A stretch of DNA of 64,000 nucleotides from an uncultured Aliarcobacter sp. (GTDB taxonomy: Bacteria; Campylobacterota; Campylobacteria; Campylobacterales; Arcobacteraceae). How positions within the stretch are numbered: position 1 is the stretch's first letter; the number at the start of each line of letters is the position of its first letter. Below are positions 1 through 64,000 of the stretch, in pieces. The notes below the pieces were generated by a model, which saw only the letters and a list, made by a program, of their open reading frames with translations, had not been told where the DNA came from and did not search any database. Location of the stretch: positions 43,084-107,083 of the forward strand of contig CAXXLV010000001.1 in the NCBI GenBank assembly GCA_963664305.2, read 5' to 3'. A program made the position numbers and the translations under genes.

Positions 1-697
1 CAATGTGTTTTAAAATATCATCTTTTGAAATAAGATTGATTAATCCCATTCCATTTAAACTAGGTGCAATTCTATATGAAATATTTGCATCTTTATGCAA
101 TTCTCCATAATTTAAATTTTCTAGATTATATTTTGGTTTTAATAAAGTTTGTTTTTCACCATCAGGAAAACTCACTTCAATCTCTTCAAAATCTATTTTG
201 ATTTTTCCTTCAAAATCTACTCCAAAAATACCATTTATAGCCAACTGATTTCCATAAACTGGTTCAGGAATAAAACCTTTATATTTCAAAAGTTCTTGAT
301 GTTCAGGACTATTATCTGATCTTATTGATAATCTTGCAACTAATGATCTTGAAGTCATATTTTGCTCTGCAATTAGAGTTCCTCTTCCATTTTTAGGATG
401 ACAATTTACACAAGTATTTGCATTAAAAAGTGGTCCTAAACCATCACGTGCCGTTGTAACACTTGGAGCTTCAACCCATGGAATTGTAAAAAAACTTCTT
501 CCAAGAATAAATTTATCATATTCACTATCACTCAATGATGAAATAGGATTTAGCAATAAAGAACTATTTTTATCACTTGATAAAAATTTACTATCACTAT
601 TAACTGCAAAAAGCCCTGTAGCAAATATTGCTACAAGGCTTTTTAATAAAATTACTTTTTTAATAGTTAAAAAATTAGATTTTTGTTTCTTCAGCAT
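1..697 (-). CDS. Di-haem oxidoreductase family protein (imelysin partner), N-terminal part; runs off the window edge
   Basis: Not in the ORF track; translated by hand from ATG at 697: signal-like N-terminus, then ...GRSFFTIPWVEAPSVTTARDGLGPLFNANTCVNCHPKNGRG with a CxxCH haem motif. Overlaps the imelysin 3' end. Start codon uncertain. Confidence 0.8.
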   Translation of the reverse strand, partial: MLKKQKSNFLTIKKVILLKSLVAIFATGLFAVNSDSKFLSSDKNSSLLLNPISSLSDSEYDKFILGRSFFTIPWVEAPSVTTARDGLGPLFNANTCVNCHPKNGRGTLIAEQNMTSRSLVARLSIRSDNSPEHQELLKYKGFIPEPVYGNQLAINGIFGVDFEGKIKIDFEEIEVSFPDGEKQTLLKPKYNLENLNYGELHKDANISYRIAPSLNGMGLINLISKDDILKHI

Positions 698-2024
698 CCG
701 TTACATCTTCAGTAGTTAGACTAATTCCATTAGCAGCTGCAACATTAACCATTTCATCACCAAGTTTTCTCATCTCATTTTTAAGTTTTACAATAACTTT
801 TGATTGTTCATTTTCTGGTCTGATTTGATAATCAAAATGAGCTTTAGTTTTTGCAACTTCATCAATACTATTGATTTTATCTTCAATAGATGCCATTAAT
901 TTTTCAATTCTAGCTTTTGTTTCAGCATCAGTTGCATCTAAAAGAGCTTTTCCATATTTTTTACCATTATAAGTTGCAGTTAAAATATTTTTAAACCCTA
1001 AATAGTTATTTGCAATATCTCTGTGTGTATTATCTGAAAAACAAGAGTGTTCATCTTCTTCACTTGGAGTTAAAACTGCAACTGCAATTCTTTCATTTGC
1101 TAATTCAGATTTAATAAATACTCCCATTCCTGCAATAATTTGTTTCATTGCTTCAGAACTTTCAATATTTTTTGAAGCTTCTTTTCCTTTTAACTCACCT
1201 TTTAATGCAGCTTGGTATAAACCATTATTTCCTTTTACATTTTTTTCCCAAGCAGAAGTAATAACAGCTAAATCATCTACAAGTTTTGTTGTTGATGCTT
1301 GTAAATAAGCCAATCTTCTTTTTGCATTTTTATCAGTTGTAAAATCTGTAAGTGGTCTTTGTCCCGCTGTCATAGCACCTGGAGTTACAGCATCTGTCAT
1401 AAAGTTTGAATAATCTTGGTCTTGTCCCCATAATAAAAATTCAATTGCATGGTAACCAGTTGAAACATTTGCATCACCACCATTTTCATTTAATTCACCT
1501 AAAGCATCAGCTGTAATTTTTGTTACATCTACTTCTTTTGATTCTTCTCCACCTGGATTAAATTTTCCAACAGTATCAATAATATTTCCTGAAGTTAATT
1601 TTCCATCAGCATCAATTGTATAATCAATCATATTTTCATCTAATGGCCAAGCATTAATTTGTCCTTCTAATGAACCATAAGCTTCAGAAACCCATCCCTC
1701 TTCTGCATCAACAGGACCATTTGCAAGTCTAAAGATTTCAGTTTGTCCATAAGACTCTCTTGATTCTAACCAAGCTTTTTTTGCAGCATCAAGATTTACT
1801 TGTGTAGGATTTTTGCTAAATGTATCTATTGCTGTTTTTAAAGCTTTTGCATCTTTTAAAGCATCACTATAATTTGCTAAAGCAATATCTGAATATGCTT
1901 GTAAGATAGATTTTACTTGAGTTACTTCAAGTTTTTTTGGTTCAGTATTAGTTGCAGCATTAGAAGTTAATGCAATAGCTGCAACAACAGAAAACGAAAC
2001 TAACACTTTTTTAGTTAAATTCAT
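675..2024 (-). CDS. Imelysin family (IrpA-like) iron-regulated periplasmic protein
   Basis: Signal peptide, GYHAIEFLLWG (GxHxxE) motif, EEDEHSCFSDNT motif, upstream Fur box. Confidence 0.9.
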   Translation of the reverse strand: MNLTKKVLVSFSVVAAIALTSNAATNTEPKKLEVTQVKSILQAYSDIALANYSDALKDAKALKTAIDTFSKNPTQVNLDAAKKAWLESRESYGQTEIFRLANGPVDAEEGWVSEAYGSLEGQINAWPLDENMIDYTIDADGKLTSGNIIDTVGKFNPGGEESKEVDVTKITADALGELNENGGDANVSTGYHAIEFLLWGQDQDYSNFMTDAVTPGAMTAGQRPLTDFTTDKNAKRRLAYLQASTTKLVDDLAVITSAWEKNVKGNNGLYQAALKGELKGKEASKNIESSEAMKQIIAGMGVFIKSELANERIAVAVLTPSEEDEHSCFSDNTHRDIANNYLGFKNILTATYNGKKYGKALLDATDAETKARIEKLMASIEDKINSIDEVAKTKAHFDYQIRPENEQSKVIVKLKNEMRKLGDEMVNVAAANGISLTTEDVTDAEETKI

Positions 2025-2103
2025 AATCTAATTCCTTTTGTTAATTTTAATATTAATTATCATAATGAATTAAATCAAAAAAAAACTTTATCCTCTCTTA
2101 AAG

Positions 2104-2118
2104 TGATAATTATTATCA
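2104..2118. promoter_or_regulatory. Fur box (perfect 7-1-7) upstream of imelysin
   Basis: TGATAATTATTATCA is an exact TGATAATnATTATCA; a weaker copy lies at 2048-2062. Confidence 0.8.
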
Positions 2119-2125
2119 TAAATAT

Positions 2126-4195
2126 TTAGAATATACTTTTTAAATTATTTATAATATCTTTTGTTTTCTCATCTTTTATATTTTTATCTAGAACTTTATT
2201 TAATTTTTCTTCTATTTTATCTCTATTTTTTTCTATCTCATTTTTTAATAATTCTTTAGTATCTAAAGAGATATTTGGTTTTTTCATATCACCTTTTAAT
2301 GTAATTAAAAAACTACTAGTTTTAATTTGAGTATTTAATTTTGCATCAATTAAATTTTTCTCAAAATCAAGTAATGCATCTGTTGTATTTATTTGTGTAT
2401 TTGGACTTTGCATATTTAGATTTGATATAACTTGTTTTTCATTTATATTACTATCAATTTTAACTGTTTCATATATCTCTTTTGTTAAATCGAATTTTGC
2501 TAGTTGACTTACAATATTTGAATAATCATTTGGTAAAAAATGTCCATTTAAAAGATTTGCTTTTAATTTTCCTTTTTTTGTCAATAATTCATATTCTAAA
2601 TTTACATTTGCTTTTGAATCAAATATCTCTGGTTTATTCATTCTATATAATAACTCTTTCATATTTGCGTCATCTAATTTCAAGTTAAAAATGTCATCTT
2701 TTAAATTAAAATCCAATTTTCCACCAGCAAAATTTGAATTTCCAGTTAAGAAAAGAATATTATCCACAGATTTAACCTCACCTTTTAAATCTATATCTCC
2801 TCTTAAATCTGTATTTGTTAAACCTTTGATTTTTTCTAAAGCTAATATATTTAAAAAATAATCACTAGTAAATGATTTATTATCTAGATTATAAACTGCT
2901 TTTTCTAAATTTAATTTTCCAATATTTGATAAAACATCAATTTTAGAAATAGCTTGATTTGGAACTAATGAAGTATTTATTGTTGAATCAAAAGTTATTA
3001 CATCACTCAACTCTTGTTTATAAACTGCATTTACAACTTCATTTATGATTTTTGCATTTGATATTTTTGAAACTATTAATCCATCTAATTTTTCTAATGA
3101 ACTGTTTTTAACATCAGCATTTACATTAAAATCACCCGTTAAATAAACTGGCTCATTTAACATATGTAAAACTTTTTCTATTTTTGCATTTTCGATTTTA
3201 AAATTAATATTTTGAGCAATAGAATCTTTTAAATCTAATTTATATGTAGTTGTACTTTCAAAAATATTTGAAGTTCCATCAATTGATACAACAGAATTTT
3301 CCATAGAAACTTTACCTATATTTGAAAATTCTCCATTTAATTTTCTTCCTAAAATCCCCTCTAATCTATTTAAATTTTTTATATCAACTTTATAGTCACT
3401 AAAAAGTTTTTTATTGTTTAAATCTATTATTGTTTTATCTAAGTAAATATCTGCAATAGATGTTAATAATTCAGATTTTACTTCTGCCCTATTTCCAAAT
3501 AAAGAAGCATTTATATCCCCTTGGAAATTTATTGGTGAAGATAAAGTTTGATTGAACTCTTTATTAAAAATATCATTATTCAATATACCTTTTGATAGAT
3601 TTGCTACAAAAACTCCATCTAAATTGTTTACATCAATATTTTTAATATTTGCGTTAATGTTTAAATATCCTTTTAAATATTGTGGTTTATTTGCTAAAGC
3701 TAATAGTTCTTCAATTTTTCCATCTTTTAAATCTATTTGAACATTGTTTACTTCAAACTTATTTAGATTTATATAATATTTTGTTTGACTACTTGCAAGA
3801 TTTGAGAATCCTTGGATAATTGCATCTTGATTATTTCCTTTAAAAATACCATTTGTATAAAATTTTCCTTTTAAATCTTGATGCATTAAATTTTTTAATG
3901 TAGATAAATCATCAATTTTTATATCATATTTTAAATCTACACTCTTTTTAAAAATTGATAAATCACCAGAAATATTGATATAAGAATCTTCATTAATAAC
4001 GGCATTAAAATCTATAGATTTTAGGGTTAATATAAAATTATTTACTTTTAACTTCACTTTTTCTTGTTCATTATTTACTTTACTTTCTATATATGAAGAA
4101 ATGATGCTATTTCCGTATTTAGTAAATAAAGTTCCATATATTGAACCAATAATCAAAACTATTAAAATTGTTAATGAGAAAAATAATTTTTGCAT
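2126..4195 (-). CDS. Membrane-anchored periplasmic beta-rich protein, AsmA/TamB-like, with three internal repeats
   Basis: Single N-terminal TM, alternating hydrophobic beta pattern, repeated motifs, helical C-terminus. ATG at 4195 preferred over TTG at 4201. Confidence 0.55.
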   Translation of the reverse strand: MQKLFFSLTILIVLIIGSIYGTLFTKYGNSIISSYIESKVNNEQEKVKLKVNNFILTLKSIDFNAVINEDSYINISGDLSIFKKSVDLKYDIKIDDLSTLKNLMHQDLKGKFYTNGIFKGNNQDAIIQGFSNLASSQTKYYINLNKFEVNNVQIDLKDGKIEELLALANKPQYLKGYLNINANIKNIDVNNLDGVFVANLSKGILNNDIFNKEFNQTLSSPINFQGDINASLFGNRAEVKSELLTSIADIYLDKTIIDLNNKKLFSDYKVDIKNLNRLEGILGRKLNGEFSNIGKVSMENSVVSIDGTSNIFESTTTYKLDLKDSIAQNINFKIENAKIEKVLHMLNEPVYLTGDFNVNADVKNSSLEKLDGLIVSKISNAKIINEVVNAVYKQELSDVITFDSTINTSLVPNQAISKIDVLSNIGKLNLEKAVYNLDNKSFTSDYFLNILALEKIKGLTNTDLRGDIDLKGEVKSVDNILFLTGNSNFAGGKLDFNLKDDIFNLKLDDANMKELLYRMNKPEIFDSKANVNLEYELLTKKGKLKANLLNGHFLPNDYSNIVSQLAKFDLTKEIYETVKIDSNINEKQVISNLNMQSPNTQINTTDALLDFEKNLIDAKLNTQIKTSSFLITLKGDMKKPNISLDTKELLKNEIEKNRDKIEEKLNKVLDKNIKDEKTKDIINNLKSIF

Positions 4196-4375
4196 AAGCA
4201 CAACCCTTTTGATAAAGTGAGAAAATTATAACAAATTGTTTATAAAAATAACTATTTAAAATCGCTTTAGCTAATTTTTAGTTTTCTTTCTTTATAATCT
4301 CGTCCACAAAGTGTTAAGTAGGGATACGCAAGCCGAACAGACTTTGGAAATAAAAATTTATATAAGGAAAAAGAA

Positions 4376-4690
4376 ATGAAAAAAATCGTTCTTTTAATGC
4401 TAGCTATCGCTGGTTTTGCATTCGCTGCTGATGAAGCTGTTGTAAATGAAACTTTAAAAGCATACTCTGTAGTTGCTGCTGGAATTGGATTAGGTCTTGC
4501 TGCACTTGGTGGTGCTATTGGTATGGGTAATACTGCTGCTGCAACTATTGCTGGTACTGCTAGAAACCCAGGTTTAGGTGGAAAATTAATGACAACTATG
4601 TTCATTGCTTTAGCGATGATCGAAGCACAAGTTATTTATGCACTTGTTGTTGCTATGATTGCATTATATGCAAATCCATTTTTAGGGTAA
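4376..4690 (+). CDS. atpE: F0F1 ATP synthase subunit c
   Basis: GLGLAALGGAIGMG glycine motif, ARNP loop, IEAQVIY with the conserved Glu. Confidence 0.97.
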   Translation: MKKIVLLMLAIAGFAFAADEAVVNETLKAYSVVAAGIGLGLAALGGAIGMGNTAAATIAGTARNPGLGGKLMTTMFIALAMIEAQVIYALVVAMIALYANPFLG

Positions 4691-4720
4691 TCTTTAAATC
4701 TACAGATTTAATAAAACTCG

Positions 4721-4756
4721 AAAGGTCAAGAAGTTTTCTTCTTGACCTTTTTTTTT
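4721..4756 (+). terminator. Intrinsic terminator of atpE
   Basis: 13-bp stem AAAGGTCAAGAAG/CTTCTTGACCTTT followed by a T run. Confidence 0.9.
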
Positions 4757-4824
4757 GTCTATTTGACACCTTTTTGACACTCTTTAAAAGTAAAATTCCT
4801 TTTTAAATATAAAAAGGAAAAAAG

Positions 4825-6948
4825 TTGAAAAGCACTACTATAAAAAATAAACTTCTTATTTTGACTCTTCTTAGTATTTCTATCTCATTTATTATATTAG
4901 GATTTTATAACACTTATAATAATTACAGTTCAGAATATAATTTAATTAAACAAAAAGAGTTAGATTTAGCACAAGAAACTTCAAAATCTATTAACAATTA
5001 TTTACAATCAAAAATCGATATTGTTGAAGCTGTTGCAAGCGAAATCTCAGCACTACCTTTAGATGTAAAAAATAAAGAGATTATTGATAAATTAAGATTA
5101 GGAAATCTTGCTGGAAAGTTCTCAGGATTATATCTTGGAATTGGAGAAAATGGTAATTTTTTACAATTTGATGGTTCATTTAGAACTCCTCAAACACATG
5201 ATTATGATTCAAGAAAACGACCATGGTATAAAAAAGCCGTAGAAACAAATAATTCAGGTATTAGTGAACCTTATATAGATTTTTCTACAAAAAAACTAGT
5301 TATTTCAGTATCAGCACCTATAAAAAAAGATGGAAAAATTATTGGAGTTATTGGTTCAGATATTTCACTTGATACAGTTATAAATACTGTTTTAAATATA
5401 AATCTTGAAGAAGAAGGTTTTGCATATTTAACTGATTCTTTAGGAAAAACAATAATTCATAAAGATGAAAAAGAGTTTGAAAAACAAAGTGAAATATATC
5501 AACAAGTAAAATCAAATAATCAATTACATTTTTCTGAAGCATTACTAAATAATAATCCTCAATTAATCGCATACTGTAATATCCCTATTACAGATTGGAA
5601 GTTGATTATTCAACTAGATAAAAACGCCATTTCTAAAAAAATCAATAAAAATCTAGTAAAAGAAATATTTTTATATGTTTTCCTACTGATTATTATTCTT
5701 GGAATTTTATTTTATGCTTTAGTTAAAATTTTATCTCCATTAAAAACTTTTGAAAATGGATTAAATTTCTTCTTCAAATATCTAAAAGGTGAAGAAAAAA
5801 ATATCATTAAGTTAAATATTAATACAAATGATGAATTAGGGAAAATGGCTTTTGAAATTGATAAACAAATGGAAATTATTGCAAAAAATTTAGAAGAAGA
5901 TAAAGCTCTTATAGATGAAGTTAAAAATATCGTAAATAGAGTAAAAGAAGGTAATTTAGATTTACAAATAAAACAAGAAAGCTCAAATGAATCTCTTAAT
6001 GAATTAAAAAGTATGTTAAATGATATGATAAAAACTATTAGTGTAAATGTTAATCAAGATATTAATAGTATTTTAACTTCACTTGAAGAGTATTCAAAAT
6101 TAAATTTTGTTAATAATGTACAAAATCCAACAGGTAATGTTGCAATTGGGTTAAATAATTTATCAAATATTATAAATCAAATGCTTCAAGAAAATAAATC
6201 AAATGGTATTGTCTTAGATGAAAGTTCAAATCTTTTACTTAATAATGTAAATTTATTAAATAAAGCATCAAATGAAACAGCGGTATCTTTAGAAGAAACA
6301 GCTGCAGCTCTAGAAGAGATAACAAGTACAGTAATAAATAATACAGAACGAATTTCAATAATGGCAAATCATTCAAAAGAGTTATCTATTTCTATAGAAG
6401 ATGGACAAAAACTTGCAAATATCACAGTTGAATCAATGGATTCAATTAATGAACAAACACAAGCAATTGCAGATGCGATAACAATAATTGACCAAATAGC
6501 ATTCCAGACAAACATTCTTTCTTTAAATGCAGCTGTTGAAGCAGCAACTGCTGGTGAAGCAGGACGTGGATTTGCTGTTGTTGCACAAGAAGTTAGAAAT
6601 TTAGCATCAAGGTCAGCAGAAGCTGCAAAAGAGATTAAAGAGCTAGTAGAAAATGCAACAAGTAAGACTGATAGTGGTAAAAAAATAGCTGATGACATGA
6701 TAAAAGGATATGTTAAATTAAAAGAAAATATATCTAAAACTACTGAAGTTATCCATGATATTTCAATTTCATCAAAAGAACAAAGAACCAGCATAGAACA
6801 AATAAATGATGTAGTTACAAAACTAGATAGACAGACTCAAAACAATGCCTCAATAGCAACTCAAACACATGATATTGCAATAAACACATCAAATATTGCA
6901 CAAAAAATATTAGCAACAGTAAACGAAAAAAAATTTAGAGATAAATAA
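4825..6948 (+). CDS. Methyl-accepting chemotaxis protein with a dCache_1 sensor domain
   Basis: Two TMs around a Cache domain (YDSRKRPWY), HAMP-like region, signalling hairpin [34 protein letters not shown]. Confidence 0.95.
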
Positions 6949-7012
6949 CTAAAACTATCATAATACTTGATATGAATTTAAGTATTATGATAGTAACATT
7001 TCAATCCTATTT

Positions 7013-7097
7013 GCGGACGTGGTGGAATGGTAGACACGCCATCTTGAGGTGGTGGTGAGCTAAGCTTGTGCGGGTTCAAGTCCCGCCGTCCGCACCA
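7013..7097 (+). tRNA. tRNA-Leu(GAG)
   Basis: Acceptor stem GCGGACG/CGTCCGC + ACCA, anticodon arm CCATC-TT-GAG-GT-GGTGG, long variable arm, GGTTCAAGTCC T-loop. Confidence 0.95.
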
Positions 7098-7128
7098 AAA
7101 AATTAACTCCTAATCATTTTATAAATAA

Positions 7129-9458
<2,330 letters not shown>

Positions 9459-9592
9459 AACTCTTTTTTTATTTCCATTTGAGGAAAAAGTTTTTCCAAT
9501 AATAAATATTATTAATAATGTTTTAAGTTTATTCCTATATAATTCCAATACAAAATATATAAAAATTTATAAAATAAAAAAGGATTTAAAAA

Positions 9593-10189
9593 ATGTTAGT
9601 TACAAAAAAAGCTCCAGATTTTACAGCAACAGCTGTACTTGCAGATGGTCAAATTGTTGAGAATTTTAATTTATATGAAAATATTGGTGAAAAAGGTGCA
9701 GTATTATTTTTCTGGCCTTTAGATTTTACGTTTGTTTGTCCATCTGAAATTATAGCTTTCTCTAAAAGAGTTGATGAATTTGAAGCAAGAGGAATTCAAG
9801 TTATAGGTTGTTCAGTTGATTCTCAATTCTCTCACTTTGCATGGAGAGAAACAGCAGTTGAAAATGGTGGAATTGGAAGAGTAAAATTCCCAATGGTTGC
9901 AGATTTAAGTAAACAAATTTCTAGAGATTATGATGTATTATTTGGTGATTCTGTGGCACTTAGAGGTTCATTCTTAATTGATAAAGATGGAACTATCAGA
10001 CATGCAGTAATCAATGATTTACCACTTGGAAGAAATGTTGATGAAATGATTAGAATGGTAGATGCAATGTTATTTACAAATGAGCATGGTGAAGTTTGTC
10101 CTGCTGGTTGGGCAAAAGGTGACGAAGGTATGAAAGCAAATACTGCTGGTGTTGCTGAATACTTAGCTAAAAATGAAAATAAATTATAG
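9593..10189 (+). CDS. ahpC: 2-Cys peroxiredoxin (alkyl hydroperoxide reductase C)
   Basis: DFTFVCPSE and GEVCPAGW motifs. Confidence 0.97.
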   Translation: MLVTKKAPDFTATAVLADGQIVENFNLYENIGEKGAVLFFWPLDFTFVCPSEIIAFSKRVDEFEARGIQVIGCSVDSQFSHFAWRETAVENGGIGRVKFPMVADLSKQISRDYDVLFGDSVALRGSFLIDKDGTIRHAVINDLPLGRNVDEMIRMVDAMLFTNEHGEVCPAGWAKGDEGMKANTAGVAEYLAKNENKL

Positions 10190-10197
10190 GATTCATC

Positions 10198-10515
10198 ATG
10201 GGAAAATATTTAGAATTAAATCAAAATAATATAGAAGATACGATAAAAGAAGGTGTGTCATTAGTTGACTTTTGGGCACCTTGGTGTGGACCTTGTAGAA
10301 TGTTAGCTCCAACTATTGACCAATTAGCTGAAGATTTTGAAGGAAAAGCAAATATTTGTAAAGTAAATACAGAAGAAGAACCTGATTTAACTGCACAATA
10401 TCAAGTAAGATCTATTCCTACTATTCTTTTCTTTAAAGATGGAAAAGTTGTTGATCAACTAATTGGTGCTACAAATAAAACTACTCTTGAAGAAAAATTA
10501 AATAAATACTTATAA
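10198..10515 (+). CDS. trxA: Thioredoxin
   Basis: WCGPC motif, 105 aa. Confidence 0.97.
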   Translation: MGKYLELNQNNIEDTIKEGVSLVDFWAPWCGPCRMLAPTIDQLAEDFEGKANICKVNTEEEPDLTAQYQVRSIPTILFFKDGKVVDQLIGATNKTTLEEKLNKYL

Positions 10516-10520
10516 AATTT

Positions 10521-10549
10521 GAAACTAAAGACAATTTGTCTTTAGTTTC
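10521..10549 (+). terminator. Terminator of ahpC-trxA
   Basis: 13-bp stem GAAACTAAAGACA/TGTCTTTAGTTTC. Confidence 0.8.
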
Positions 10550-10646
10550 CCTCCGAATATCCCAAAAAACCTTAAATAGCCACTTAAAGTCAAGTTTTAC
10601 TAATTATAAAAATACTATAATTCTCAAAAATCTATAAAGGAATTTT

Positions 10647-12545
10647 ATGTCAAATTTTTATAAATATCTATTTATAATTTTATTTTTACCTATTTTAATA
10701 TTTGCAGAAGATATTCAAACGCCAACTACTCCTATAAAACTTTTAACAAAAGAGACTCAACAACAAGCAACTTTAAAACCTATTGAGCAATCTAATAGCG
10801 AAGAAATCACACAAAATATTGAAGAACAAATTGATTCACAAAGTAAAATAGTTGATGAAATCATAAATAATATAAATAATGAATCATATTTAGCAACTTT
10901 ACCTGATAAAAATTATTATGATAATGAGATTAATTTTTTAACAAATAGAATAAATGCAAATAATCTTCAAGGAAATTCACTTGCAGTTAAAAGAGATGAA
11001 ATAAAAGTTGAATTTTTAAAAGAAAAATCTACTTATGAAACAACTCTAAAAAATATCATTATTGGAAAACAAGAGTTTAGAAATAAAAAATATTTTGAAG
11101 ATCTTTTAAATACAAATATTAAATTTATTCAAACTTTTAATTTAGATGAATATAAATCTTTATATGAAAGTGAATTAAAAAATGTAAATACAAATAAAGT
11201 TTCTTCTGATTTAGTTGATAATTATATAGAACTTTACAATCAAAAACATACTCAACTTTTTGTTTTGCAATACTTATATTCAAATATACAAAAATTTAGA
11301 GCATCAAACTTTTTTATTGATGAGTTTAATCTAAAATATTTAATGAATAAAATTGATAATATAAAAGGTATATCTTTTATCTCTTCATTAACTTCTTATC
11401 ATTTAAATTTTTCAATTGGTGAATTAACTATTGCTTCATTGATAATTCTATTTTTTAGATTAATAAATAGATATTTAATAGTTTTAATCACAAATTTTTT
11501 ATCAAGATTTTTTATTAAAAACAAAAATCAGAATTTAGAAGAAAATATTTTATATCATCTAAAAGATGCCATAAATTCACCTTTAATTTATAGTTTATAT
11601 CTTTTCTCATTACAACTTTCAATGTTTATTTTAGTAAAAGACCAAACTTTCATAAACAACGTAATGCCTTGGATAAATACAATTTATATGGCTTTATTAA
11701 CTTGGGCAATTTATGCGATTTTAGACAATAGTATCTCTATATATGCACAAAATTTACTTGAAAAATATCAAAATGTAAGAAAAGAGATGATTGTTTTTAT
11801 TTTAAAAATAATCAAAGTAGTGTTAATTTTGATAGTTGTTTTATTTTTATTTACTCAACTAGGAATTGATGTAAAAGCCATTGCAGCTTCTCTTGGAGTT
11901 GGGGGTATTGCTATCGCACTTGCTGCAAAAGATACACTAGCAAACTTTTTTGCTTCATTAAATATTATGACTGATAACTCTTTTTCTCAAGGTGATTGGA
12001 TTAGAACAGATGATTTTGAAGGAACTGTTGTTGATATTAGAATGAGAACAACAAGAATTAGAACATTTGATAATGCGATGATTACTGTTCCAAATTCACA
12101 AATCGCAAATGCTCATATTATGAACTGGTCAAAAAGAAAAATTGGACGAAGAATAAAAATGAGTATTGGTATAACATATGAAAGTAAAATGGAAGATATT
12201 GTTAGATTAAAACATGATATTCAAGATATGTTATTAAATCATCCAAAAATTGCATCTAATAAAACGATTAACATCTCAAAAACAAAAGCTTTTGAAGCTA
12301 TAAAAAAAGAGGATTTAGAAGGTATAAAAAATACTTTATTAGTTTTTATTGATGAATATTCTAGTTCATCAATTGATATTTTAATTTATTGTTTTTCAAA
12401 AAGTCCAGTATGGGAAGAATGGTTAGAAACAAAAGAAGAAGTTATAGTTGAAATTGCAAAACTTGTAGAAAAGAATAACTGCGAATTTGCCTACCCTACT
12501 CAAACTCTTCATATAAAAAACGAAGAAAAAATAGAAGAAATTTAA
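10647..12545 (+). CDS. mscS: MscS-family mechanosensitive channel with a large N-terminal periplasmic domain
   Basis: LGVGGIAIALAAKDTLANFFA, GDWI, GTVVDIRMRTTRIRTFD, VPNS, FAYPTQTL motifs. Confidence 0.92.
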   Translation: MSNFYKYLFIILFLPILIFAEDIQTPTTPIKLLTKETQQQATLKPIEQSNSEEITQNIEEQIDSQSKIVDEIINNINNESYLATLPDKNYYDNEINFLTNRINANNLQGNSLAVKRDEIKVEFLKEKSTYETTLKNIIIGKQEFRNKKYFEDLLNTNIKFIQTFNLDEYKSLYESELKNVNTNKVSSDLVDNYIELYNQKHTQLFVLQYLYSNIQKFRASNFFIDEFNLKYLMNKIDNIKGISFISSLTSYHLNFSIGELTIASLIILFFRLINRYLIVLITNFLSRFFIKNKNQNLEENILYHLKDAINSPLIYSLYLFSLQLSMFILVKDQTFINNVMPWINTIYMALLTWAIYAILDNSISIYAQNLLEKYQNVRKEMIVFILKIIKVVLILIVVLFLFTQLGIDVKAIAASLGVGGIAIALAAKDTLANFFASLNIMTDNSFSQGDWIRTDDFEGTVVDIRMRTTRIRTFDNAMITVPNSQIANAHIMNWSKRKIGRRIKMSIGITYESKMEDIVRLKHDIQDMLLNHPKIASNKTINISKTKAFEAIKKEDLEGIKNTLLVFIDEYSSSSIDILIYCFSKSPVWEEWLETKEEVIVEIAKLVEKNNCEFAYPTQTLHIKNEEKIEEI

Positions 12546-12549
12546 ACTT

Positions 12550-12936
12550 CTATTTTTCTACTAATAAATCAGCTTTTGAACGAATCTTTTTTTTATATAA
12601 AAACTCTTTTTCTCTATCTGTAAACTTTTCTTCTTTGATTGGTTCTCTTACTTTTTCTTTTTTTACTTTTTTCTCTTCAATTTTTTCTTCATTTTTAAAC
12701 ATTGTTAAAAGTAGATATATTGAAAAAACTAAATTAAAAATAATAATCACCCATTTTGAAATAAGTGCAATTTCTAAATATTGAAGTTTATCTTTTAGTT
12801 TTAAATACTCAACAACATCACCATAAATTATATTTGCAAACAAAGCAATGATTAAAAGAAGTGCAACAAATGTGACTCTTTTTCTAAATTTGAATAAGTA
12901 ATACCAAAAAACTGCGGATTTTACTTGCTTGAACAT
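12550..12936 (-). CDS. Hypothetical membrane protein (2 TM, charged C-tail)
   Basis: 128-aa ORF, hydrophobic segments, 9 bp downstream of the next gene. Confidence 0.75.
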   Translation of the reverse strand: MFKQVKSAVFWYYLFKFRKRVTFVALLLIIALFANIIYGDVVEYLKLKDKLQYLEIALISKWVIIIFNLVFSIYLLLTMFKNEEKIEEKKVKKEKVREPIKEEKFTDREKEFLYKKKIRSKADLLVEK

Positions 12937-12945
12937 CTTTAATTC

Positions 12946-13260
12946 CTAGACAAAAAAGTTTAAACCAAGAGCAGCAAGTGCAACCACTAAAGATTTTGTT
13001 TTTAAATCATCAACTATTTTTCTCTCTTCATCAGCAATTATTATTTCTAACTCTTCATCACTATAATCATCAAAAGTTTTATGATTTTCAACAAGTCTAG
13101 CTTTTGTTGCAAGAACAGCTTTTTCTCTAATTTTTGAATTTATTGCATCTTTTAATTGTTGGCTTTTTATTTTTGGATAATCAAATGCTTTTGTGGCATT
13201 TTCACTCGCTATATTTAATAACTTATTAGAATTTTCTTTTAATTTATCTTTTATTCCCAT
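12946..13260 (-). CDS. Hypothetical helical protein with a C-terminal hydrophobic tail
   Basis: 104-aa ORF ending SLVVALAALGLNFFV. Confidence 0.8.
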   Translation of the reverse strand: MGIKDKLKENSNKLLNIASENATKAFDYPKIKSQQLKDAINSKIREKAVLATKARLVENHKTFDDYSDEELEIIIADEERKIVDDLKTKSLVVALAALGLNFFV

Positions 13261-13346
13261 GTTTTTTCCAATTAAATTTATTTTATTCTAGCATTTAACA
13301 ATTAACAAAATTTTAAAAAAGTGATTTTTTATAAAGATAAAGATAT

Positions 13347-13376
13347 TAAATAATGGCTTTAAATAGCCATTATTTA
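13347..13376. terminator. Hairpin downstream of the 37-aa small ORF
   Basis: 12-bp stem TAAATAATGGCT/AGCCATTATTTA. Confidence 0.7.
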
Positions 13377-13406
13377 TAAAAAGTTTTCTAAATTTTAGAA
13401 AACAAC

Positions 13407-13520
13407 TTAAAGAATATACTCCCAACGTGGATAAGCTGCTGCTATTGCTTTCATTTCATCAAATTTAAATACTTTGATGATTTTGAATCTTCCACTTGTT
13501 AAAAATGCTTTTATTCTCAT
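13407..13520 (-). CDS. Small ORF absent from the ORF track, 37 aa: MRIKAFLTSGRFKIIKVFKFDEMKAIAAAYPRWEYIL
   Basis: Hand translation; AGGA RBS (TAGGATTCAAAA-ATG); downstream hairpin; fills an otherwise empty intergenic gap. Confidence 0.75.
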   Translation of the reverse strand: MRIKAFLTSGRFKIIKVFKFDEMKAIAAAYPRWEYIL

Positions 13521-13650
13521 TTTTGAATCCTAGTATTTTCGTATGAAAATAATATTAAATTTTAAATAATAATATACTTAAATAATATATATTTTTATAT
13601 ATTTTTTTTAAATTTATGATATACTTTTGCATATTATTTTTGGAAGTAAG

Positions 13651-13872
13651 ATGGATAAGGATAATTTCAAATTATTATTAAAAAAGGCAAACTTCAATAA
13701 ACGCACATTTTCTGAGCATTTGGGGTTAAAATATCAAAGTGTAAACTCGTGGGGAAACAATGGAAGGAACATTCCTTATTGGGTTGAGTCTTGGCTACAT
13801 TTGTATATTGATAACAACAAATGTAAACAAATAAAAGATATGTTAAAAGATAGTGGGATTTGTAATCAGTAA
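13651..13872 (+). CDS. Cro/XRE-like helix-turn-helix protein (73 aa)
   Basis: FKLLLKKANFNKRTFSEHLGLKYQSVNSWG...IPYWVESWL pattern. ATG 13651 preferred over the track start 13627 (extended -10 TGaTATACT at 13617-13625). Confidence 0.8.
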   Translation: MDKDNFKLLLKKANFNKRTFSEHLGLKYQSVNSWGNNGRNIPYWVESWLHLYIDNNKCKQIKDMLKDSGICNQ

Positions 13873-13881
13873 ATTATTTAA

Positions 13882-13910
13882 TCTCTTAAAAAATAAGTTT
13901 TTTAAAGAGA
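13882..13910 (+). terminator. Hairpin downstream of the HTH gene
   Basis: TCTCTTAAAAAA-TAAG-TTTTTTAAAGAGA, one bulge. Confidence 0.55.
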
Positions 13911-13979
13911 AAGCCGTAACAAAGTCTTATTTAAGTATACTATACATTAAATACGCAAATTTTAAATAAGGGAAGATTA

Positions 13980-14279
13980 TTGGAAGCACAATATGAAAAA
14001 ATCATTGTACTAATTATTGTAATTACAGCTTCAGCAATGACATGGAAAATGGTAAAAGATTTTTATAGCACAAAATTTCATAAAATTTTTGCCCATTTAA
14101 TAGCAGTAATCACTGGTTCGTTTATGCTGTTATCTTCAATGATTTTATTTGTACCTAAAAACTATCAAAGAGGCGCAGGCCCCGAAGTAGAACTAACTTT
14201 TGTAGGTGTTTTAACTGTAATTGTAATGTTAGCAGTTTTATATCTATTCTTCAAATATATACCAAATAACAAAAAATAA
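13980..14279 (+). CDS. Hypothetical 3-TM membrane protein
   Basis: 99 aa, TTG start with an AAGGGA RBS, three hydrophobic segments. Confidence 0.75.
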   Translation: MEAQYEKIIVLIIVITASAMTWKMVKDFYSTKFHKIFAHLIAVITGSFMLLSSMILFVPKNYQRGAGPEVELTFVGVLTVIVMLAVLYLFFKYIPNNKK

Positions 14280-14300
14280 ATTTTAATTGTAGGAATTACT

Positions 14301-15535
14301 ATGCAAGCATTTTTAGAAGAGGCTAAAAAATCTAGCCGAACTATTGCAAATCTAAGTACTGCTGTAAAAAATAAAGTTTTAAACGAAATGGCAGATGCTT
14401 TAATGAATCATTGTGATTTTATAATATCACATAATGAAAAAGATATGAGTGAAGCAAGATTAAATAATTTAGGAGAAGCTTTACTTGATAGATTACTTTT
14501 AACAGGTGATAGAGTAAAAGATATGGCTGATGCAATTAGACAAATTGCATCTCAAACAGAACCTGTTGGAAGAATTTTAGATGGTTGGGTTACAAAAGAT
14601 GGATTAAATATTCAAAAAGTATCTATTCCAATTGGAGTAATTGGAATCATTTATGAAAGTAGACCAAATGTAACAAGTGATACAGCAGCTCTTTGTTTTA
14701 AAAGTGGAAATGTATGTGTTTTAAAAGGTGGGAAAGAAGCCGAACACTCAAATAAAGCAATTGCTATGGTTTTAAGAGAAGTATTAACAAAAAACAAACT
14801 TCCAGAACAAGCTATTTCACTACTTCCTGATTCAAGTAGAGAAGGTGTTGCAAAACTTATAAAACAAGATAAATTTGTTGATTTAATTGTACCACGAGGT
14901 GGAGAAGCATTAATAAGATTTGTAAGTGAAAACTCATCTATACCAGTTATTAAACATGATAAAGGAATTTGTCATATTTATATCGATAAAGATGCAGCTG
15001 CTGCAAAAATCATTGATATAGTAACTAATGCAAAATGCCAAAGACCAAGTGCTTGTAACTCTATAGAAACTCTGTTAATTCACGAAGATATAGCTCCATA
15101 CATAATAAATGGATTAGAAGATGCATTTTCAGAAAGAGGAACTATTTTAAAAGGTTGTGCAGAAACTTTAAAATACATCAAAGTAATTCCAGCAACTTTA
15201 GAAGATTTTGATACAGAATATTTAGCAAATATTTTAAATATTAAAATTGTAAAAAATATGGATGAAGCAATTACACATATTCAAAGACATGGTTCAGGAC
15301 ACTCTGAATCAATTTTAAGTGAAAACTATACAACAGTAAATAGATTTTAAATGAAGTTGATGCTGCTTGTGTTTATGCAAATGCAAGTACAAGATTTACT
15401 GATGGTGGAGCATTTGGACTTGGAGCTGAAGTTGGTATTTCAACAAACAAACTTCATTCAAGAGGACCAATGGGAATAAATGATTTAACAACATTTAAAT
15501 ATAAAGTTTACGGTTCAGGTCAAATTAGAAATTAG
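14301..15535 (+). pseudogene. proA: Gamma-glutamyl phosphate reductase, frameshifted (or a homopolymer sequencing error)
   Basis: IYESRPNVT, PRGG and ACNSIE motifs. The ORF stops at 15350 (AGA TTT TAA), but [32 protein letters not shown]...RGPMG continues in another frame to TAG at 15535. One extra T in the T4 run at 15345-15348 restores a 411-aa protein. Confidence 0.9.
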
Positions 15536-15542
15536 GAAAAAA

Positions 15543-17426
15543 ATGAAAAAAATATTTTTAACACTATGTAGTGTTTTTGTTGCTCTATTCTTTTGGTACT
15601 TTTTAGGAGCAAAAGCTATATTAAAAGATGATTCAAACTCTTTTTCAAAACTTCAATGTGTTTCGTATGCACCATTTGCAAAAGATGAATCACCTTTCTT
15701 ATTTGATAAAGGTTTAGTAATTTCAGAAGAACAAGTAAGAAATGATTTGAAACTTCTTTCTAAATACACAACTTGTATTAGAACTTATTCAACAGTTGGT
15801 TTAGAACTTGTTCCAAAAATTGCACGTGAATTTAATCTTCAAATGCTAATGGGTGCATGGGTTAGTTCAGATGAAAAACAAACAAAAGATGAAATATCAA
15901 CTCTAATTAAATTAGTAAATGAAAATCCTGAAATTGTAAAAGCTGTGATTGTTGGAAATGAAGTTTTATTAAGAGGAGATATCTCTGATAAAAAACTTTA
16001 TGAATATATTCAAGAGGTAAAAACTGCTCTTCCAAATGTAAAAGTAACTTATGCAGATGTTTGGGAATTTTGGTTAAAACACCCAAGTATCAAAGAAGTA
16101 ACTGATTTTGTAACTATTCATATTTTACCTTATTGGGAAGATGACCCAATGAATATAGATGAATCAATCAAACATTTAGCTGATGTTAGACATGAAGTTG
16201 AACAAATTTTAGGAACTTCAAATATTTTAATTGGTGAGACAGGTTGGCCAAGTGAAGGAAGAATGAGAGAAGATGCCTTACCAAGTAAAATCAACCAAGC
16301 AAAGTTTGTAAGAGATTTTGTCTCTTTAGCTCAAGAGAAAAACTGGAATTATAATATCATTGAAGCATTTGATCAACCATGGAAAAGAGTTAGTGAAGGT
16401 GCTGTTGGTGGTTTCTGGGGATTATTTGATAAAGATAGAGAAGATAAAAATGTATTTAGTGGAGATGTTTCAAATTTCCCAAATTATAAATATTTAGCAT
16501 TAGGTTCATTAGTTTTAATCCTTATTTTTTCTTTATTACTTAAAGATAAAAATATTTCAACTAAAAAAATCTTCCTATTTACTTTTGTAAATACTTCTTT
16601 TGCAATACTTTATATGTTGCAAGTTGAACAATATAATATTATTGCTAGAAACTATTTAGAGTTTTTATGGGCATTCTTTGTATTATTAACACAAATTTTT
16701 GTTTATTATTTTATGCTTTCATACATAATAAAAGAAAAAAGAACAGATGTTATTCCAAGTCTATTTTTCTATTTAGCTTCATTTATTGCTTTCATTTTAA
16801 CTATGAATTTAGCTTTCAATGGAAGATATGAAAATTTTGAAATTTATGGATTTATCATTTTAGCTATTTCGTTTATTTGGTTATATAAAAATCAATATTC
16901 AAAATTAAATTTTGGTAAATTTGAAAAAGTATTAGCGGTAGTTTTAGTTATTGGTTCGATTATTACAATATACAATGAAACTTTTTTAAATATTTTCTCT
17001 AATATTTGGGTTATTTTAGCATTAGTATTTGCTTATATTTTAAATAAAGGTACAAGTAAAAATATCTCTTTATGTGATTTAAAAGAGTTAGGAATTTATA
17101 CATTAGTATTTGCAGCAATATTCCTTGCATTTAAATACGGATTTGTATCAAATAAAGCTCTAGCAATTGAGTGTAATCTAAACTCTGCATCTTTATCTTG
17201 TGAGATAAAAGATTTTATGGGAGCAGCTGTTTATTTTGGTTATATTGGATTTGTTACTATTTTAGTAGCTGTGATTGCATTTATAACAAATAAAAAGTCA
17301 TACTCTTTAATTGCCCTATTCTTTAGTGTTGGTTCACTAATTCTTACAAATACGTTCTTAGGTTCGATTTCATTTTTAATAGCTGTTTATCTTCTTACTA
17401 AAGATAAAACAAAAAGTTTAAATTAG
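15543..17426 (+). CDS. GH17 beta-1,3-glucanase/transglucosylase fused to a multi-TM C-terminal domain
   Basis: CVSYAPF, CIRTYS, VGNEVLLR (acid/base Glu), IGETGWPS (nucleophile Glu), EAFDQPWK; about 10 TM segments follow. Confidence 0.85.
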   Translation: MKKIFLTLCSVFVALFFWYFLGAKAILKDDSNSFSKLQCVSYAPFAKDESPFLFDKGLVISEEQVRNDLKLLSKYTTCIRTYSTVGLELVPKIAREFNLQMLMGAWVSSDEKQTKDEISTLIKLVNENPEIVKAVIVGNEVLLRGDISDKKLYEYIQEVKTALPNVKVTYADVWEFWLKHPSIKEVTDFVTIHILPYWEDDPMNIDESIKHLADVRHEVEQILGTSNILIGETGWPSEGRMREDALPSKINQAKFVRDFVSLAQEKNWNYNIIEAFDQPWKRVSEGAVGGFWGLFDKDREDKNVFSGDVSNFPNYKYLALGSLVLILIFSLLLKDKNISTKKIFLFTFVNTSFAILYMLQVEQYNIIARNYLEFLWAFFVLLTQIFVYYFMLSYIIKEKRTDVIPSLFFYLASFIAFILTMNLAFNGRYENFEIYGFIILAISFIWLYKNQYSKLNFGKFEKVLAVVLVIGSIITIYNETFLNIFSNIWVILALVFAYILNKGTSKNISLCDLKELGIYTLVFAAIFLAFKYGFVSNKALAIECNLNSASLSCEIKDFMGAAVYFGYIGFVTILVAVIAFITNKKSYSLIALFFSVGSLILTNTFLGSISFLIAVYLLTKDKTKSLN

Positions 17427-17436
17427 ATTTTTTTAG

Positions 17437-17461
17437 AAGATTGTGCGAAATGCACAATCTT
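17437..17461. terminator. Probable bidirectional terminator between convergent genes
   Basis: AAGATTGTGC-GAAAT-GCACAATCTT. Confidence 0.75.
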
Positions 17462-18123
17462 TATTTTTTATTTGATGGAGAGATGTTTGGTGCATCTTCT
17501 TCATTATCTTCACTACCAATTATCTCTTCAATTGGTTTTACAGGGAAAGATGGAAGTTTAAATTTATCATCTTTAATATCTACATTAAAAACAGCAAATT
17601 TTGCTTGTTGAATTTGAACCATACCTAAAGATTGACTAACTTGTTTTAATGGTACAGTTTTATAAACCCAAATTTTATCTTCACCTAATTGCCAAACATC
17701 ACATTTGTATCCTAATATCTCTTCAGTTCCTAGATTTTTAGCACCCATTTGAACAAAAGAATCATAAGTTTTAATATTTTGAATTGGATTTTCTTCATCT
17801 AAAACTAACTTTTGAGAATAGATAACCTCATCATTAAAATCAACAGTAAGTAGCTTTTCATTAACAATTTTAGAGATAGTTCTTTCTTCTTCTTTTTCTC
17901 CCATTATTGTTTGAATAATTCTTTCATCTGTTAATTCTAAATTACCAAAATCTTTAAAATACAATTTACTAGTTCCACTTATAGTATCACCTTTTGCTCC
18001 ACCTTCAGTATTACCAATAATTTCATATTCAACAATTCCTGATTTGATGTCATATCTGTTTCCTGCAAACAAATCAACTAAACCTACTAACAAAAATATA
18101 AGTATATATTTTAATTTTCCCAC
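17461..18123 (-). CDS. Secreted hypothetical protein (DUF4412-like)
   Basis: Signal peptide; KNLGTEEILGYKCDVW motif typical of DUF4412-like beta proteins. Confidence 0.6.
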   Translation of the reverse strand: MGKLKYILIFLLVGLVDLFAGNRYDIKSGIVEYEIIGNTEGGAKGDTISGTSKLYFKDFGNLELTDERIIQTIMGEKEEERTISKIVNEKLLTVDFNDEVIYSQKLVLDEENPIQNIKTYDSFVQMGAKNLGTEEILGYKCDVWQLGEDKIWVYKTVPLKQVSQSLGMVQIQQAKFAVFNVDIKDDKFKLPSFPVKPIEEIIGSEDNEEDAPNISPSNKK

Positions 18124-18248
18124 ACTTTTTTCCTCTTATAAATTGGCGAAATTATACTGCTAATAAAAAAAATATGCAATATATTTTTTAGATACCACCA
18201 AATAAACACCATATTTTTTTAAGATAAAAAAAACAAAAGGAGCTTTAT

Positions 18249-19565
18249 ATGTCTTATTCTAAAAAAAGATATTTAGTATACTCTATTAGCACAATTTTAA
18301 TAATGCTAATACCATTTATAACAATAAATGACAATCATTTATTATTGTTATCTTTTGACAAATTACAATTTCATTTTTTAGGAATTGTATTTAATGTTAG
18401 TGAACTTTATGTAATGCCATTTTTACTTATGTTCCTATTTATAGGTATTTTTGCTATGACTTCTATGTTAGGAAGAATTTGGTGTGGGTGGGCATGTCCG
18501 CAAACTATTTTTAGAGTTATCTATAGAGATTTAATAGAAAGTACTATCTTAGATTTAAGAAGAATTAAAAACAAACAAAAAGAGATAGACTACAATAAAA
18601 AATCAAATCAAATTAAAAAATATATATCTTTAATTTTATGGGGAATTATTACTTTGATAATCTCTTCAAACTTTATGTTATATTTTGTTCCACCTGAAGA
18701 TTTTTTTGCTTATATACAAGACCCTTTAAATCATAGTTTTATGATTTTATTTATTATAAGTGTTGCCCTATTTTTAATCTATGATATTGTTTTTATGAAA
18801 GAAAACTTCTGTGTTTATGTTTGTCCATATTCAAGAATTCAATCAGTTTTATATGATAACAATACAAAACAAGTAACTTACGATTTTAATCGTGGTGGAA
18901 AAGTTTATGAAAATGGTGAAAAATCTATTTTTAAAGTAAAACAATGGAGTAATAATGAACAATGCACAACTTGTGAAGCTTGTGTAAAAGTTTGTCCAAC
19001 TCATATTGATATTAGAAAAGGTTTACAAGTTGAATGTATAAACTGTCTTGAATGTAGTGATGCATGTGCAACTGTTATGCAAAAATTTGGAAAAGAATCT
19101 CTAATAAATTGGGGAAGTACAAATAAAGTAATAAATAAACAAAACATCTCTATTTGGACAAAAAGAAATATTACATATTTTGCTTCTTTATTTTTATGTA
19201 TATTTTTAGCATTTTATTTCTCACTGGAAAAAGAAGATTTTTTAGTAAATGTAAATAAAACAACAGAACTTTACAAAAAAAATGAAGATGGAACAGTTTC
19301 AAATAACTATATTTTAACTTTCCATAACACACAAGATAAAGCTTTGACTTTTGATGTAAAACTAAAAGATGATAAAAACTTTAAAATAAAAAGATTTGAA
19401 AAGTTCCCATTAGAAGCTGGAACTAAATCTAAAAAAATATTAATTATTGAAACGACTAAAGATTTTGATAAAAACATAAATAAAACATCAAATGTTTATA
19501 TAGAAATATTTTCACAAGATAGTGAATTTAAAATTGTAAAAAAACTAGCTTTTATTCATCCATAA
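18249..19565 (+). CDS. ccoG: Cytochrome c oxidase accessory protein CcoG/FixG
   Basis: GRIWCGWACPQT, FCVYVCPY, CTTCEACVKVCP and CINCLECSDAC Fe-S motifs. Confidence 0.93.
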   Translation: MSYSKKRYLVYSISTILIMLIPFITINDNHLLLLSFDKLQFHFLGIVFNVSELYVMPFLLMFLFIGIFAMTSMLGRIWCGWACPQTIFRVIYRDLIESTILDLRRIKNKQKEIDYNKKSNQIKKYISLILWGIITLIISSNFMLYFVPPEDFFAYIQDPLNHSFMILFIISVALFLIYDIVFMKENFCVYVCPYSRIQSVLYDNNTKQVTYDFNRGGKVYENGEKSIFKVKQWSNNEQCTTCEACVKVCPTHIDIRKGLQVECINCLECSDACATVMQKFGKESLINWGSTNKVINKQNISIWTKRNITYFASLFLCIFLAFYFSLEKEDFLVNVNKTTELYKKNEDGTVSNNYILTFHNTQDKALTFDVKLKDDKNFKIKRFEKFPLEAGTKSKKILIIETTKDFDKNINKTSNVYIEIFSQDSEFKIVKKLAFIHP

Positions 19566-19566
19566 T

Positions 19567-20898
19567 CTAAATAGCTTTTTCAAAAAAGAGGGAAAAACAA
19601 GCTCCCTCTTTTTTATTTTCAACTAAAATTTTTCCAGAAAAACTCTCTTCTATAATCATTTTTACTAAATAAAGTCCAAGTCCAGTTCCTAGTTCTTTTG
19701 TCGTAAAATATGGTTCAAAAATCTTTTTTATATTTTTTGCTTTTATTCCACCACCATTATCTAAAACTCTTATTTTAACCTCAGCAGAATCACAAAAGAT
19801 ATCTATTTTTATTTTTGGATTTTTTTTATTTTTTAAAACATCTATTGAGTTTGAAACTAAAGAAAAAACAACTTGTGAAAGTTCATTTTTAACTCCAAAA
19901 ATCTGAATATCCTCAAAAGTTTCAAAATTCACTTCTAACTCTATATTATTACTTTTTAAATCTGCACTTAATATAGTTATTGCATTATTTATAGCTTCTT
20001 TTACACTAAATAAAATTTTTTCTTTTGATTCAACATAAAACTCTTTAAAATCATCAATTGTTTTTGATAAAAAAACTACTTGTTCATTTGCTTGATTTAT
20101 TTTTTTATCAAAATAGATTTCATCTAAATTTTTACTTTCAAATCGCTTTTTTAAATTTATTAAAATATATGAAATATTGTTTAATGGTTGTCTAAATTGA
20201 TGGGTAATATTTGCTATCATTTCTCCAGATTTTACAAATTTTGATTGCTGTAAAACCATCTTCTCAAAGTTCTTATTTTGTATTTTCAAATCATTATATT
20301 TATATGCAATTGAAATCGTAAAAAGCATAGCTTCAATTGCAAAAACCACTAAAACTAAATCAAAATATCCCATTTGATTATAAAAATTTTTAAAATCAAA
20401 AAAGAAAAGTAAAATACAAAAAATTGACCAACCAATAACATATATCAATGTTGGTTTAAAACCTTGTTTTAAATTAAAAATAATAGATATAAATAAAATG
20501 GCATAAATAATTGTATAAGGTAAATATTCAAATAAAATATAGTGATAAAAAGCCGTTAAAATTACTACATTTAATAAAAAAGTATTAAATACAAGCTCTT
20601 TAAAATTTGTGATTTTTGGTAAAAAATTTCCTTCATAATAATTTATTGCAAATATAACAGCGAATATAGAAGCTATAACTAAAGAAAACTCTTGGACAAG
20701 AATATTTATTTCAAAAAGTTTACTATATGAGATTATAAAAATCAAAGAAAATATCTGCATAAAACAATAACTAATATAAAATATCTCTTTTGAATATAAA
20801 TATCTAACAAATGTATATACAATTGTCATAATTAATATTCCAAAAGTTATTCCATAAAATAGAACTATATTTATATCAAACATCAATTTTATAACCAC
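19567..20898 (-). CDS. Sensor histidine kinase with a multi-TM (7TM-DISM-like) input domain
   Basis: H-box NITHQFRQPL, N/G boxes DNGGG, FEPYFTTK, GTGLGL; start may be ATG 20883. Confidence 0.92.
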   Translation of the reverse strand: MVIKLMFDINIVLFYGITFGILIMTIVYTFVRYLYSKEIFYISYCFMQIFSLIFIISYSKLFEINILVQEFSLVIASIFAVIFAINYYEGNFLPKITNFKELVFNTFLLNVVILTAFYHYILFEYLPYTIIYAILFISIIFNLKQGFKPTLIYVIGWSIFCILLFFFDFKNFYNQMGYFDLVLVVFAIEAMLFTISIAYKYNDLKIQNKNFEKMVLQQSKFVKSGEMIANITHQFRQPLNNISYILINLKKRFESKNLDEIYFDKKINQANEQVVFLSKTIDDFKEFYVESKEKILFSVKEAINNAITILSADLKSNNIELEVNFETFEDIQIFGVKNELSQVVFSLVSNSIDVLKNKKNPKIKIDIFCDSAEVKIRVLDNGGGIKAKNIKKIFEPYFTTKELGTGLGLYLVKMIIEESFSGKILVENKKEGACFSLFFEKAI

Positions 20899-21556
20899 TG
20901 TTTGTAAGATTTAAAATCAAATCTTTTGGAATTTTTGTTTTTATATTTTTAACTAATGTTTTCAAAGCATCTTTTGTCATAACACTATCCGCCCAAACAT
21001 AGTTTTCAATCTCTTCATAAGTTACATATCTATTTTTGTTTTTTATTAGTAATTCTAAAAATAAAATCTCTTTTGTTCTTAACTTTACTATTTCATTATT
21101 TATTACTAAATTTTTATTAAATGTATCAAAATATATTTCATCATCAATTTGCACAATATTTGAAACATCATCTTTCAATGAATTAACACATAAAAACAAT
21201 GCCTCTTCAAACTCTTTTTCCTTTACAGGTTTTACAAGATATTTTACAAGTTGAAGCTCTATTGCTTTCAATAAATACTCTTTATCACAAAATGCTGTAA
21301 TAACAATAATTTGTGTTTTTTTATCTTTTTGTCTTATTCTTTTTACAAATTCTAAACCATTTAATTTTGGCATTTGAATATCTGTTATTATAATATCTGG
21401 TTTATATTTTTCATAAAGTTGCAAAGCAATTATCGCATCACTTGCTTCATATATAGTTTCAAAAAAGTTTTCTAGATATTCAATCCCGTTTTCTCTTGCG
21501 ATTTCATCATCTTCAACATACAGAATTTTTATATTTTTATTGATATTTTTTAACAT
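20876..21556 (-). CDS. OmpR-family response regulator
   Basis: VEDD, ITDIQMP (phospho-Asp), KP motifs; winged-helix C-terminus. Confidence 0.93.
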   Translation of the reverse strand: MLKNINKNIKILYVEDDEIARENGIEYLENFFETIYEASDAIIALQLYEKYKPDIIITDIQMPKLNGLEFVKRIRQKDKKTQIIVITAFCDKEYLLKAIELQLVKYLVKPVKEKEFEEALFLCVNSLKDDVSNIVQIDDEIYFDTFNKNLVINNEIVKLRTKEILFLELLIKNKNRYVTYEEIENYVWADSVMTKDALKTLVKNIKTKIPKDLILNLTNSGYKIDV

Positions 21557-21597
21557 TTAAAATTATATCTTATATATGATTATGTTAGAATTCCGCC

Positions 21598-22113
21598 ATG
21601 AGAAAATATAATTTTGAAACAAAAGAAGTTATTGTTACAACGACTTTTTCAACACCTTTTGGTGAAATGTTTGCAGCTGCATCTAAAAAAGGAATTGTAA
21701 TACTTTCTTCATTTACACCTTTTCATATTGAAGCAAAAATTGAAGTTTTAAAAAATACATTAAACGCAGATGTAATTCCAGGAAACTGTGAAGCTTTTGA
21801 AATTTTAAAAATTCAATTAAATGAATATTTCAACAAACAACGAAAAACATTTGAAATTCCACTACAACTTGTTGGTTCTCCTTTTCAGATAAAAGTTTGG
21901 AAAGAATTACTAAATATTCCTTATGGAAAAACTATAAGTTGTGATGAAATAGCTAAAAAACTTGAAGATGAAAAGTTATCAAAAGCTGTTTCAAATGCAA
22001 CTTTACAAAATATGATAGATATTTTAGTTCCAAGTTTTAGAGTAATTTTAGATGAAGTTAAATTTTCAATTGATGAAAAAAACAATTTTTTATTAAAGTT
22101 AGAAAAAGAATGA
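21598..22113 (+). CDS. Ogt/alkyltransferase-like protein lacking the catalytic Cys
   Basis: STPFG, QLNEYF, GSPFQIKVWKELLNIPYGKT present, but PCHRV is replaced by PSFRV. Confidence 0.8.
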   Translation: MRKYNFETKEVIVTTTFSTPFGEMFAAASKKGIVILSSFTPFHIEAKIEVLKNTLNADVIPGNCEAFEILKIQLNEYFNKQRKTFEIPLQLVGSPFQIKVWKELLNIPYGKTISCDEIAKKLEDEKLSKAVSNATLQNMIDILVPSFRVILDEVKFSIDEKNNFLLKLEKE

Positions 22114-23519
22114 TAAGCAAAACAATTTTTAGACAATATGATATTCGTGGTATTGTAAATGAGGATTTAACCTATGAAAATGCCAAATTAATTGGTTATT
22201 ATCTAGGATGTCATATAAAAGAAAAAACAAAAACTATGCCATATATTGTTGTTGGTTATGATGTTAGAACTCACTCTCAAATGCTTTTTAATGGATTAAT
22301 TTCTGGAATTAATCTCTCAGGTTGTAAAGTTTTAAATATTGGACTTGTAGCAACTGGAGTAAATTATTTTGCTTCTTTTCAAGAATTTTTAATAGATGAT
22401 AAAAAAATAAAACCTAATGCTTCAATTATGATTACAGGAAGTCATAATGCTAAAAAATATAATGGATTTAAAATCACCATAAACAACGAACCATTTTTTG
22501 GAGATGAACTAATCTCTTTATATGAAGAAATAACAAAAAATCCAAATATACAAATTCCAGACAATTTTGATTTTATAGAACTTGATGCTAAAAATTTATA
22601 TATAGATTTTATGGTTAATCAGTTCTCACACCTAAAAGATTTTAAAATTCCTTTTATTGTTGATTGTGGAAATGGAGTTGCAAATACTGTTTTATGTGAT
22701 ATTTTAGATAAATTAAATCTAAATTATAAAGGAATTCATCTAAATCCAGATGGAGAGTTTCCAAATCATCATCCAGACCCAACAAATGAAAAAAATTTAG
22801 AAGATTTAAAAGCTTTATTGATTGATGATTATAACTTAGGTTTTGCCTATGATGGAGATGCAGATAGAATTGCCGTGTTAACTCAAAAATATAATATAAA
22901 AGGCGATATGTTAGCCCTACTTTTTTCAAAAACTATGAAAAACCCAGTTATTATTGGAGAAGTAACATATTCACAAAATATTTTTGAAGAGTTAAATCAT
23001 GAAGCAAAAACTATTATGAATAAAACTGGTTATTCAAATTTAAGACTAAAACTAAAAGAGTTAAATGCTGATTTAGCAGCTGAAGTTTCAGGACATATAT
23101 TCTTCAATGATAGATATTATGGGTATGATGATGCAATTTATGCAACATTTAGAGTAATAGAACTTTTGTATGAAGGAATAAATCTAGATATTGAATTAGA
23201 TAAACTTCCAAAAGTTTATACAAGTTCAAATATTGAAATAAATGTAAATGAAAAAGATAAATTTTTAATCATAAAAAAAATTGATGAAAAATTAAAAACT
23301 ATTCAAAGAGGTTTTCCAATAATCAAAGATATAGTCAAAATAGATGGTCTTAGAATAAATTTTGAGTATGGTTTTGCTTTGATTCGTGCTTCAAACACAA
23401 ATTCTGTAATAGTTACAAAATATGAAGCTACAAGCTACGCAACAGCTGTTAGTTACAAGGTTGCAGTTGAAAATATTTTAAATGAGGTAATAAATGAAAT
23501 TAATAGCTCTACAAATTAA
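22110..23519 (+). CDS. Phosphomannomutase/phosphoglucomutase family protein
   Basis: IFRQYDIRG, ITGSHN (phospho-Ser), DGDADR metal loop, RASNT. Confidence 0.92.
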   Translation: MISKTIFRQYDIRGIVNEDLTYENAKLIGYYLGCHIKEKTKTMPYIVVGYDVRTHSQMLFNGLISGINLSGCKVLNIGLVATGVNYFASFQEFLIDDKKIKPNASIMITGSHNAKKYNGFKITINNEPFFGDELISLYEEITKNPNIQIPDNFDFIELDAKNLYIDFMVNQFSHLKDFKIPFIVDCGNGVANTVLCDILDKLNLNYKGIHLNPDGEFPNHHPDPTNEKNLEDLKALLIDDYNLGFAYDGDADRIAVLTQKYNIKGDMLALLFSKTMKNPVIIGEVTYSQNIFEELNHEAKTIMNKTGYSNLRLKLKELNADLAAEVSGHIFFNDRYYGYDDAIYATFRVIELLYEGINLDIELDKLPKVYTSSNIEINVNEKDKFLIIKKIDEKLKTIQRGFPIIKDIVKIDGLRINFEYGFALIRASNTNSVIVTKYEATSYATAVSYKVAVENILNEVINEINSSTN

Positions 23520-24216
23520 AACATCAAATAATTTTCAAGAAAATCTTGATAATTTAAAAGAATTAATAAATTCATGTGAAGAAAACTCTTTAATTTTAGC
23601 TCCTGAATTAGCTTTGAGTGGATTTTCTTATGATAGAATGGACGAAGCTTCATCTTTTTCAATAAAAGCTATTGATGAAATAAAATTATTAAGCCATAAT
23701 AAAATTATTTCTTTAACATTTATTACAAAAAAAGATGGGAATTTTTTTAATACGTTATATATATTTCATAATAAAAAAATCATTCATACACAATCAAAAA
23801 TAAAACTTTTTCCTCTTGGAAATGAACTAGAATATTTTAGTTCAGGAAATTTAAATGATTTAAAAATCTTAGAAATCAATGGTATTAAAATAGCAACTTT
23901 AATTTGTTTTGAATTAAGATTTCCAGAATTATGGGAAAAAATAAAAGGTGCTGATATTATATTAAATCCAGCAATGTGGGGATTAAAAAGAAAAGACCAT
24001 TATGAATCTATTTCAAAGGCATTAGCTCTTGTTAATCAATGTTTTGTAATTGCTTGCAACAGTGCAGATGATAACATGGCAAAAGGTAGTGCGATTATAA
24101 GTCCATTTGGAAATGTAATTAAAGATGATTCAAAAATTAAGATTGAAAGTGATTTTGATTTTGAAGAGATAAATAAAGTTAGAAAATATATTGATATTGG
24201 ATTAAATAAAAAGTGA
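23494..24216 (+). CDS. Carbon-nitrogen hydrolase (nitrilase superfamily)
   Basis: Catalytic triad contexts PEL, K(IKLF), ICFELRFPE. Confidence 0.92.
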   Translation: MKLIALQIKTSNNFQENLDNLKELINSCEENSLILAPELALSGFSYDRMDEASSFSIKAIDEIKLLSHNKIISLTFITKKDGNFFNTLYIFHNKKIIHTQSKIKLFPLGNELEYFSSGNLNDLKILEINGIKIATLICFELRFPELWEKIKGADIILNPAMWGLKRKDHYESISKALALVNQCFVIACNSADDNMAKGSAIISPFGNVIKDDSKIKIESDFDFEEINKVRKYIDIGLNKK

Positions 24217-24233
24217 TTAAAAATAGATTAGTA

Positions 24234-24443
24234 TTAATCTACTTTTAATGAATTTCTAATTTCCTCTAAAGGAACACCACTTTTTTTAGCAAGAAGTGCT
24301 AATTTTGTAATTCTTCTAATATGTGAAGGTATTACTTTATATGTTGTAAAAGTTGATGCTTTTACACCTATTTCCTCTGCAAATTTACCTTGAGAAGAGA
24401 ACCCTATCTCTTTAATTATTTTCTTAAATTCTTTTTTTTCCAA
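24234..24443 (-). CDS. Small XRE/Cro-like HTH protein
   Basis: FKKIIKEIGFSSQGKFAEEIGVKASTF pattern, 69 aa, TTG start. Confidence 0.65.
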   Translation of the reverse strand: MEKKEFKKIIKEIGFSSQGKFAEEIGVKASTFTTYKVIPSHIRRITKLALLAKKSGVPLEEIRNSLKVD

Positions 24444-24606
24444 TGTCTACTGTTCTCATAAAATTTTTTTGGAATTATAGTTTGAATAAACTAAATAAAT
24501 TATTAATCAATCCCCAAAAAACAAGCAAAACATAGTAATATTTGACAAATTTTGAATTTTTAGCTACAATTGACCCCTTTAAAAAAGAAAAACAAAGGAG
24601 AAAAAA

Positions 24607-25104
24607 TTGAGATTAAGAGTAATTTTACTTATTCTACTATTCATTTCTAATGTTTTTGCATCAGATTTTGATATTAAAAACTTAACACAACAAGAAATTG
24701 AAACATTAAAAGAAATAAAAAGACAAGGCCAAGAACATGGGCTTAGTTACTCATTGATGGCAATTGCAATTAAAGAGTCAGGACTAGGGAAAGTGATGAT
24801 AAATTTAGATTCAAAAGATTTTGGAATTTATCAAGCTAACATAAAAACTGTAATTAATAGACAAAATGTAAAAGATACTTCATGGAATAGAAATATGTTT
24901 GCAACAAAATTAATTTCAGATTTCCAATTTGCAACAAAAAATGCAATTGATGAATTAGTTTATTGGCAAAAAATCCACAAAAATGATTGGTCAAAAGTTT
25001 GGAGCAGTTATAATGGTGGATGGAAATACAATAGTAAAGAAGCAAAAGAATATTCTCAAGAAATAGCTGCGATTATTAGAGAACTAAGAAAAATAGACGT
25101 TTAA
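24607..25104 (+). CDS. Secreted lytic transglycosylase (SLT-like)
   Basis: Signal peptide, AIAIKESGLG (catalytic Glu), DFGIYQ, SSYNGG motifs. Confidence 0.85.
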   Translation: MRLRVILLILLFISNVFASDFDIKNLTQQEIETLKEIKRQGQEHGLSYSLMAIAIKESGLGKVMINLDSKDFGIYQANIKTVINRQNVKDTSWNRNMFATKLISDFQFATKNAIDELVYWQKIHKNDWSKVWSSYNGGWKYNSKEAKEYSQEIAAIIRELRKIDV

Positions 25105-25110
25105 AAATTT

Positions 25111-25133
25111 TTAACTAGGAATTTCCTAGTTAA
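25111..25133 (+). terminator. Hairpin after the SLT gene
   Basis: 10-bp stem TTAACTAGGA/TCCTAGTTAA. Confidence 0.7.
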
Positions 25134-25185
25134 TCTCTTCCAAATAAAAATCTTTATAAAAAATCAAAAAACTTTTTAATTTAAT

Positions 25186-25253
25186 TGATAATCATTCTTA
25201 ATATTAATAAAAGATTAAGTTTTATTCCAATATTATTTCAATAATGATTATCA
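25186..25253. promoter_or_regulatory. Two Fur boxes around the promoter of the micro-ORF/DUF2325/fldA operon
   Basis: TGATAATCATTCTTA (25186-25200) and CAATAATGATTATCA (25239-25253), two mismatches each; -10-like TATTAT at 25231-25236. Confidence 0.75.
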
Positions 25254-25269
25254 ATATAAAGGATAAAAA

Positions 25270-25329
25270 ATGTTTGAAAATTTTGAAAATAAAAAAGATC
25301 TTGTAAAACCAACTGGTTGTACTTGTTAA
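25270..25329 (+). CDS. Micro-ORF absent from the ORF track, 19 aa: MFENFENKKDLVKPTGCTC
   Basis: AAAGGATAAAAA-ATG RBS directly after the Fur box; stop 13 nt before the DUF2325 start. Confidence 0.6.
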   Translation: MFENFENKKDLVKPTGCTC

Positions 25330-25342
25330 TAAAGGGTTTATA

Positions 25343-25678
25343 ATGAGTATTCTAATTATTGGAGGAGATCAAATCTCTCAAATCTCAACAATGCTTACTG
25401 AACTTGGTGCAAAAACAATAAATCATTGGGATGCTAGAAAAAAATCATCTGCACCCAAAAAGAAAGTACCACAAGATACAGATTGTATAGTAATGCTTAC
25501 ATCTTTTTTGAATCATAACACAATGTTAAAATATAAAAATGAAGCAAAAAAGAAAAATATTCCATTTATCTGTGCAAAAAGATCAATAAATTGTGTTTAT
25601 GATGAATATATAAAAATAATGGGTATAAAAGATTGTAAAGAATGTTATGCAAATTGCGATAAGGAATTAAAATGTTAG
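25343..25678 (+). CDS. DUF2325 family protein with a Cys-rich C-terminus
   Basis: ILIIGGD, DCIVMLTSFLNHN, IPFICAKRS match my recollection of the DUF2325 pattern; tail CKECYANC...C. Confidence 0.8.
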   Translation: MSILIIGGDQISQISTMLTELGAKTINHWDARKKSSAPKKKVPQDTDCIVMLTSFLNHNTMLKYKNEAKKKNIPFICAKRSINCVYDEYIKIMGIKDCKECYANCDKELKC

Positions 25679-26427
25679 AAAATAATTTAATAGGTTTTTC
25701 TCAAGAAAAAGAGTATTTACCAAAGGATTTTGATGAATTTAACTCATTAAATAGATTGAGACAATTGTTTCTAAACTTAAGTAACAATATTTTAAATTCT
25801 TATTGTCATTTTACAAAATATGAACAAAAAGCTTTATCTAATTATGATTTAGAAAAAGCATTTACATATAAAATAAAAAAAATGCAACCATTAAGTTTTA
25901 TAAAAACAAATAGACAAACAAGCAAAAGCTTTAAATTTTGTCTAAATTCAACAAAAATAATTAACAACTATTTTAATACAAACAAAGAATCTATTTTTAT
26001 TTCAAACAGCAAACTTTTACCTTTAGCAAAACTAATTTCAGTATGTTATGTAAATAACAAACTTCAATTATTGATTGATAAACATTTACTATTTCATGAA
26101 TTCGTTTTAAAAAAGATAAAAAAACTTCATAATGATAAAACTGTTATAGATTTAGGTAATGCTATCTGTATCAAATCTGATGATTTTGTAGGACTTAAAA
26201 TCTATACTTCTTGGAAAGATATTGAGGTAAAAAAACCAAATATAAAAGATGAATTGGAAAGTGCAATTAAATCTATAAAAAAAGGCGAATATTTTCAAAT
26301 ATATTTAGCCTATCCAAAAAACAATGAATTTACAAAACAAATACCTGTTTATGTAGATGAGTTAAAAAATAAAGAGTATCAAATAAAAGCTATTCCTTAC
26401 TCTTTAAGATCAATTATAAAAAATTAA
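25672..26427 (+). CDS. Hypothetical protein between DUF2325 and flavodoxin
   Basis: 251-aa ORF overlapping the upstream gene. Confidence 0.8.
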   Translation: MLENNLIGFSQEKEYLPKDFDEFNSLNRLRQLFLNLSNNILNSYCHFTKYEQKALSNYDLEKAFTYKIKKMQPLSFIKTNRQTSKSFKFCLNSTKIINNYFNTNKESIFISNSKLLPLAKLISVCYVNNKLQLLIDKHLLFHEFVLKKIKKLHNDKTVIDLGNAICIKSDDFVGLKIYTSWKDIEVKKPNIKDELESAIKSIKKGEYFQIYLAYPKNNEFTKQIPVYVDELKNKEYQIKAIPYSLRSIIKN

Positions 26428-26451
26428 TACTATTTATTAGGAGAACATAAA

Positions 26452-26949
26452 ATGGCAACAGCAATATTTTTTGCAAGTAGTACAGGAAATTCAGAAGAAA
26501 TAGCAAATAAAATTGCTTCTAAATTAGGAGATATTGAAGTTTTTGATTTAGCTGGAACTAAAATTGATAAAATCAATAACTATGACAAATTAATTCTTGG
26601 GGGCTCAACTTGGGGTGATGGAGAATTAAATGATGATTGGGAAGATGCATGGGGCGATTTTTGTAAATTGGATTTATCAAATAAAACTGTTGCTCTTTTT
26701 GGTTTAGGTGACCAAGAAAGTTATAGTGATGAATTTTGTAGTGCAATGGGAATTATTTATGAACAATTACAATCAAACAATGTAAAAGTTGTTGGTTTCA
26801 CTTCAACAGATGGATATTATCATGATGGTTCAAAAGCTCAAATTGACGGTAATTTTGTTGGATTAGTAATTGATGAAGATAATCAAAGTGATTTAACTGA
26901 TGAAAGAATTGAAAATTGGGTAAATGAAATTAAATCAGAAATTTTATAA
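26452..26949 (+). CDS. fldA: Long-chain flavodoxin
   Basis: ASSTGNSE, GGSTWGDGE, FGLGDQ, FVGLVIDEDNQ motifs. Confidence 0.96.
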   Translation: MATAIFFASSTGNSEEIANKIASKLGDIEVFDLAGTKIDKINNYDKLILGGSTWGDGELNDDWEDAWGDFCKLDLSNKTVALFGLGDQESYSDEFCSAMGIIYEQLQSNNVKVVGFTSTDGYYHDGSKAQIDGNFVGLVIDEDNQSDLTDERIENWVNEIKSEIL

Positions 26950-26985
26950 TTAAAAATAGTATATTAAGAAATTCTTAATATACTA

Positions 26986-27435
26986 CTAATCTTGACAACT
27001 TTCGCAAGTTCCATATAATTGCATAGAGTGACTTGTTATTTTAAATTTATTTTTTTTAGCAATTTTGTCTTGTCTTTTTTCAATTTCATCATCAATAAAT
27101 TCTATAATTTTGCCACAACTTGTACATATTAAATGGTCATGATGAGATTTTGAATTACTTTCGTATTTTTTTCCATCTGTTCCAAAAGTAATTGAAGTAA
27201 TTAAATCTACTTCTTCTAAAAAACTAAGAGCTCTATATACAGTTGCAATTCCAATGTTTGACTCTTTATAATCTTTTTTTATTTGATTATAAATTTCTTC
27301 AGCAGTTAAATGTTCTTTTGCATGTAATAAAATATTTAAAACGATCTCTCTTTGCTCAGTATATTTAAGACCTTTTTGCTTTACTATTTTTTTTAATTCA
27401 TCAATTATTTCTTCATTATTGTTTTCAGTTAACAT
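26986..27435 (-). CDS. fur: Ferric uptake regulator
   Basis: KYTEQREIVL, HLTAEEIY, IGIATVYRAL, HHDHLICTSC, LYGTCESC. Start reassigned to ATG 27435 (149 aa). Confidence 0.92.
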   Translation of the reverse strand: MLTENNNEEIIDELKKIVKQKGLKYTEQREIVLNILLHAKEHLTAEEIYNQIKKDYKESNIGIATVYRALSFLEEVDLITSITFGTDGKKYESNSKSHHDHLICTSCGKIIEFIDDEIEKRQDKIAKKNKFKITSHSMQLYGTCESCQD

Positions 27436-27543
27436 TAAAATCACCCTTAAAAAATTATAACTTTTTAGTATATCTAAAACTTCCCCTAAATTACAAATCA
27501 GTTTATTGATAGTAATCAACTATAAGAAAGGGTAATTATATTA

Positions 27544-27558
27544 TAATAATCATTATTA
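27544..27558. promoter_or_regulatory. Fur box in the fur/feoA divergent intergenic region
   Basis: TAATAATCATTATTA, a perfect 7-1-7 palindrome, two mismatches to consensus. Confidence 0.7.
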
Positions 27559-27577
27559 ATCCTATCTGAGAAAAAAA

Positions 27578-27805
27578 ATGACTTTAAATGAATTAAAATT
27601 GAATGAAAGTGCTCAAATTGTTGCAATAAATTGTGACAATATTTTAAAAAATAGACTTTACTCTTTTGGTATAGTAAAAGGTTCAATTGTAACAATCGAA
27701 GGTTTAACTCTTACAAAAAGTACAATCGAAATAAAAGTTAATCAATCTAAAATCGCATTAAGACTAAGTGAAGCTTCAAAAATTGAGGTTGAATATGCAA
27801 GATAA
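27578..27805 (+). CDS. feoA: Ferrous iron transport protein A
   Basis: 75 aa; RLYSFGI...IALRLSEA SH3-like pattern; directly before feoB. Confidence 0.93.
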   Translation: MTLNELKLNESAQIVAINCDNILKNRLYSFGIVKGSIVTIEGLTLTKSTIEIKVNQSKIALRLSEASKIEVEYAR

Positions 27806-29903
27806 AATTATAACAATTGCATTAGTAGGTCAACCAAATGTTGGTAAGTCTATGCTTATCAACTCTTTGTCAAATGCTAGATTAAAAGTTGGAAACTTTT
27901 CTGGAGTAACAGTTGCAAAAGAAGAAGTTTTTTTAGAATATAAAGGTTATCAAATTCAAATTATTGATTTACCTGGTGCTTATTCATTAAACAATTATAC
28001 ATTAGAAGAAAAAGTTACTAAAGAGTTTTTAGATAATTCTCCATACGATATCATTTTAAATGTTTTAGATTCAACAAACCTACAAAGAAACTTATTTTTA
28101 ACTGCAGAACTATTAGCTTTAGATAAAAAAATGATAATTGCACTTAATATGAGTGATGAAGCCCAAAAAGAATCAATAATTATTGATGAAGTTCAACTGA
28201 GTAAAATTCTTGGTAAACCTTGTATAAAAACAAGTGCTGCAAAAAAAGTAGGTATTCAAAAACTTTTAGATGAAATTGTATTTAAATATGAAAATGAAAA
28301 ACTTCCAACAAAACTTTTCTTTTCAAATGTAATAGAAGAAGAGATAGAAGCTATTTCTAAATTATTAGAAGAATGTAATTATAAAACAAATCAAACTTAT
28401 AGACAAATAGCAATAAAACTTTTAAAAGAAGATGTTCAAACATACAAACAACTAAAAGAAGAACCAATTTGGATAAAACTACAAACTGTTTTAAGTGAAG
28501 CATTTAAACATTTATATATTCATTATGAAACAAAAAATATGGAAGATATTTTTAATGATGAAAAATTTGCTTTTGCAAAAGGTGCAACAACAGAAACAGT
28601 AAAACAATCTTTAAAAAGAGAAAAAACTTTAACTGAAAAATTTGATTCATTTTTAATTCATAAATTCTTCGGATTACCTATATTTTTATTTTTAATGTGG
28701 GGATTATTCCAATTAACTTTTGAAATTGGAAGTATTCCAATGGATTTAATTGATGCTTTTTTTGCAAGTATTATTGATAAAACAAAAGAAGTTTTAGGAG
28801 ATAATCAACTTTCTTCAATCATTGGAGATGGTGTAATTGCTGGAGTTGGTTCAGTTATTTTATTTTTACCAAATATTATGATTTTATTTTTTGGTATAGC
28901 TTTACTTGAAACAACTGGTTATATGAGTAGAGTTGCTTTTTTACTTGATGGTTTCTTTCATAAATTTGGACTTCATGGAAAATCTTTTATTCCTTTAGTA
29001 ACTGGTTTTGGTTGTTCAGTTCCAGCTTATATGGCTGCACGTACTTTAAAAAATGAAAGAGATAGACTTTTAACTTTATTTATTATTGGATTCATGTCTT
29101 GTGGAGCAAGACTTCCAATATATGTACTTTTTGTTGGAGCATTTTTTGGACAAAGTAATGCAGGAAATGTATTGTTTTTAATTTATATTTGTGGAGCAAT
29201 TTTAGGTTTATTTGCAGCTAAAATATTAAAAATTGTTGTATTTAAAAGTGAAGACGAACCTTTTGTTATGGAAATGCCAAAATATAGAATTCCTTCATTT
29301 AAATTAATTTGGCACACAGTTTCAAATCAAGCTTTAATGTATTTAAAAAAAGCGGGAACATATATCCTTGCTGCATCATTACTTATTTGGTTTGCAAGTA
29401 ATTATCCAAAACATCTTGACGTGGAAAAAGATTTTAATTCAAAAATAGAATTAGCTCAAAATGATGAAGAAAAAATAAATCTACAAAATGAACTAAGTCT
29501 TTATAATCTTGAAAATTCTTATCTTGGTTATCTTGGAAAATTTAGTGAGCCTTTATTTGAACCATTAGGATTTGATTGGAGAATGTCTGTCGCTCTTGAA
29601 ACTGGACTTGCTGCAAAAGAGATTGTTGTTTCTACTTTATCAATCCTTTACGGTTTAGGAAGTGATAATAATGAAACATCAGATAGTTTAGTAGAAAAAA
29701 TTAAAAACAACATTCCTTTTGCTTCAGCGATGTCATTTATTATATTTGTAATGATTTATTTACCTTGTTTAGCAGCTTCTATGGTATTTGTAAGAGAAGC
29801 AGGAAATTGGAAATATTTATGGTATCTATTTATTTTCACAACATCAACTGCTTGGATAATGTCTTTTATCACGTATAACGTAACAAAATTACTGATAAAT
29901 TAA
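27795..29903 (+). CDS. feoB: Ferrous iron transport protein B
   Basis: GQPNVGKS, DLPG, GFGCSVPA, FMSCGARLP motifs; ATG 27795 preferred. Confidence 0.97.
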   Translation: MQDKIITIALVGQPNVGKSMLINSLSNARLKVGNFSGVTVAKEEVFLEYKGYQIQIIDLPGAYSLNNYTLEEKVTKEFLDNSPYDIILNVLDSTNLQRNLFLTAELLALDKKMIIALNMSDEAQKESIIIDEVQLSKILGKPCIKTSAAKKVGIQKLLDEIVFKYENEKLPTKLFFSNVIEEEIEAISKLLEECNYKTNQTYRQIAIKLLKEDVQTYKQLKEEPIWIKLQTVLSEAFKHLYIHYETKNMEDIFNDEKFAFAKGATTETVKQSLKREKTLTEKFDSFLIHKFFGLPIFLFLMWGLFQLTFEIGSIPMDLIDAFFASIIDKTKEVLGDNQLSSIIGDGVIAGVGSVILFLPNIMILFFGIALLETTGYMSRVAFLLDGFFHKFGLHGKSFIPLVTGFGCSVPAYMAARTLKNERDRLLTLFIIGFMSCGARLPIYVLFVGAFFGQSNAGNVLFLIYICGAILGLFAAKILKIVVFKSEDEPFVMEMPKYRIPSFKLIWHTVSNQALMYLKKAGTYILAASLLIWFASNYPKHLDVEKDFNSKIELAQNDEEKINLQNELSLYNLENSYLGYLGKFSEPLFEPLGFDWRMSVALETGLAAKEIVVSTLSILYGLGSDNNETSDSLVEKIKNNIPFASAMSFIIFVMIYLPCLAASMVFVREAGNWKYLWYLFIFTTSTAWIMSFITYNVTKLLIN

Positions 29904-29918
29904 AAAATAAAAAAGTAT

Positions 29919-30305
29919 TTATTTCAATTCAAATTGAGATGAATACTCTTTTCCACTATAAATTATTTTGAAATCCCATTTTCCACCTTCTCTACCATCT
30001 AGATATCTATAATCATAAGCAGAACTATCTCCAGCTGGAATTAACATTTCTCTACTTCTTGAGATTTCACCTGTTGGACTTATCCAATTAATTGTTATTT
30101 GTTGATCTTTTTCTATATCTCTTATAACTTCGAATTTACAAATAATTGAATTTTCATCCTCTAAAATTAAACAATCAACGTTTGGATTATATGATTGTTC
30201 TTGTGTAGAATTTGTTTCTACAGGTTTTTCTTCATTTGGTACTACTGTAGCTTCTGCAAAAAGTGTTGCAGTTAATATTAAAAAAGATACTAAGTATCTA
30301 TTCAT
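29919..30305 (-). CDS. Secreted hypothetical protein, Ig-like beta sandwich predicted
   Basis: Signal peptide MNRYLVSFLILTATLFA; start reassigned to ATG 30305. Confidence 0.7.
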   Translation of the reverse strand: MNRYLVSFLILTATLFAEATVVPNEEKPVETNSTQEQSYNPNVDCLILEDENSIICKFEVIRDIEKDQQITINWISPTGEISRSREMLIPAGDSSAYDYRYLDGREGGKWDFKIIYSGKEYSSQFELK

Positions 30306-30525
30306 TTTTCTCTCTTTCATCTTCTTCAAGATTTGTAAATTTCATTAATAAATGTTTTATTGGAGCGTAAAAAGTTGTCATTGAAACAATTGCAGCTACT
30401 AACTGAATTATTTTAAAAAAACCACTATTTTCTCCAACAGTAAATAAGGCTAAGTAATAACTAAAAATAAAAGAGATTATAGCACAAATAACAATGCCTA
30501 TTATAACAAGTAGATTATAATTCAT
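30298..30525 (-). CDS. Hypothetical 2-TM protein (75 aa)
   Basis: Two hydrophobic segments; overlaps both neighbours; start reassigned to ATG 30525. Confidence 0.7.
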   Translation of the reverse strand: MNYNLLVIIGIVICAIISFIFSYYLALFTVGENSGFFKIIQLVAAIVSMTTFYAPIKHLLMKFTNLEEDEREKNE

Positions 30526-31252
30526 ATTTTTTCCAGATAGGTGTTTCATTTAATGTTGCTCTATTTTCTAAAACTTCAAAAGGTGAATAAGCAACTTTAT
30601 ATCCCATTGAAAAATGGTTTTTTATCCAATAACCCAAATAAATATATGGAATATTAAGCTCTTTAGCTATTTTTATTTGAGCTAAAATAGAAAATTTACC
30701 TATTGATAAATCTGAATAATCATGATCATAATAACAATAAATTGCAGAAATAGACTCTGGTAAAATATCTACTAAAGCAACTCCTATTAATTTATCATCT
30801 CTTACATATAAAAATTCTTTTGCATACTTTTCTGTAGCTTCAACATATGATTTTGCATAATCTTCTGGTTCAATTGGAGTATAAGGCCAATCTTTTTTAT
30901 CATTCATAAATCTATGATATTTATCATACAAATTTAGATGTTCCATTGTCATAGAAGGTGGTCTTATATAAAGTTTTGTATCTCTGTTTTTTGCAATTAC
31001 TCTTTTTTCTGATTTCGAAAATTTATAATTTTTAACATCAATTCTCATAGAAACACATTTACTACATGTTTTACATTCTGGAACAAAATGCATTCGTCCA
31101 AATCTTCTCCAACCACGCTCTAACATTTTTTGATATTCAGAAGTTGCACATGAATAAATATATCTATATCTTATATCTGAAAGTTTTTCATCATAATAAG
31201 AACAAGCTCTATTCTCTTCTAAAAATTCAACATCTTGATTCAAAATTTGCAT
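30515..31252 (-). CDS. Arginyl-tRNA-protein transferase family (Ate/Bpt)
   Basis: CSYY, GWRRFG, C..C..C.SMR, YCYYDHD, SIGKFSIL, YIYLGYWI motifs. Confidence 0.92.
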   Translation of the reverse strand: MQILNQDVEFLEENRACSYYDEKLSDIRYRYIYSCATSEYQKMLERGWRRFGRMHFVPECKTCSKCVSMRIDVKNYKFSKSEKRVIAKNRDTKLYIRPPSMTMEHLNLYDKYHRFMNDKKDWPYTPIEPEDYAKSYVEATEKYAKEFLYVRDDKLIGVALVDILPESISAIYCYYDHDYSDLSIGKFSILAQIKIAKELNIPYIYLGYWIKNHFSMGYKVAYSPFEVLENRATLNETPIWKKYEL

Positions 31253-31254
31253 GG

Positions 31255-31995
31255 CTATTCGTTTATTTTTTCTTTTATCTCTTTTGCAGTTGAAAAGATT
31301 TTTTTAATTTTTTCATCATTTGATAAACTATCATCAATAATATGTTTTACAAATGCACTTCCAACAATCACACCATCAACGTCTTTTGCTTTTTCTTTAC
31401 AAGTTTTTTCATCAACACCAAAACCTATATAAAGAGGAGTTTCTGAATATTTTCTAACATTTTCTATAATTAAAGATAAATCTTCTTTTTGTCCACTTCC
31501 TGTAATTCCTGCATATGCAACCATATAAATAAATTTTTTAGCATTTGTTACTAACTCTTTTATTCTTTCTTCACTATCTGTTGGTGCAACAAATGAAATA
31601 TTTGATTTATTATATTTAGCAAATAATTCTTCATAATTTTGTGCCATTTCAAAAGGAAGATCAGGGATAATTGTCCCTTGAATATTATATTCAGCTGCTT
31701 TTTGTAAAAATTTTTCCATTCCATAATGATAAAATGGATTCATATATCCCATCCATAAAGTATCAATATCTTTTCCAATTTTTGAAGATACTTCAAATAA
31801 ATCTTTTAATTTAAACCCTTTATTTAAAGCAATTAAATTTGCCTTTTCAATAACTGGACCATCTGCCACTGGATCAGAAAATGGAATTCCTAATTCTAAA
31901 ATATCTACACCCGCTTCTTTTAAACTGTATGCTAAATCAATTGTAAAATTATTACTTGGAAGTGATGCTGTAATGTAACCTACTAATTTTTTCAA
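31255..31995 (-). CDS. trpA: Tryptophan synthase alpha chain
   Basis: LELGIPFSDPVADGPVI, IIPDLP, GFGV, GVIVGSA. Confidence 0.97.
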   Translation of the reverse strand: MKKLVGYITASLPSNNFTIDLAYSLKEAGVDILELGIPFSDPVADGPVIEKANLIALNKGFKLKDLFEVSSKIGKDIDTLWMGYMNPFYHYGMEKFLQKAAEYNIQGTIIPDLPFEMAQNYEELFAKYNKSNISFVAPTDSEERIKELVTNAKKFIYMVAYAGITGSGQKEDLSLIIENVRKYSETPLYIGFGVDEKTCKEKAKDVDGVIVGSAFVKHIIDDSLSNDEKIKKIFSTAKEIKEKINE

Positions 31996-32051
31996 AATCT
32001 CTATCCTATTTTTTTAACTATTTTATCAAAAATCTACTTTTAAACTATTAA

Positions 32052-33449
32052 TTACTCTTCAGTATTATCTTTTTTATATCTTTTCATAACTAAATTAAAA
32101 ATTCTTTGCATATTAACAAAAAATCTTGTTGTATATGTCATTTGAGTATTTTCAATCTCATCACCTAATTTTATATTAATTGCTTCTGACTTTTTCATTG
32201 ATAAAACTTGAGATGGAAATACACTTCTATGTCCTGTCATCAAAAAAGCTAGAATAATTGATATTGCAGCATAATGACCAACATCCATCCCAAAAAGTTC
32301 AACCGACATTATCATGGCAGCTATTGGAGCACTTGTTGTTCCTGCTAATACACTTACGAATCCAAGTGCGGCAAATAAGGGTATATAGCCATCAACTAAA
32401 TATCCAAAGAAGTTACCGCTTGTTGCACCTACATAAAAAATAGGAGTTATTACCCCTCCACTTCCACCAAAAGACAAGGTTAAAGAGGTAAAAATCGTTT
32501 TTAATACAAAGGTATACCAAGGAATATTTTCATTTATCATTTTATCTGTTGATAAAGCATCTTTTATAGTTTGAAAACCTATTCCTAAATAATGTTCTCC
32601 AACAATTAATGTCAAAACTACTATAAAAATTCCACCTAAAAATGCTTTTAAAATATAATTTATTTTTATTGCACTAATGTATTTATGAAAAGTACTTAAA
32701 GTTGTGATTATAAAATCCGCAACCAATCCAAAAAAGATTCCTGCAATTATAACTTTTGAAATCAATACATAATTAAAGTCAAAATTTGAATAAAAAGCAA
32801 TATTAAAATATGTATAACTTATACCTAACATTTTTGCAACAAAAAAAGCAGAAAATCCTGCAACTATTGAAGGCAATAAAATATCATACATTAAACCACC
32901 CACAATCAATATTTCCACTCCAAAAATTGCTCCTGCAAGTGGTGTTCCAAAAACAGATGCAAAGCCAGCACTAATTCCACAAATTACAATTTTTTTTCTA
33001 TCTCTTGCAGAAAATCTTAGTTTCATTGCAATAAATGAAGCTAATGATGCACCAATTTGCGCACCAGGTCCCTCTTTCCCAACTGAACCTCCTGCAAAAA
33101 TTGTAAGAACTGTTGCAAAAAGTTTTGTTGGTACAACACTTACATTAATCTTTCCAGAATTTTTGTGAATTGCTTCAATTACCTTTTCTGTTCCATGTCC
33201 TTGAGCACTTGGAGCAAATTTCTTTACTACAAAAACTGTTATTGCTAAAGCAAAAGGTAAAAGATAATAATAATCAAAAGGCAATAATGACCTTGAATTC
33301 TCACAATATGTTAAAAGTTTTAAAAATAGTGATACTACTACACCAATAAATGCACCAATTAAAGAAGATAAAAATATCCATTTTGTAATACTTGCAAACA
33401 TAATTGTTTGCTCTGCTAAATGTTTTTGAATGTTTGATTCGTTATTCAT
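32052..33449 (-). CDS. ClC-family chloride channel/antiporter
   Basis: GHGTE, GSVGKEGP (gating Glu), FGTPLAG, GVITP motifs. Confidence 0.92.
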   Translation of the reverse strand: MNNESNIQKHLAEQTIMFASITKWIFLSSLIGAFIGVVVSLFLKLLTYCENSRSLLPFDYYYLLPFALAITVFVVKKFAPSAQGHGTEKVIEAIHKNSGKINVSVVPTKLFATVLTIFAGGSVGKEGPGAQIGASLASFIAMKLRFSARDRKKIVICGISAGFASVFGTPLAGAIFGVEILIVGGLMYDILLPSIVAGFSAFFVAKMLGISYTYFNIAFYSNFDFNYVLISKVIIAGIFFGLVADFIITTLSTFHKYISAIKINYILKAFLGGIFIVVLTLIVGEHYLGIGFQTIKDALSTDKMINENIPWYTFVLKTIFTSLTLSFGGSGGVITPIFYVGATSGNFFGYLVDGYIPLFAALGFVSVLAGTTSAPIAAMIMSVELFGMDVGHYAAISIILAFLMTGHRSVFPSQVLSMKKSEAINIKLGDEIENTQMTYTTRFFVNMQRIFNLVMKRYKKDNTEE

Positions 33450-33618
33450 AAGAGTACTTTTTTAGTTTTTTTGAGTTTTATAATTTTAATTCTAACAAAA
33501 CCGTTATTTAGTTGTTCTTTAAATTTCCTTTTTTATGGACAAATATTAAAATTTTTATTAAAAAAGTTTGTTTTAGATATAATCTTTAAAAATTATTAAT
33601 CATTATTTAGGAAAAGAA

Positions 33619-34428
33619 ATGAGTATTATCAAAAATGATTTTGAAAAAATAAATATAACAAAAATCAAAAAATCAAAGAATCAAAAAAAACTAACAGTTA
33701 TTACAGCATATGACGCACTTTTTGCAAAACTGTTTGAAGAAATTGCAGATATGATACTTGTAGGAGATAGTCTTAATATGAGTTTTGCTGGTCGTCCAGA
33801 TACTCTTTCAGCCACTCTTGAACAAATGATATATCACACAAATGCAGTTTGTAATGGAGCAAAAAATGCTTTTGTTATTATGGATATGCCATTTGGAACT
33901 TATATAAATAAAGATGAAGCATTAAAAAATTCTATTGAAGTTTATAGACAAACAAATGCAGCAGCAATTAAAATAGAAGGTGGAGAAGATAGAGCCGATA
34001 TCATAAAACATCTTACATCAAATTCAATTGCCGTAATGGGACATATTGGACTTATGCCTCAATATGTAAGAAGCGAAGGTGGATATAAAGTTCGAGGAAA
34101 AACAAAAGAAGATGAAGAACAACTTATTCGTGATGCAATTGCTGTTGAAAAAGCAGGAGCATTTTCAATTGTTGTTGAAGGTGTTATGAGTGATGTTGCA
34201 AAAAAAATTACAGAAGCTGTAAATATACCAATTATAGGAATTGGAGCAGGAAATGTAACAGATGGTCAAGTTCTTGTTTGGTCAGATATGTTAGGTTTTT
34301 TTGAAGAGTTTAAACCAAAATTTGTAAGACACTATTTAAATGGTGCAGAACTTGTGAAAGAAGCTGTAAATCAATATAGAAGCGATGTTCAAGATTCATC
34401 ATTCCCTTCTAAAGAGGAAGAGTATTAA
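33619..34428 (+). CDS. panB: 3-methyl-2-oxobutanoate hydroxymethyltransferase
   Basis: ITAYD, LVGDSL, DMPFG, IKIEGG, GHIGLMPQ. Confidence 0.97.
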   Translation: MSIIKNDFEKINITKIKKSKNQKKLTVITAYDALFAKLFEEIADMILVGDSLNMSFAGRPDTLSATLEQMIYHTNAVCNGAKNAFVIMDMPFGTYINKDEALKNSIEVYRQTNAAAIKIEGGEDRADIIKHLTSNSIAVMGHIGLMPQYVRSEGGYKVRGKTKEDEEQLIRDAIAVEKAGAFSIVVEGVMSDVAKKITEAVNIPIIGIGAGNVTDGQVLVWSDMLGFFEEFKPKFVRHYLNGAELVKEAVNQYRSDVQDSSFPSKEEEY

Positions 34429-34431
34429 TAT

Positions 34432-35469
34432 ATGGAAAGATTAGTTGAAGTAGAACAAATATCTTTTGAAGAAGATAATAATGAAATAAGCCTCCGTCCA
34501 TCTTCTTGGGATGATTATATAGGTCAAGAAAAAATAAAAAAGAATTTGAGAGTATTTATTGATGCTTCTAAAAAAAGAAAAGAAGCATTAGACCATATTT
34601 TATTTTATGGACCTCCAGGTCTTGGAAAAACTACTTTATCTTATCTAATATCAAATGAAATGAATACAAATATAAAAGTTACAGCAGGCCCAATGATTGA
34701 AAAAAGTGGAGACTTAGCTGCAATTTTAACTAATCTTGAAGAAGGAGATATTTTATTTATTGATGAGATTCATAGACTTTCTCCTGCTGTTGAAGAAATC
34801 CTTTATCCAGCAATGGAAGATTATAGATTGGATATCATAATTGGTTCAGGACCTGCTGCACAAACTGTAAAAATAGATTTACCAAGATTTACTCTAATTG
34901 GTGCAACAACACGTGCAGGAATGCTTTCAAATCCATTAAGAGAAAGATTTGGAATGCACTTTAGAATGCAATTTTATACACATGAAGAACTTGCAAAAAT
35001 TATTCAAAAAGCTGCAATTAAACTTGGTAAAAATTGTGAAGATGATGCTGCATTAGAAATTTCAAAAAGAAGTAGAGGAACACCTAGGGTTGCATTAAGA
35101 CTTTTAAGAAGAGTTAGAGATTTCTCTGAAGTTGAAAATGAAAAATATATTCATATAAAAAGATGTCAATATGCTTTAGATGAACTTGGGGTTAATGAAA
35201 GTGGATTTGATGAAATGGATATAAATTTACTTGAATTATTAATTTCAAATAGAGGAAAACCTATGGGGCTTTCTACAATTGCAGCAGCACTTAGTGAAGA
35301 TGAAGGAACAATAGAAGATGCAATTGAACCTTATTTACTTGCAAATGGATATATAGAAAGAACTGCTAGAGGAAGATTAGCAAGTGTAAAAACATATGAA
35401 ATGTTTAGACTTTCATATCCAGGAAGTGAAAAACTTGATGATGATTTAAAACAAGGTAAATTATTTTGA
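34432..35469 (+). CDS. ruvB: Holliday junction branch migration helicase
   Basis: [30 protein letters not shown]. Confidence 0.98.
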
Positions 35470-36518
35470 AAGCAGCCTATTTTATAATTGCAATTGCAAT
35501 AGTAATGATTTTTTTTATGGTTGAATTATTCAATCCATTTTTAAAAGCAATTTTTGTATCAATATTATTAACTGTTGCAACAAGTTCTTTAACACTATTT
35601 TTAGAAAAAAAATCAAGAAGTAGAATAGCTGCAACATCTTTTATTACAATTGCACTTGCAGCACTATTTTTTATTCCTATTTTATATTGTATTTTCTCAT
35701 TTATTAATTTCTTCAATCAAGTTGACCAAGAACTATTAGTAAAAAATCTAGACGATATAAAAACTTTTATACAAGAAAAATCTGTAAATCTAGCTTTTTT
35801 GAACAATTTTTTAGATAATCTTAGTTCAAAAATTGATGTAGGGAAAACTGTACAAGATATATTTGCAATTAGTGCTTATTTAGGAAAGAATTCTGCAAAA
35901 TTTATGATAGATATGGTGATGATTTTAATATTTTTCTTCTTTTTTACACTTTATTCAACACCTCTTCTAACTTTTATAAAAGAACTATTACCAATTAAAA
36001 AAGAGGATTCTGTAATACTATTTAGTGAATCATCAAATGTAATGACAGTTGTTTTATACTCAATTTTAGTTACTGCAATATTTGAAGGTTTTTTATTTGG
36101 TTTTTTCTTAACTTTTTTTAACTATGATGGATTGTTATTTGGAGTTTTATATGGTTTTGCATCTTTAATTCCAGTTATAGGTGGAGTTATAATGTGGCTT
36201 CCAATTGTGATTTATGAAGCAACAACAAATTCAGTAACAAATGCTTTAATCATTGCAATTTATTCAATAGTAATAATTTCAATATTTGCAGATACATTTG
36301 TAAAACCAATGATAATAAAATATATTAATAAAAAAGTGGTAAAAACACCTACAAGTGTAAATGAACTTTTAATCTTTTTCTCTATTGTTGCAGGACTTTC
36401 AACATTTGGCTTTTGGGGAATGATTATCGGGCCAGCTATGGTAACTTTTTTTATTTCAATAATGCATTTATTAAAAAAATATTCTGATGATTTTAAAGAA
36501 AATGTATCTTATGATTAA
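35466..36518 (+). CDS. AI-2E family transporter
   Basis: Multi-TM; [23 protein letters not shown]. Confidence 0.9.
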
Positions 36519-36536
36519 GATACATTTTTTTAAAGA

Positions 36537-37283
36537 TTAATTATCTCCACTCTCTCTTTCTCCACCATAAGAAGAAATTCCATAATCTAGGTTAGCAACT
36601 GATTTAAATCCTAAATCAAGCATTATTCTTTGGCAATATGCACTTCTACTTCCACTATGACAATAAACAATAACAGGAATATTTTTTTGATTATTGATTC
36701 TTTCTAAAGCATGATAAAATGATGTAGTTGGTATTAAATAATCTGTTCCTTTAATTCTTGTTCCAACCCACTCCATCCATTCTCTTGTATCAACTAAGTT
36801 GAAATCAACAAATCCTAAATCTCTTGCTTCAAGTAGTGATTCAAGTTCTAAAGAATTTATTTCTTCTTTAGTTAATAAATTAGCACACTCCTCTTTTGTT
36901 AAACCTCTAGAATGTGTTGCTATTGCATCATGTACATCAATTTGTTCTTTAATTTCGTTTGCTTTTTGTTCTGTACAAAAAATTCCACAGTGACATGAAC
37001 CTTTTGATGGTATTTCATTTGTTAACGCAGGAGTACAAGGACAAAGTCTATTATCACTATTTTCTTGTTCTGTTGGAGTTTCTCCAATAACCATAAAACA
37101 TGGGCAAAATCTTTTTCCATAGATTAACTTGTTTCTAGTTAATCCCATTTGTATAGATTCATTAACTTCATCATCTGGATTATAAACTAATCCATGTTCA
37201 TCTAAGACCTTATTTGTAAATTGTTTTGTTAATTCAAGTTCTGTTTGAAATTCATCACTATTTATATCTATTTTTCTAATCAT
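36537..37283 (-). CDS. Ferredoxin:thioredoxin reductase catalytic domain fused to a rhodanese domain
   Basis: CPC...CPC...CHC triad in the N-half; VDTRE...IKG and YCHSGSRS in the C-half. Confidence 0.88.
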   Translation of the reverse strand: MIRKIDINSDEFQTELELTKQFTNKVLDEHGLVYNPDDEVNESIQMGLTRNKLIYGKRFCPCFMVIGETPTEQENSDNRLCPCTPALTNEIPSKGSCHCGIFCTEQKANEIKEQIDVHDAIATHSRGLTKEECANLLTKEEINSLELESLLEARDLGFVDFNLVDTREWMEWVGTRIKGTDYLIPTTSFYHALERINNQKNIPVIVYCHSGSRSAYCQRIMLDLGFKSVANLDYGISSYGGERESGDN

Positions 37284-37374
37284 AAATTATCCTAATATTT
37301 TAAAGTTTGTAATAGTAATATAATTTATATTAATATTTGTATTCAATGCAAGAATTGATATTTATATAATAAAT

Positions 37375-37593
37375 TCATTTATCAATCATAGATAAATATA
37401 GTTTTTCAACTTTCTCTCTTGCCCATGGAGTTTTTCTAAGAAATTTTAAAGAAGATTTAACACTAGGGTCATAATTGAAACAATTAATATTAATTCTTCT
37501 ACCTAATTCATCCCAACCATAGTAATCAACTAAAGAATTTATTATCATTTCTAATTTTATTCCATGTAATGGATTATTTGGATTATTGTTCAA
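37375..37593 (-). CDS. VF530/DUF2132 family small protein
   Basis: NPLHGIKLE...YYGW...[26 protein letters not shown]; start reassigned to TTG 37593 (AGGA RBS). Confidence 0.88.
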
Positions 37594-37671
37594 TTTTATT
37601 CCTAATTTTTGATAATTATAACATATAAAAGCCATAGATAAAGTAGATAAAAAGTGAGGCAGAAAGCGGGG

Positions 37672-37727
37672 CAAAAAAAAAGCTTCTGCTAAAAAGAACT
37701 TAAAGAAGTTCAAATTAGCAAAAGCTT
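37672..37727 (-). terminator. rrn operon terminator region
   Basis: Nested stem AAGCTTCTGCTAA...TTAGCAAAAGCTT followed by a T run on the minus strand, just after 5S. Confidence 0.6.
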
Positions 37728-37743
37728 TGAAAAAAACTCAAGA

Positions 37744-37859
37744 GCTGGCAGCGGCCTACGTTTCCACCAGGGGACCCGGCAGTATTATCGGCGATGAAGT
37801 GCTTGACTTCCAGGTTCGGAATGGGACTGGGTATTTCCACTTCTCTATAGCCACCAGCA
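37744..37859 (-). rRNA. rrf: 5S rRNA
   Basis: Terminal stem GCTGG/CCAGC, CCCATTCCGAAC motif, about 116 nt; ends approximate. Confidence 0.93.
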
Positions 37860-38008
37860 AAGTTGAGTAAAGAAGATATTATAAAAAATATACTCTTCAC
37901 TCAACTCGTTTAGGAGTTAAGAAAAAATAATGTTAAAGTCTTTTCACAATATATACTAAATATAAGAAATATATTTAATAAGATAGTAAACCAAAGAATT
38001 GTTTAAAA

Positions 38009-40915
<2,907 letters not shown>

Positions 40916-41214
40916 TAATAAATAGAGTTAAACTCTATCGCTTTTTGATAATATTCTTTGGCTACTATCTTATTAAACATATTATTTAAAATATATCCAA
41001 TAAAATAATGTTGTGTTCTATCTAATTTCTTAGATATGAAATTTTTTTTGTTTTAAATTATTTAACATTTCTGTTATCTAATTCTTACGAAAAAATTAAA
41101 GACTTTAACATTATATTTTTAAATATCGTTTTGATTTTGAAAATCAAATATAAATTCAATCTCTTATTGAACTTATATTTAACTTTTAAATCAGATGAAC
41201 TTATTAGTTATAGG

Positions 41215-41290
41215 TGGTGGAGAATAGCGGGATCGAACCGCTGACCTCCTGCGTGCAAAGCAGGCGCTCTCCCAGCTGAGCTAATTCCCC
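41215..41290 (-). tRNA. tRNA-Ala(TGC) in the rrn spacer
   Basis: GGGGAATTAGCTCAG...TTTGCAC...GGTTCGATCC...CCA, 76 nt. Confidence 0.97.
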
Positions 41291-41321
41291 AACCTAAATT
41301 AATCTTTACTAGATTATTTAA

Positions 41322-41398
41322 TGGTGGGCCTATCAGGACTTGAACCTGAGACCTCACGATTATCAGTCGAGCGCTCTAGCCAGCTGAGCTATAGGCCC
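41322..41398 (-). tRNA. tRNA-Ile(GAT) in the rrn spacer
   Basis: GGGCCTATAGCTCAG...CTGATAA...GGTTCAAGTCC...CCA, 77 nt. Confidence 0.97.
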
Positions 41399-41479
41399 CT
41401 TTACTACCTATTTAAATAATCTTTATAAACCGAATATAAAATCTCTGGAAGTAAGAAACGAATCTTACTTCTCTCTCTG

Positions 41480-42994
<1,515 letters not shown>

Positions 42995-43283
42995 AAATTA
43001 TAGAGTTTTTGAAACTGACAAATTTTATAACTCTTCAATTACAAAATTATCACTCAAATTTTATAGACAAGATTTGTTTTACCAAATTTCTTGTTTTTAT
43101 ATTTTTTAACATTTATTCTTATTTTAAATCTAAATAAACATAGATTTTTTATAAGAGTTCTATATTCGGTTTATAAAGATTACTTTACAAACTTTCATTC
43201 ATTTTTAAAGATCATTCCAGACTCGATTGAATCGTTTCTCTTCAAGCTTTTCGTTTGAAGCGTTCCAGTCAAATTGGACGGGA

Positions 43284-43312
43284 ATTATAATAGATTTTTA
43301 TCTACTTGTCAA
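43284..43312 (-). promoter_or_regulatory. rrn sigma70 promoter
   Basis: TTGACA-17 nt-TATAAT perfect consensus on the minus strand, GC-rich discriminator. Confidence 0.88.
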
Positions 43313-43427
43313 TACCCTAACGCTGAAATGTAGCTTAAATTTTGAAATTTATGCTCTTTTTTCTCTTTTTACTTGTTTTTTGTGATTTTTACTATATTTT
43401 GCTTGGGAATATTATCATTTATCACTC

Positions 43428-43474
43428 TTGACAAATCAATATATATGTTATATTATTACAGACCGATTAGTCTG
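43428..43474 (+). promoter_or_regulatory. Promoter plus TetR-type palindromic operator
   Basis: TTGACA (43428)-17 nt-TATTAT (43451), then CAGACCGATTAGTCTG (43459-43474). Confidence 0.7.
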
Positions 43475-43486
43475 CAAGGAGTTTTT

Positions 43487-43867
43487 ATGCCATTTATTAG
43501 AATATATGTTGATAAATCTATATCTAAAGAAAATAAAAAAGAGATATCAAATGCAATTCATAATAGTTTGATTGAAAGTTTTAATATACCTATAAAAGAT
43601 AAATTTCAAGTATTTATTGAAGTAGATAAAGAAGATTTAATTTTTCCAGATGAATATTTAGGAAATAGTTATTCAAATATTCTATTTATTAATATTACTT
43701 GTAAAAAAGGTAGAACTAAGGAACAAAAGAAAAAATTATATAAGTTGTGTGTAGAAACTATTAGTGAAAAAACAAAAATTAAAAAAGATGATGTTTTTAT
43801 AACTATTATAGAAAACAATCAAAATAATTGGTCATTTGGTAATGGTATAGCACAATTAATGGAGTAA
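43487..43867 (+). CDS. Tautomerase superfamily protein (Pro-1)
   Basis: Start reassigned to ATG 43487 (AAGGAG RBS), giving MPFIRI with N-terminal Pro; GRTKEQKKKLY and WSFGNG motifs. Confidence 0.88.
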   Translation: MPFIRIYVDKSISKENKKEISNAIHNSLIESFNIPIKDKFQVFIEVDKEDLIFPDEYLGNSYSNILFINITCKKGRTKEQKKKLYKLCVETISEKTKIKKDDVFITIIENNQNNWSFGNGIAQLME

Positions 43868-43871
43868 TTAA

Positions 43872-44273
43872 ATGAATAAAGTAGAAAATATCTATAAAAT
43901 ACTAGATAATGCAAATGTTGATGAAAAAGTTGGTGTTAAATTAGCAAGAATCTGTGAAGGTGAAACTTTTAATTTATATGTATTAGAAATACCTGCTAAA
44001 AAAAGAGTTGGTGCTCATTATCATACTATTGGAAATGAAACTTATCAAATTATTCAAGGAAGTGGTTCTATGATGATAGGGAAGAAAGATAGTGATACTA
44101 TTATATGGAGTGAACCTAAAAATATGAATGAAGGTGATTGTTTAAATGTTAATGCAAATGAAATCCACCAATTAATAAATCTTACAGATAAACCACTTAT
44201 TTGTATAGTTGGATGTTCAAATTCTCATATTACAACAGATAGAATAATGGCAAAAGGATATGAAAAAATATAA
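43872..44273 (+). CDS. Cupin domain protein
   Basis: HYHTIGNETYQIIQG and EIHQL cupin motifs. Confidence 0.85.
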   Translation: MNKVENIYKILDNANVDEKVGVKLARICEGETFNLYVLEIPAKKRVGAHYHTIGNETYQIIQGSGSMMIGKKDSDTIIWSEPKNMNEGDCLNVNANEIHQLINLTDKPLICIVGCSNSHITTDRIMAKGYEKI

Positions 44274-44832
44274 TATGAAAACATTAAGAGATAATTTATT
44301 AGACATTGCATATGAAGAGTTTTATACTAATGGATATAGTGCAACAGGATTAAATAAGATTTTAGAAAAAGCAAATGTTGCAAAAGGTGGTTTATATCAC
44401 CATTTTAATTCTAAAAAAGATTTACTTATTGCAATTATAAATGAAAGAATTTGTCCAAACTCTTTAAAAAAATATGCAAATTTAGATGAAATAGAAAAAA
44501 ATAAGTTAAATGCTTTACTTGATATACTAGAAAGTAGAAATGAAAACTTTAATAAAGGATGTCCATTAGGAAATTTAATTTTGGAACTATCTAATATTGA
44601 TGATGATATTTTGAAAGCTTTACAAAACTGCATTAACTCTTGGCAAAAAATATTTGAAAATGTAATTTTTGAAGCTATAAAAAATAAAGAAATAAAAGAT
44701 ATATCTGCATATGATACATCATTATTAATTATATCAACTATTCAAGGGGGATTGTTATTGTCAAAACTATCAAAATCAGATGTTGAATATAAGAAGTGTA
44801 TAAAACTATTAAAAGAAATATTAATTAAATAA
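44260..44832 (+). CDS. TetR-family regulator (NemR/YxaF-like)
   Basis: GYSATGLNKILEKANVAKGGLYHHFNSK HTH; GCPLGNL motif. Confidence 0.92.
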   Translation: MKKYNMKTLRDNLLDIAYEEFYTNGYSATGLNKILEKANVAKGGLYHHFNSKKDLLIAIINERICPNSLKKYANLDEIEKNKLNALLDILESRNENFNKGCPLGNLILELSNIDDDILKALQNCINSWQKIFENVIFEAIKNKEIKDISAYDTSLLIISTIQGGLLLSKLSKSDVEYKKCIKLLKEILIK

Positions 44833-44834
44833 AA

Positions 44835-44909
44835 TGGCTCCGGCACCTGGATTCGAACCAGGGACCAAATGATTAACAGTCATCTACTCTACCGCTGAGC
44901 TATGCCGGA
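44835..44909 (-). tRNA. tRNA-Asn(GTT), copy 3
   Basis: TCCGGCATAGCTCAG...CTGTTAA...GGTTCGAATCC...GCCA, 75 nt. Confidence 0.97.
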
Positions 44910-44946
44910 ATTTGATTTTTATTTATTGTAAGTTTTAATTTATAAA

Positions 44947-45021
44947 TGGCTCCGGCACCTGGATTCGAACCAGGGACCAAATGATTAACAGTCATCTACT
45001 CTACCGCTGAGCTATGCCGGA
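44947..45021 (-). tRNA. tRNA-Asn(GTT), copy 2
   Basis: Identical 75-nt copy. Confidence 0.97.
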
Positions 45022-45054
45022 ATCTATAAATTCTAATTATTAAAGTCAAAGTAA

Positions 45055-45129
45055 TGGCTCCGGCACCTGGATTCGAACCAGGGACCAAATGATTAACAGT
45101 CATCTACTCTACCGCTGAGCTATGCCGGA
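45055..45129 (-). tRNA. tRNA-Asn(GTT), copy 1
   Basis: Identical 75-nt copy. Confidence 0.97.
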
Positions 45130-45158
45130 ATTTATGACTTTAACTTTAATGGGGTGGA

Positions 45159-45187
45159 ATTATAGTAAAAAAAGTTTTTATTGTCAA
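45159..45187 (-). promoter_or_regulatory. sigma70 promoter of the tRNA-Asn array
   Basis: TTGACA-17 nt-TATAAT perfect consensus with a CCACCCC discriminator. Confidence 0.88.
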
Positions 45188-45194
45188 GACTTTT

Positions 45195-46112
45195 TCATAC
45201 ATTTTTGTAAAAATCGACTCCACTACTATTTACAATTGATATTTTCTTTTCTTCTAAAAGTTTTGACAAAATATCTTTTGATTTATCATCAAACATATTT
45301 TCTATATCTTCTTTTGTAAGAGGTCTTCTCTTTAACATAAAAAGTATTTCATCTTCACTATAAGTTTGAATCAATTTTGGTCTATTTTTAAAAACTATAT
45401 TTACATTTATATTTTCAAATCTATTTGCAACTTTTTCTAAAAATTCATAACTAACTGGATTTACTTTATATGCAGGTGGTCTATCAATAGTTCCAATATC
45501 AACTCTTTTAGGATTAATTTGTTTTACAGCATTAAACAATAACTCTATTTCTTCATCTTTATCATTTACATCTTTAACAAATAAAATTTCTAAAACAAAA
45601 TCTTTTGTAGTTTTTTGTGAGAATTCAATCATTGAAGGAACTATTTTTTCAATTTCTACACTTTTGTTTTGTCTATCAAGTTTTTTAAAACACTTTTCAC
45701 TTACACAATCTAAAGATAATTTAACTATATCAATTTTTAATAAAGCATCAAAAATCTCTTTTTTATAAATCGTACTTCCATTTGATAAAATCAATGTTTT
45801 TGTTTCACCTTTTATTTTATTAATTTCATCAATTAAATCATTTAATTTAGGATATAAAGTTGGTTCACCATTACATGTTATTGTAATTACATCTATTTTT
45901 GGATGATTTTTAAAACTATCTTTTATTGCAGTTATGATTTTTTCAACACTTGGAAATATATCCATTTTTTCAATAGTTTTAGCTGGTTCTAATTCACAAT
46001 ATAAACAATCAAAATTACACTGTTTTTTTGATGGAGATAAATCAATACCTAATGATATTCCAAATCTTCTTGAGGGAATTGGTCCAAAAATAATAGAATT
46101 TGAATATGACAA
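45195..46112 (-). CDS. Radical SAM protein of unknown function
   Basis: GPIPSRRFGISLG; CNFDCLYC (CxxxCxxC); GEPTLY. Confidence 0.9.
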   Translation of the reverse strand: MSYSNSIIFGPIPSRRFGISLGIDLSPSKKQCNFDCLYCELEPAKTIEKMDIFPSVEKIITAIKDSFKNHPKIDVITITCNGEPTLYPKLNDLIDEINKIKGETKTLILSNGSTIYKKEIFDALLKIDIVKLSLDCVSEKCFKKLDRQNKSVEIEKIVPSMIEFSQKTTKDFVLEILFVKDVNDKDEEIELLFNAVKQINPKRVDIGTIDRPPAYKVNPVSYEFLEKVANRFENINVNIVFKNRPKLIQTYSEDEILFMLKRRPLTKEDIENMFDDKSKDILSKLLEEKKISIVNSSGVDFYKNV

Positions 46113-46134
46113 AATAAAAATCCTTTTAAATAAA

Positions 46135-46162
46135 AAAAGAGAAGCTAAATAGCTTCTCTTTT
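46135..46162 (-). terminator. Terminator after hemE
   Basis: 12-bp stem AAAAGAGAAGCT/AGCTTCTCTTTT. Confidence 0.75.
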
Positions 46163-46189
46163 ATAATAATTTTCTAAAACAAATTTGTT

Positions 46190-47230
46190 TTATGCTTTTT
46201 TTGAAACTCTTTGACACTCTTTTACAAAGTGAATTGCATTTTCAACAGGAACGTCAGGTAAAATTCCATGACCAAGATTGAAAATATGTCCTTCACCCTT
46301 CATTATGTTTTGAATTGCTTCAACACACATTGTTGTTGCCTCTTTAGAATATAATCTACAAGGCTCCATATTTCCTTGTAAAACATATTTATCACCTAAT
46401 TTTTCTTTTGCAAGAGCCATTGGTGTTCCCCAATCAACTCCAAATACATCGAAGTTTCCATAAACTAAACCTCTTTCAATAAATGCAGCTATTCCTTTTG
46501 GGAACATAATAACTGGAATATGAGGATATTTCTCTTTTAAATATTCAGCTATTTCTACCATATATTTCCATGAAAATTCATCATATTTTGAAGGTTCAAT
46601 TGCCGCAGCCCATGAATCAAAGATTTGAACTACATCAACTCCAGCTTCAATTTGTTTTTCCATATAAAACTTAACTACATCAGTTACACGTCTAAGGATT
46701 TTATGTAAAAATTCTGGATTTGAATACATCATTTTTTTACAAAGATTGTATGTTTTTGTTCCTTGACCTTCTATCATATAAGTTGCAAGTGTCCAAGGAG
46801 CACCTGTAAATCCAATCAAAGCTTTATCTTCTGGTAATCTTTGTTTTAAAATTTTAATAGTCTCATAAACATAAGTTAATTTATTTGCAGCTTCTTCTCC
46901 ACCAATTAAAGCATCTAAATCAGCTTCTGTTTTAATTGGTTTATCAAATACTGGACCTTCACCTTTTAAAAAGTCTAATTTCATTCCCATTTCATTTGGA
47001 ACAACTAAAATATCACTAAATAAAATAGCAGCATCAACTCCTACAATATCCAAAGGTTGAATTGTAACTTCAGCTGCAAGTTCTGGATTGTGGCATAAAT
47101 TTAAAAAATTCCCAGCTTTTGCTCTTACTTCCATATATTCTGGTAAGTAACGTCCAGCTTGTCTCATCATCCAAACAGGAGTATAAGGAGTCTCTTTTCT
47201 AAAACATGCATCTACAAAAATTTTTGACAT
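46190..47230 (-). CDS. hemE: Uroporphyrinogen decarboxylase
   Basis: [27 protein letters not shown]. Confidence 0.98.
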
Positions 47231-47305
47231 TTTAATCCTTAGAAATAGTCCCCATTTTAAGGGACCAATTATTTATCATCTACTTTTTTTAAAGTAGCAA
47301 AAAAT

Positions 47306-47824
47306 TTAATGTTTTCCAACTTTATTTAAAAAATAAAGTCCTAATGATAATAGTGCAATTGAAACAGCAAAATAAAGCATCTCTAATGCACCATCATATT
47401 TTGTATGTAAAACTTTTTGAAAAAAGCTTACAATTAATACCATAACAATTACTTTTGCGATTTTATCTTTTAATTGATCTAGTGAATGAATTGCTAAAAT
47501 ATTACTACCACTTTTTTCAGCCGCATCAATTTTTGAAATAAATAGTTCGTAAATTCCAAATGCAAAAATTAACATAACTACAGCAATTAAGTATAAATCA
47601 ACCGCACCAATAATTTTACTAACTATTTCTTCATGAAAATCTTCAGGATGTAAACCATTTAAATAAACATCCATTGCGTATTTAATAACCTCATAAATAT
47701 CCATTGAAGCAACAACAAAAAGTATTATCGAACCTAATAATCCAAATATTACTGCAAGCAAAACAAAAAGTCTTGCTTGCCACATTGTAGTTTCAAAAAA
47801 TTTTTCTAGCATACTAAATATCAT
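47306..47824 (-). CDS. YqhA/UPF0114 family membrane protein
   Basis: DLYLIAVVMLIFAFGIYELFISK, SLDQLKDKI. Confidence 0.9.
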   Translation of the reverse strand: MIFSMLEKFFETTMWQARLFVLLAVIFGLLGSIILFVVASMDIYEVIKYAMDVYLNGLHPEDFHEEIVSKIIGAVDLYLIAVVMLIFAFGIYELFISKIDAAEKSGSNILAIHSLDQLKDKIAKVIVMVLIVSFFQKVLHTKYDGALEMLYFAVSIALLSLGLYFLNKVGKH

Positions 47825-48851
47825 TTTCCATATCTATCCATTTAAGAGCAATTCTAACTGCATTTGTTGCAGCCCCTACTCTTACTTGGTCAGCTACGTT
47901 GAAATAATGAACAATGTTTGAAGCATAAACATCTTTTCTAATTCTTCCAACATAAGTTAAATCTGTATCTGTTGAAATAATTGGCATTGGATATTTTTTG
48001 TTTGGTAAATCATCAATTACTTTTAGATTTTCAAAGTTATTTAATGCATTTCTTACATCATCTAAATTAACTTCTACATTTTCACCAAATGTAACTGTAA
48101 TTGATTCACTATGAGATCTTAAAACAGGAACTCTTACACAAGTTGCAGCAACTTGAATATTTTTGTGCATAATTTTTTGAGTTTCATTTACCATTTTCAT
48201 TTCTTCTTTAGTAAATCCATTCTCTTTTGCAACATCAATTTGAGGAATTACATTTAAAGCTATTTGATAAGGGAAAGCTTTAATTTCTGTTTCATCTAAT
48301 CTAAATGCAAAAAAATCTTGCATTTGTTTTACAAGTTCTTCCATACCAGTTTTTCCAGCACCTGAAACAGCTTGATATGTTGAAACATCAACTCTTTTGA
48401 TTCCATATAAATCATCTAATGGTTTTAAACTTTGAACCATTTGAATAGTTGAACAATTTGGATTTGCAATAATTCCAGTTTCTCTCCATAATTTAATATC
48501 TTCTGGATTAACTTCAGGAACAACTAAAGGAACTTTTGGGTCCATTCTAAAGTGACTTGTATTATCAATTACTACAGCCCCTGCTTCAACTGCAAATTTT
48601 GCAAATTGTTCAGAAACACTTCCACCTGCACTAAAAAATGCGATTTCAACATCATTTTCTTCAAATACAGTTTCAGTTAATTCTAAAACTGTAACTTCTT
48701 TATTCATATATTCAATTTTTGAACCAGCACTTCTTGCACTCGCTAATGGTATTAATTTATTTATTGGGAAATTATTTTCTTCTAAAACTCTAAATAACTC
48801 TTCACCAACTGCACCAGTTGCTCCAACAACTGCAACATTAAATTTTCTCAT
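47814..48851 (-). CDS. asd: Aspartate-semialdehyde dehydrogenase
   Basis: VVGATGAVG, ANPNCSTIQM, STYQAVSGAG, CVRVPV.RSH. Confidence 0.98.
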   Translation of the reverse strand: MRKFNVAVVGATGAVGEELFRVLEENNFPINKLIPLASARSAGSKIEYMNKEVTVLELTETVFEENDVEIAFFSAGGSVSEQFAKFAVEAGAVVIDNTSHFRMDPKVPLVVPEVNPEDIKLWRETGIIANPNCSTIQMVQSLKPLDDLYGIKRVDVSTYQAVSGAGKTGMEELVKQMQDFFAFRLDETEIKAFPYQIALNVIPQIDVAKENGFTKEEMKMVNETQKIMHKNIQVAATCVRVPVLRSHSESITVTFGENVEVNLDDVRNALNNFENLKVIDDLPNKKYPMPIISTDTDLTYVGRIRKDVYASNIVHYFNVADQVRVGAATNAVRIALKWIDMENDI

Positions 48852-48854
48852 TTC

Positions 48855-51458
48855 TTATTCTTCCTCATCTTTTTCTAAATTATCATCATTTTTTTCTAAA
48901 TCTAAAACATCTAATAAAGTTTGATTTTTTGTATTTGTAGAAATCTCAGTGTTTGTTTCTAAAATTTCTCCATCTTCGTTATATCTAATAACATTTCCAT
49001 TTTCATCAAGTTCTATCTCTTCATCCTCTTTTGGACATTTAGCAATAGACACAACTTTATCATCTTTATCAACATTTACAATAATTACACCTGAAGTATT
49101 TCTTCCAGCTTTTCTAATTGTATTCATATCAACTCTAATCATTTTTCCAATTGAAGTTAATAACATTAAATCTTGTGAATCATCAACTAAAACTTCACCT
49201 ACAATATTTCCAGTTTTTGGAGAAAGTTTCATTGCAATTACTCCAGAACCTGCTCTGTTTGTAAGTCTATACTCTTCAACTGTTGTTCTTTTTCCAATTC
49301 CTTTTTCTGAAACTGTTAAAATTTCTTGATCTTCAGAAGTAATTACATCAGCATCTACAACAAAGTCAGTATCAATTTTAAATTTAATACCTCTAACCCC
49401 TCTAGTACTTCTTCCTTGATCTCTTGTTTTATCAAGTTCAAATCTAATACATTGACCAAGACTTGTAAATATCATAATATATTGGGTTTGTGTATCTGCA
49501 ATTTTTGCTGTTACGATTTCATCTGCATCATCAAGAACGATTGCTCTAACTCCATTACTTCTGATATTTGAGAATTCATTTAATGATGTTCTTTTAATAA
49601 CCCCATTTCTTGTGAAGAATACAAGTGATTTACTTTCATCAAAATCTGGTGTTGGAATAATTTCCATGATTTTTTCATCAGGTCTTAAGTTAATTAAGTT
49701 AACAACTGCTTTACCTTTAGCAGTTCTACTTCCTTCAGGAATTTTATAAACTTTTAACCAATATAATTGTCCCATATTTGTAACAAACATTAAAGTATCA
49801 TGGGTATTACTTACAAAGAACTTCTCAATAAAATCATCATCATGCGTAGTAACGGCAACTTTACCTTTACCACCTCTTTTTTGTTTTTCATAAGATTTAA
49901 TTGGAACTCTTTTTACATATCCATTATGAGTAATTGTTACTACCATTGGCTCATTTGGAATTAAATCTTCCACATCAATTTCATCATATGAATCTTCAAT
50001 TTCTGTTCTTCTATCACTTGAGAATTTTTCTTGAATTTCAGTTAATTCTTCTTTGATAATTTGATTTAATTTCTCTTCAGATTTTAAAATTGATTCTAAT
50101 TCAGCAATTAATATCATAAGTTCAGCATATTCTGCTTCTAATTTATCTCTTTGAAGACCTGTTAATCTTCCAAGTCTCATATCTAAAATTGCTTGAGATT
50201 GAATTGGGCTTAGTCCAAATCTATTTTGTAAACTATCTTTTGCTTCTTGATCATTTGCACTAGCTCTGATGATTTTAACAACTTCATCAATATTGTCTAA
50301 AGCAATTTTTAAACCTTCTAAAATATGTGCTCTTGCTTTTGCTTTTTCTAAATCAAATATTGTTCTTCTAATAATTACTGTTTTTCTATGAGATAAGAAA
50401 ATATTTAATAATTGAGGTAAATTAAATACTTTTGGCTCTTTATTATAAACAGCTAAAAGAATAATTCCAAATGTTGTTTCCATTGGAGTTGATTTGTATA
50501 AATTGTTTAAAACAATTTCACTCATCGCATCTTTTTTAAGTTCAATTACAACTCTAATACCTTCTCTATCAGATTCATCTCTAACTTCAGAAATTCCTTC
50601 AATTTGTTTGTCTTTTGCAAGATTTGCAATAAGTTCAATTAATCTAGCTTTATTCACTTGATAAGGTAATTCATCAAGAACAATAATCTCTTTTTTACCT
50701 CTTGTTTCAATGTGATGCTTAGCTCTAATTCTAACTCTTCCTCGTCCAGTATTATATGCATCAATAATTCCACGTCTTCCAAAAATTGTTCCACCAGTTG
50801 GGAAATCAGGACCTTGGATAAATTGCATTAATTCATCTGCAGTTGCATCTGGATTATCAATTGTATATAAAACTGCATTTAATAATTCATTTATGTTATG
50901 TGGAGGAATTTTTGTAGCCATACCAACTGCAATTCCTTCACTTCCATTTAATAAAAGAGTTGGAACACGAGTTGGAAGAACTGATGGTTCTTTCATAGTA
51001 TCATCATAATTTGGAACAAAATTTACAGTATCTTTGTCTAAATCTCTTAATACTTCTTCAGCTATTCTAGTCATTCTAGCTTCTGTATATCTCATAGCTG
51101 CTGCACTATCACCATCGATTGAACCGAAGTTTCCTTGTCCATCAACAAGTGGTGCTCTCATTGAGAAATTTTGAGCCATTCTTACTAAGGCATCATAAAC
51201 AGAAGTATCTCCATGTGGGTGGTACTTACCAATAACATCTCCAACAATTCTTGCAGATTTTTTATAAGCAGATTTTGAAGTAATACTTAAATCATGCATT
51301 GCATATAAGATTCTTCTATGCACTGGTTTTAAACCATCTTTTGCATCTGGTAATGCCCTACCTATAATAACACTCATAGAGTAATCTAAATAAGAGGCTT
51401 TTACTGAGTCTTCAATATTTACATCTATAATATCTTGATTTTCGAAAAGGTTTTCCAT
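48855..51458 (-). CDS. gyrA: DNA gyrase subunit A
   Basis: [16 protein letters not shown], GyrA-box QKRGGKG, acidic tail. Confidence 0.99.
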
Positions 51459-51548
51459 AAAAAAAGGCCTTTGTAATATAAAATTGATTTATTTTATCTA
51501 AATTGCGCTTAGTACTTCTTGTAATAAGTTTTAATAAAATTAAATTAT

Positions 51549-51584
51549 AAAAAAAGGGGACAAAAGTTTAAACTTTCATCCCCT
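51549..51584 (-). terminator. Terminator after the YdcH-like gene
   Basis: AGGGGATGAAAGTTTAAACTTTTGTCCCCT plus a T run on the minus strand. Confidence 0.75.
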
Positions 51585-51608
51585 AATATTTTTAATTAAA
51601 ATTAAAAA

Positions 51609-51824
51609 TTATTTTTCGTTATTGTGTTTTACAATGATAGAATAAATTTCGTCTTTTAATTTTAATTTTTCTTTTTTCTTAGATTCAATTTCAAATTGAT
51701 CAGCATGTGATTGTTCAAGTTTAGCAATTAAATCATCTAACTCATTGTGCTTCTCAAAAAGTTTGTGAAAATGTGTGTCTTTTTGCTTTAACTCTGTAAT
51801 TACATCTCTATATTCGTGAAACAT
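51609..51824 (-). CDS. YdcH/DUF465 family protein
   Basis: MFHEYRDVITELKQKDTHFHKLFEKHNELD...KKEKLKLKD. Confidence 0.9.
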   Translation of the reverse strand: MFHEYRDVITELKQKDTHFHKLFEKHNELDDLIAKLEQSHADQFEIESKKKEKLKLKDEIYSIIVKHNNEK

Positions 51825-51903
51825 TCTTGTATCCTATATGTTTAAATTTGAATTCGGCGATTATACAGTCAATGTACTTAATTTTTTGTAAAAAAATAAT
51901 ATA

Positions 51904-53085
51904 TTAACTTCTATAATCTGCATTAATTTCTACATATTTGTAACCTAAATCACAACCATATGCAGTAAATTTACCATCACCTAAACCAATATCACAAATA
52001 ATTTTATATTTATCTTTTTTTAATACATCTGCTGCTTTTGCTTCAGTTTGAGCATCAAAACAGATTTCACCTTTGTTAAATACTACAACATCATTGTAAG
52101 AAATTACTAATTTTTCATCATCACAATCAATTCTTGATGCACCAATAGTTGATGCAATTCTTCCAAAATTTGGATCTTCTCCAAAAAGTGCAGTTTTAAC
52201 TAAAAGTGAATTTGATAATGCTTTTGCTGCAATCATTGCTTGTTCATTTGATACAGCATTGATTACTTCAAATGCCGCAACTTTTTTAGCACCTTCACCA
52301 TCTGCTACCATTAACATTGCCATATCATACATTACAAGTCTTAGTGCTTCTTTAAATGCCTCTTTATCGTAAGCATTTGATTTTCCATTTGCTAAAACCA
52401 TAACTGTATCATTTGTTGAAGTATCACCATCAACAGAAATTGCATTAAATGTTGTTTCACTATTTGCTATTAATGCTTCTTTTATATCTTCAAAAGGAGC
52501 AGTGGCATCTGTACAAATAAAACAAAGCATAGTTGCAAGATTTGGATTTATCATACCAGCACCTTTTGCAACAGCGCCTATTTTAAAAGAAGTTCCATTT
52601 TCAAGTTTTACTTCATACATACAAGTTTTTGGATATGCATCTGTTGTCATAATAGCTTTTGACAAATTTTCACCATTTTTAGCCGTTAAATCAAACTTTT
52701 TAGCACCAGCTACTAATTTTTCAATTGGTAATGGATTTCCAATAACACCTGTACTACTCATTACTGGATTTATTAAATCAAAATCAAGTTGAGAAAATAG
52801 AGTATTAATCGATTCAATACCTTTTCTTCCTGTTAATGCGTTTGCATTTTTTGAATTTATTAAAACAAAATTTGTTTTAAAATTTTCACCATATTGTAAA
52901 AAATGTTTTAAAGGTGCAGCTTGAAATCTATTTTCTGTAAAAATTGCTGCAACTGTACAAGCTTCTTTTGTATAAATAAATCCTAAATCATTATTCCCAT
53001 TTGGTTTAAGACCTGCATGAATTCCATCACAATAAAATCCATCAATTTGATCAATATAACCTTTAATTGGTAAAATAGTAAACAT
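51904..53085 (-). CDS. argJ: Ornithine acetyltransferase
   Basis: MTTD, AKGAGMINPNLATML, DGDTSTND, DGEGA, YVEINADY. Confidence 0.97.
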   Translation of the reverse strand: MFTILPIKGYIDQIDGFYCDGIHAGLKPNGNNDLGFIYTKEACTVAAIFTENRFQAAPLKHFLQYGENFKTNFVLINSKNANALTGRKGIESINTLFSQLDFDLINPVMSSTGVIGNPLPIEKLVAGAKKFDLTAKNGENLSKAIMTTDAYPKTCMYEVKLENGTSFKIGAVAKGAGMINPNLATMLCFICTDATAPFEDIKEALIANSETTFNAISVDGDTSTNDTVMVLANGKSNAYDKEAFKEALRLVMYDMAMLMVADGEGAKKVAAFEVINAVSNEQAMIAAKALSNSLLVKTALFGEDPNFGRIASTIGASRIDCDDEKLVISYNDVVVFNKGEICFDAQTEAKAADVLKKDKYKIICDIGLGDGKFTAYGCDLGYKYVEINADYRS

Positions 53086-53086
53086 T

Positions 53087-54214
53087 TTATATATCCTCTG
53101 GTTGTTTTGTTAAGTTTATAATTCTTTTAGCTCTTGTTATACCTTTTTGAGAACCAACTAATAATAACTTGCAATTACTATTTATTGCTGTTGTTCCTTT
53201 TGGCATTTGAATAAATTTTCCATTTCCTTCAGTTATACCAATAACCGAAACTTTTAATCTATCCCTTAATCTTAAATCTTTTAATTCTCTATTTATTACC
53301 CATGAATTTTCTCTAACAAATACTTCTTCCATATCAATTGGAGTGTCTTTTTTATATAAAAACTCATCAAGAACATTTTCCATATCTGGTCTTATTGCCA
53401 TGGCAGTAACTCTTTTTGCCATTAAAGATGGTGTTGCAACCACTTTATCCGCTCCAAGTTTTTTCAATCTGATTTTTTCATTTTGAGTTTCTGCATTTGA
53501 AATAATCAAAAATGGTGGTCTTCCTAACTCTTTTTCATATAATCTAACAGAAGCAATTAAAGTAATATTATCTGAAATATTTTTAGATAAAGATATCGCT
53601 CCTTTTGCTGAACTTAGATGTGATTTTAAAAAGGCAATTTCTTTATATGGTTCTTCTTTTACATAATATGGATAATTGTGTTCTTTTGCAATTTGTTCAA
53701 TATCATCACTTGGGTCAACAACAACAAAAGGTATATGATTTTCCCTAAATTGTCTAGCCAATTGAGCTGTATATTCGTTGTGATAACATATTACGAAATG
53801 ACGTCTTAACCTTGCTATTTTATAAAGCATTTTTCTTTCCTTTAATAATTCTAATAATGAACCATTTGCAATAACATCAATTACAATACCCACAGAAAAT
53901 GTTAAAATCAAGAATCCTGCAATCATTAATGTTACAGTAAAAACAATACCTTGATTACTAAAATTTGCTTCGTTTAATGCTCCAAATCCAGTTGTTGTAA
54001 AAGTATAAGCTGATTGGAAAATTGCATGCATAATTGAATAATCTTCAATATAAACATAACCTAAAGTTCCTATCATCATTACAAGCTGAATGAGAATTAA
54101 TGGTAGTCTAAAAGGTTTTAATTGGGCATAAATAAGTGGGTTTAAATCATATTGAGGTTTGGCTGCTCTTATTTCCCAGCCAATAGTTTTTTTTATCTTA
54201 CTAAAGATGCTCAT
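53087..54214 (-). CDS. Two-TM potassium channel with RCK/TrkA domains
   Basis: TFTTTGFG filter-like sequence (TTGFG), NAD-binding-like RCK domain, TrkA-C. Confidence 0.88.
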   Translation of the reverse strand: MSIFSKIKKTIGWEIRAAKPQYDLNPLIYAQLKPFRLPLILIQLVMMIGTLGYVYIEDYSIMHAIFQSAYTFTTTGFGALNEANFSNQGIVFTVTLMIAGFLILTFSVGIVIDVIANGSLLELLKERKMLYKIARLRRHFVICYHNEYTAQLARQFRENHIPFVVVDPSDDIEQIAKEHNYPYYVKEEPYKEIAFLKSHLSSAKGAISLSKNISDNITLIASVRLYEKELGRPPFLIISNAETQNEKIRLKKLGADKVVATPSLMAKRVTAMAIRPDMENVLDEFLYKKDTPIDMEEVFVRENSWVINRELKDLRLRDRLKVSVIGITEGNGKFIQMPKGTTAINSNCKLLLVGSQKGITRAKRIINLTKQPEDI

Positions 54215-54237
54215 GAAAGCACTATTCTAGCGCCTTC

Positions 54238-54426
54238 TTATGAGTGTTTTTTAAGAGTTCTTAACTCTTTTGCAGAAATTTTTAACTTAGTAGTAGTTCC
54301 ATCTTCTAATGTAACTCTAACTGTTCTAATATTTGGTAAAAATCTTCTTCTTGTTCTGTTTTTTGCGTGACTTACGTTGTTACCAACCATTGGTCCTTTT
54401 CCAGAAATTGCACATTTTCTTGACAT
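54238..54426 (-). CDS. rpmB: 50S ribosomal protein L28
   Basis: [32 protein letters not shown]. Confidence 0.98.
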
Positions 54427-54487
54427 TTGTCTTCCTTACGTAGTGAAAAATATTTGCGTATTGTATCTTAATTTTCTTAAGGTAAAT

Positions 54488-55357
54488 TTAAACATTTTCT
54501 AAGATATATTTTATTTTATCTAAATTAGCCTGTAATTCAAATTCTTTTGCTATTTTTCTATTCTCTTTTTTTATCTTTTTTAACTCATTTTTATCTAATA
54601 AAACAGCATCAATTTTAAAAGCAATACTTGGGTCAGTCGGTGAATCCATTGAAGCGAAAACATCTACAACTTCTTTTGCATCATTTTCAATGCTTAAAAA
54701 AACAACGCATTTACAATACATTGCTTTTATTACATTTAAAGAAAAAGATTTATTATAAGTTGGCAATAAAAATATATCTGAAGCTAAAAACAAATCATCA
54801 ATATTTGAATAATTTTCCAATAAAATAATCTTATCTTGTAAGTTTTGATATTTTGGAAGCTGAAATTGTAAAGCTGTGATTTGCTTTTGCTCACCTGTGA
54901 TAATTATCTTAAAATCAGGATAAGTTATAGAAGAACAAATATCTAAAAACTCTTTTATTCCAGAAGTTTTAAAGTTTTTTGCAGTAAATAAAATCAATTT
55001 TGTTTTTACATCTATTTTTAACTCTTCACAAATCTTAGCTTTTACATCTTTTGGTTTTTTATATTCAATATTTATTGAAGGATAAATTACTTTTATTTTT
55101 TCATGAGAAACTTTTGTTTTTGCAATAATTTGATTCATCGAAGCAAAACAATTTGTTATGGTAATTTTTGAATTTTTAATATTTTCAATTGATTTTTCAT
55201 CTAAATTACCTGAATGAAAATATACATCTGCATATTTTTTTTTATTGAATAATGAAGTTAAAAAATTTCCTTCTTTTAAAACTTCAATATTTTCTTGCTT
55301 TTTTAATTCTTCAATTAATAAATTTGATGATTTGTATGAAATTGTTGTTTTATTCAT
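54488..55357 (-). CDS. GT4-like protein, short and with a degenerate Ex7E motif
   Basis: GT-B C-domain features (KTSGI, DDLFLASDIFLLP), but the motif reads KSFSLNVIK; 289 aa. Confidence 0.75.
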   Translation of the reverse strand: MNKTTISYKSSNLLIEELKKQENIEVLKEGNFLTSLFNKKKYADVYFHSGNLDEKSIENIKNSKITITNCFASMNQIIAKTKVSHEKIKVIYPSINIEYKKPKDVKAKICEELKIDVKTKLILFTAKNFKTSGIKEFLDICSSITYPDFKIIITGEQKQITALQFQLPKYQNLQDKIILLENYSNIDDLFLASDIFLLPTYNKSFSLNVIKAMYCKCVVFLSIENDAKEVVDVFASMDSPTDPSIAFKIDAVLLDKNELKKIKKENRKIAKEFELQANLDKIKYILENV

Positions 55358-55360
55358 AAA

Positions 55361-56113
55361 TTACTTTTCTTCACCTTTATTATTTAATTCATATAATTTT
55401 GCTTCTTTTAGAAATGCATAAAAAGCATTATTAATTGCAGCTATAAATCCTCTTACTCCATTTAAAAATCCTCTTTTTATAAAGAATGATTTAAAGAAAG
55501 ATAAGGGGAAGACAAAAATTAATTTTACTAACGAAGCTCTTTTTTTCTTGTCAAATTTTTCTTGTGCTCTCAATGATGAATACTCATTAATTTTATTTAA
55601 GTGGGTAGCTAAATCTAAAGTTCCATAATCATAAATAAAACCTTTTGCTTTTGCTATTTTACCTTTTATAACTATTGATTCATGAACTAATTTATCAGGA
55701 TAATAACCAATACTTTTTCTAAAAAATCTTATTCTTCTATTAAATTTTGACTTTTCACTATTAAACTTTCCAAGATATAAACTTGAAATTTTAATATCTA
55801 GTCCATCAATTTTATTTTCTTTTATAGTATCAATTATCTCTTTTTTAAGCTCATTTGTTAATTCTTCATCAGCATCAAGGTTTAAAACCCATTCATTTGA
55901 GCATAAACTTTTTGCATACTCTTTTTGTTTTGCAAAGCCCATCCATTCATGAAAATAAATTTTATCAGTGTAATCCTTTGCTATTTCTAATGTTGAATCT
56001 AGACTTCCACTATCAACAACAATTATTTCATCAAAATCTTTTACACTTTCTAAAACTCTTTTTATATGTTTTTCTTCATTTTTGCAAATAATATAAACCG
56101 AAGCTTTAATCAT
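55361..56113 (-). CDS. GT2 glycosyltransferase, WaaE/LgtF-like (LPS core)
   Basis: SVYIICKNEE, VDSGS.DST, WVLNLDADE, VHE. Confidence 0.88.
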   Translation of the reverse strand: MIKASVYIICKNEEKHIKRVLESVKDFDEIIVVDSGSLDSTLEIAKDYTDKIYFHEWMGFAKQKEYAKSLCSNEWVLNLDADEELTNELKKEIIDTIKENKIDGLDIKISSLYLGKFNSEKSKFNRRIRFFRKSIGYYPDKLVHESIVIKGKIAKAKGFIYDYGTLDLATHLNKINEYSSLRAQEKFDKKKRASLVKLIFVFPLSFFKSFFIKRGFLNGVRGFIAAINNAFYAFLKEAKLYELNNKGEEK

Positions 56114-56895
56114 AATTTATTCCTAACTCTTGATACTTTTAATAGAAAATCTACAAAACTCTCTGTTCCTAAAATTCCTACTCTTTTAATTGTAAAGACA
56201 TCATCATTCTTTTCAAATAATCCTCTTTTTACAACCGTAGCATTTTTATATCTTGCATTTTTAACTGCCTGAACAATTTTATCATCAAATTTTCCATAAG
56301 GATAAGCAAAAGCTTCACAATCTTTATTTGTAATTTTTTCTATCTCTTTTTTTGATTCAATTAACTCTTTTTCTAATTGAATACTATCAATTTTAGATAG
56401 ATTTACATGAGATAAAGTGTGAGAACCAAACTCTATTAATCCTGAATTTTGCATCTCTAAAATCTGTTTTTCATTTAAAAGTTTTGATAAAACAGAAGTA
56501 TTTTTTTCTTCCCAGTGATTAGTTTCTTGATTTGGAACTAAATAAATAGTTGCTTTAAAACTATACTTTTGTAAAATTGGAAAAGCATTTAAATAATTAT
56601 CTTCATATCCATCATCAAATGTAATAACAAATGATTTTTCAGGAATTTCATCCAATTTTACAAGTTCTGAAATAGTAAATGACTTCCAATTATTTTTATA
56701 AAACCAGTTCATTTGTTTTTCAAAATCTTTTGGCTTTATTCTCCATTTATTGTGTTTTTCATTTCCTATATGTTCACCAATACTATGATACATAAGTACT
56801 CTTACTTTTTTGTAACTTTGTGGTATTCTCCACCAATTGTATCTTAGAGATATTATTAAAATCAAAAGAACTAAAAAAATTAAAAAATAAATCAT
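56110..56895 (-). CDS. Polysaccharide deacetylase (CE4), copy 1
   Basis: LMYH, ITFDDGY, GSHTLSH, FAYPYG; N-terminal TM. Confidence 0.93.
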   Translation of the reverse strand: MIYFLIFLVLLILIISLRYNWWRIPQSYKKVRVLMYHSIGEHIGNEKHNKWRIKPKDFEKQMNWFYKNNWKSFTISELVKLDEIPEKSFVITFDDGYEDNYLNAFPILQKYSFKATIYLVPNQETNHWEEKNTSVLSKLLNEKQILEMQNSGLIEFGSHTLSHVNLSKIDSIQLEKELIESKKEIEKITNKDCEAFAYPYGKFDDKIVQAVKNARYKNATVVKRGLFEKNDDVFTIKRVGILGTESFVDFLLKVSRVRNKL

Positions 56896-56900
56896 CTACT

Positions 56901-57887
56901 TCACTTTATAAGACTTTTGTACGCTTCAACATATTGTTTAACCATTTTTTCTATACTATAATCTTCTTTTGTCTCTTTAATTTTTGAAAATAAATTTACA
57001 TATTTTTCATAGTTTTTATACACATCTTCTAGTTTATTAACAAAAGCATTTACATCATTATTAAAAACTAATTCTTCACCTAATATCTCTTTGTGATTTG
57101 CAATATCAGTTGCTACTAAAACCTTAGCATAAAAAATTCCTTCAATTAAAGCTAAAGACAATCCCTCTTCACTTGAAGATATTATTTGCAAATCACAGTT
57201 ATATATATAATCTTGAACATTTCTAACAAAACCTATTAACTCTATCTTATTTTCTAGATTAAATGATTTGATAAGATTTAATAATTCCTCTTTTTGCTCA
57301 CCTTCCCCAACGATATTTAATTTAAAATCAAAATTAACTTTAGAAAGTGCTGTAATTAAAGTATGAAAACCTTTTACTGGAGCTAATCTTCCAACTCCAA
57401 CAATATTGAATTTATTTTTATTTTCAAATTCTTTTACTTCTTTAAAAGGGATGCCATTTAATATTGTAATGTTTCTTTTTGCATTTGTATAAATTCTAGT
57501 CTCTTCAGAAACTGCAACTCCCAAATCAGCCAAAGAAAATTTTTTCTTTATAACTGGATTATGACGACTACCAATAATTGGTATTTTTTTCTTCATAAAA
57601 AGTCTTGCATTATACATAATTTCAAGTTCTTTTGTATTATGAATATGTATTACATCTGGATTAATCTTTTCTACAATTTTTGCTACTTTATATAAAAAGA
57701 AAGGATTATGTCTATTTTTTTCAAAATCTAAATTTATAAAATTTACACTTTCATTTATATATGGCTTGATTTTATCATTTGTTAATAGATAAACTGTATG
57801 TTCTTTTGATAATTCATTACACAAATCTACACATACTTTCTCAGTTCCAGCAAATTGTACCCAATGTAATGTATGTAAGATTATCAT
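56901..57887 (-). CDS. GT4 glycosyltransferase
   Basis: GTEKV, VGRLAPVKG, EEGLSLALIE. Confidence 0.93.
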   Translation of the reverse strand: MIILHTLHWVQFAGTEKVCVDLCNELSKEHTVYLLTNDKIKPYINESVNFINLDFEKNRHNPFFLYKVAKIVEKINPDVIHIHNTKELEIMYNARLFMKKKIPIIGSRHNPVIKKKFSLADLGVAVSEETRIYTNAKRNITILNGIPFKEVKEFENKNKFNIVGVGRLAPVKGFHTLITALSKVNFDFKLNIVGEGEQKEELLNLIKSFNLENKIELIGFVRNVQDYIYNCDLQIISSSEEGLSLALIEGIFYAKVLVATDIANHKEILGEELVFNNDVNAFVNKLEDVYKNYEKYVNLFSKIKETKEDYSIEKMVKQYVEAYKSLIK

Positions 57888-58945
57888 ATTTGATTTCCTT
57901 GTTTAAATTTATATTCACTCCACTCATAATTATTTGATTTATCATCTTTAAACAATAATTCCAACATAAATTGAGTTACTCTTTTTGCATTTACTATTTC
58001 ATAAGTTTTTTCTTGACCTTTTTTAGCAATTAATTCATATTTTTTATCTTTTAAATAATATTTTAATTTTTCAAAACAATCATCTGGCGTGTCAAAATAA
58101 ACAATTTCTTCTTTATCTTTATAAAGTTTTTCAAATCCTTTTATTCTAGGAGAAAATGTACAAATCCCTGAACCTAAAAATTGTGCCATTCTATCTGAAG
58201 CTCCAAGAATTTTTTCTTGATTAACTTCATTTAAATTATCATCTCTATTAAAATTTATTGCTATTTTAGTTTGAGCTATAGCTTTGTGAAAATCATTTCC
58301 AAAAATTGCAGGATTTCCAAGTGAAGCATATACTTTCAATTTTATATTTTCTTTATCACAAAAATCTTTTAATAAAACTGCAAATTTTGTTCTAACATCT
58401 TCATTGTAATCTCTTGCGATATATATTACATCATTTATTTTTTCTGATTCTAATTTTTTATCAAATGCTGGATCTGAAATGTTTGGAAAAAATGAAAAAA
58501 CTGTATTTTGATATTTCTTTGACAAATTTTGTAACTCTTTTGCATTTGCATAATAAAAAACATCTATACAGTCTAATTTATCAAAAAATTCATCTTTCTC
58601 TAACAAATGATCTACATACCATTGTACAATTTTAATATTTGGCAAAATTTCTCTAATTTTAATTAATGTCTCTTTATCTATTTTTTCAGCTTTTGCTAAA
58701 AATAAAATATCTGCATCTATATTTTTACAAATATTAATCAGCTTTTGATTCATTTTTTTTAATCCACTATCTTTTATTCCTAAAAAACGTGAATTTCTCT
58801 CTACATCTCTATAACTAAAATCATAAACAAAGTGTCCATTTTGAATCAATCCATGACTTATTTTTCTCTCAAGTCCATAAAAGAAATTACCATTATCTTT
58901 TTCGTTAAAGATACCACAATGAACTATTTTATAATGTTTTTGCAT
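57884..58945 (-). CDS. CgeB-like (DUF3880-type) glycosyltransferase
   Basis: KIAINF, SDRMAQFLGSG, EEIVYF, KLKYYL C-terminal pattern. Confidence 0.75.
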   Translation of the reverse strand: MQKHYKIVHCGIFNEKDNGNFFYGLERKISHGLIQNGHFVYDFSYRDVERNSRFLGIKDSGLKKMNQKLINICKNIDADILFLAKAEKIDKETLIKIREILPNIKIVQWYVDHLLEKDEFFDKLDCIDVFYYANAKELQNLSKKYQNTVFSFFPNISDPAFDKKLESEKINDVIYIARDYNEDVRTKFAVLLKDFCDKENIKLKVYASLGNPAIFGNDFHKAIAQTKIAINFNRDDNLNEVNQEKILGASDRMAQFLGSGICTFSPRIKGFEKLYKDKEEIVYFDTPDDCFEKLKYYLKDKKYELIAKKGQEKTYEIVNAKRVTQFMLELLFKDDKSNNYEWSEYKFKQGNQI

Positions 58946-59915
58946 TAATGCACCCTTTGTAATATTCTAATAAATTTTTTGAATAGTCATTGAAATCAAA
59001 TTTTTGTTTAAAATGATCATGTTTTGATTTAAAATCTTCACAAATATTTTCATAATTGTTATAAATTTCACTAATTTTAGTTGAAAAATCTTCAATTTTC
59101 ACTAAATAGTCTTTATCTAAGACTTCAACAATTCCACCAACAGGAGTAGAAATAATAACTGAACTATTTATTATTCCTTCAAGTAAAGTTAAAGGTAAAC
59201 CTTCTGTTAAAGATGAAATTACTTGAAGATGACTACTTGCCAAATATTCTGGAATATTATTTTTAAAACCTAAAAGTGATACCTTCTTTTCTAATTTATT
59301 ATCAATAATCAATTTTTCTAATTTTAATTTTTGAGAACCTTCACCAATAATATTCAATTTAAAATCAAATTCTAACTTTGAAACTTGTTCAATTAATTTA
59401 TCAAAACCTTTTATTGGGTCTAATCTTCCTACTGCTAAAATTGTAAAAATCTCATTTTTTTCAAAAATTAAATTCTCACTTTTTTGTATCCCAAAATATA
59501 AAATTTTACTAGGATGAGTAATAGTTTTTGCAACTTCAGATGAAACACTAATTACGTTTTTAACTTTATTGAAAATTTTTCCTTTTCTTGTATTGTGTTT
59601 TGTTGCAATATGAATAAAAGGAAATATTTTATTTAATAAATAAGTTATTTGAGTGGCTTTTGCTCCATGTGTGTGAACAATATCATAAGTTTTAATCACA
59701 TTCAAAACTTCCAAATATAAAAAAGGGTTATATCTTTTATCATATGATTTATACTCTACAATCTTTACATTTGAAGAGACTTTATCTTTATATCTACAAC
59801 CATTTGGAACAATCAAAGCACATTCATAATATTTACTAATTTCATTTAATGAATCAACAACTATTTTTTCTACGCCACCATAAATAGATGAACATGAAAA
59901 ATAACAAATTTTCAT
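58929..59915 (-). CDS. GT4 glycosyltransferase (paralogue of 56901-57887)
   Basis: GGVEKI, VGRLDPIKG, EGLPLTLLE. Confidence 0.93.
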   Translation of the reverse strand: MKICYFSCSSIYGGVEKIVVDSLNEISKYYECALIVPNGCRYKDKVSSNVKIVEYKSYDKRYNPFLYLEVLNVIKTYDIVHTHGAKATQITYLLNKIFPFIHIATKHNTRKGKIFNKVKNVISVSSEVAKTITHPSKILYFGIQKSENLIFEKNEIFTILAVGRLDPIKGFDKLIEQVSKLEFDFKLNIIGEGSQKLKLEKLIIDNKLEKKVSLLGFKNNIPEYLASSHLQVISSLTEGLPLTLLEGIINSSVIISTPVGGIVEVLDKDYLVKIEDFSTKISEIYNNYENICEDFKSKHDHFKQKFDFNDYSKNLLEYYKGCINAKTL

Positions 59916-60724
59916 CTATTTTTTCCTTTTTTCATTTTTAAAATAAATGCATATAATCCTTGTCTACCACTCACCATTATTCTTGGTATCTCAAAATTAG
60001 AATATTTATTTTTATCAAAAACTCCATTTACAGTTGTTGTTGCATTAGTATAACCTGCATTTTGAACTATTTCTACAGAATCTTTATCATAAAAACCAAA
60101 TGGATATGCAAACGAATCACATTTAATATCGAAAATTTCTTCTATTTGTTTTTTTGATTCTATTAATTGTCTTTCTTTTTCTTTTTTATTTAATTTTGGT
60201 AAATTTACATGATCAAGGGTGTGCGAACCAATTTCAATTAATCCACTATCAAGCATAGTTTTAATTTGTTCATTACTTAACATCTTTTCCCTATTCAATT
60301 CACTTGAAGCTTTATCTAAATCTTTATCTGTTGCCCAATTATTTTCAAATCTATTAAGTACGATATAAATCGTTGCTTTAAAACCATACTTTTGTAAAAG
60401 AGGAAAAGCATTTGTAAAATTATCTTCATAACCATCATCAAAAGTTAATACTACAGATTTTTCAGGGATATTTTCTAATTGAACTAACTCACTTAAAGTA
60501 AAACTTTTAAATCCATTTTCTTTTAACCAAATTAATTGTTTTTCAAATTCTGCAGGTTCTACTCTTAACCTATTAAATTTTGATTCATTTTTTGGTAAAT
60601 GTTCACTTATCATGTGATACATTAAAATTCTTGGATAAACATATGAAATATTTTTTCTCCACCATGAAAATCTTAATGAAAAAAATATAAAAAATAAAAG
60701 TAATAAACAAATTATATAAATCAA
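59912..60724 (-). CDS. Polysaccharide deacetylase (CE4), copy 2
   Basis: LMYH, LTFDDGY, GSHTLDH, FAYPFG; N-terminal TM. Confidence 0.93.
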   Translation of the reverse strand: MIYIICLLLLFFIFFSLRFSWWRKNISYVYPRILMYHMISEHLPKNESKFNRLRVEPAEFEKQLIWLKENGFKSFTLSELVQLENIPEKSVVLTFDDGYEDNFTNAFPLLQKYGFKATIYIVLNRFENNWATDKDLDKASSELNREKMLSNEQIKTMLDSGLIEIGSHTLDHVNLPKLNKKEKERQLIESKKQIEEIFDIKCDSFAYPFGFYDKDSVEIVQNAGYTNATTTVNGVFDKNKYSNFEIPRIMVSGRQGLYAFILKMKKGKNR

Positions 60725-61875
60725 GCTGTTTTCCTAAAACTATCAGCATAAACAAAAAAAACAAATATTGTTAAAAAACTAAGTAATTCTTTAGAACCAT
60801 AAGCACCAAAATCAAATTGTGTAACTACTATAAAATAAGTTGCAATAGGAAATAAAATAAAATTTTTACTTTCATATATTTTTTTTAAAACTTGAAAAAT
60901 AGTAAATAAACAAGAAATCAATCCAAATAATCCCGTATAAAGTAATATTTCTAGAGTTGAATTATGAGGATCTGGAAATTTATTTAAAAATTCATTTGGT
61001 AAATTTTTAAATGAATTTAAACCATATCCAAAAAAAATCTTTTCTTTTATAAACTCAATAGTATATAACCATATTGTTGTTCTATTACTTGAATTTCCAT
61101 TTAAAAGTTGTTGAAATCTATTTTGAAAAGAATCAAAACTAAAATATAATAAAATTAAAAAACTTATAAAAAATAAAAAATAAACTATATGAGAAATTTT
61201 TATATTTTTATAGTTTATTATCAGAAATACTATAAATGAAAAACCACCAGCAACCCAAGAAGACCTTGAAAATGAAAAAATCATAAAAAATGAAAATAAT
61301 ATTAATAAAAATATAGAGAGTGTTCTTTTATATTTTAATAAATAAAGAGTTAATATAAATCCCATTCCCATCATTAATCCAAATGCATTTCTATTATTGA
61401 GAGAACCTTTTATCCCTTCTTCCATTAAAATATTTGGATTTTGAATAATTTGATAAACTCCAGTTAATAATAAAAATAAAAAGGAACATAAACTGATTAT
61501 TAGAATATTTTTTTTATTAAAAAAATTTAATTTATAAAAATATGCAAGTATCACGAACATCAGTCCATATCTAAAAATAAATGAAAATATTGTATGCCAA
61601 GATTTTTTATCTAAAAATTCTGGATTTAATAAATTTGAAAGTATCATTGCAAAAATTATAAAACAAAATCCTATAAATAAATTTTTAGTTATTTTTAAAT
61701 TATCAATTAGAATATTAAAATTTTTTGTAATAAAAAGATGATATATAAAAAATATTGAAATTAAAATAATTGAAATTTGAAAAATTGCATTTTTAAATGG
61801 TATTGAAAGAATCCAAATAAAAATTAAAAAATTAAAAATACTATTATAATTTATTTTACTGTACTGACTTAGCAT
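60721..61875 (-). CDS. waaL: O-antigen ligase family protein
   Basis: Multi-TM; SFSRSSW, R..IW, PHNSTLEILLYTG. Confidence 0.85.
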   Translation of the reverse strand: MLSQYSKINYNSIFNFLIFIWILSIPFKNAIFQISIILISIFFIYHLFITKNFNILIDNLKITKNLFIGFCFIIFAMILSNLLNPEFLDKKSWHTIFSFIFRYGLMFVILAYFYKLNFFNKKNILIISLCSFLFLLLTGVYQIIQNPNILMEEGIKGSLNNRNAFGLMMGMGFILTLYLLKYKRTLSIFLLILFSFFMIFSFSRSSWVAGGFSFIVFLIINYKNIKISHIVYFLFFISFLILLYFSFDSFQNRFQQLLNGNSSNRTTIWLYTIEFIKEKIFFGYGLNSFKNLPNEFLNKFPDPHNSTLEILLYTGLFGLISCLFTIFQVLKKIYESKNFILFPIATYFIVVTQFDFGAYGSKELLSFLTIFVFFVYADSFRKTA

Positions 61876-62018
61876 AAATTCTTTCCCAAATAATTTTTCT
61901 TATAATATAAAGAATTACATTATATCTTAGTAATCTTAAACTTCAAAGAAATAGGCTTTTATATAGAATTAAAGTAAATATTAGATACATTTCAAAATTA
62001 AAAAAAGGTCAATAATAT

Positions 62019-63497
62019 ATGCTCTTCAATAGTTATGAATTTATATTTGCATTTCTACCAATAACATTTTTTATATACTTTTACCTAAATAGTAAAAGAT
62101 TAACAGTTGCTTCAAAAGGATTTTTGGTATTTGCAAGTTTGTTTTTTTATTCTTGGTGGAATATTGGTTATTTGCCTCTAATTTTAATCTCTATGTTATT
62201 TAATTACACTGTTGGAAATAGTTTATCTAAAAGTGATTATGGAAATAAAAATGGTTTAAAAAAAACATTTTCAAATAAATCTATTTTAGTTTTTGGAATA
62301 ATAGTGAATTTATCACTTCTTGGATATTTCAAATATGCAGATTTTTTCATTGAAAACTTTAATTTAGTTACTTCTTCAAATGTAAATCTTTTACATTTAG
62401 TTTTACCTTTAGCAATATCATTTTTTACTTTTCAACAAATAGCTTATTTAGTTGATAGTTATAGAGGTGAAACAAAAGAATATGACTTTTTAAATTATGC
62501 TCTGTTTGTTACTTTTTTCCCACAATTAATAGCAGGTCCTATTGTTCATCATAAAGAGATGATGCCTCAATTTGCATCTTCTTGGAATATGGTGAAAAAT
62601 TATAAAAATATTGCTTTAGGTCTTTTTATATTTTCAATAGGATTGTTTAAAAAAGTTGTAATTGCTGATACCTTTGCAGTTTGGGCAACAGCAGGATTTG
62701 ATACGGCAACAACTTTAAATCTTTTTGAAGCATGGGCAACAAGTTTAAGTTATACTTTCCAATTGTACTTTGACTTCTCAGGTTATACAGATATGGCAAT
62801 AGGAGTAGCTTTACTATTTAACATTAAACTTCCTATTAATTTTAACTCTCCATATAAAGCTCTAAATATTCAAGACTTTTGGAGAAGATGGCATATTACT
62901 TTAAGTCGTTTTTTGCGAGATTATATTTATATTCCTCTTGGTGGAAATAAAATATCTTCTTTTAGAACATACTCAAATCTATTAGCAACATTTGTAATAG
63001 GTGGACTTTGGCATGGAGCAGGATGGACATTTATATTCTGGGGATTTTTGCATGGGATAGCACTAATTATTCATAGAATCTGGTCAAACCTAGGCTTTAA
63101 AATGAATACAATCCTTGCATGGTTTATAACATTTAACTTTGTAAATATAGCATGGGTATTTTTTAGAGCAAAAGAGTGGGATGATGCTATTAAGGTTTTA
63201 AAGGGAATGGTTGGTCTTACTGAAATTATTCTATCTGAAAAATATAGTCTAAGTTTTTCTTTTTTAAGTAAATATGGAATTATTTTTGATAAAGTTACGG
63301 AAAACATTGGAGATGGAAGTAGAAGTTTGATTTGGATTTTATTTGGAACATTTTTTATTTTATTTTTTAAAAATTCTATAGAACAATCTAAAAAATTTTT
63401 AATAACTAATAAAACACTAACTCTAACTATTATTTATTTTTTAAGCTCTATTTTATCACTTAACCAAATTTCAGAGTTTTTATATTTTAATTTCTAA
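62019..63497 (+). CDS. MBOAT O-acyltransferase (AlgI/PatA-like)
   Basis: MLFNS, LPLAISFFTFQ, GPIV, DFSGYTDMA, FWRRWHITLS, GLWHGA (catalytic His), FLYFNF. Confidence 0.95.
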   Translation: MLFNSYEFIFAFLPITFFIYFYLNSKRLTVASKGFLVFASLFFYSWWNIGYLPLILISMLFNYTVGNSLSKSDYGNKNGLKKTFSNKSILVFGIIVNLSLLGYFKYADFFIENFNLVTSSNVNLLHLVLPLAISFFTFQQIAYLVDSYRGETKEYDFLNYALFVTFFPQLIAGPIVHHKEMMPQFASSWNMVKNYKNIALGLFIFSIGLFKKVVIADTFAVWATAGFDTATTLNLFEAWATSLSYTFQLYFDFSGYTDMAIGVALLFNIKLPINFNSPYKALNIQDFWRRWHITLSRFLRDYIYIPLGGNKISSFRTYSNLLATFVIGGLWHGAGWTFIFWGFLHGIALIIHRIWSNLGFKMNTILAWFITFNFVNIAWVFFRAKEWDDAIKVLKGMVGLTEIILSEKYSLSFSFLSKYGIIFDKVTENIGDGSRSLIWILFGTFFILFFKNSIEQSKKFLITNKTLTLTIIYFLSSILSLNQISEFLYFNF

Positions 63498-63506
63498 GGT
63501 AATAAA

Positions 63507-64000
63507 ATGAAAGCCAAAAAATGGATTAATAAATTTATTATATTTTCTTTTTTGATACTATTATTAATTGTAAGTATAAATTATATAATCGATCCACTAT
63601 GGACTTTTTCACATTCTAATAGATTTAATAACACTCAAGATGGCTTTGATGAAAGACAGCAAAAAAGTAATTTTATTTTTAATAATGGATTAAAAGATTT
63701 TGATGGAATTCTTTTAGGAAGTAGTAGAACAACATTTATTAATCAAAACAGCTTTAAAAATATGAAAATTTATAACTATTCATTTAATGCAATGAAACCT
63801 AATGAATATAAAGACTATATAAATTTTGCAAAAAAATGTAAAGGTAAAGATTTTAAATATATTATTATAGGTTTAGATTTTTTTGGAACAAATCTTTTAA
63901 GTGAAGTAAAAATAAAAGAGCCTAATTATTATATAAATACAACTCAAAATTCATTTTATAAATATAAAATGTTATTGTCTTTTTCAACTTTAAAAAAATC
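63507..64000 (+). CDS. MBOAT partner (SGNH-like acetyltransferase domain), partial at the window edge
   Basis: Not in the ORF track; hand translation MKAKKW...NYIIDP...ILLGSSRT...IGLDFF, open to the window end. Confidence 0.75.
   Translation, partial: MKAKKWINKFIIFSFLILLLIVSINYIIDPLWTFSHSNRFNNTQDGFDERQQKSNFIFNNGLKDFDGILLGSSRTTFINQNSFKNMKIYNYSFNAMKPNEYKDYINFAKKCKGKDFKYIIIGLDFFGTNLLSEVKIKEPNYYINTTQNSFYKYKMLLSFSTLKK

Follow-up and report, generated by a model that had tools for sequence, protein, structure and literature searches.

What are two very small, oppositely oriented genes doing between housekeeping genes on the chromosome of an uncultured Aliarcobacter, and do they belong together? 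The pair lies within a 64-kb stretch of one contig (the window, 64,000 nucleotides), where the initial annotation had described a 37-aa peptide gene divergent from a 73-aa helix-turn-helix (HTH) gene. This layout of ORF, spacer, HTH gene and hairpins is confirmed in the window: the peptide ORF was found together with its ribosome-binding site, as were the AT-rich control region (130 bp, positions 13521–13650) and the HTH gene (Table 1). The latter begins with the ATG at 13651, not 13652, and is preceded by GGAAG at 13642–13646. A further 45-aa ORF (13288–13425, MGVY...) proved to be an artefact whose ATG arises from the conserved RWEY codons of the peptide gene. The pair is flanked by genes for a 632-aa membrane protein, two small proteins and ProA, in an order that is syntenic genus-wide, and this gene content agrees with the early remark that phage and integrase genes are missing from the neighborhood.

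Table 1. Features of the divergent gene pair, in window coordinates.
Feature	Position	Strand	Details
Distal terminator-like hairpin 3' of the 37-aa gene	13347..13376	-	12-bp perfect stem, 6-nt loop, U-rich tail
Proximal hairpin immediately 3' of the 37-aa stop	13383..13403	-	10-bp stem, then UUUUU
Gene for 37-aa basic mini-protein, MKIK...RWEY family	13407..13520	-	predicted beta-beta-alpha-beta fold
Shine–Dalgarno AGGA of the 37-aa gene	13528..13531	-	7 nt 5' of ATG
Candidate -10 box, promoter of the 37-aa gene	13549..13554	-	TATTAT; conserved block among 30 aligned orthologous spacers
Candidate operator O2	13587..13602	+	ATATATTTTTATATAT, 1 mismatch to ATATRCTTTTRYATAT; over the -35 region of the HTH promoter
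Candidate extended -10 box, HTH promoter	13617..13625	+	TGATATACT, near-invariant among orthologues
Candidate operator O1	13619..13634	+	ATATACTTTTGCATAT, exact match to ATATRCTTTTRYATAT
Gene for 73-aa XRE/Cro-type HTH regulator	13651..13872	+	long C-terminal helix, residues 43–67
Weak strain-specific hairpin 3' of the HTH gene	13882..13910	+	-7.4 kcal/mol, z = -2.7

The 37-aa ORF (MRIKAFLTSGRFKIIKVFKFDEMKAIAAAYPRWEYIL) is a genuine protein gene, conserved and under selection. It is intact in 38 of the 44 species genomes of the genus, its median dN/dS is 0.26, and its variable sites are distributed 22/13/30 over the three codon positions, so that neither of the findings proposed as refuting a coding function, internal stops or a dN/dS near 1, applies. 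The codon-position pattern and the dN/dS likewise rule out an RNA element in place of a protein, and an Rfam search of positions 13200–14050 returned no RNA family. Homologues reach into further genera, with identities falling to about 28–43% and lengths always of 35–38 aa, and an AGGA or GGAG Shine–Dalgarno motif stands ahead of every one of them. A profile search of 1.84 billion proteins recovered 72 clusters, nearly all of them stand-alone proteins of 35–38 aa, sharing the signature M-K-I-K ... R-W-E-Y. The peptide had been reported as missed by gene prediction, which holds for the ORF track accompanying the window but not for public databases, since NCBI and UniRef contain identical or near-identical 37-aa products named ‘hypothetical protein’.

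The peptide is net basic, rich in aromatic residues and devoid of cysteines and transmembrane segments, much as first described. Its AlphaFold2 model is confident (pLDDT 91.5) and shows a beta-beta-alpha-beta arrangement of three strands (residues 2–6, 12–16 and 32–36) and a helix (residues 20–29). Neither the window peptide nor any of the 31 aligned members of its family matched a family in Pfam, NCBIfam, PHROGs or PADLOC, and no entry of PDB or BFVD matched the model in Foldseek with E < 0.6, the best sub-significant matches being half-ubiquitin-like fragments together with uncharacterised proteins of about 40 aa from phages. The MKIKV..G start of the peptide and the presence of thiD next to the locus in relatives bring ThiS/MoaD-like proteins to mind; this assignment was rejected, as the peptide has no C-terminal Gly-Gly and comprises only half a beta-grasp.

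For the opposing gene, sequence and fold support a small phage-type regulator of the XRE/Cro-like class, in line with the resemblance to small phage repressors that had been pointed out at the start. The protein, named ‘XRE family transcriptional regulator’ by NCBI, matches PHROG 8898 at 6e-17, and its gene has a median dN/dS of 0.10. The window protein itself matches no Pfam or NCBIfam family at E ≤ 1 and thus falls below the curated thresholds of the XRE/Cro-C1 group (Pfam HTH_3 clan); among 20 homologues, sub-threshold Pfam matches were to HTH_3 in eight and to HTH_26 in seven, and the best was to HTH_19 (E 1.2e-4). The model (pLDDT 91.8) is a helical bundle superposable on solved XRE/Cro-C1 members, with Aca1 as best Foldseek match (probability 1.0, TM 0.61) followed by Aca2, HipB, HigA2, CylR2, Stl and lambda cI; probabilities were 0.8–1.0 for Aca1, Aca2, HipB, HigA2 and CylR2, and 0.44–0.66 for lambda cI. 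A redox or metal switch operating through the two C-terminal cysteines was considered and discarded, the first cysteine being replaced by tyrosine in several orthologues.

With the HTH model most similar in structure to Aca1, Aca2 and Aca7, and a very small phage protein of no known family as its partner, the locus could be an anti-defence unit, in which an Aca-like repressor would control a 37-aa inhibitor of a host defence system. Aca1 and Aca2 (PDB 7c0g, 7vjn, 7vjp), the closest solved folds, are also proteins of about 70 aa in which an HTH is followed by a C-terminal dimerisation helix, and they bind palindromic promoter sites and autoregulate. Sequence similarity to them is nevertheless insignificant: the Aca1 match is one of fold only (E about 0.02), and a sequence profile search of the PDB did not recover Aca1. 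In known acr–aca loci one operon holds both genes, with acr immediately upstream; here the two genes are divergent in every copy. PADLOC returned nothing save one weak, non-significant HTH match (DUF3780, E 0.012), and a gene of this type would bring no obvious benefit once fixed in a host core genome. An anti-defence function is accordingly very improbable.

Hairpins do occur at both ends of the locus, as initially stated, except that the peptide side carries two rather than one. Together these two fold at -21.1 kcal/mol (z = -6.1), a value reached by none of 200 shuffled sequences, and the palindrome at 13349–13374 is unique within the window. The bounding of a self-contained cassette, on the other hand, turns out to be specific to a clade. 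The GGCU hairpin on the peptide side is found in the closest relatives only, many species having a mere 40–50 nt between the peptide stop and the start of the next gene, and in related strains the 44 nt that contain the HTH-side hairpin (13866–13909) are replaced by 9 nt. Terminator-like structure is thus strong on the peptide side in this strain and missing in many species, and weak and strain-specific on the HTH side.

Far more constant than the hairpins is the pairing of the two genes. Of the 47 peptide homologues in 184 genomes of the family, 45 have a counter-oriented HTH homologue within 125–800 bp, and the two that do not are located at contig ends. The co-occurrence in other genomes that had been proposed as a check is thereby borne out, and the proposed refutation, that they would be unlinked elsewhere, fails. 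The counter-oriented pair is also present in another family and in a metagenome-assembled genome. Across the genus the gene order is msc, 128 aa, 104 aa, peptide, HTH, (thiD), (99 aa), proA, and two genomes (G040 and G008) display the empty site, with the pair missing. The HTH tree, in which the chromosomal branches are short, can be reconciled with one origin (support 78/90; 80% of bootstrap trees). Judged from these sequences, the pair in the genus is consistent with one acquisition between the 104-aa gene and thiD/proA.

The pair descends from a temperate phage. Its diverged copies are carried by prophages or plasmid-like elements, where replication genes, ParAB, antirepressor-like genes and small-ORF blocks adjoin them; their neighbors include WYL_2, antirepressor-like ORF6N and AntA genes, Rep-O and an SNF2 helicase, as well as VRR-NUC, ParA/ParB, P63C and SocA-Panacea. 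The peptide gene is further carried by an IMG/VR contig and by a phage contig of 41 kb that also has YopX, NinG and RecT; tblastn against GenBank phage records matched neither protein, and against PLSDB plasmids the peptide had no match. The module does not occupy the cI/cro position in these mobile copies; it is found either downstream of the replication genes or convergent with them. The peptide gene is usually followed by translationally coupled genes of varied kind, is preceded by other genes in several elements, and is duplicated in tandem in one. The divergent orientation holds in every mobile copy. Peptide and HTH identities among these copies are uncorrelated (r = 0.12), so that co-evolution of the two proteins was not detected by this comparison, and in more distant phage contigs the peptide gene is found in the middle of long phage operons with no adjoining HTH gene.

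These copies bear directly upon the toxin–repressor reading offered among the first suggestions. A type II toxin-antitoxin pair would join an HTH antitoxin to a 37-aa toxin, and the small size of the genes, their tight co-occurrence and the HigA2- and HipB-like fold of the HTH protein all accord with it. However, instead of one bicistronic unit, the genes occupy opposite strands and have separate promoter regions, and the peptide has no toxin-family match in Pfam, NCBIfam, PHROGs or PADLOC and no significant match of fold. The chromosomal locus is syntenic and vertically inherited rather than patchy, while in mobile elements the peptide belongs to long phage operons, is coupled in translation to varied downstream genes, and is shuffled independently of the HTH gene, with no co-variation of the two proteins. 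A toxin-antitoxin system is on these grounds extremely improbable. Among the functions originally listed (minimal switch, toxin–repressor pair, anti-repressor module), a repressor or switch-type module of phage origin fits best, and the toxin/antitoxin option is weak, given the divergent genes and the lack of a toxin-family match.

The spacer between the genes is 122–132 bp long in 30 orthologues. It holds two copies of the motif ATATRCTTTTRYATAT, 32 bp apart over the HTH promoter, their starts falling in most orthologues at -64 and -32 relative to the HTH ATG; compared with its flanks, the spacer is 58-fold enriched for the motif, and the two copies are the only matches with at most one mismatch in the whole window. 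Candidate operator O1 extends over the candidate -10 box of the HTH promoter and over its probable transcription start. Both clear copies are on the HTH side, with a third near the peptide promoter only in some orthologues; the -10-like box of that promoter is TATTAT in the window and TATAAT in most orthologues. Two conserved 16-bp copies resemble lambda-type repeated operators, but the DNA is AT-rich, the copies overlap a -10-like TATACT, and protein binding is a prediction. From its sequence, ATATRCTTTTRYATAT, which contains TATACT, could also be a duplicated promoter element in very AT-rich DNA rather than a binding site. An alternative operator composed of TTGCATAT/ATATGCAA flanking both promoters, seen in some species, is absent from the window and was dismissed. 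The available RNA data consist of low-depth metatranscriptome contigs from related strains and flat 8-kb contigs from isolate runs, neither of which gives transcript ends or strand.

Might the two genes simply be neighbors? The HTH protein would in this case be a host autoregulator heading a thiD-(99 aa)-proA unit, with an independent 37-aa gene sharing its intergenic region. The HTH stop and the thiD start overlap or adjoin in many species, and because of this overlap part of the HTH conservation may derive from heading a housekeeping operon; both clear motif copies, too, are on the HTH promoter. Linkage may be positional and not functional, moreover, because identities are uncorrelated in mobile copies and distant phage contigs carry the peptide without the HTH. 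Yet the counter-oriented pairing recurs in at least ten independent mobile contexts that have neither thiD nor proA, and in the window genome the pair is intact although the locus lacks thiD and has a hairpin after the HTH gene. Nor does the O1/O2 motif reveal a host regulon, which was rejected on finding 16 genome-wide matches versus 10 for a reversed control. Mere adjacency is therefore distinctly unlikely.

Operator-like repeats over the promoters would also suit the remnant of a cryptic prophage maintained by addiction, in which the HTH protein is a former immunity repressor and the peptide a toxic, kil-like early product, the pair persisting since loss of the repressor would kill. DicA–DicB of Qin is a cryptic-prophage repressor with a toxic early gene. 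In the Rac prophage of E. coli, as here, an HTH repressor (RacR) is divergent from small early genes, the toxic YdaS/YdaT (PMC5700373, PMC5700377). By analogy with the Rac and Qin systems, the present locus may be a remnant that has kept a small HTH repressor divergent from small genes, with sites in the shared intergenic region; these two are the only surviving genes of the element, and two homologues give weak matches to YdaS_toxin, a Cro-like HTH family. The parallel with Rac stops at several points: YdaS is itself a Cro-like HTH whereas the peptide is a beta-beta-alpha-beta mini-protein, and Rac varies by strain within one species whereas the present pair is syntenic throughout a genus. 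Addiction, furthermore, guards the repressor and not the toxin, yet here the peptide is under purifying selection with synonymous sites near saturation. The position of the mobile modules relative to replication genes, away from a cI/cro location, and the tandem duplication of the peptide gene also speak against such a remnant, which is considered unlikely.

The preferred reading, judged moderately probable, is that the locus is a phage-derived two-part module of a small XRE/Cro-type transcription factor (TF) and a counter-oriented 37-aa gene, with the layout of the TF-smORF modules discussed below. The module is consistent with one capture, in an ancestor of the Arcobacter-group genus; since then it has been inherited vertically under purifying selection, and the rest of the element has disappeared. 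A dimer of the HTH protein is predicted to bind the two 16-bp sites O1 and O2 in the spacer; their location on the HTH gene's own promoter suggests autoregulation, and from the same region the protein would govern the opposing promoter that serves the 37-aa gene. The effector would be the 37-aa product, modelled as a basic three-stranded sheet with one helix. A protein of this size is too small to be stable alone, and so is probably a dimer or bound to a partner. In phages, relatives of the gene are found among early or accessory small genes near functions for replication and partition, which makes a regulatory protein of phage or host the most likely partner; by analogy with published systems it might be the element's master repressor. 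Within this reading, the coding status, conservation and linkage of the genes, their phage ancestry and the repeated motif are shown, and DNA binding, the sign of regulation and the peptide's target are inferred.

One could go further and picture the genus as having domesticated this module. The XRE protein would then restrain a 37-aa antirepressor-like effector and free it on a specific cue, such as a signal given by a resident element or by a phage entering the cell, whereupon the effector would strike the repressors or regulators of related temperate elements, forcing or blocking their induction. The pair would be a controller of prophage fate or a sensor of infection and not a dead remnant. 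This extension is quite unlikely as matters stand. If the peptide indeed acts upon phage repressors or a host target, the locus would represent a host-side use of a phage decision module. Should it have no such role, the locus is still a clean example of a small gene that pipelines annotate inconsistently. In either event, a well-supported, unnamed family of 35–38-aa proteins, with a confident fold and a sharp signature, is added to the poorly charted small proteins of phages, and a module type that decides prophage induction can apparently outlive its phage and be selected in the core genome of a genus. The two-gene pair would also offer a simple system for studying micro-protein action in Campylobacterota.

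Among well-known switches, the back-to-back promoters with repeated operator-like sites between a repressor gene and an opposing operon recall the cI–OR–cro region of lambda. Unlike the lambda arrangement, the gene opposite the HTH is not Cro-like (the peptide model contains no HTH), the HTH protein has no cleavage or oligomerisation domain, and related elements have the module downstream rather than upstream of their replication genes. A closer parallel is provided by the TF-smORF modules that govern lysis induction in temperate, mostly linear plasmid-like phages (Silpe et al., Nature 2023, PMC10432266). In these, a TF, often of XRE type, has a counter-oriented, usually unannotated smORF about 150 nt upstream, as exemplified by VqmA_Phage-Qtip of VP882, TF72-smORF72 and the XRE(-LuxR)-smORF modules of Aeromonas phages; the modules share their logic and not their sequence, and occur by replication or partition genes or among small variable ORFs (PMC10432266). 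The TF activates the smORF promoter, and the resulting protein of 51–79 aa inactivates the master repressor without proteolysis (PMC10432266). The initial annotation knew of no description of the layout; a TF with a counter-oriented, unannotated small ORF had in fact been published in that work (PMC10432266).

The likeness extends to the small ORF close upstream of the TF, here across a spacer of 130 bp, and to the settings of the mobile copies, one with ParAB alongside (L041) and another with Rep-O, a helicase and VRR-NUC (L035), which correspond to the replication/partition and small-ORF-block locations of the phage modules. The temperate-phage context itself is found only for diverged paralogues and phage contigs, and no cI-type repressor separate from the HTH protein was identified in related elements. 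Further differences are the length of the small protein (37 aa, against 51–79 aa) and the usual continuation of the mobile copies into translationally coupled genes. Above all, in contrast to the phage-borne modules, the window copy lies between housekeeping genes and is fixed in the core chromosome of a genus. While the layout had already been published (PMC10432266), the novelty lies in the protein family and in its having become fixed throughout a genus without being part of any phage.

The arrangement of peptide gene, spacer, helix-turn-helix (HTH) gene and hairpins described in the initial annotation was confirmed in the sequence, and the small ORF proves to be a genuine, conserved protein-coding gene. 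When 184 family genomes were searched in six frames, 38 of the 44 that belong to the genus had an intact copy, as did a few other genera, with homologue identity extending down to about 28–43%. All copies span 35–38 codons and carry an AGGA/GGAG motif upstream (AGGA, 7 nt before the ATG, in the window), and they share a signature of N-terminal M-[KR]-I-K, a glycine around residue 10 and R-W-E-Y towards the C-terminus. Pairwise comparison of 30 syntenic orthologues gives a median dN/dS of 0.26, with 22/13/30 variable sites at codon positions 1/2/3. When a profile was run against 1.84 billion representative proteins, it recovered 72 clusters, almost all stand-alone proteins of 35–38 residues; public records list the peptide solely as 'hypothetical protein'. 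The peptide is basic (net charge about +3 to +5), and its family is new, with no match in Pfam, NCBIfam, PHROG or PADLOC. An AlphaFold2 model based on a 31-sequence alignment (mean pLDDT 91.5) places strands at residues 2–6, 12–16 and 32–36 and a helix at 20–29, and has no significant structural neighbor in PDB or BFVD. Judging by the periodicity of these elements, the helix probably packs onto the invariant Trp and Tyr, which would leave one sheet face open, where conserved Lys4, Arg32 and Glu34 suggest a dimer or partner-binding surface.

A 45-residue ORF overlapping the peptide gene (window 13288–13425, minus strand) was rejected as spurious. The conserved RWEY codons create a frame-shifted ATG, so that ORF finders call a following ORF starting MGV[YCS]IM, an artefact recurring at homologous positions in seven compared loci (L031, L034, L035, L038, L039, L046, L049). 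In mobile copies, the start of the following gene usually overlaps the peptide stop codon, and this true downstream gene begins at the second Met; the window has no such gene.

Linkage to the regulator is nearly complete when viewed from the peptide. Of 47 peptide homologues in family genomes (E below about 0.01), 45 face a head-to-head HTH homologue on the opposite strand 125–800 bp away, and the two unpartnered copies both lie at contig ends; the pairing recurs in one genome from a different family (L046) and in a MAG (L054). The expectation that the peptide would be conserved and co-occur with the HTH was thus borne out. The converse linkage fails, many HTH homologues having no nearby peptide. 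The window HTH protein itself has no Pfam or NCBIfam match, while its homologues show sub-threshold matches to HTH_3, HTH_26 and HTH_19, and orthologues in Arcobacter cloacae and Aliarcobacter butzleri are named 'XRE family transcriptional regulator' by NCBI. It matches PHROG 8898 (no assigned function) at 6e-17 and gives weak matches to two PHROGs annotated 'transcriptional regulator'. Its model (pLDDT 91.8) comprises three short helices and a long C-terminal helix (residues 43–67), most closely resembling Aca1 (probability 1.0, TM 0.61, 28% identity), followed by Aca2, Aca7, HipB, HigA2, CylR2, Stl and lambda cI. The median HTH dN/dS is 0.10. A second, distant HTH homologue (32% identity) occurs in the same genome (L002, G000:C2:799521-799703), with no peptide gene detected there.

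Features of the peptide–HTH locus, in window coordinates
Feature	Position	Strand	Details
Peptide ORF	13407-13520	-	37 aa, MRIKAFLTSGRFKIIKVFKFDEMKAIAAAYPRWEYIL
Spacer	between peptide and HTH ORFs		130 bp, very AT-rich
Conserved block ATTNTA	13549-13554		TATAAT/TATTAT on peptide strand
Conserved block CTTAA	about 13577		
Conserved block ATAT...TTTATATAT	13587-13602		
Near-invariant block TTTATGATATACTTTTGCATATT	13612-13634		contains extended -10-like TGATATACT
HTH ORF	13651 (ATG) to 13872	+	73 aa, GGAAG upstream
Two hairpins after peptide stop	13383-13403, 13347-13376	-	U-rich tail on each
Weaker hairpin after HTH gene	13882-13910		z = -2.7

The spacer between the two genes measures 122–132 bp in 30 orthologues and holds a repeated 16-mer, ATATRCTTTTRYATAT, found exactly at 13619–13634 and with one mismatch at 13587–13602, these being its sole matches in the 64-kb window when up to one mismatch is allowed. 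In orthologues the two copies begin at positions -64 and -32 relative to the HTH ATG, and the motif is 58-fold enriched in spacer versus flanks, some species having a third copy at -78, on the peptide-promoter side. Genome-wide it is barely enriched (16 matches vs 10 for the control), and the regulator therefore looks local. We infer that these copies are candidate operators, a reading kept at that level in view of the AT-rich DNA and of the -10-like hexamer within the motif.

The hairpins proved less general. The two on the peptide side give -21.1 kcal/mol together (z = -6.1 vs shuffles), but strong hairpin structure at this end is confined to the nearest relatives; elsewhere 40–50 nt separate the peptide stop from the start of a 104-aa gene, and that gene carries an extended -10 box of its own (TGNTANAAT). 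The 44 nt carrying the HTH-side hairpin (13866–13909) are replaced by 9 nt, ATAAAGAAA, in related-strain contigs from all four RNA runs, a small indel, strain-specific, through which a terminator-like hairpin is gained or lost. Rfam has no family match in the region. Since the hairpins are clade-specific, the initial description of a self-contained, hairpin-bounded cassette fits this strain and not the module. In wastewater metatranscriptomes, related-strain contigs span the HTH and one low-depth contig the peptide, and isolate RNA runs gave 8-kb contigs of flat depth; these assembled contigs carry no information on strand, transcript ends or translation.

Within the genus, the gene order is 632-aa membrane protein, 128 aa, 104 aa, peptide, HTH, (thiD), (99-aa membrane protein), proA. 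Genomes lacking the pair have an empty site, with 90 bp between the 104-aa gene and proA in one (G040) and the 104-aa gene directly faced by thiD-proA in another (G008). The HTH protein tree is compatible with a single origin of all chromosomal copies (support 78/90, 80% of bootstrap trees), and their branches are much shorter than those of mobile copies. The simplest history is that DNA of a temperate element was transferred into the chromosome, where all but these two genes were lost and the pair was then inherited vertically under selection; this genus-wide chromosomal fixation is new.

The HTH stop overlaps or abuts thiD in many species. This thiD-like kinase gene (251 aa) directly follows the HTH gene in many members of the genus (L009 1955-2716; L023 3471-4226), its start overlapping the HTH stop in L009 and L020, and is missing at this locus in the window genome (13873–13979). 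The 99-aa protein (13980–14279), with predicted membrane helices and no family match, is conserved in most of the genus, where it lies between HTH/thiD and proA, and is lacking in some species. Next to it, proA (gamma-glutamyl phosphate reductase, 14301–15540; orthologues 411–412 aa) is split in the assembly: its frame stops at 15350, 349 aa in, and ~60 aa of conserved C-terminal sequence continue in another frame; the shift, in a T-run at about 15345–15348, is either real or due to a sequencing error.

More diverged copies of the pair sit in prophage or plasmid-like elements, where the peptide's small-gene neighbors include WYL_2, an unknown 70-aa gene and ORF6N or AntA antirepressor-like genes. 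At one locus (L035) the peptide adjoins Rep-O, an SNF2 helicase and VRR-NUC. On a plasmid-like element (L041 3341-3558, G138:C5) it lies directly upstream of ParA-ParB, duplicated as two diverged tandem 37-aa genes between these and the counter-oriented HTH. An IMG/VR viral contig carries the peptide after helicase, VRR-NUC and DUF3310, and a 41-kb phage contig carries it with YopX, NinG and RecT, the adjacent HTH being absent from both; the counter-oriented position is taken by a different small HTH in one further metagenomic element. At L037 (435-2971, G043:C2) the HTH heads an operon with P63C-domain, SocA/Panacea-domain and unknown 342-aa proteins downstream, which may represent toxin–antitoxin cargo of the Panacea type, or defence cargo, with expression coming from the regulator's side. 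As for the pair itself, peptide and HTH identities are uncorrelated among mobile copies (r = 0.12; L034 vs L035, peptide 78%, HTH 34%; L038 vs L040, peptide 47%, HTH 77%), which argues against a tightly co-evolving pair such as a toxin–antitoxin. The initial interpretation is supported in part: the conserved peptide gene and its HTH linkage stand, the hairpin-bounded module does not, and the toxin–antitoxin option is disfavoured.

We favour a domesticated transcription factor (TF)/small-ORF module, in which the HTH would act locally, regulating its own gene and either activating or repressing the peptide gene. The initial annotation knew of no description of this architecture, yet it belongs to a known kind. 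The main alternative analogue is the RacR-YdaS/T remnant of E. coli (PMC5700373, PMC5700377). Among published systems, the nearest is the TF-smORF module of temperate phages: there a TF, in many cases XRE, switches on an unannotated small ORF that lies about 150 nt upstream in counter-orientation, and the product of this ORF inactivates phage cI without proteolysis (PMC10432266). Those modules share no mutual sequence similarity and are located close to repA-telN or parB, or within blocks of small variable ORFs (PMC10432266), genomic contexts that match those of the copies found here.

Follow-up and report, generated by a model that had tools for sequence, protein, structure and literature searches.

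The window analyzed here, a stretch of 64,000 nucleotides from an uncultured Aliarcobacter sp., contains a gene whose product joins a domain resembling the catalytic subunit of ferredoxin:thioredoxin reductase (FTR), hereafter FTRc, to a C-terminal rhodanese homology domain, and the question that this locus raises is what an FTR-like module would reduce with a rhodanese tethered to it. Sulfur and redox biology is actively concerned with the ways in which persulfides and sulfane sulfur are removed or mobilized, and the known dedicated persulfide reductases are flavoenzymes (Npsr and CoAPR) or thioredoxin/glutathione systems. A preliminary description of the window suggested that the fusion reduces a rhodanese persulfide with electrons from ferredoxin or flavodoxin and left it to be checked whether the architecture had already been characterized. 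No characterization of an FTR-rhodanese fusion was found in the full-text literature, although surveys of FTR evolution may mention the architecture. The surveys by Balsera reportedly list domain fusions of FTRc. The combination is recorded in databases and apparently unstudied, its proteins being labeled either [quoted passage not shown] or "sulfurtransferase".

The gene and its surroundings are listed in Table 1. The protein begins with MIRKIDINS, in agreement with the homologue consensus MIxKIDxNS, and relatives of the gene carry TAGGA or AGGA at the position equivalent to the Shine-Dalgarno-like sequence. The adjacent VF530 gene likely starts at the TTG at 37593, which gives a product of 72 residues, VF530 homologues being 70-75 residues long, and it is possibly co-transcribed with the fusion gene. 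Farther upstream, beyond the VF530 gene and in the same orientation, lies an rRNA operon that also carries tRNA-Ile and tRNA-Ala. On the 3' side, the fusion gene is followed by a convergent gene for an AI-2E-family transporter and then by RuvB and PanB; this block was considered as a source of partners and set aside as convergent and plain synteny. A promoter scan of the locus returned sites no more numerous than in shuffled sequence, and a sequence scan of the locus found no terminator.

Table 1. Positions in the window of the fusion gene, its predicted functional elements, and the genes discussed in the text
Feature	Coordinates	Strand	Remarks
FTRc-rhodanese fusion gene, complete including stop codon	36537..37283	-	248 aa, ATG start
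Shine-Dalgarno-like AGGA	37290..37293	-	7 nt upstream of fusion ATG
FTR catalytic-subunit-like domain, aa 15-115	36939..37241	-	Pfam FeThRed_B, E 8.7e-35
First CPC, C60 and C62	37098..37106	-	Alignment to Synechocystis FTRc
Second CPC, C81 and C83	37035..37043	-	Predicted cluster ligands
CHC, C97, H98, and C99	36987..36995	-	Alignment to FTRc structures
Linker, aa 116-137	36873..36938	-	Conserved motif H-x-H-S-[RK]-G-L-[ST] and helix TKEEC (C133)
Rhodanese homology domain, Pfam aa 150-239	36567..36836	-	Pfam Rhodanese, E 7e-12
Rhodanese active-site loop C208-H-S-G-S-R213-S	36642..36662	-	Six-residue sulfurtransferase type
VF530/DUF2132 gene, 5' of fusion	37375..37593	-	Pfam VF530, E 3.7e-36
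5S rRNA	37743-37858	-	
23S rRNA	38004-40917	-	
16S rRNA	41480-42997	-	
AhpC-TrxA	9593-10515	+	
TrxA	10198-10515	+	
FldA	26452-26949	+	

The N-terminal module matches the FeThRed_B family with 119.4 bits against a cut-off of 22, and its three motifs align column by column (phmmer) with the CPC/CPC/CHC motifs of the FTRc of Synechocystis (1dj7) and Arabidopsis (7bzk). The complete set of motifs reported in the preliminary description is present. From homology with the published FTR structure and mechanism, we take C60, C81, C83, and C97 to be the ligands of the cluster and C62 and C99 to form the redox disulfide, C62 presumably being the exposed redox-active nucleophile, H98 the catalytic histidine, and C99 the residue that pairs with C62 in the disulfide and is bound to the cluster in the one-electron intermediate. 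The domain is thus predicted to hold a [4Fe-4S] cluster and a redox-active disulfide. In the PDB, the Foldseek matches of the N-terminal half are 7pwe, 1dj7, 2pu9, and 7bzk, the last three at a probability of 1.00, and sequence matches were found to 4tpu, 7pwe, 7bzk, and 1dj7, the best being 4tpu (E 1.4e-6) and 7pwe (E 5.4e-6).

Similar to classical FTRc (1dj7, 2pu9, and 7bzk), the N-terminal module of the fusion belongs to the same Pfam family, adopts the same fold, and has matching CPC/CPC/CHC motifs, including the catalytic histidine. The main differences are the attached rhodanese, an additional cysteine, Cys103 (in CHCxIFC), the placement in a separate clade, and the spacing of the motifs, which is X18 and X13 in the fusion and X16 and X8 in classical FTRc. 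The second spacer has 13 residues in all 168 homologues checked. Classical FTRc works with a variable subunit; a search of the organism's own genome, parts of which are masked, gave no match to this subunit (FeThRed_A, PF02941), and a Synechococcus control was positive. The same genome encodes a canonical NADPH thioredoxin reductase, TrxB, which scores 363.8 bits and lies above the TIGR01292 cut-off. Because of the missing variable subunit, the organism's own NADPH thioredoxin reductase, and the X18/X13 spacers, the fusion is not a classical FTR. No second FTRc was found in this genome, the sequence of which is partly masked, including the fusion's own N-terminal half.

The five-residue insertion before the CHC motif relative to classical FTRc is common to two solved FTR-like ferredoxin:disulfide reductases (FDRs): the rubredoxin-fused enzyme of Methanosarcina acetivorans (4tpu) and the glutaredoxin-fused enzyme of Desulfotalea psychrophila (7pwe). 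The fusion resembles these FDRs in the lengthened spacer between the second and third motifs, in the lack of a variable subunit, and in having a redox partner fused to the FTR module. It differs from them in the third motif, which is CYC in both solved FDRs and CHC in the fusion, and in the nature of the partner, a C-terminal rhodanese in place of rubredoxin or glutaredoxin. In addition, 4tpu and 7pwe are placed outside the clade of the Campylobacterales in the tree of FTR domains discussed below. The fusion is not a typical member of the characterized FDRs.

The C-terminal half was described previously as a rhodanese with the cysteine loop CHSGSRS, and both elements were recovered: the domain scores 46.1 bits against a Pfam cut-off of 22.2, and the loop extends from C208 through R213, with the consensus C-x-[STV]-G-S-R-S among homologues. 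Six-residue loops are found in sulfurtransferase rhodaneses and seven-residue loops in rhodaneses of the Cdc25/Acr2 type. With its active-site cysteine and six-residue loop, the domain is predicted to be a catalytically competent rhodanese of the sulfurtransferase type. An arsenate reductase or phosphatase of the Acr2/Cdc25 type is ruled out, the loop having six residues rather than seven. Since Cys208 is the sole universally conserved cysteine of the rhodanese domain and lies in a six-residue sulfurtransferase loop, it is most plausibly the residue that carries a persulfide. Foldseek matches of the rhodanese half include 6mxv, 2kl3, 5ve3, 3ict, 1gmx, and 2mrm, and GlpE and YgaP are among the matched proteins. 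A role in selenium handling was also considered and set aside: matches to the NCBIfam FtrB and rhodanese selenoprotein families fall far short of their cut-offs (52 versus 160 and 17 versus 115), and the fusion gene has neither a Sec codon nor any such linkage.

The structure of the fusion was modeled with AlphaFold2 from an alignment of 51 sequences. The model has a mean pLDDT of 88.5 and comprises two well-folded domains, with a pLDDT of ∼90 across the rhodanese domain, the fold of which spans residues ∼138-244. The pLDDT falls below 50 in the linker at residues 118-125, and the length of this linker varies among homologues. At a pTM of 0.51, the orientation of the two domains is not predicted, and the model contains no confident interface or contact between C62 and Cys208.

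The residues to which roles are assigned above are strongly conserved, to a degree well in excess of chance. The six cysteines of the FTR motifs, Cys208, and Arg213 are invariant in all 207 full-length homologues, and His98 is retained in 204 of them and replaced by arginine in the other three. Two further cysteines, C133 of the linker and C217 of the rhodanese domain, are semi-conserved and tend to co-occur, both being present in 166 sequences, neither in 24, and a single one in 17. An obligate C133-C217 disulfide is weakened as a proposal by the 17 sequences, among the 41 that are missing at least one of the two, that keep the other cysteine alone.

A search of 5.8 billion proteins returned 1370 matches to the fusion, and the two-domain architecture is identical in all 120 of these that were listed; those listed with an organism name belong to the Arcobacteraceae (Aliarcobacter, Arcobacter, and Halarcobacter). 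An HMMER search of 1.84 billion cluster representatives gave only ∼5-7 full-length clusters at 50% identity, of which the named ones are from Sulfurospirillum and Sulfurovum, and every named member is from the Campylobacterota. Among 401 genomes sampled from the Campylobacterota, 123 contain a match and ∼100 a near full-length fusion. The fusion is present in ten of the twelve families in this sample, and the two families without it account for most of the negative genomes. The fusion is a real and strongly conserved gene of free-living Campylobacterales.

The two modules also occur apart. Many Campylobacterales encode, in addition, a stand-alone FTRc of 110-125 residues that is 50-60% identical to the N-terminal half of the fusion. 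In four genomes, the gene next after such an FTRc encodes a single-domain rhodanese from the subfamily to which the rhodanese of the fusion belongs; at five loci, an FTRc gene lies directly upstream of the fusion gene, in some cases overlapping it, and at two others a further single rhodanese of this subfamily flanks the fusion. A maximum-likelihood tree built from FTR domains places every sequence from the Campylobacterales in a single clade with support of 100/98, the deeper placements being uncertain given the short alignment and long branches. Fused and stand-alone FTR domains are interleaved within this clade, and its well-supported branches require a minimum of two transitions between the fused and the stand-alone state. 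In a sister clade of stand-alone FTRc, the neighbors are an ABM-domain gene and nuo genes, and no rhodanese lies alongside. The occurrence of the two modules as separate adjacent genes and their repeated fusion and fission constitute Rosetta-stone evidence that FTRc and rhodanese work together; this recurrence is the strongest argument available that they form a functional couple.

The proposal that we favor, with moderate confidence, is that the fusion acts as a ferredoxin- or flavodoxin-driven reductase of a persulfide or sulfane sulfur carried on Cys208. Judged from sequence and by analogy, reduction of a rhodanese persulfide by low-potential electrons appears to be the best-supported reading of the architecture, because of the recurrent fusion and fission, the precedent of Npsr, and the presence of a canonical TrxB in the genome. 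The fusion would be a cytoplasmic, flavin-free reductase of two modules, in which sulfane sulfur from thiosulfate, polysulfide, or persulfides of proteins or low-molecular-weight compounds would be transferred to Cys208 and held there as a persulfide. As in FTR, one electron from reduced ferredoxin or flavodoxin would open the C62-C99 disulfide, with C99 kept on the cluster. The C62 thiolate would then attack the persulfide, or alternatively a mixed disulfide, that Cys208 brings in on the flexible tether, and a second electron would resolve the intermediate, releasing H2S and regenerating both thiols, Cys208-SH among them. The net activity would be that of a ferredoxin:persulfide (sulfane-sulfur or thiosulfate) reductase, which would help free-living Campylobacterales exposed to sulfur to keep sulfane sulfur in balance or to obtain sulfide. 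The analysis establishes the identities of the domains, the conservation of their residues, the distribution of the fusion, and the repeated joining and splitting of its modules; that a cluster is bound, which donor and substrate are used, and in which direction the reaction runs are inferences. Points counted against the persulfide reading are that only one cysteine of the rhodanese is universally conserved, that the precedent for FTR chemistry lies with disulfides, that the gene has no conserved neighbor, and that no contact between the domains is predicted. To our knowledge, FTR-type chemistry has been demonstrated on disulfides only.

The precedent is found in the flavoenzymes of the Npsr/CoADR-RHD type (3ict and 3icr). 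Npsr, an NADH-dependent persulfide reductase, consists of a CoADR and a C-terminal rhodanese of ∼100 residues on a single-chain tether, the surface-exposed rhodanese cysteine being the first acceptor of sulfur; its substrates are persulfides and polysulfides and do not include disulfides (PMC7969121). The related activity of CoAPR removes CoA persulfide (PMC9405070). Similar to the fusion, these enzymes have an N-terminal disulfide-reductase module and a tethered C-terminal rhodanese with a conserved cysteine, and the rhodanese of the fusion superposes on that of 3ict with 25% identity (Foldseek). Unlike the fusion, in which Pfam detects no such domain, Npsr and CoADR-RHD use FAD, NAD(P)H, and bound CoA; the fusion presumably accepts one-electron donors through its [4Fe-4S]/disulfide module. 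The fusion would accordingly be a functional analogue of Npsr with an unrelated reductase module, the likeness being one of working and not of ancestry. By identity, the closest rhodanese among fusion enzymes in the PDB is that of the PRF/CstB persulfide dioxygenase-rhodanese (5ve3, 31-33%), in which the rhodanese is likewise tethered to a persulfide-processing catalytic domain. The catalytic partner in PRF/CstB is an oxidative non-heme iron dioxygenase, whereas that of the fusion is reductive. In architecture, the fusion is a further instance both of partner-fused FTR-like reductases and of reductase-rhodanese persulfide reductases. The organism's own genome encodes approximately eight other rhodanese proteins and contains no ORF of the size of Npsr with a rhodanese match; a 491-residue rhodanese-bearing ORF considered as a candidate CoADR-RHD proved to be ThiI.

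An alternative that we consider unlikely is that the fusion is a genuine reductase of thioredoxin or another dithiol protein, with the rhodanese as an accessory that substitutes for the variable subunit, serves in docking, or regulates the fusion by way of a Cys208 persulfide. The catalytic histidine of true FTR is retained in CHC where the two solved FDRs have tyrosine, the window contains a thioredoxin gene, and many Campylobacterales have stand-alone FTRc paralogues without an adjoining rhodanese, all of which agree with such a role. The canonical NADPH thioredoxin reductase already present in the genome, however, makes a thioredoxin-reducing role for the fusion unnecessary, and at the loci examined no thioredoxin gene is linked either to the fusion or to stand-alone FTRc. 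Moreover, a shield or docking element would not need the rhodanese cysteine and arginine that are invariant in the 207 sequences, and the rhodanese is carried on a variable, poorly ordered linker.

The gene neighborhoods were compared at 80 loci from named genomes, mostly of Arcobacteraceae and Sulfurospirillaceae, and at ∼35 loci from less closely related Campylobacterales. Neither set revealed a conserved neighbor belonging to sulfur metabolism or encoding a ferredoxin or thioredoxin; the neighbors of the fusion are housekeeping or lineage-specific genes, and those upstream differ from locus to locus, including VF530, a cytochrome c lipoprotein, Aat, BLUF, ClpS/ClpA, GatC, and DapE. The gene for the cytochrome c lipoprotein overlaps the start codon of the fusion at several Arcobacter and Halarcobacter loci. 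In one family the fusion belongs to an operon of the form FTRc-fusion-two small ORFs-(rhodanese)-DUF7897, and on a Sulfurovum contig the fusion lies between DUF4395 and DUF302. Regulation of the reverse TCA cycle has been proposed as the role of stand-alone FTRc; no carbon-fixation gene is linked at the loci examined.

These neighborhoods also bear on a second alternative, which we regard as decidedly unlikely, namely that the fusion relays sulfur in a biosynthetic pathway (such as the formation of thiocarboxylates for molybdopterin, thiamine, or cysteine, or the thiolation of tRNA), with the FTR module providing the electrons to free sulfide or to resolve an acyl-persulfide. In NCBIfam, the rhodanese matches best the C-terminal rhodaneses of MoeZ and MoeB (E 4e-9 to 3e-6), and Uba4 is among the Foldseek matches. 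The NCBIfam matches nevertheless lie far under the family cut-offs (35.8 versus 647 bits), genes for MoaD/ThiS/CysO, MoeB, and tRNA modification are not conserved neighbors, and the genome has a ThiI with its own rhodanese. Still more doubtful, and in our view very improbable, is a redox or sulfane-sulfur sensor that would set the state of Cys208, and perhaps of C133/C217, against the ferredoxin pool and relay it to a partner such as the DNA-binding protein VF530: the VF530 gene lies directly upstream on the same strand at 21 of the 80 loci, with gaps down to 16-20 bp, and C133 and C217 tend to co-occur, but the VF530 linkage is limited to some Arcobacteraceae and the two cysteines are dispensable in many lineages.

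If the fusion is a persulfide reductase as proposed, it would add to the known flavoenzymes and thioredoxin/glutathione systems a further catalytic solution for persulfide reduction, an Fe-S enzyme running on ferredoxin or flavodoxin, and would tie the handling of sulfane sulfur to the low-potential electron pool in microaerophilic and anaerobic Campylobacterales, an order that dominates sulfidic habitats. More tentatively, it may be the first FTR-type [4Fe-4S]/disulfide enzyme that acts on sulfane sulfur in place of a protein disulfide, that is, a small, flavin-free persulfide/thiosulfate reductase with ferredoxin or flavodoxin as donor in the core genome of free-living Campylobacterales. The cleavage of thiosulfate to sulfite and sulfide has an E0' of approximately -400 mV; low-potential donors would make this reaction feasible, whereas NAD(P)H-dependent enzymes of the Npsr type would drive it poorly. 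The proposal would also provide a physiological role for the poorly understood FTR-like proteins of non-photosynthetic organisms, the natural fusion itself identifying the partner of the FTR module, and stand-alone FTRc of the same clade would then be expected to pair with separate rhodaneses in the same way.

Transcriptome data are available for Sulfurovum indicum grown on S0. The supplementary files that were searched contain no entry named "ferredoxin-thioredoxin", which is weak evidence against the persulfide reading, and two S0-induced "rhodanese-like" genes were rejected as candidates for the fusion, as they carry PF00581 only.

With respect to electron carriers, FldA and TrxA had been put forward in the preliminary description as candidate partners encoded in the window. 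Both are indeed encoded there, but a role as partners finds no genomic support: FldA lies 10 kb and TrxA 26 kb from the fusion gene, both on the other strand. None of AhpC-TrxA, FldA, Fur, and FeoB, the last two of which are also encoded in the window, adjoins the fusion gene or shares its orientation. TrxA lies directly behind AhpC, an arrangement that fits a thioredoxin-dependent peroxiredoxin pair.

Besides the six FTR cysteines and the catalytic cysteine (Cys208) of the rhodanese half, three further cysteines, C103, C133 and C217, are frequent in the family of the FTR-rhodanese fusion protein. C103 is kept in 200 of 207 aligned full-length homologues and is common to the fusion proteins and the stand-alone FTRc proteins of Campylobacterales, whereas classical FTRc and the ferredoxin:disulfide reductases (FDR) lack it. 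C133 and C217 tend to occur together: 166 of the 207 homologues carry both, 24 carry neither, and 17 have a single one. The stand-alone rhodaneses P0130, P0141 and P0146, which belong to the subfamily of this rhodanese half, carry both as well. The linker between the two domains contains the motif H-x-H-S-[RK]-G-L-[ST], which falls within a low-confidence segment of the AlphaFold model and is retained in most families; the short-linker lineage (loci L081-L083, L154 and L155) has a different sequence in its place.

Features of the window and of related loci
Feature	Position	Remarks
AhpC, then TrxA	window 9593-10515	8 nt between them
FldA, Fur, FeoB (iron-related cluster)	window 26452-29903	Fur on opposite strand
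C217	window 36633-36635	active-site Cys plus nine residues
C133	window 36885-36887	within linker helix TKEEC
Linker motif	window 36897-36920	aa 122-129; conserved
C103	window 36975-36977	motif CHCxIFC
VF530/DUF2132 ORF as listed	window 37375-37713	112 aa
Three tandem tRNA-Asn(GTT) genes	window 44835-45129	identical Rfam scores
CxxCH lipoprotein	about 7340-8001 in L026, L028, L030, L034, L037	several Arcobacter and Halarcobacter genomes
Conserved operon	L081 7838-11877; L082, L083 likewise	one Campylobacterales family
Sulfurovum fusion homologue (P0128)	L116 7001-7927	CAA6817333.1

The gene preceding the fusion gene varies among the relatives. VF530 lies immediately upstream in 21 of 80 close loci, and in certain loci of Aliarcobacter and Arcobacter the two genes are as little as 16-20 bp apart. 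In the window, the VF530 ORF as listed is too long on the 5S rRNA side, since its homologues have 70-75 residues and an alternative TTG start at 37593, preceded by AGGA, gives a product of 72 residues. In several Arcobacter and Halarcobacter loci, the gene for a lipoprotein of ~215 residues with a CxxCH haem motif, itself preceded by clpS-clpA, overlaps the fusion start codon by one base, and this overlap suggests that a periplasmic cytochrome c and the cytoplasmic fusion protein are translationally coupled.

In the L081-L083 operon, a stand-alone FTRc and the fusion are followed by two small ORFs without annotation, of 97 and about 110 residues, in some cases by a single rhodanese, then by a 580-residue DUF7897 protein with an HExxH motif and an 80-residue ORF. 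P0128, named "Rubredoxin" in its source, has a C-terminal extension of ~60 residues; its gene is flanked by DUF4395 and DUF302 genes, with a Rieske/cytochrome b/c1 cluster downstream. The metagenomic protein P0129 (155 residues) joins the family N-terminus (MINKMDINS...) to the linker and rhodanese, the whole Cys-rich FTR core being missing, and is apparently a natural variant that arose by deletion. A contig labelled "Candidatus Paceibacteria bacterium" (L004, JBGSBO010000070.1) carries the block VF530-fusion-AI-2E-RuvB-PanB at 82% protein identity, an Arcobacter-type arrangement, and is probably mis-binned Arcobacteraceae.

In the own-genome sequence that was searched, masking covers the 5' half of the fusion gene (G000:C1 around 80004-80366) as well as the rRNA operon. 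The own-genome searches therefore cover only residues 122-248 of the fusion, the remaining frame of which is reported as an open frame of 2793 residues, and the zero matches to PF02943 in this genome result from the same masking.

Elsewhere in the window, the arrangement of AhpC and TrxA fits a thioredoxin-dependent peroxiredoxin pair, and FldA of the iron-related cluster is a flavodoxin. The tRNA-Asn(GTT) triplet lies upstream of the rRNA operon region.
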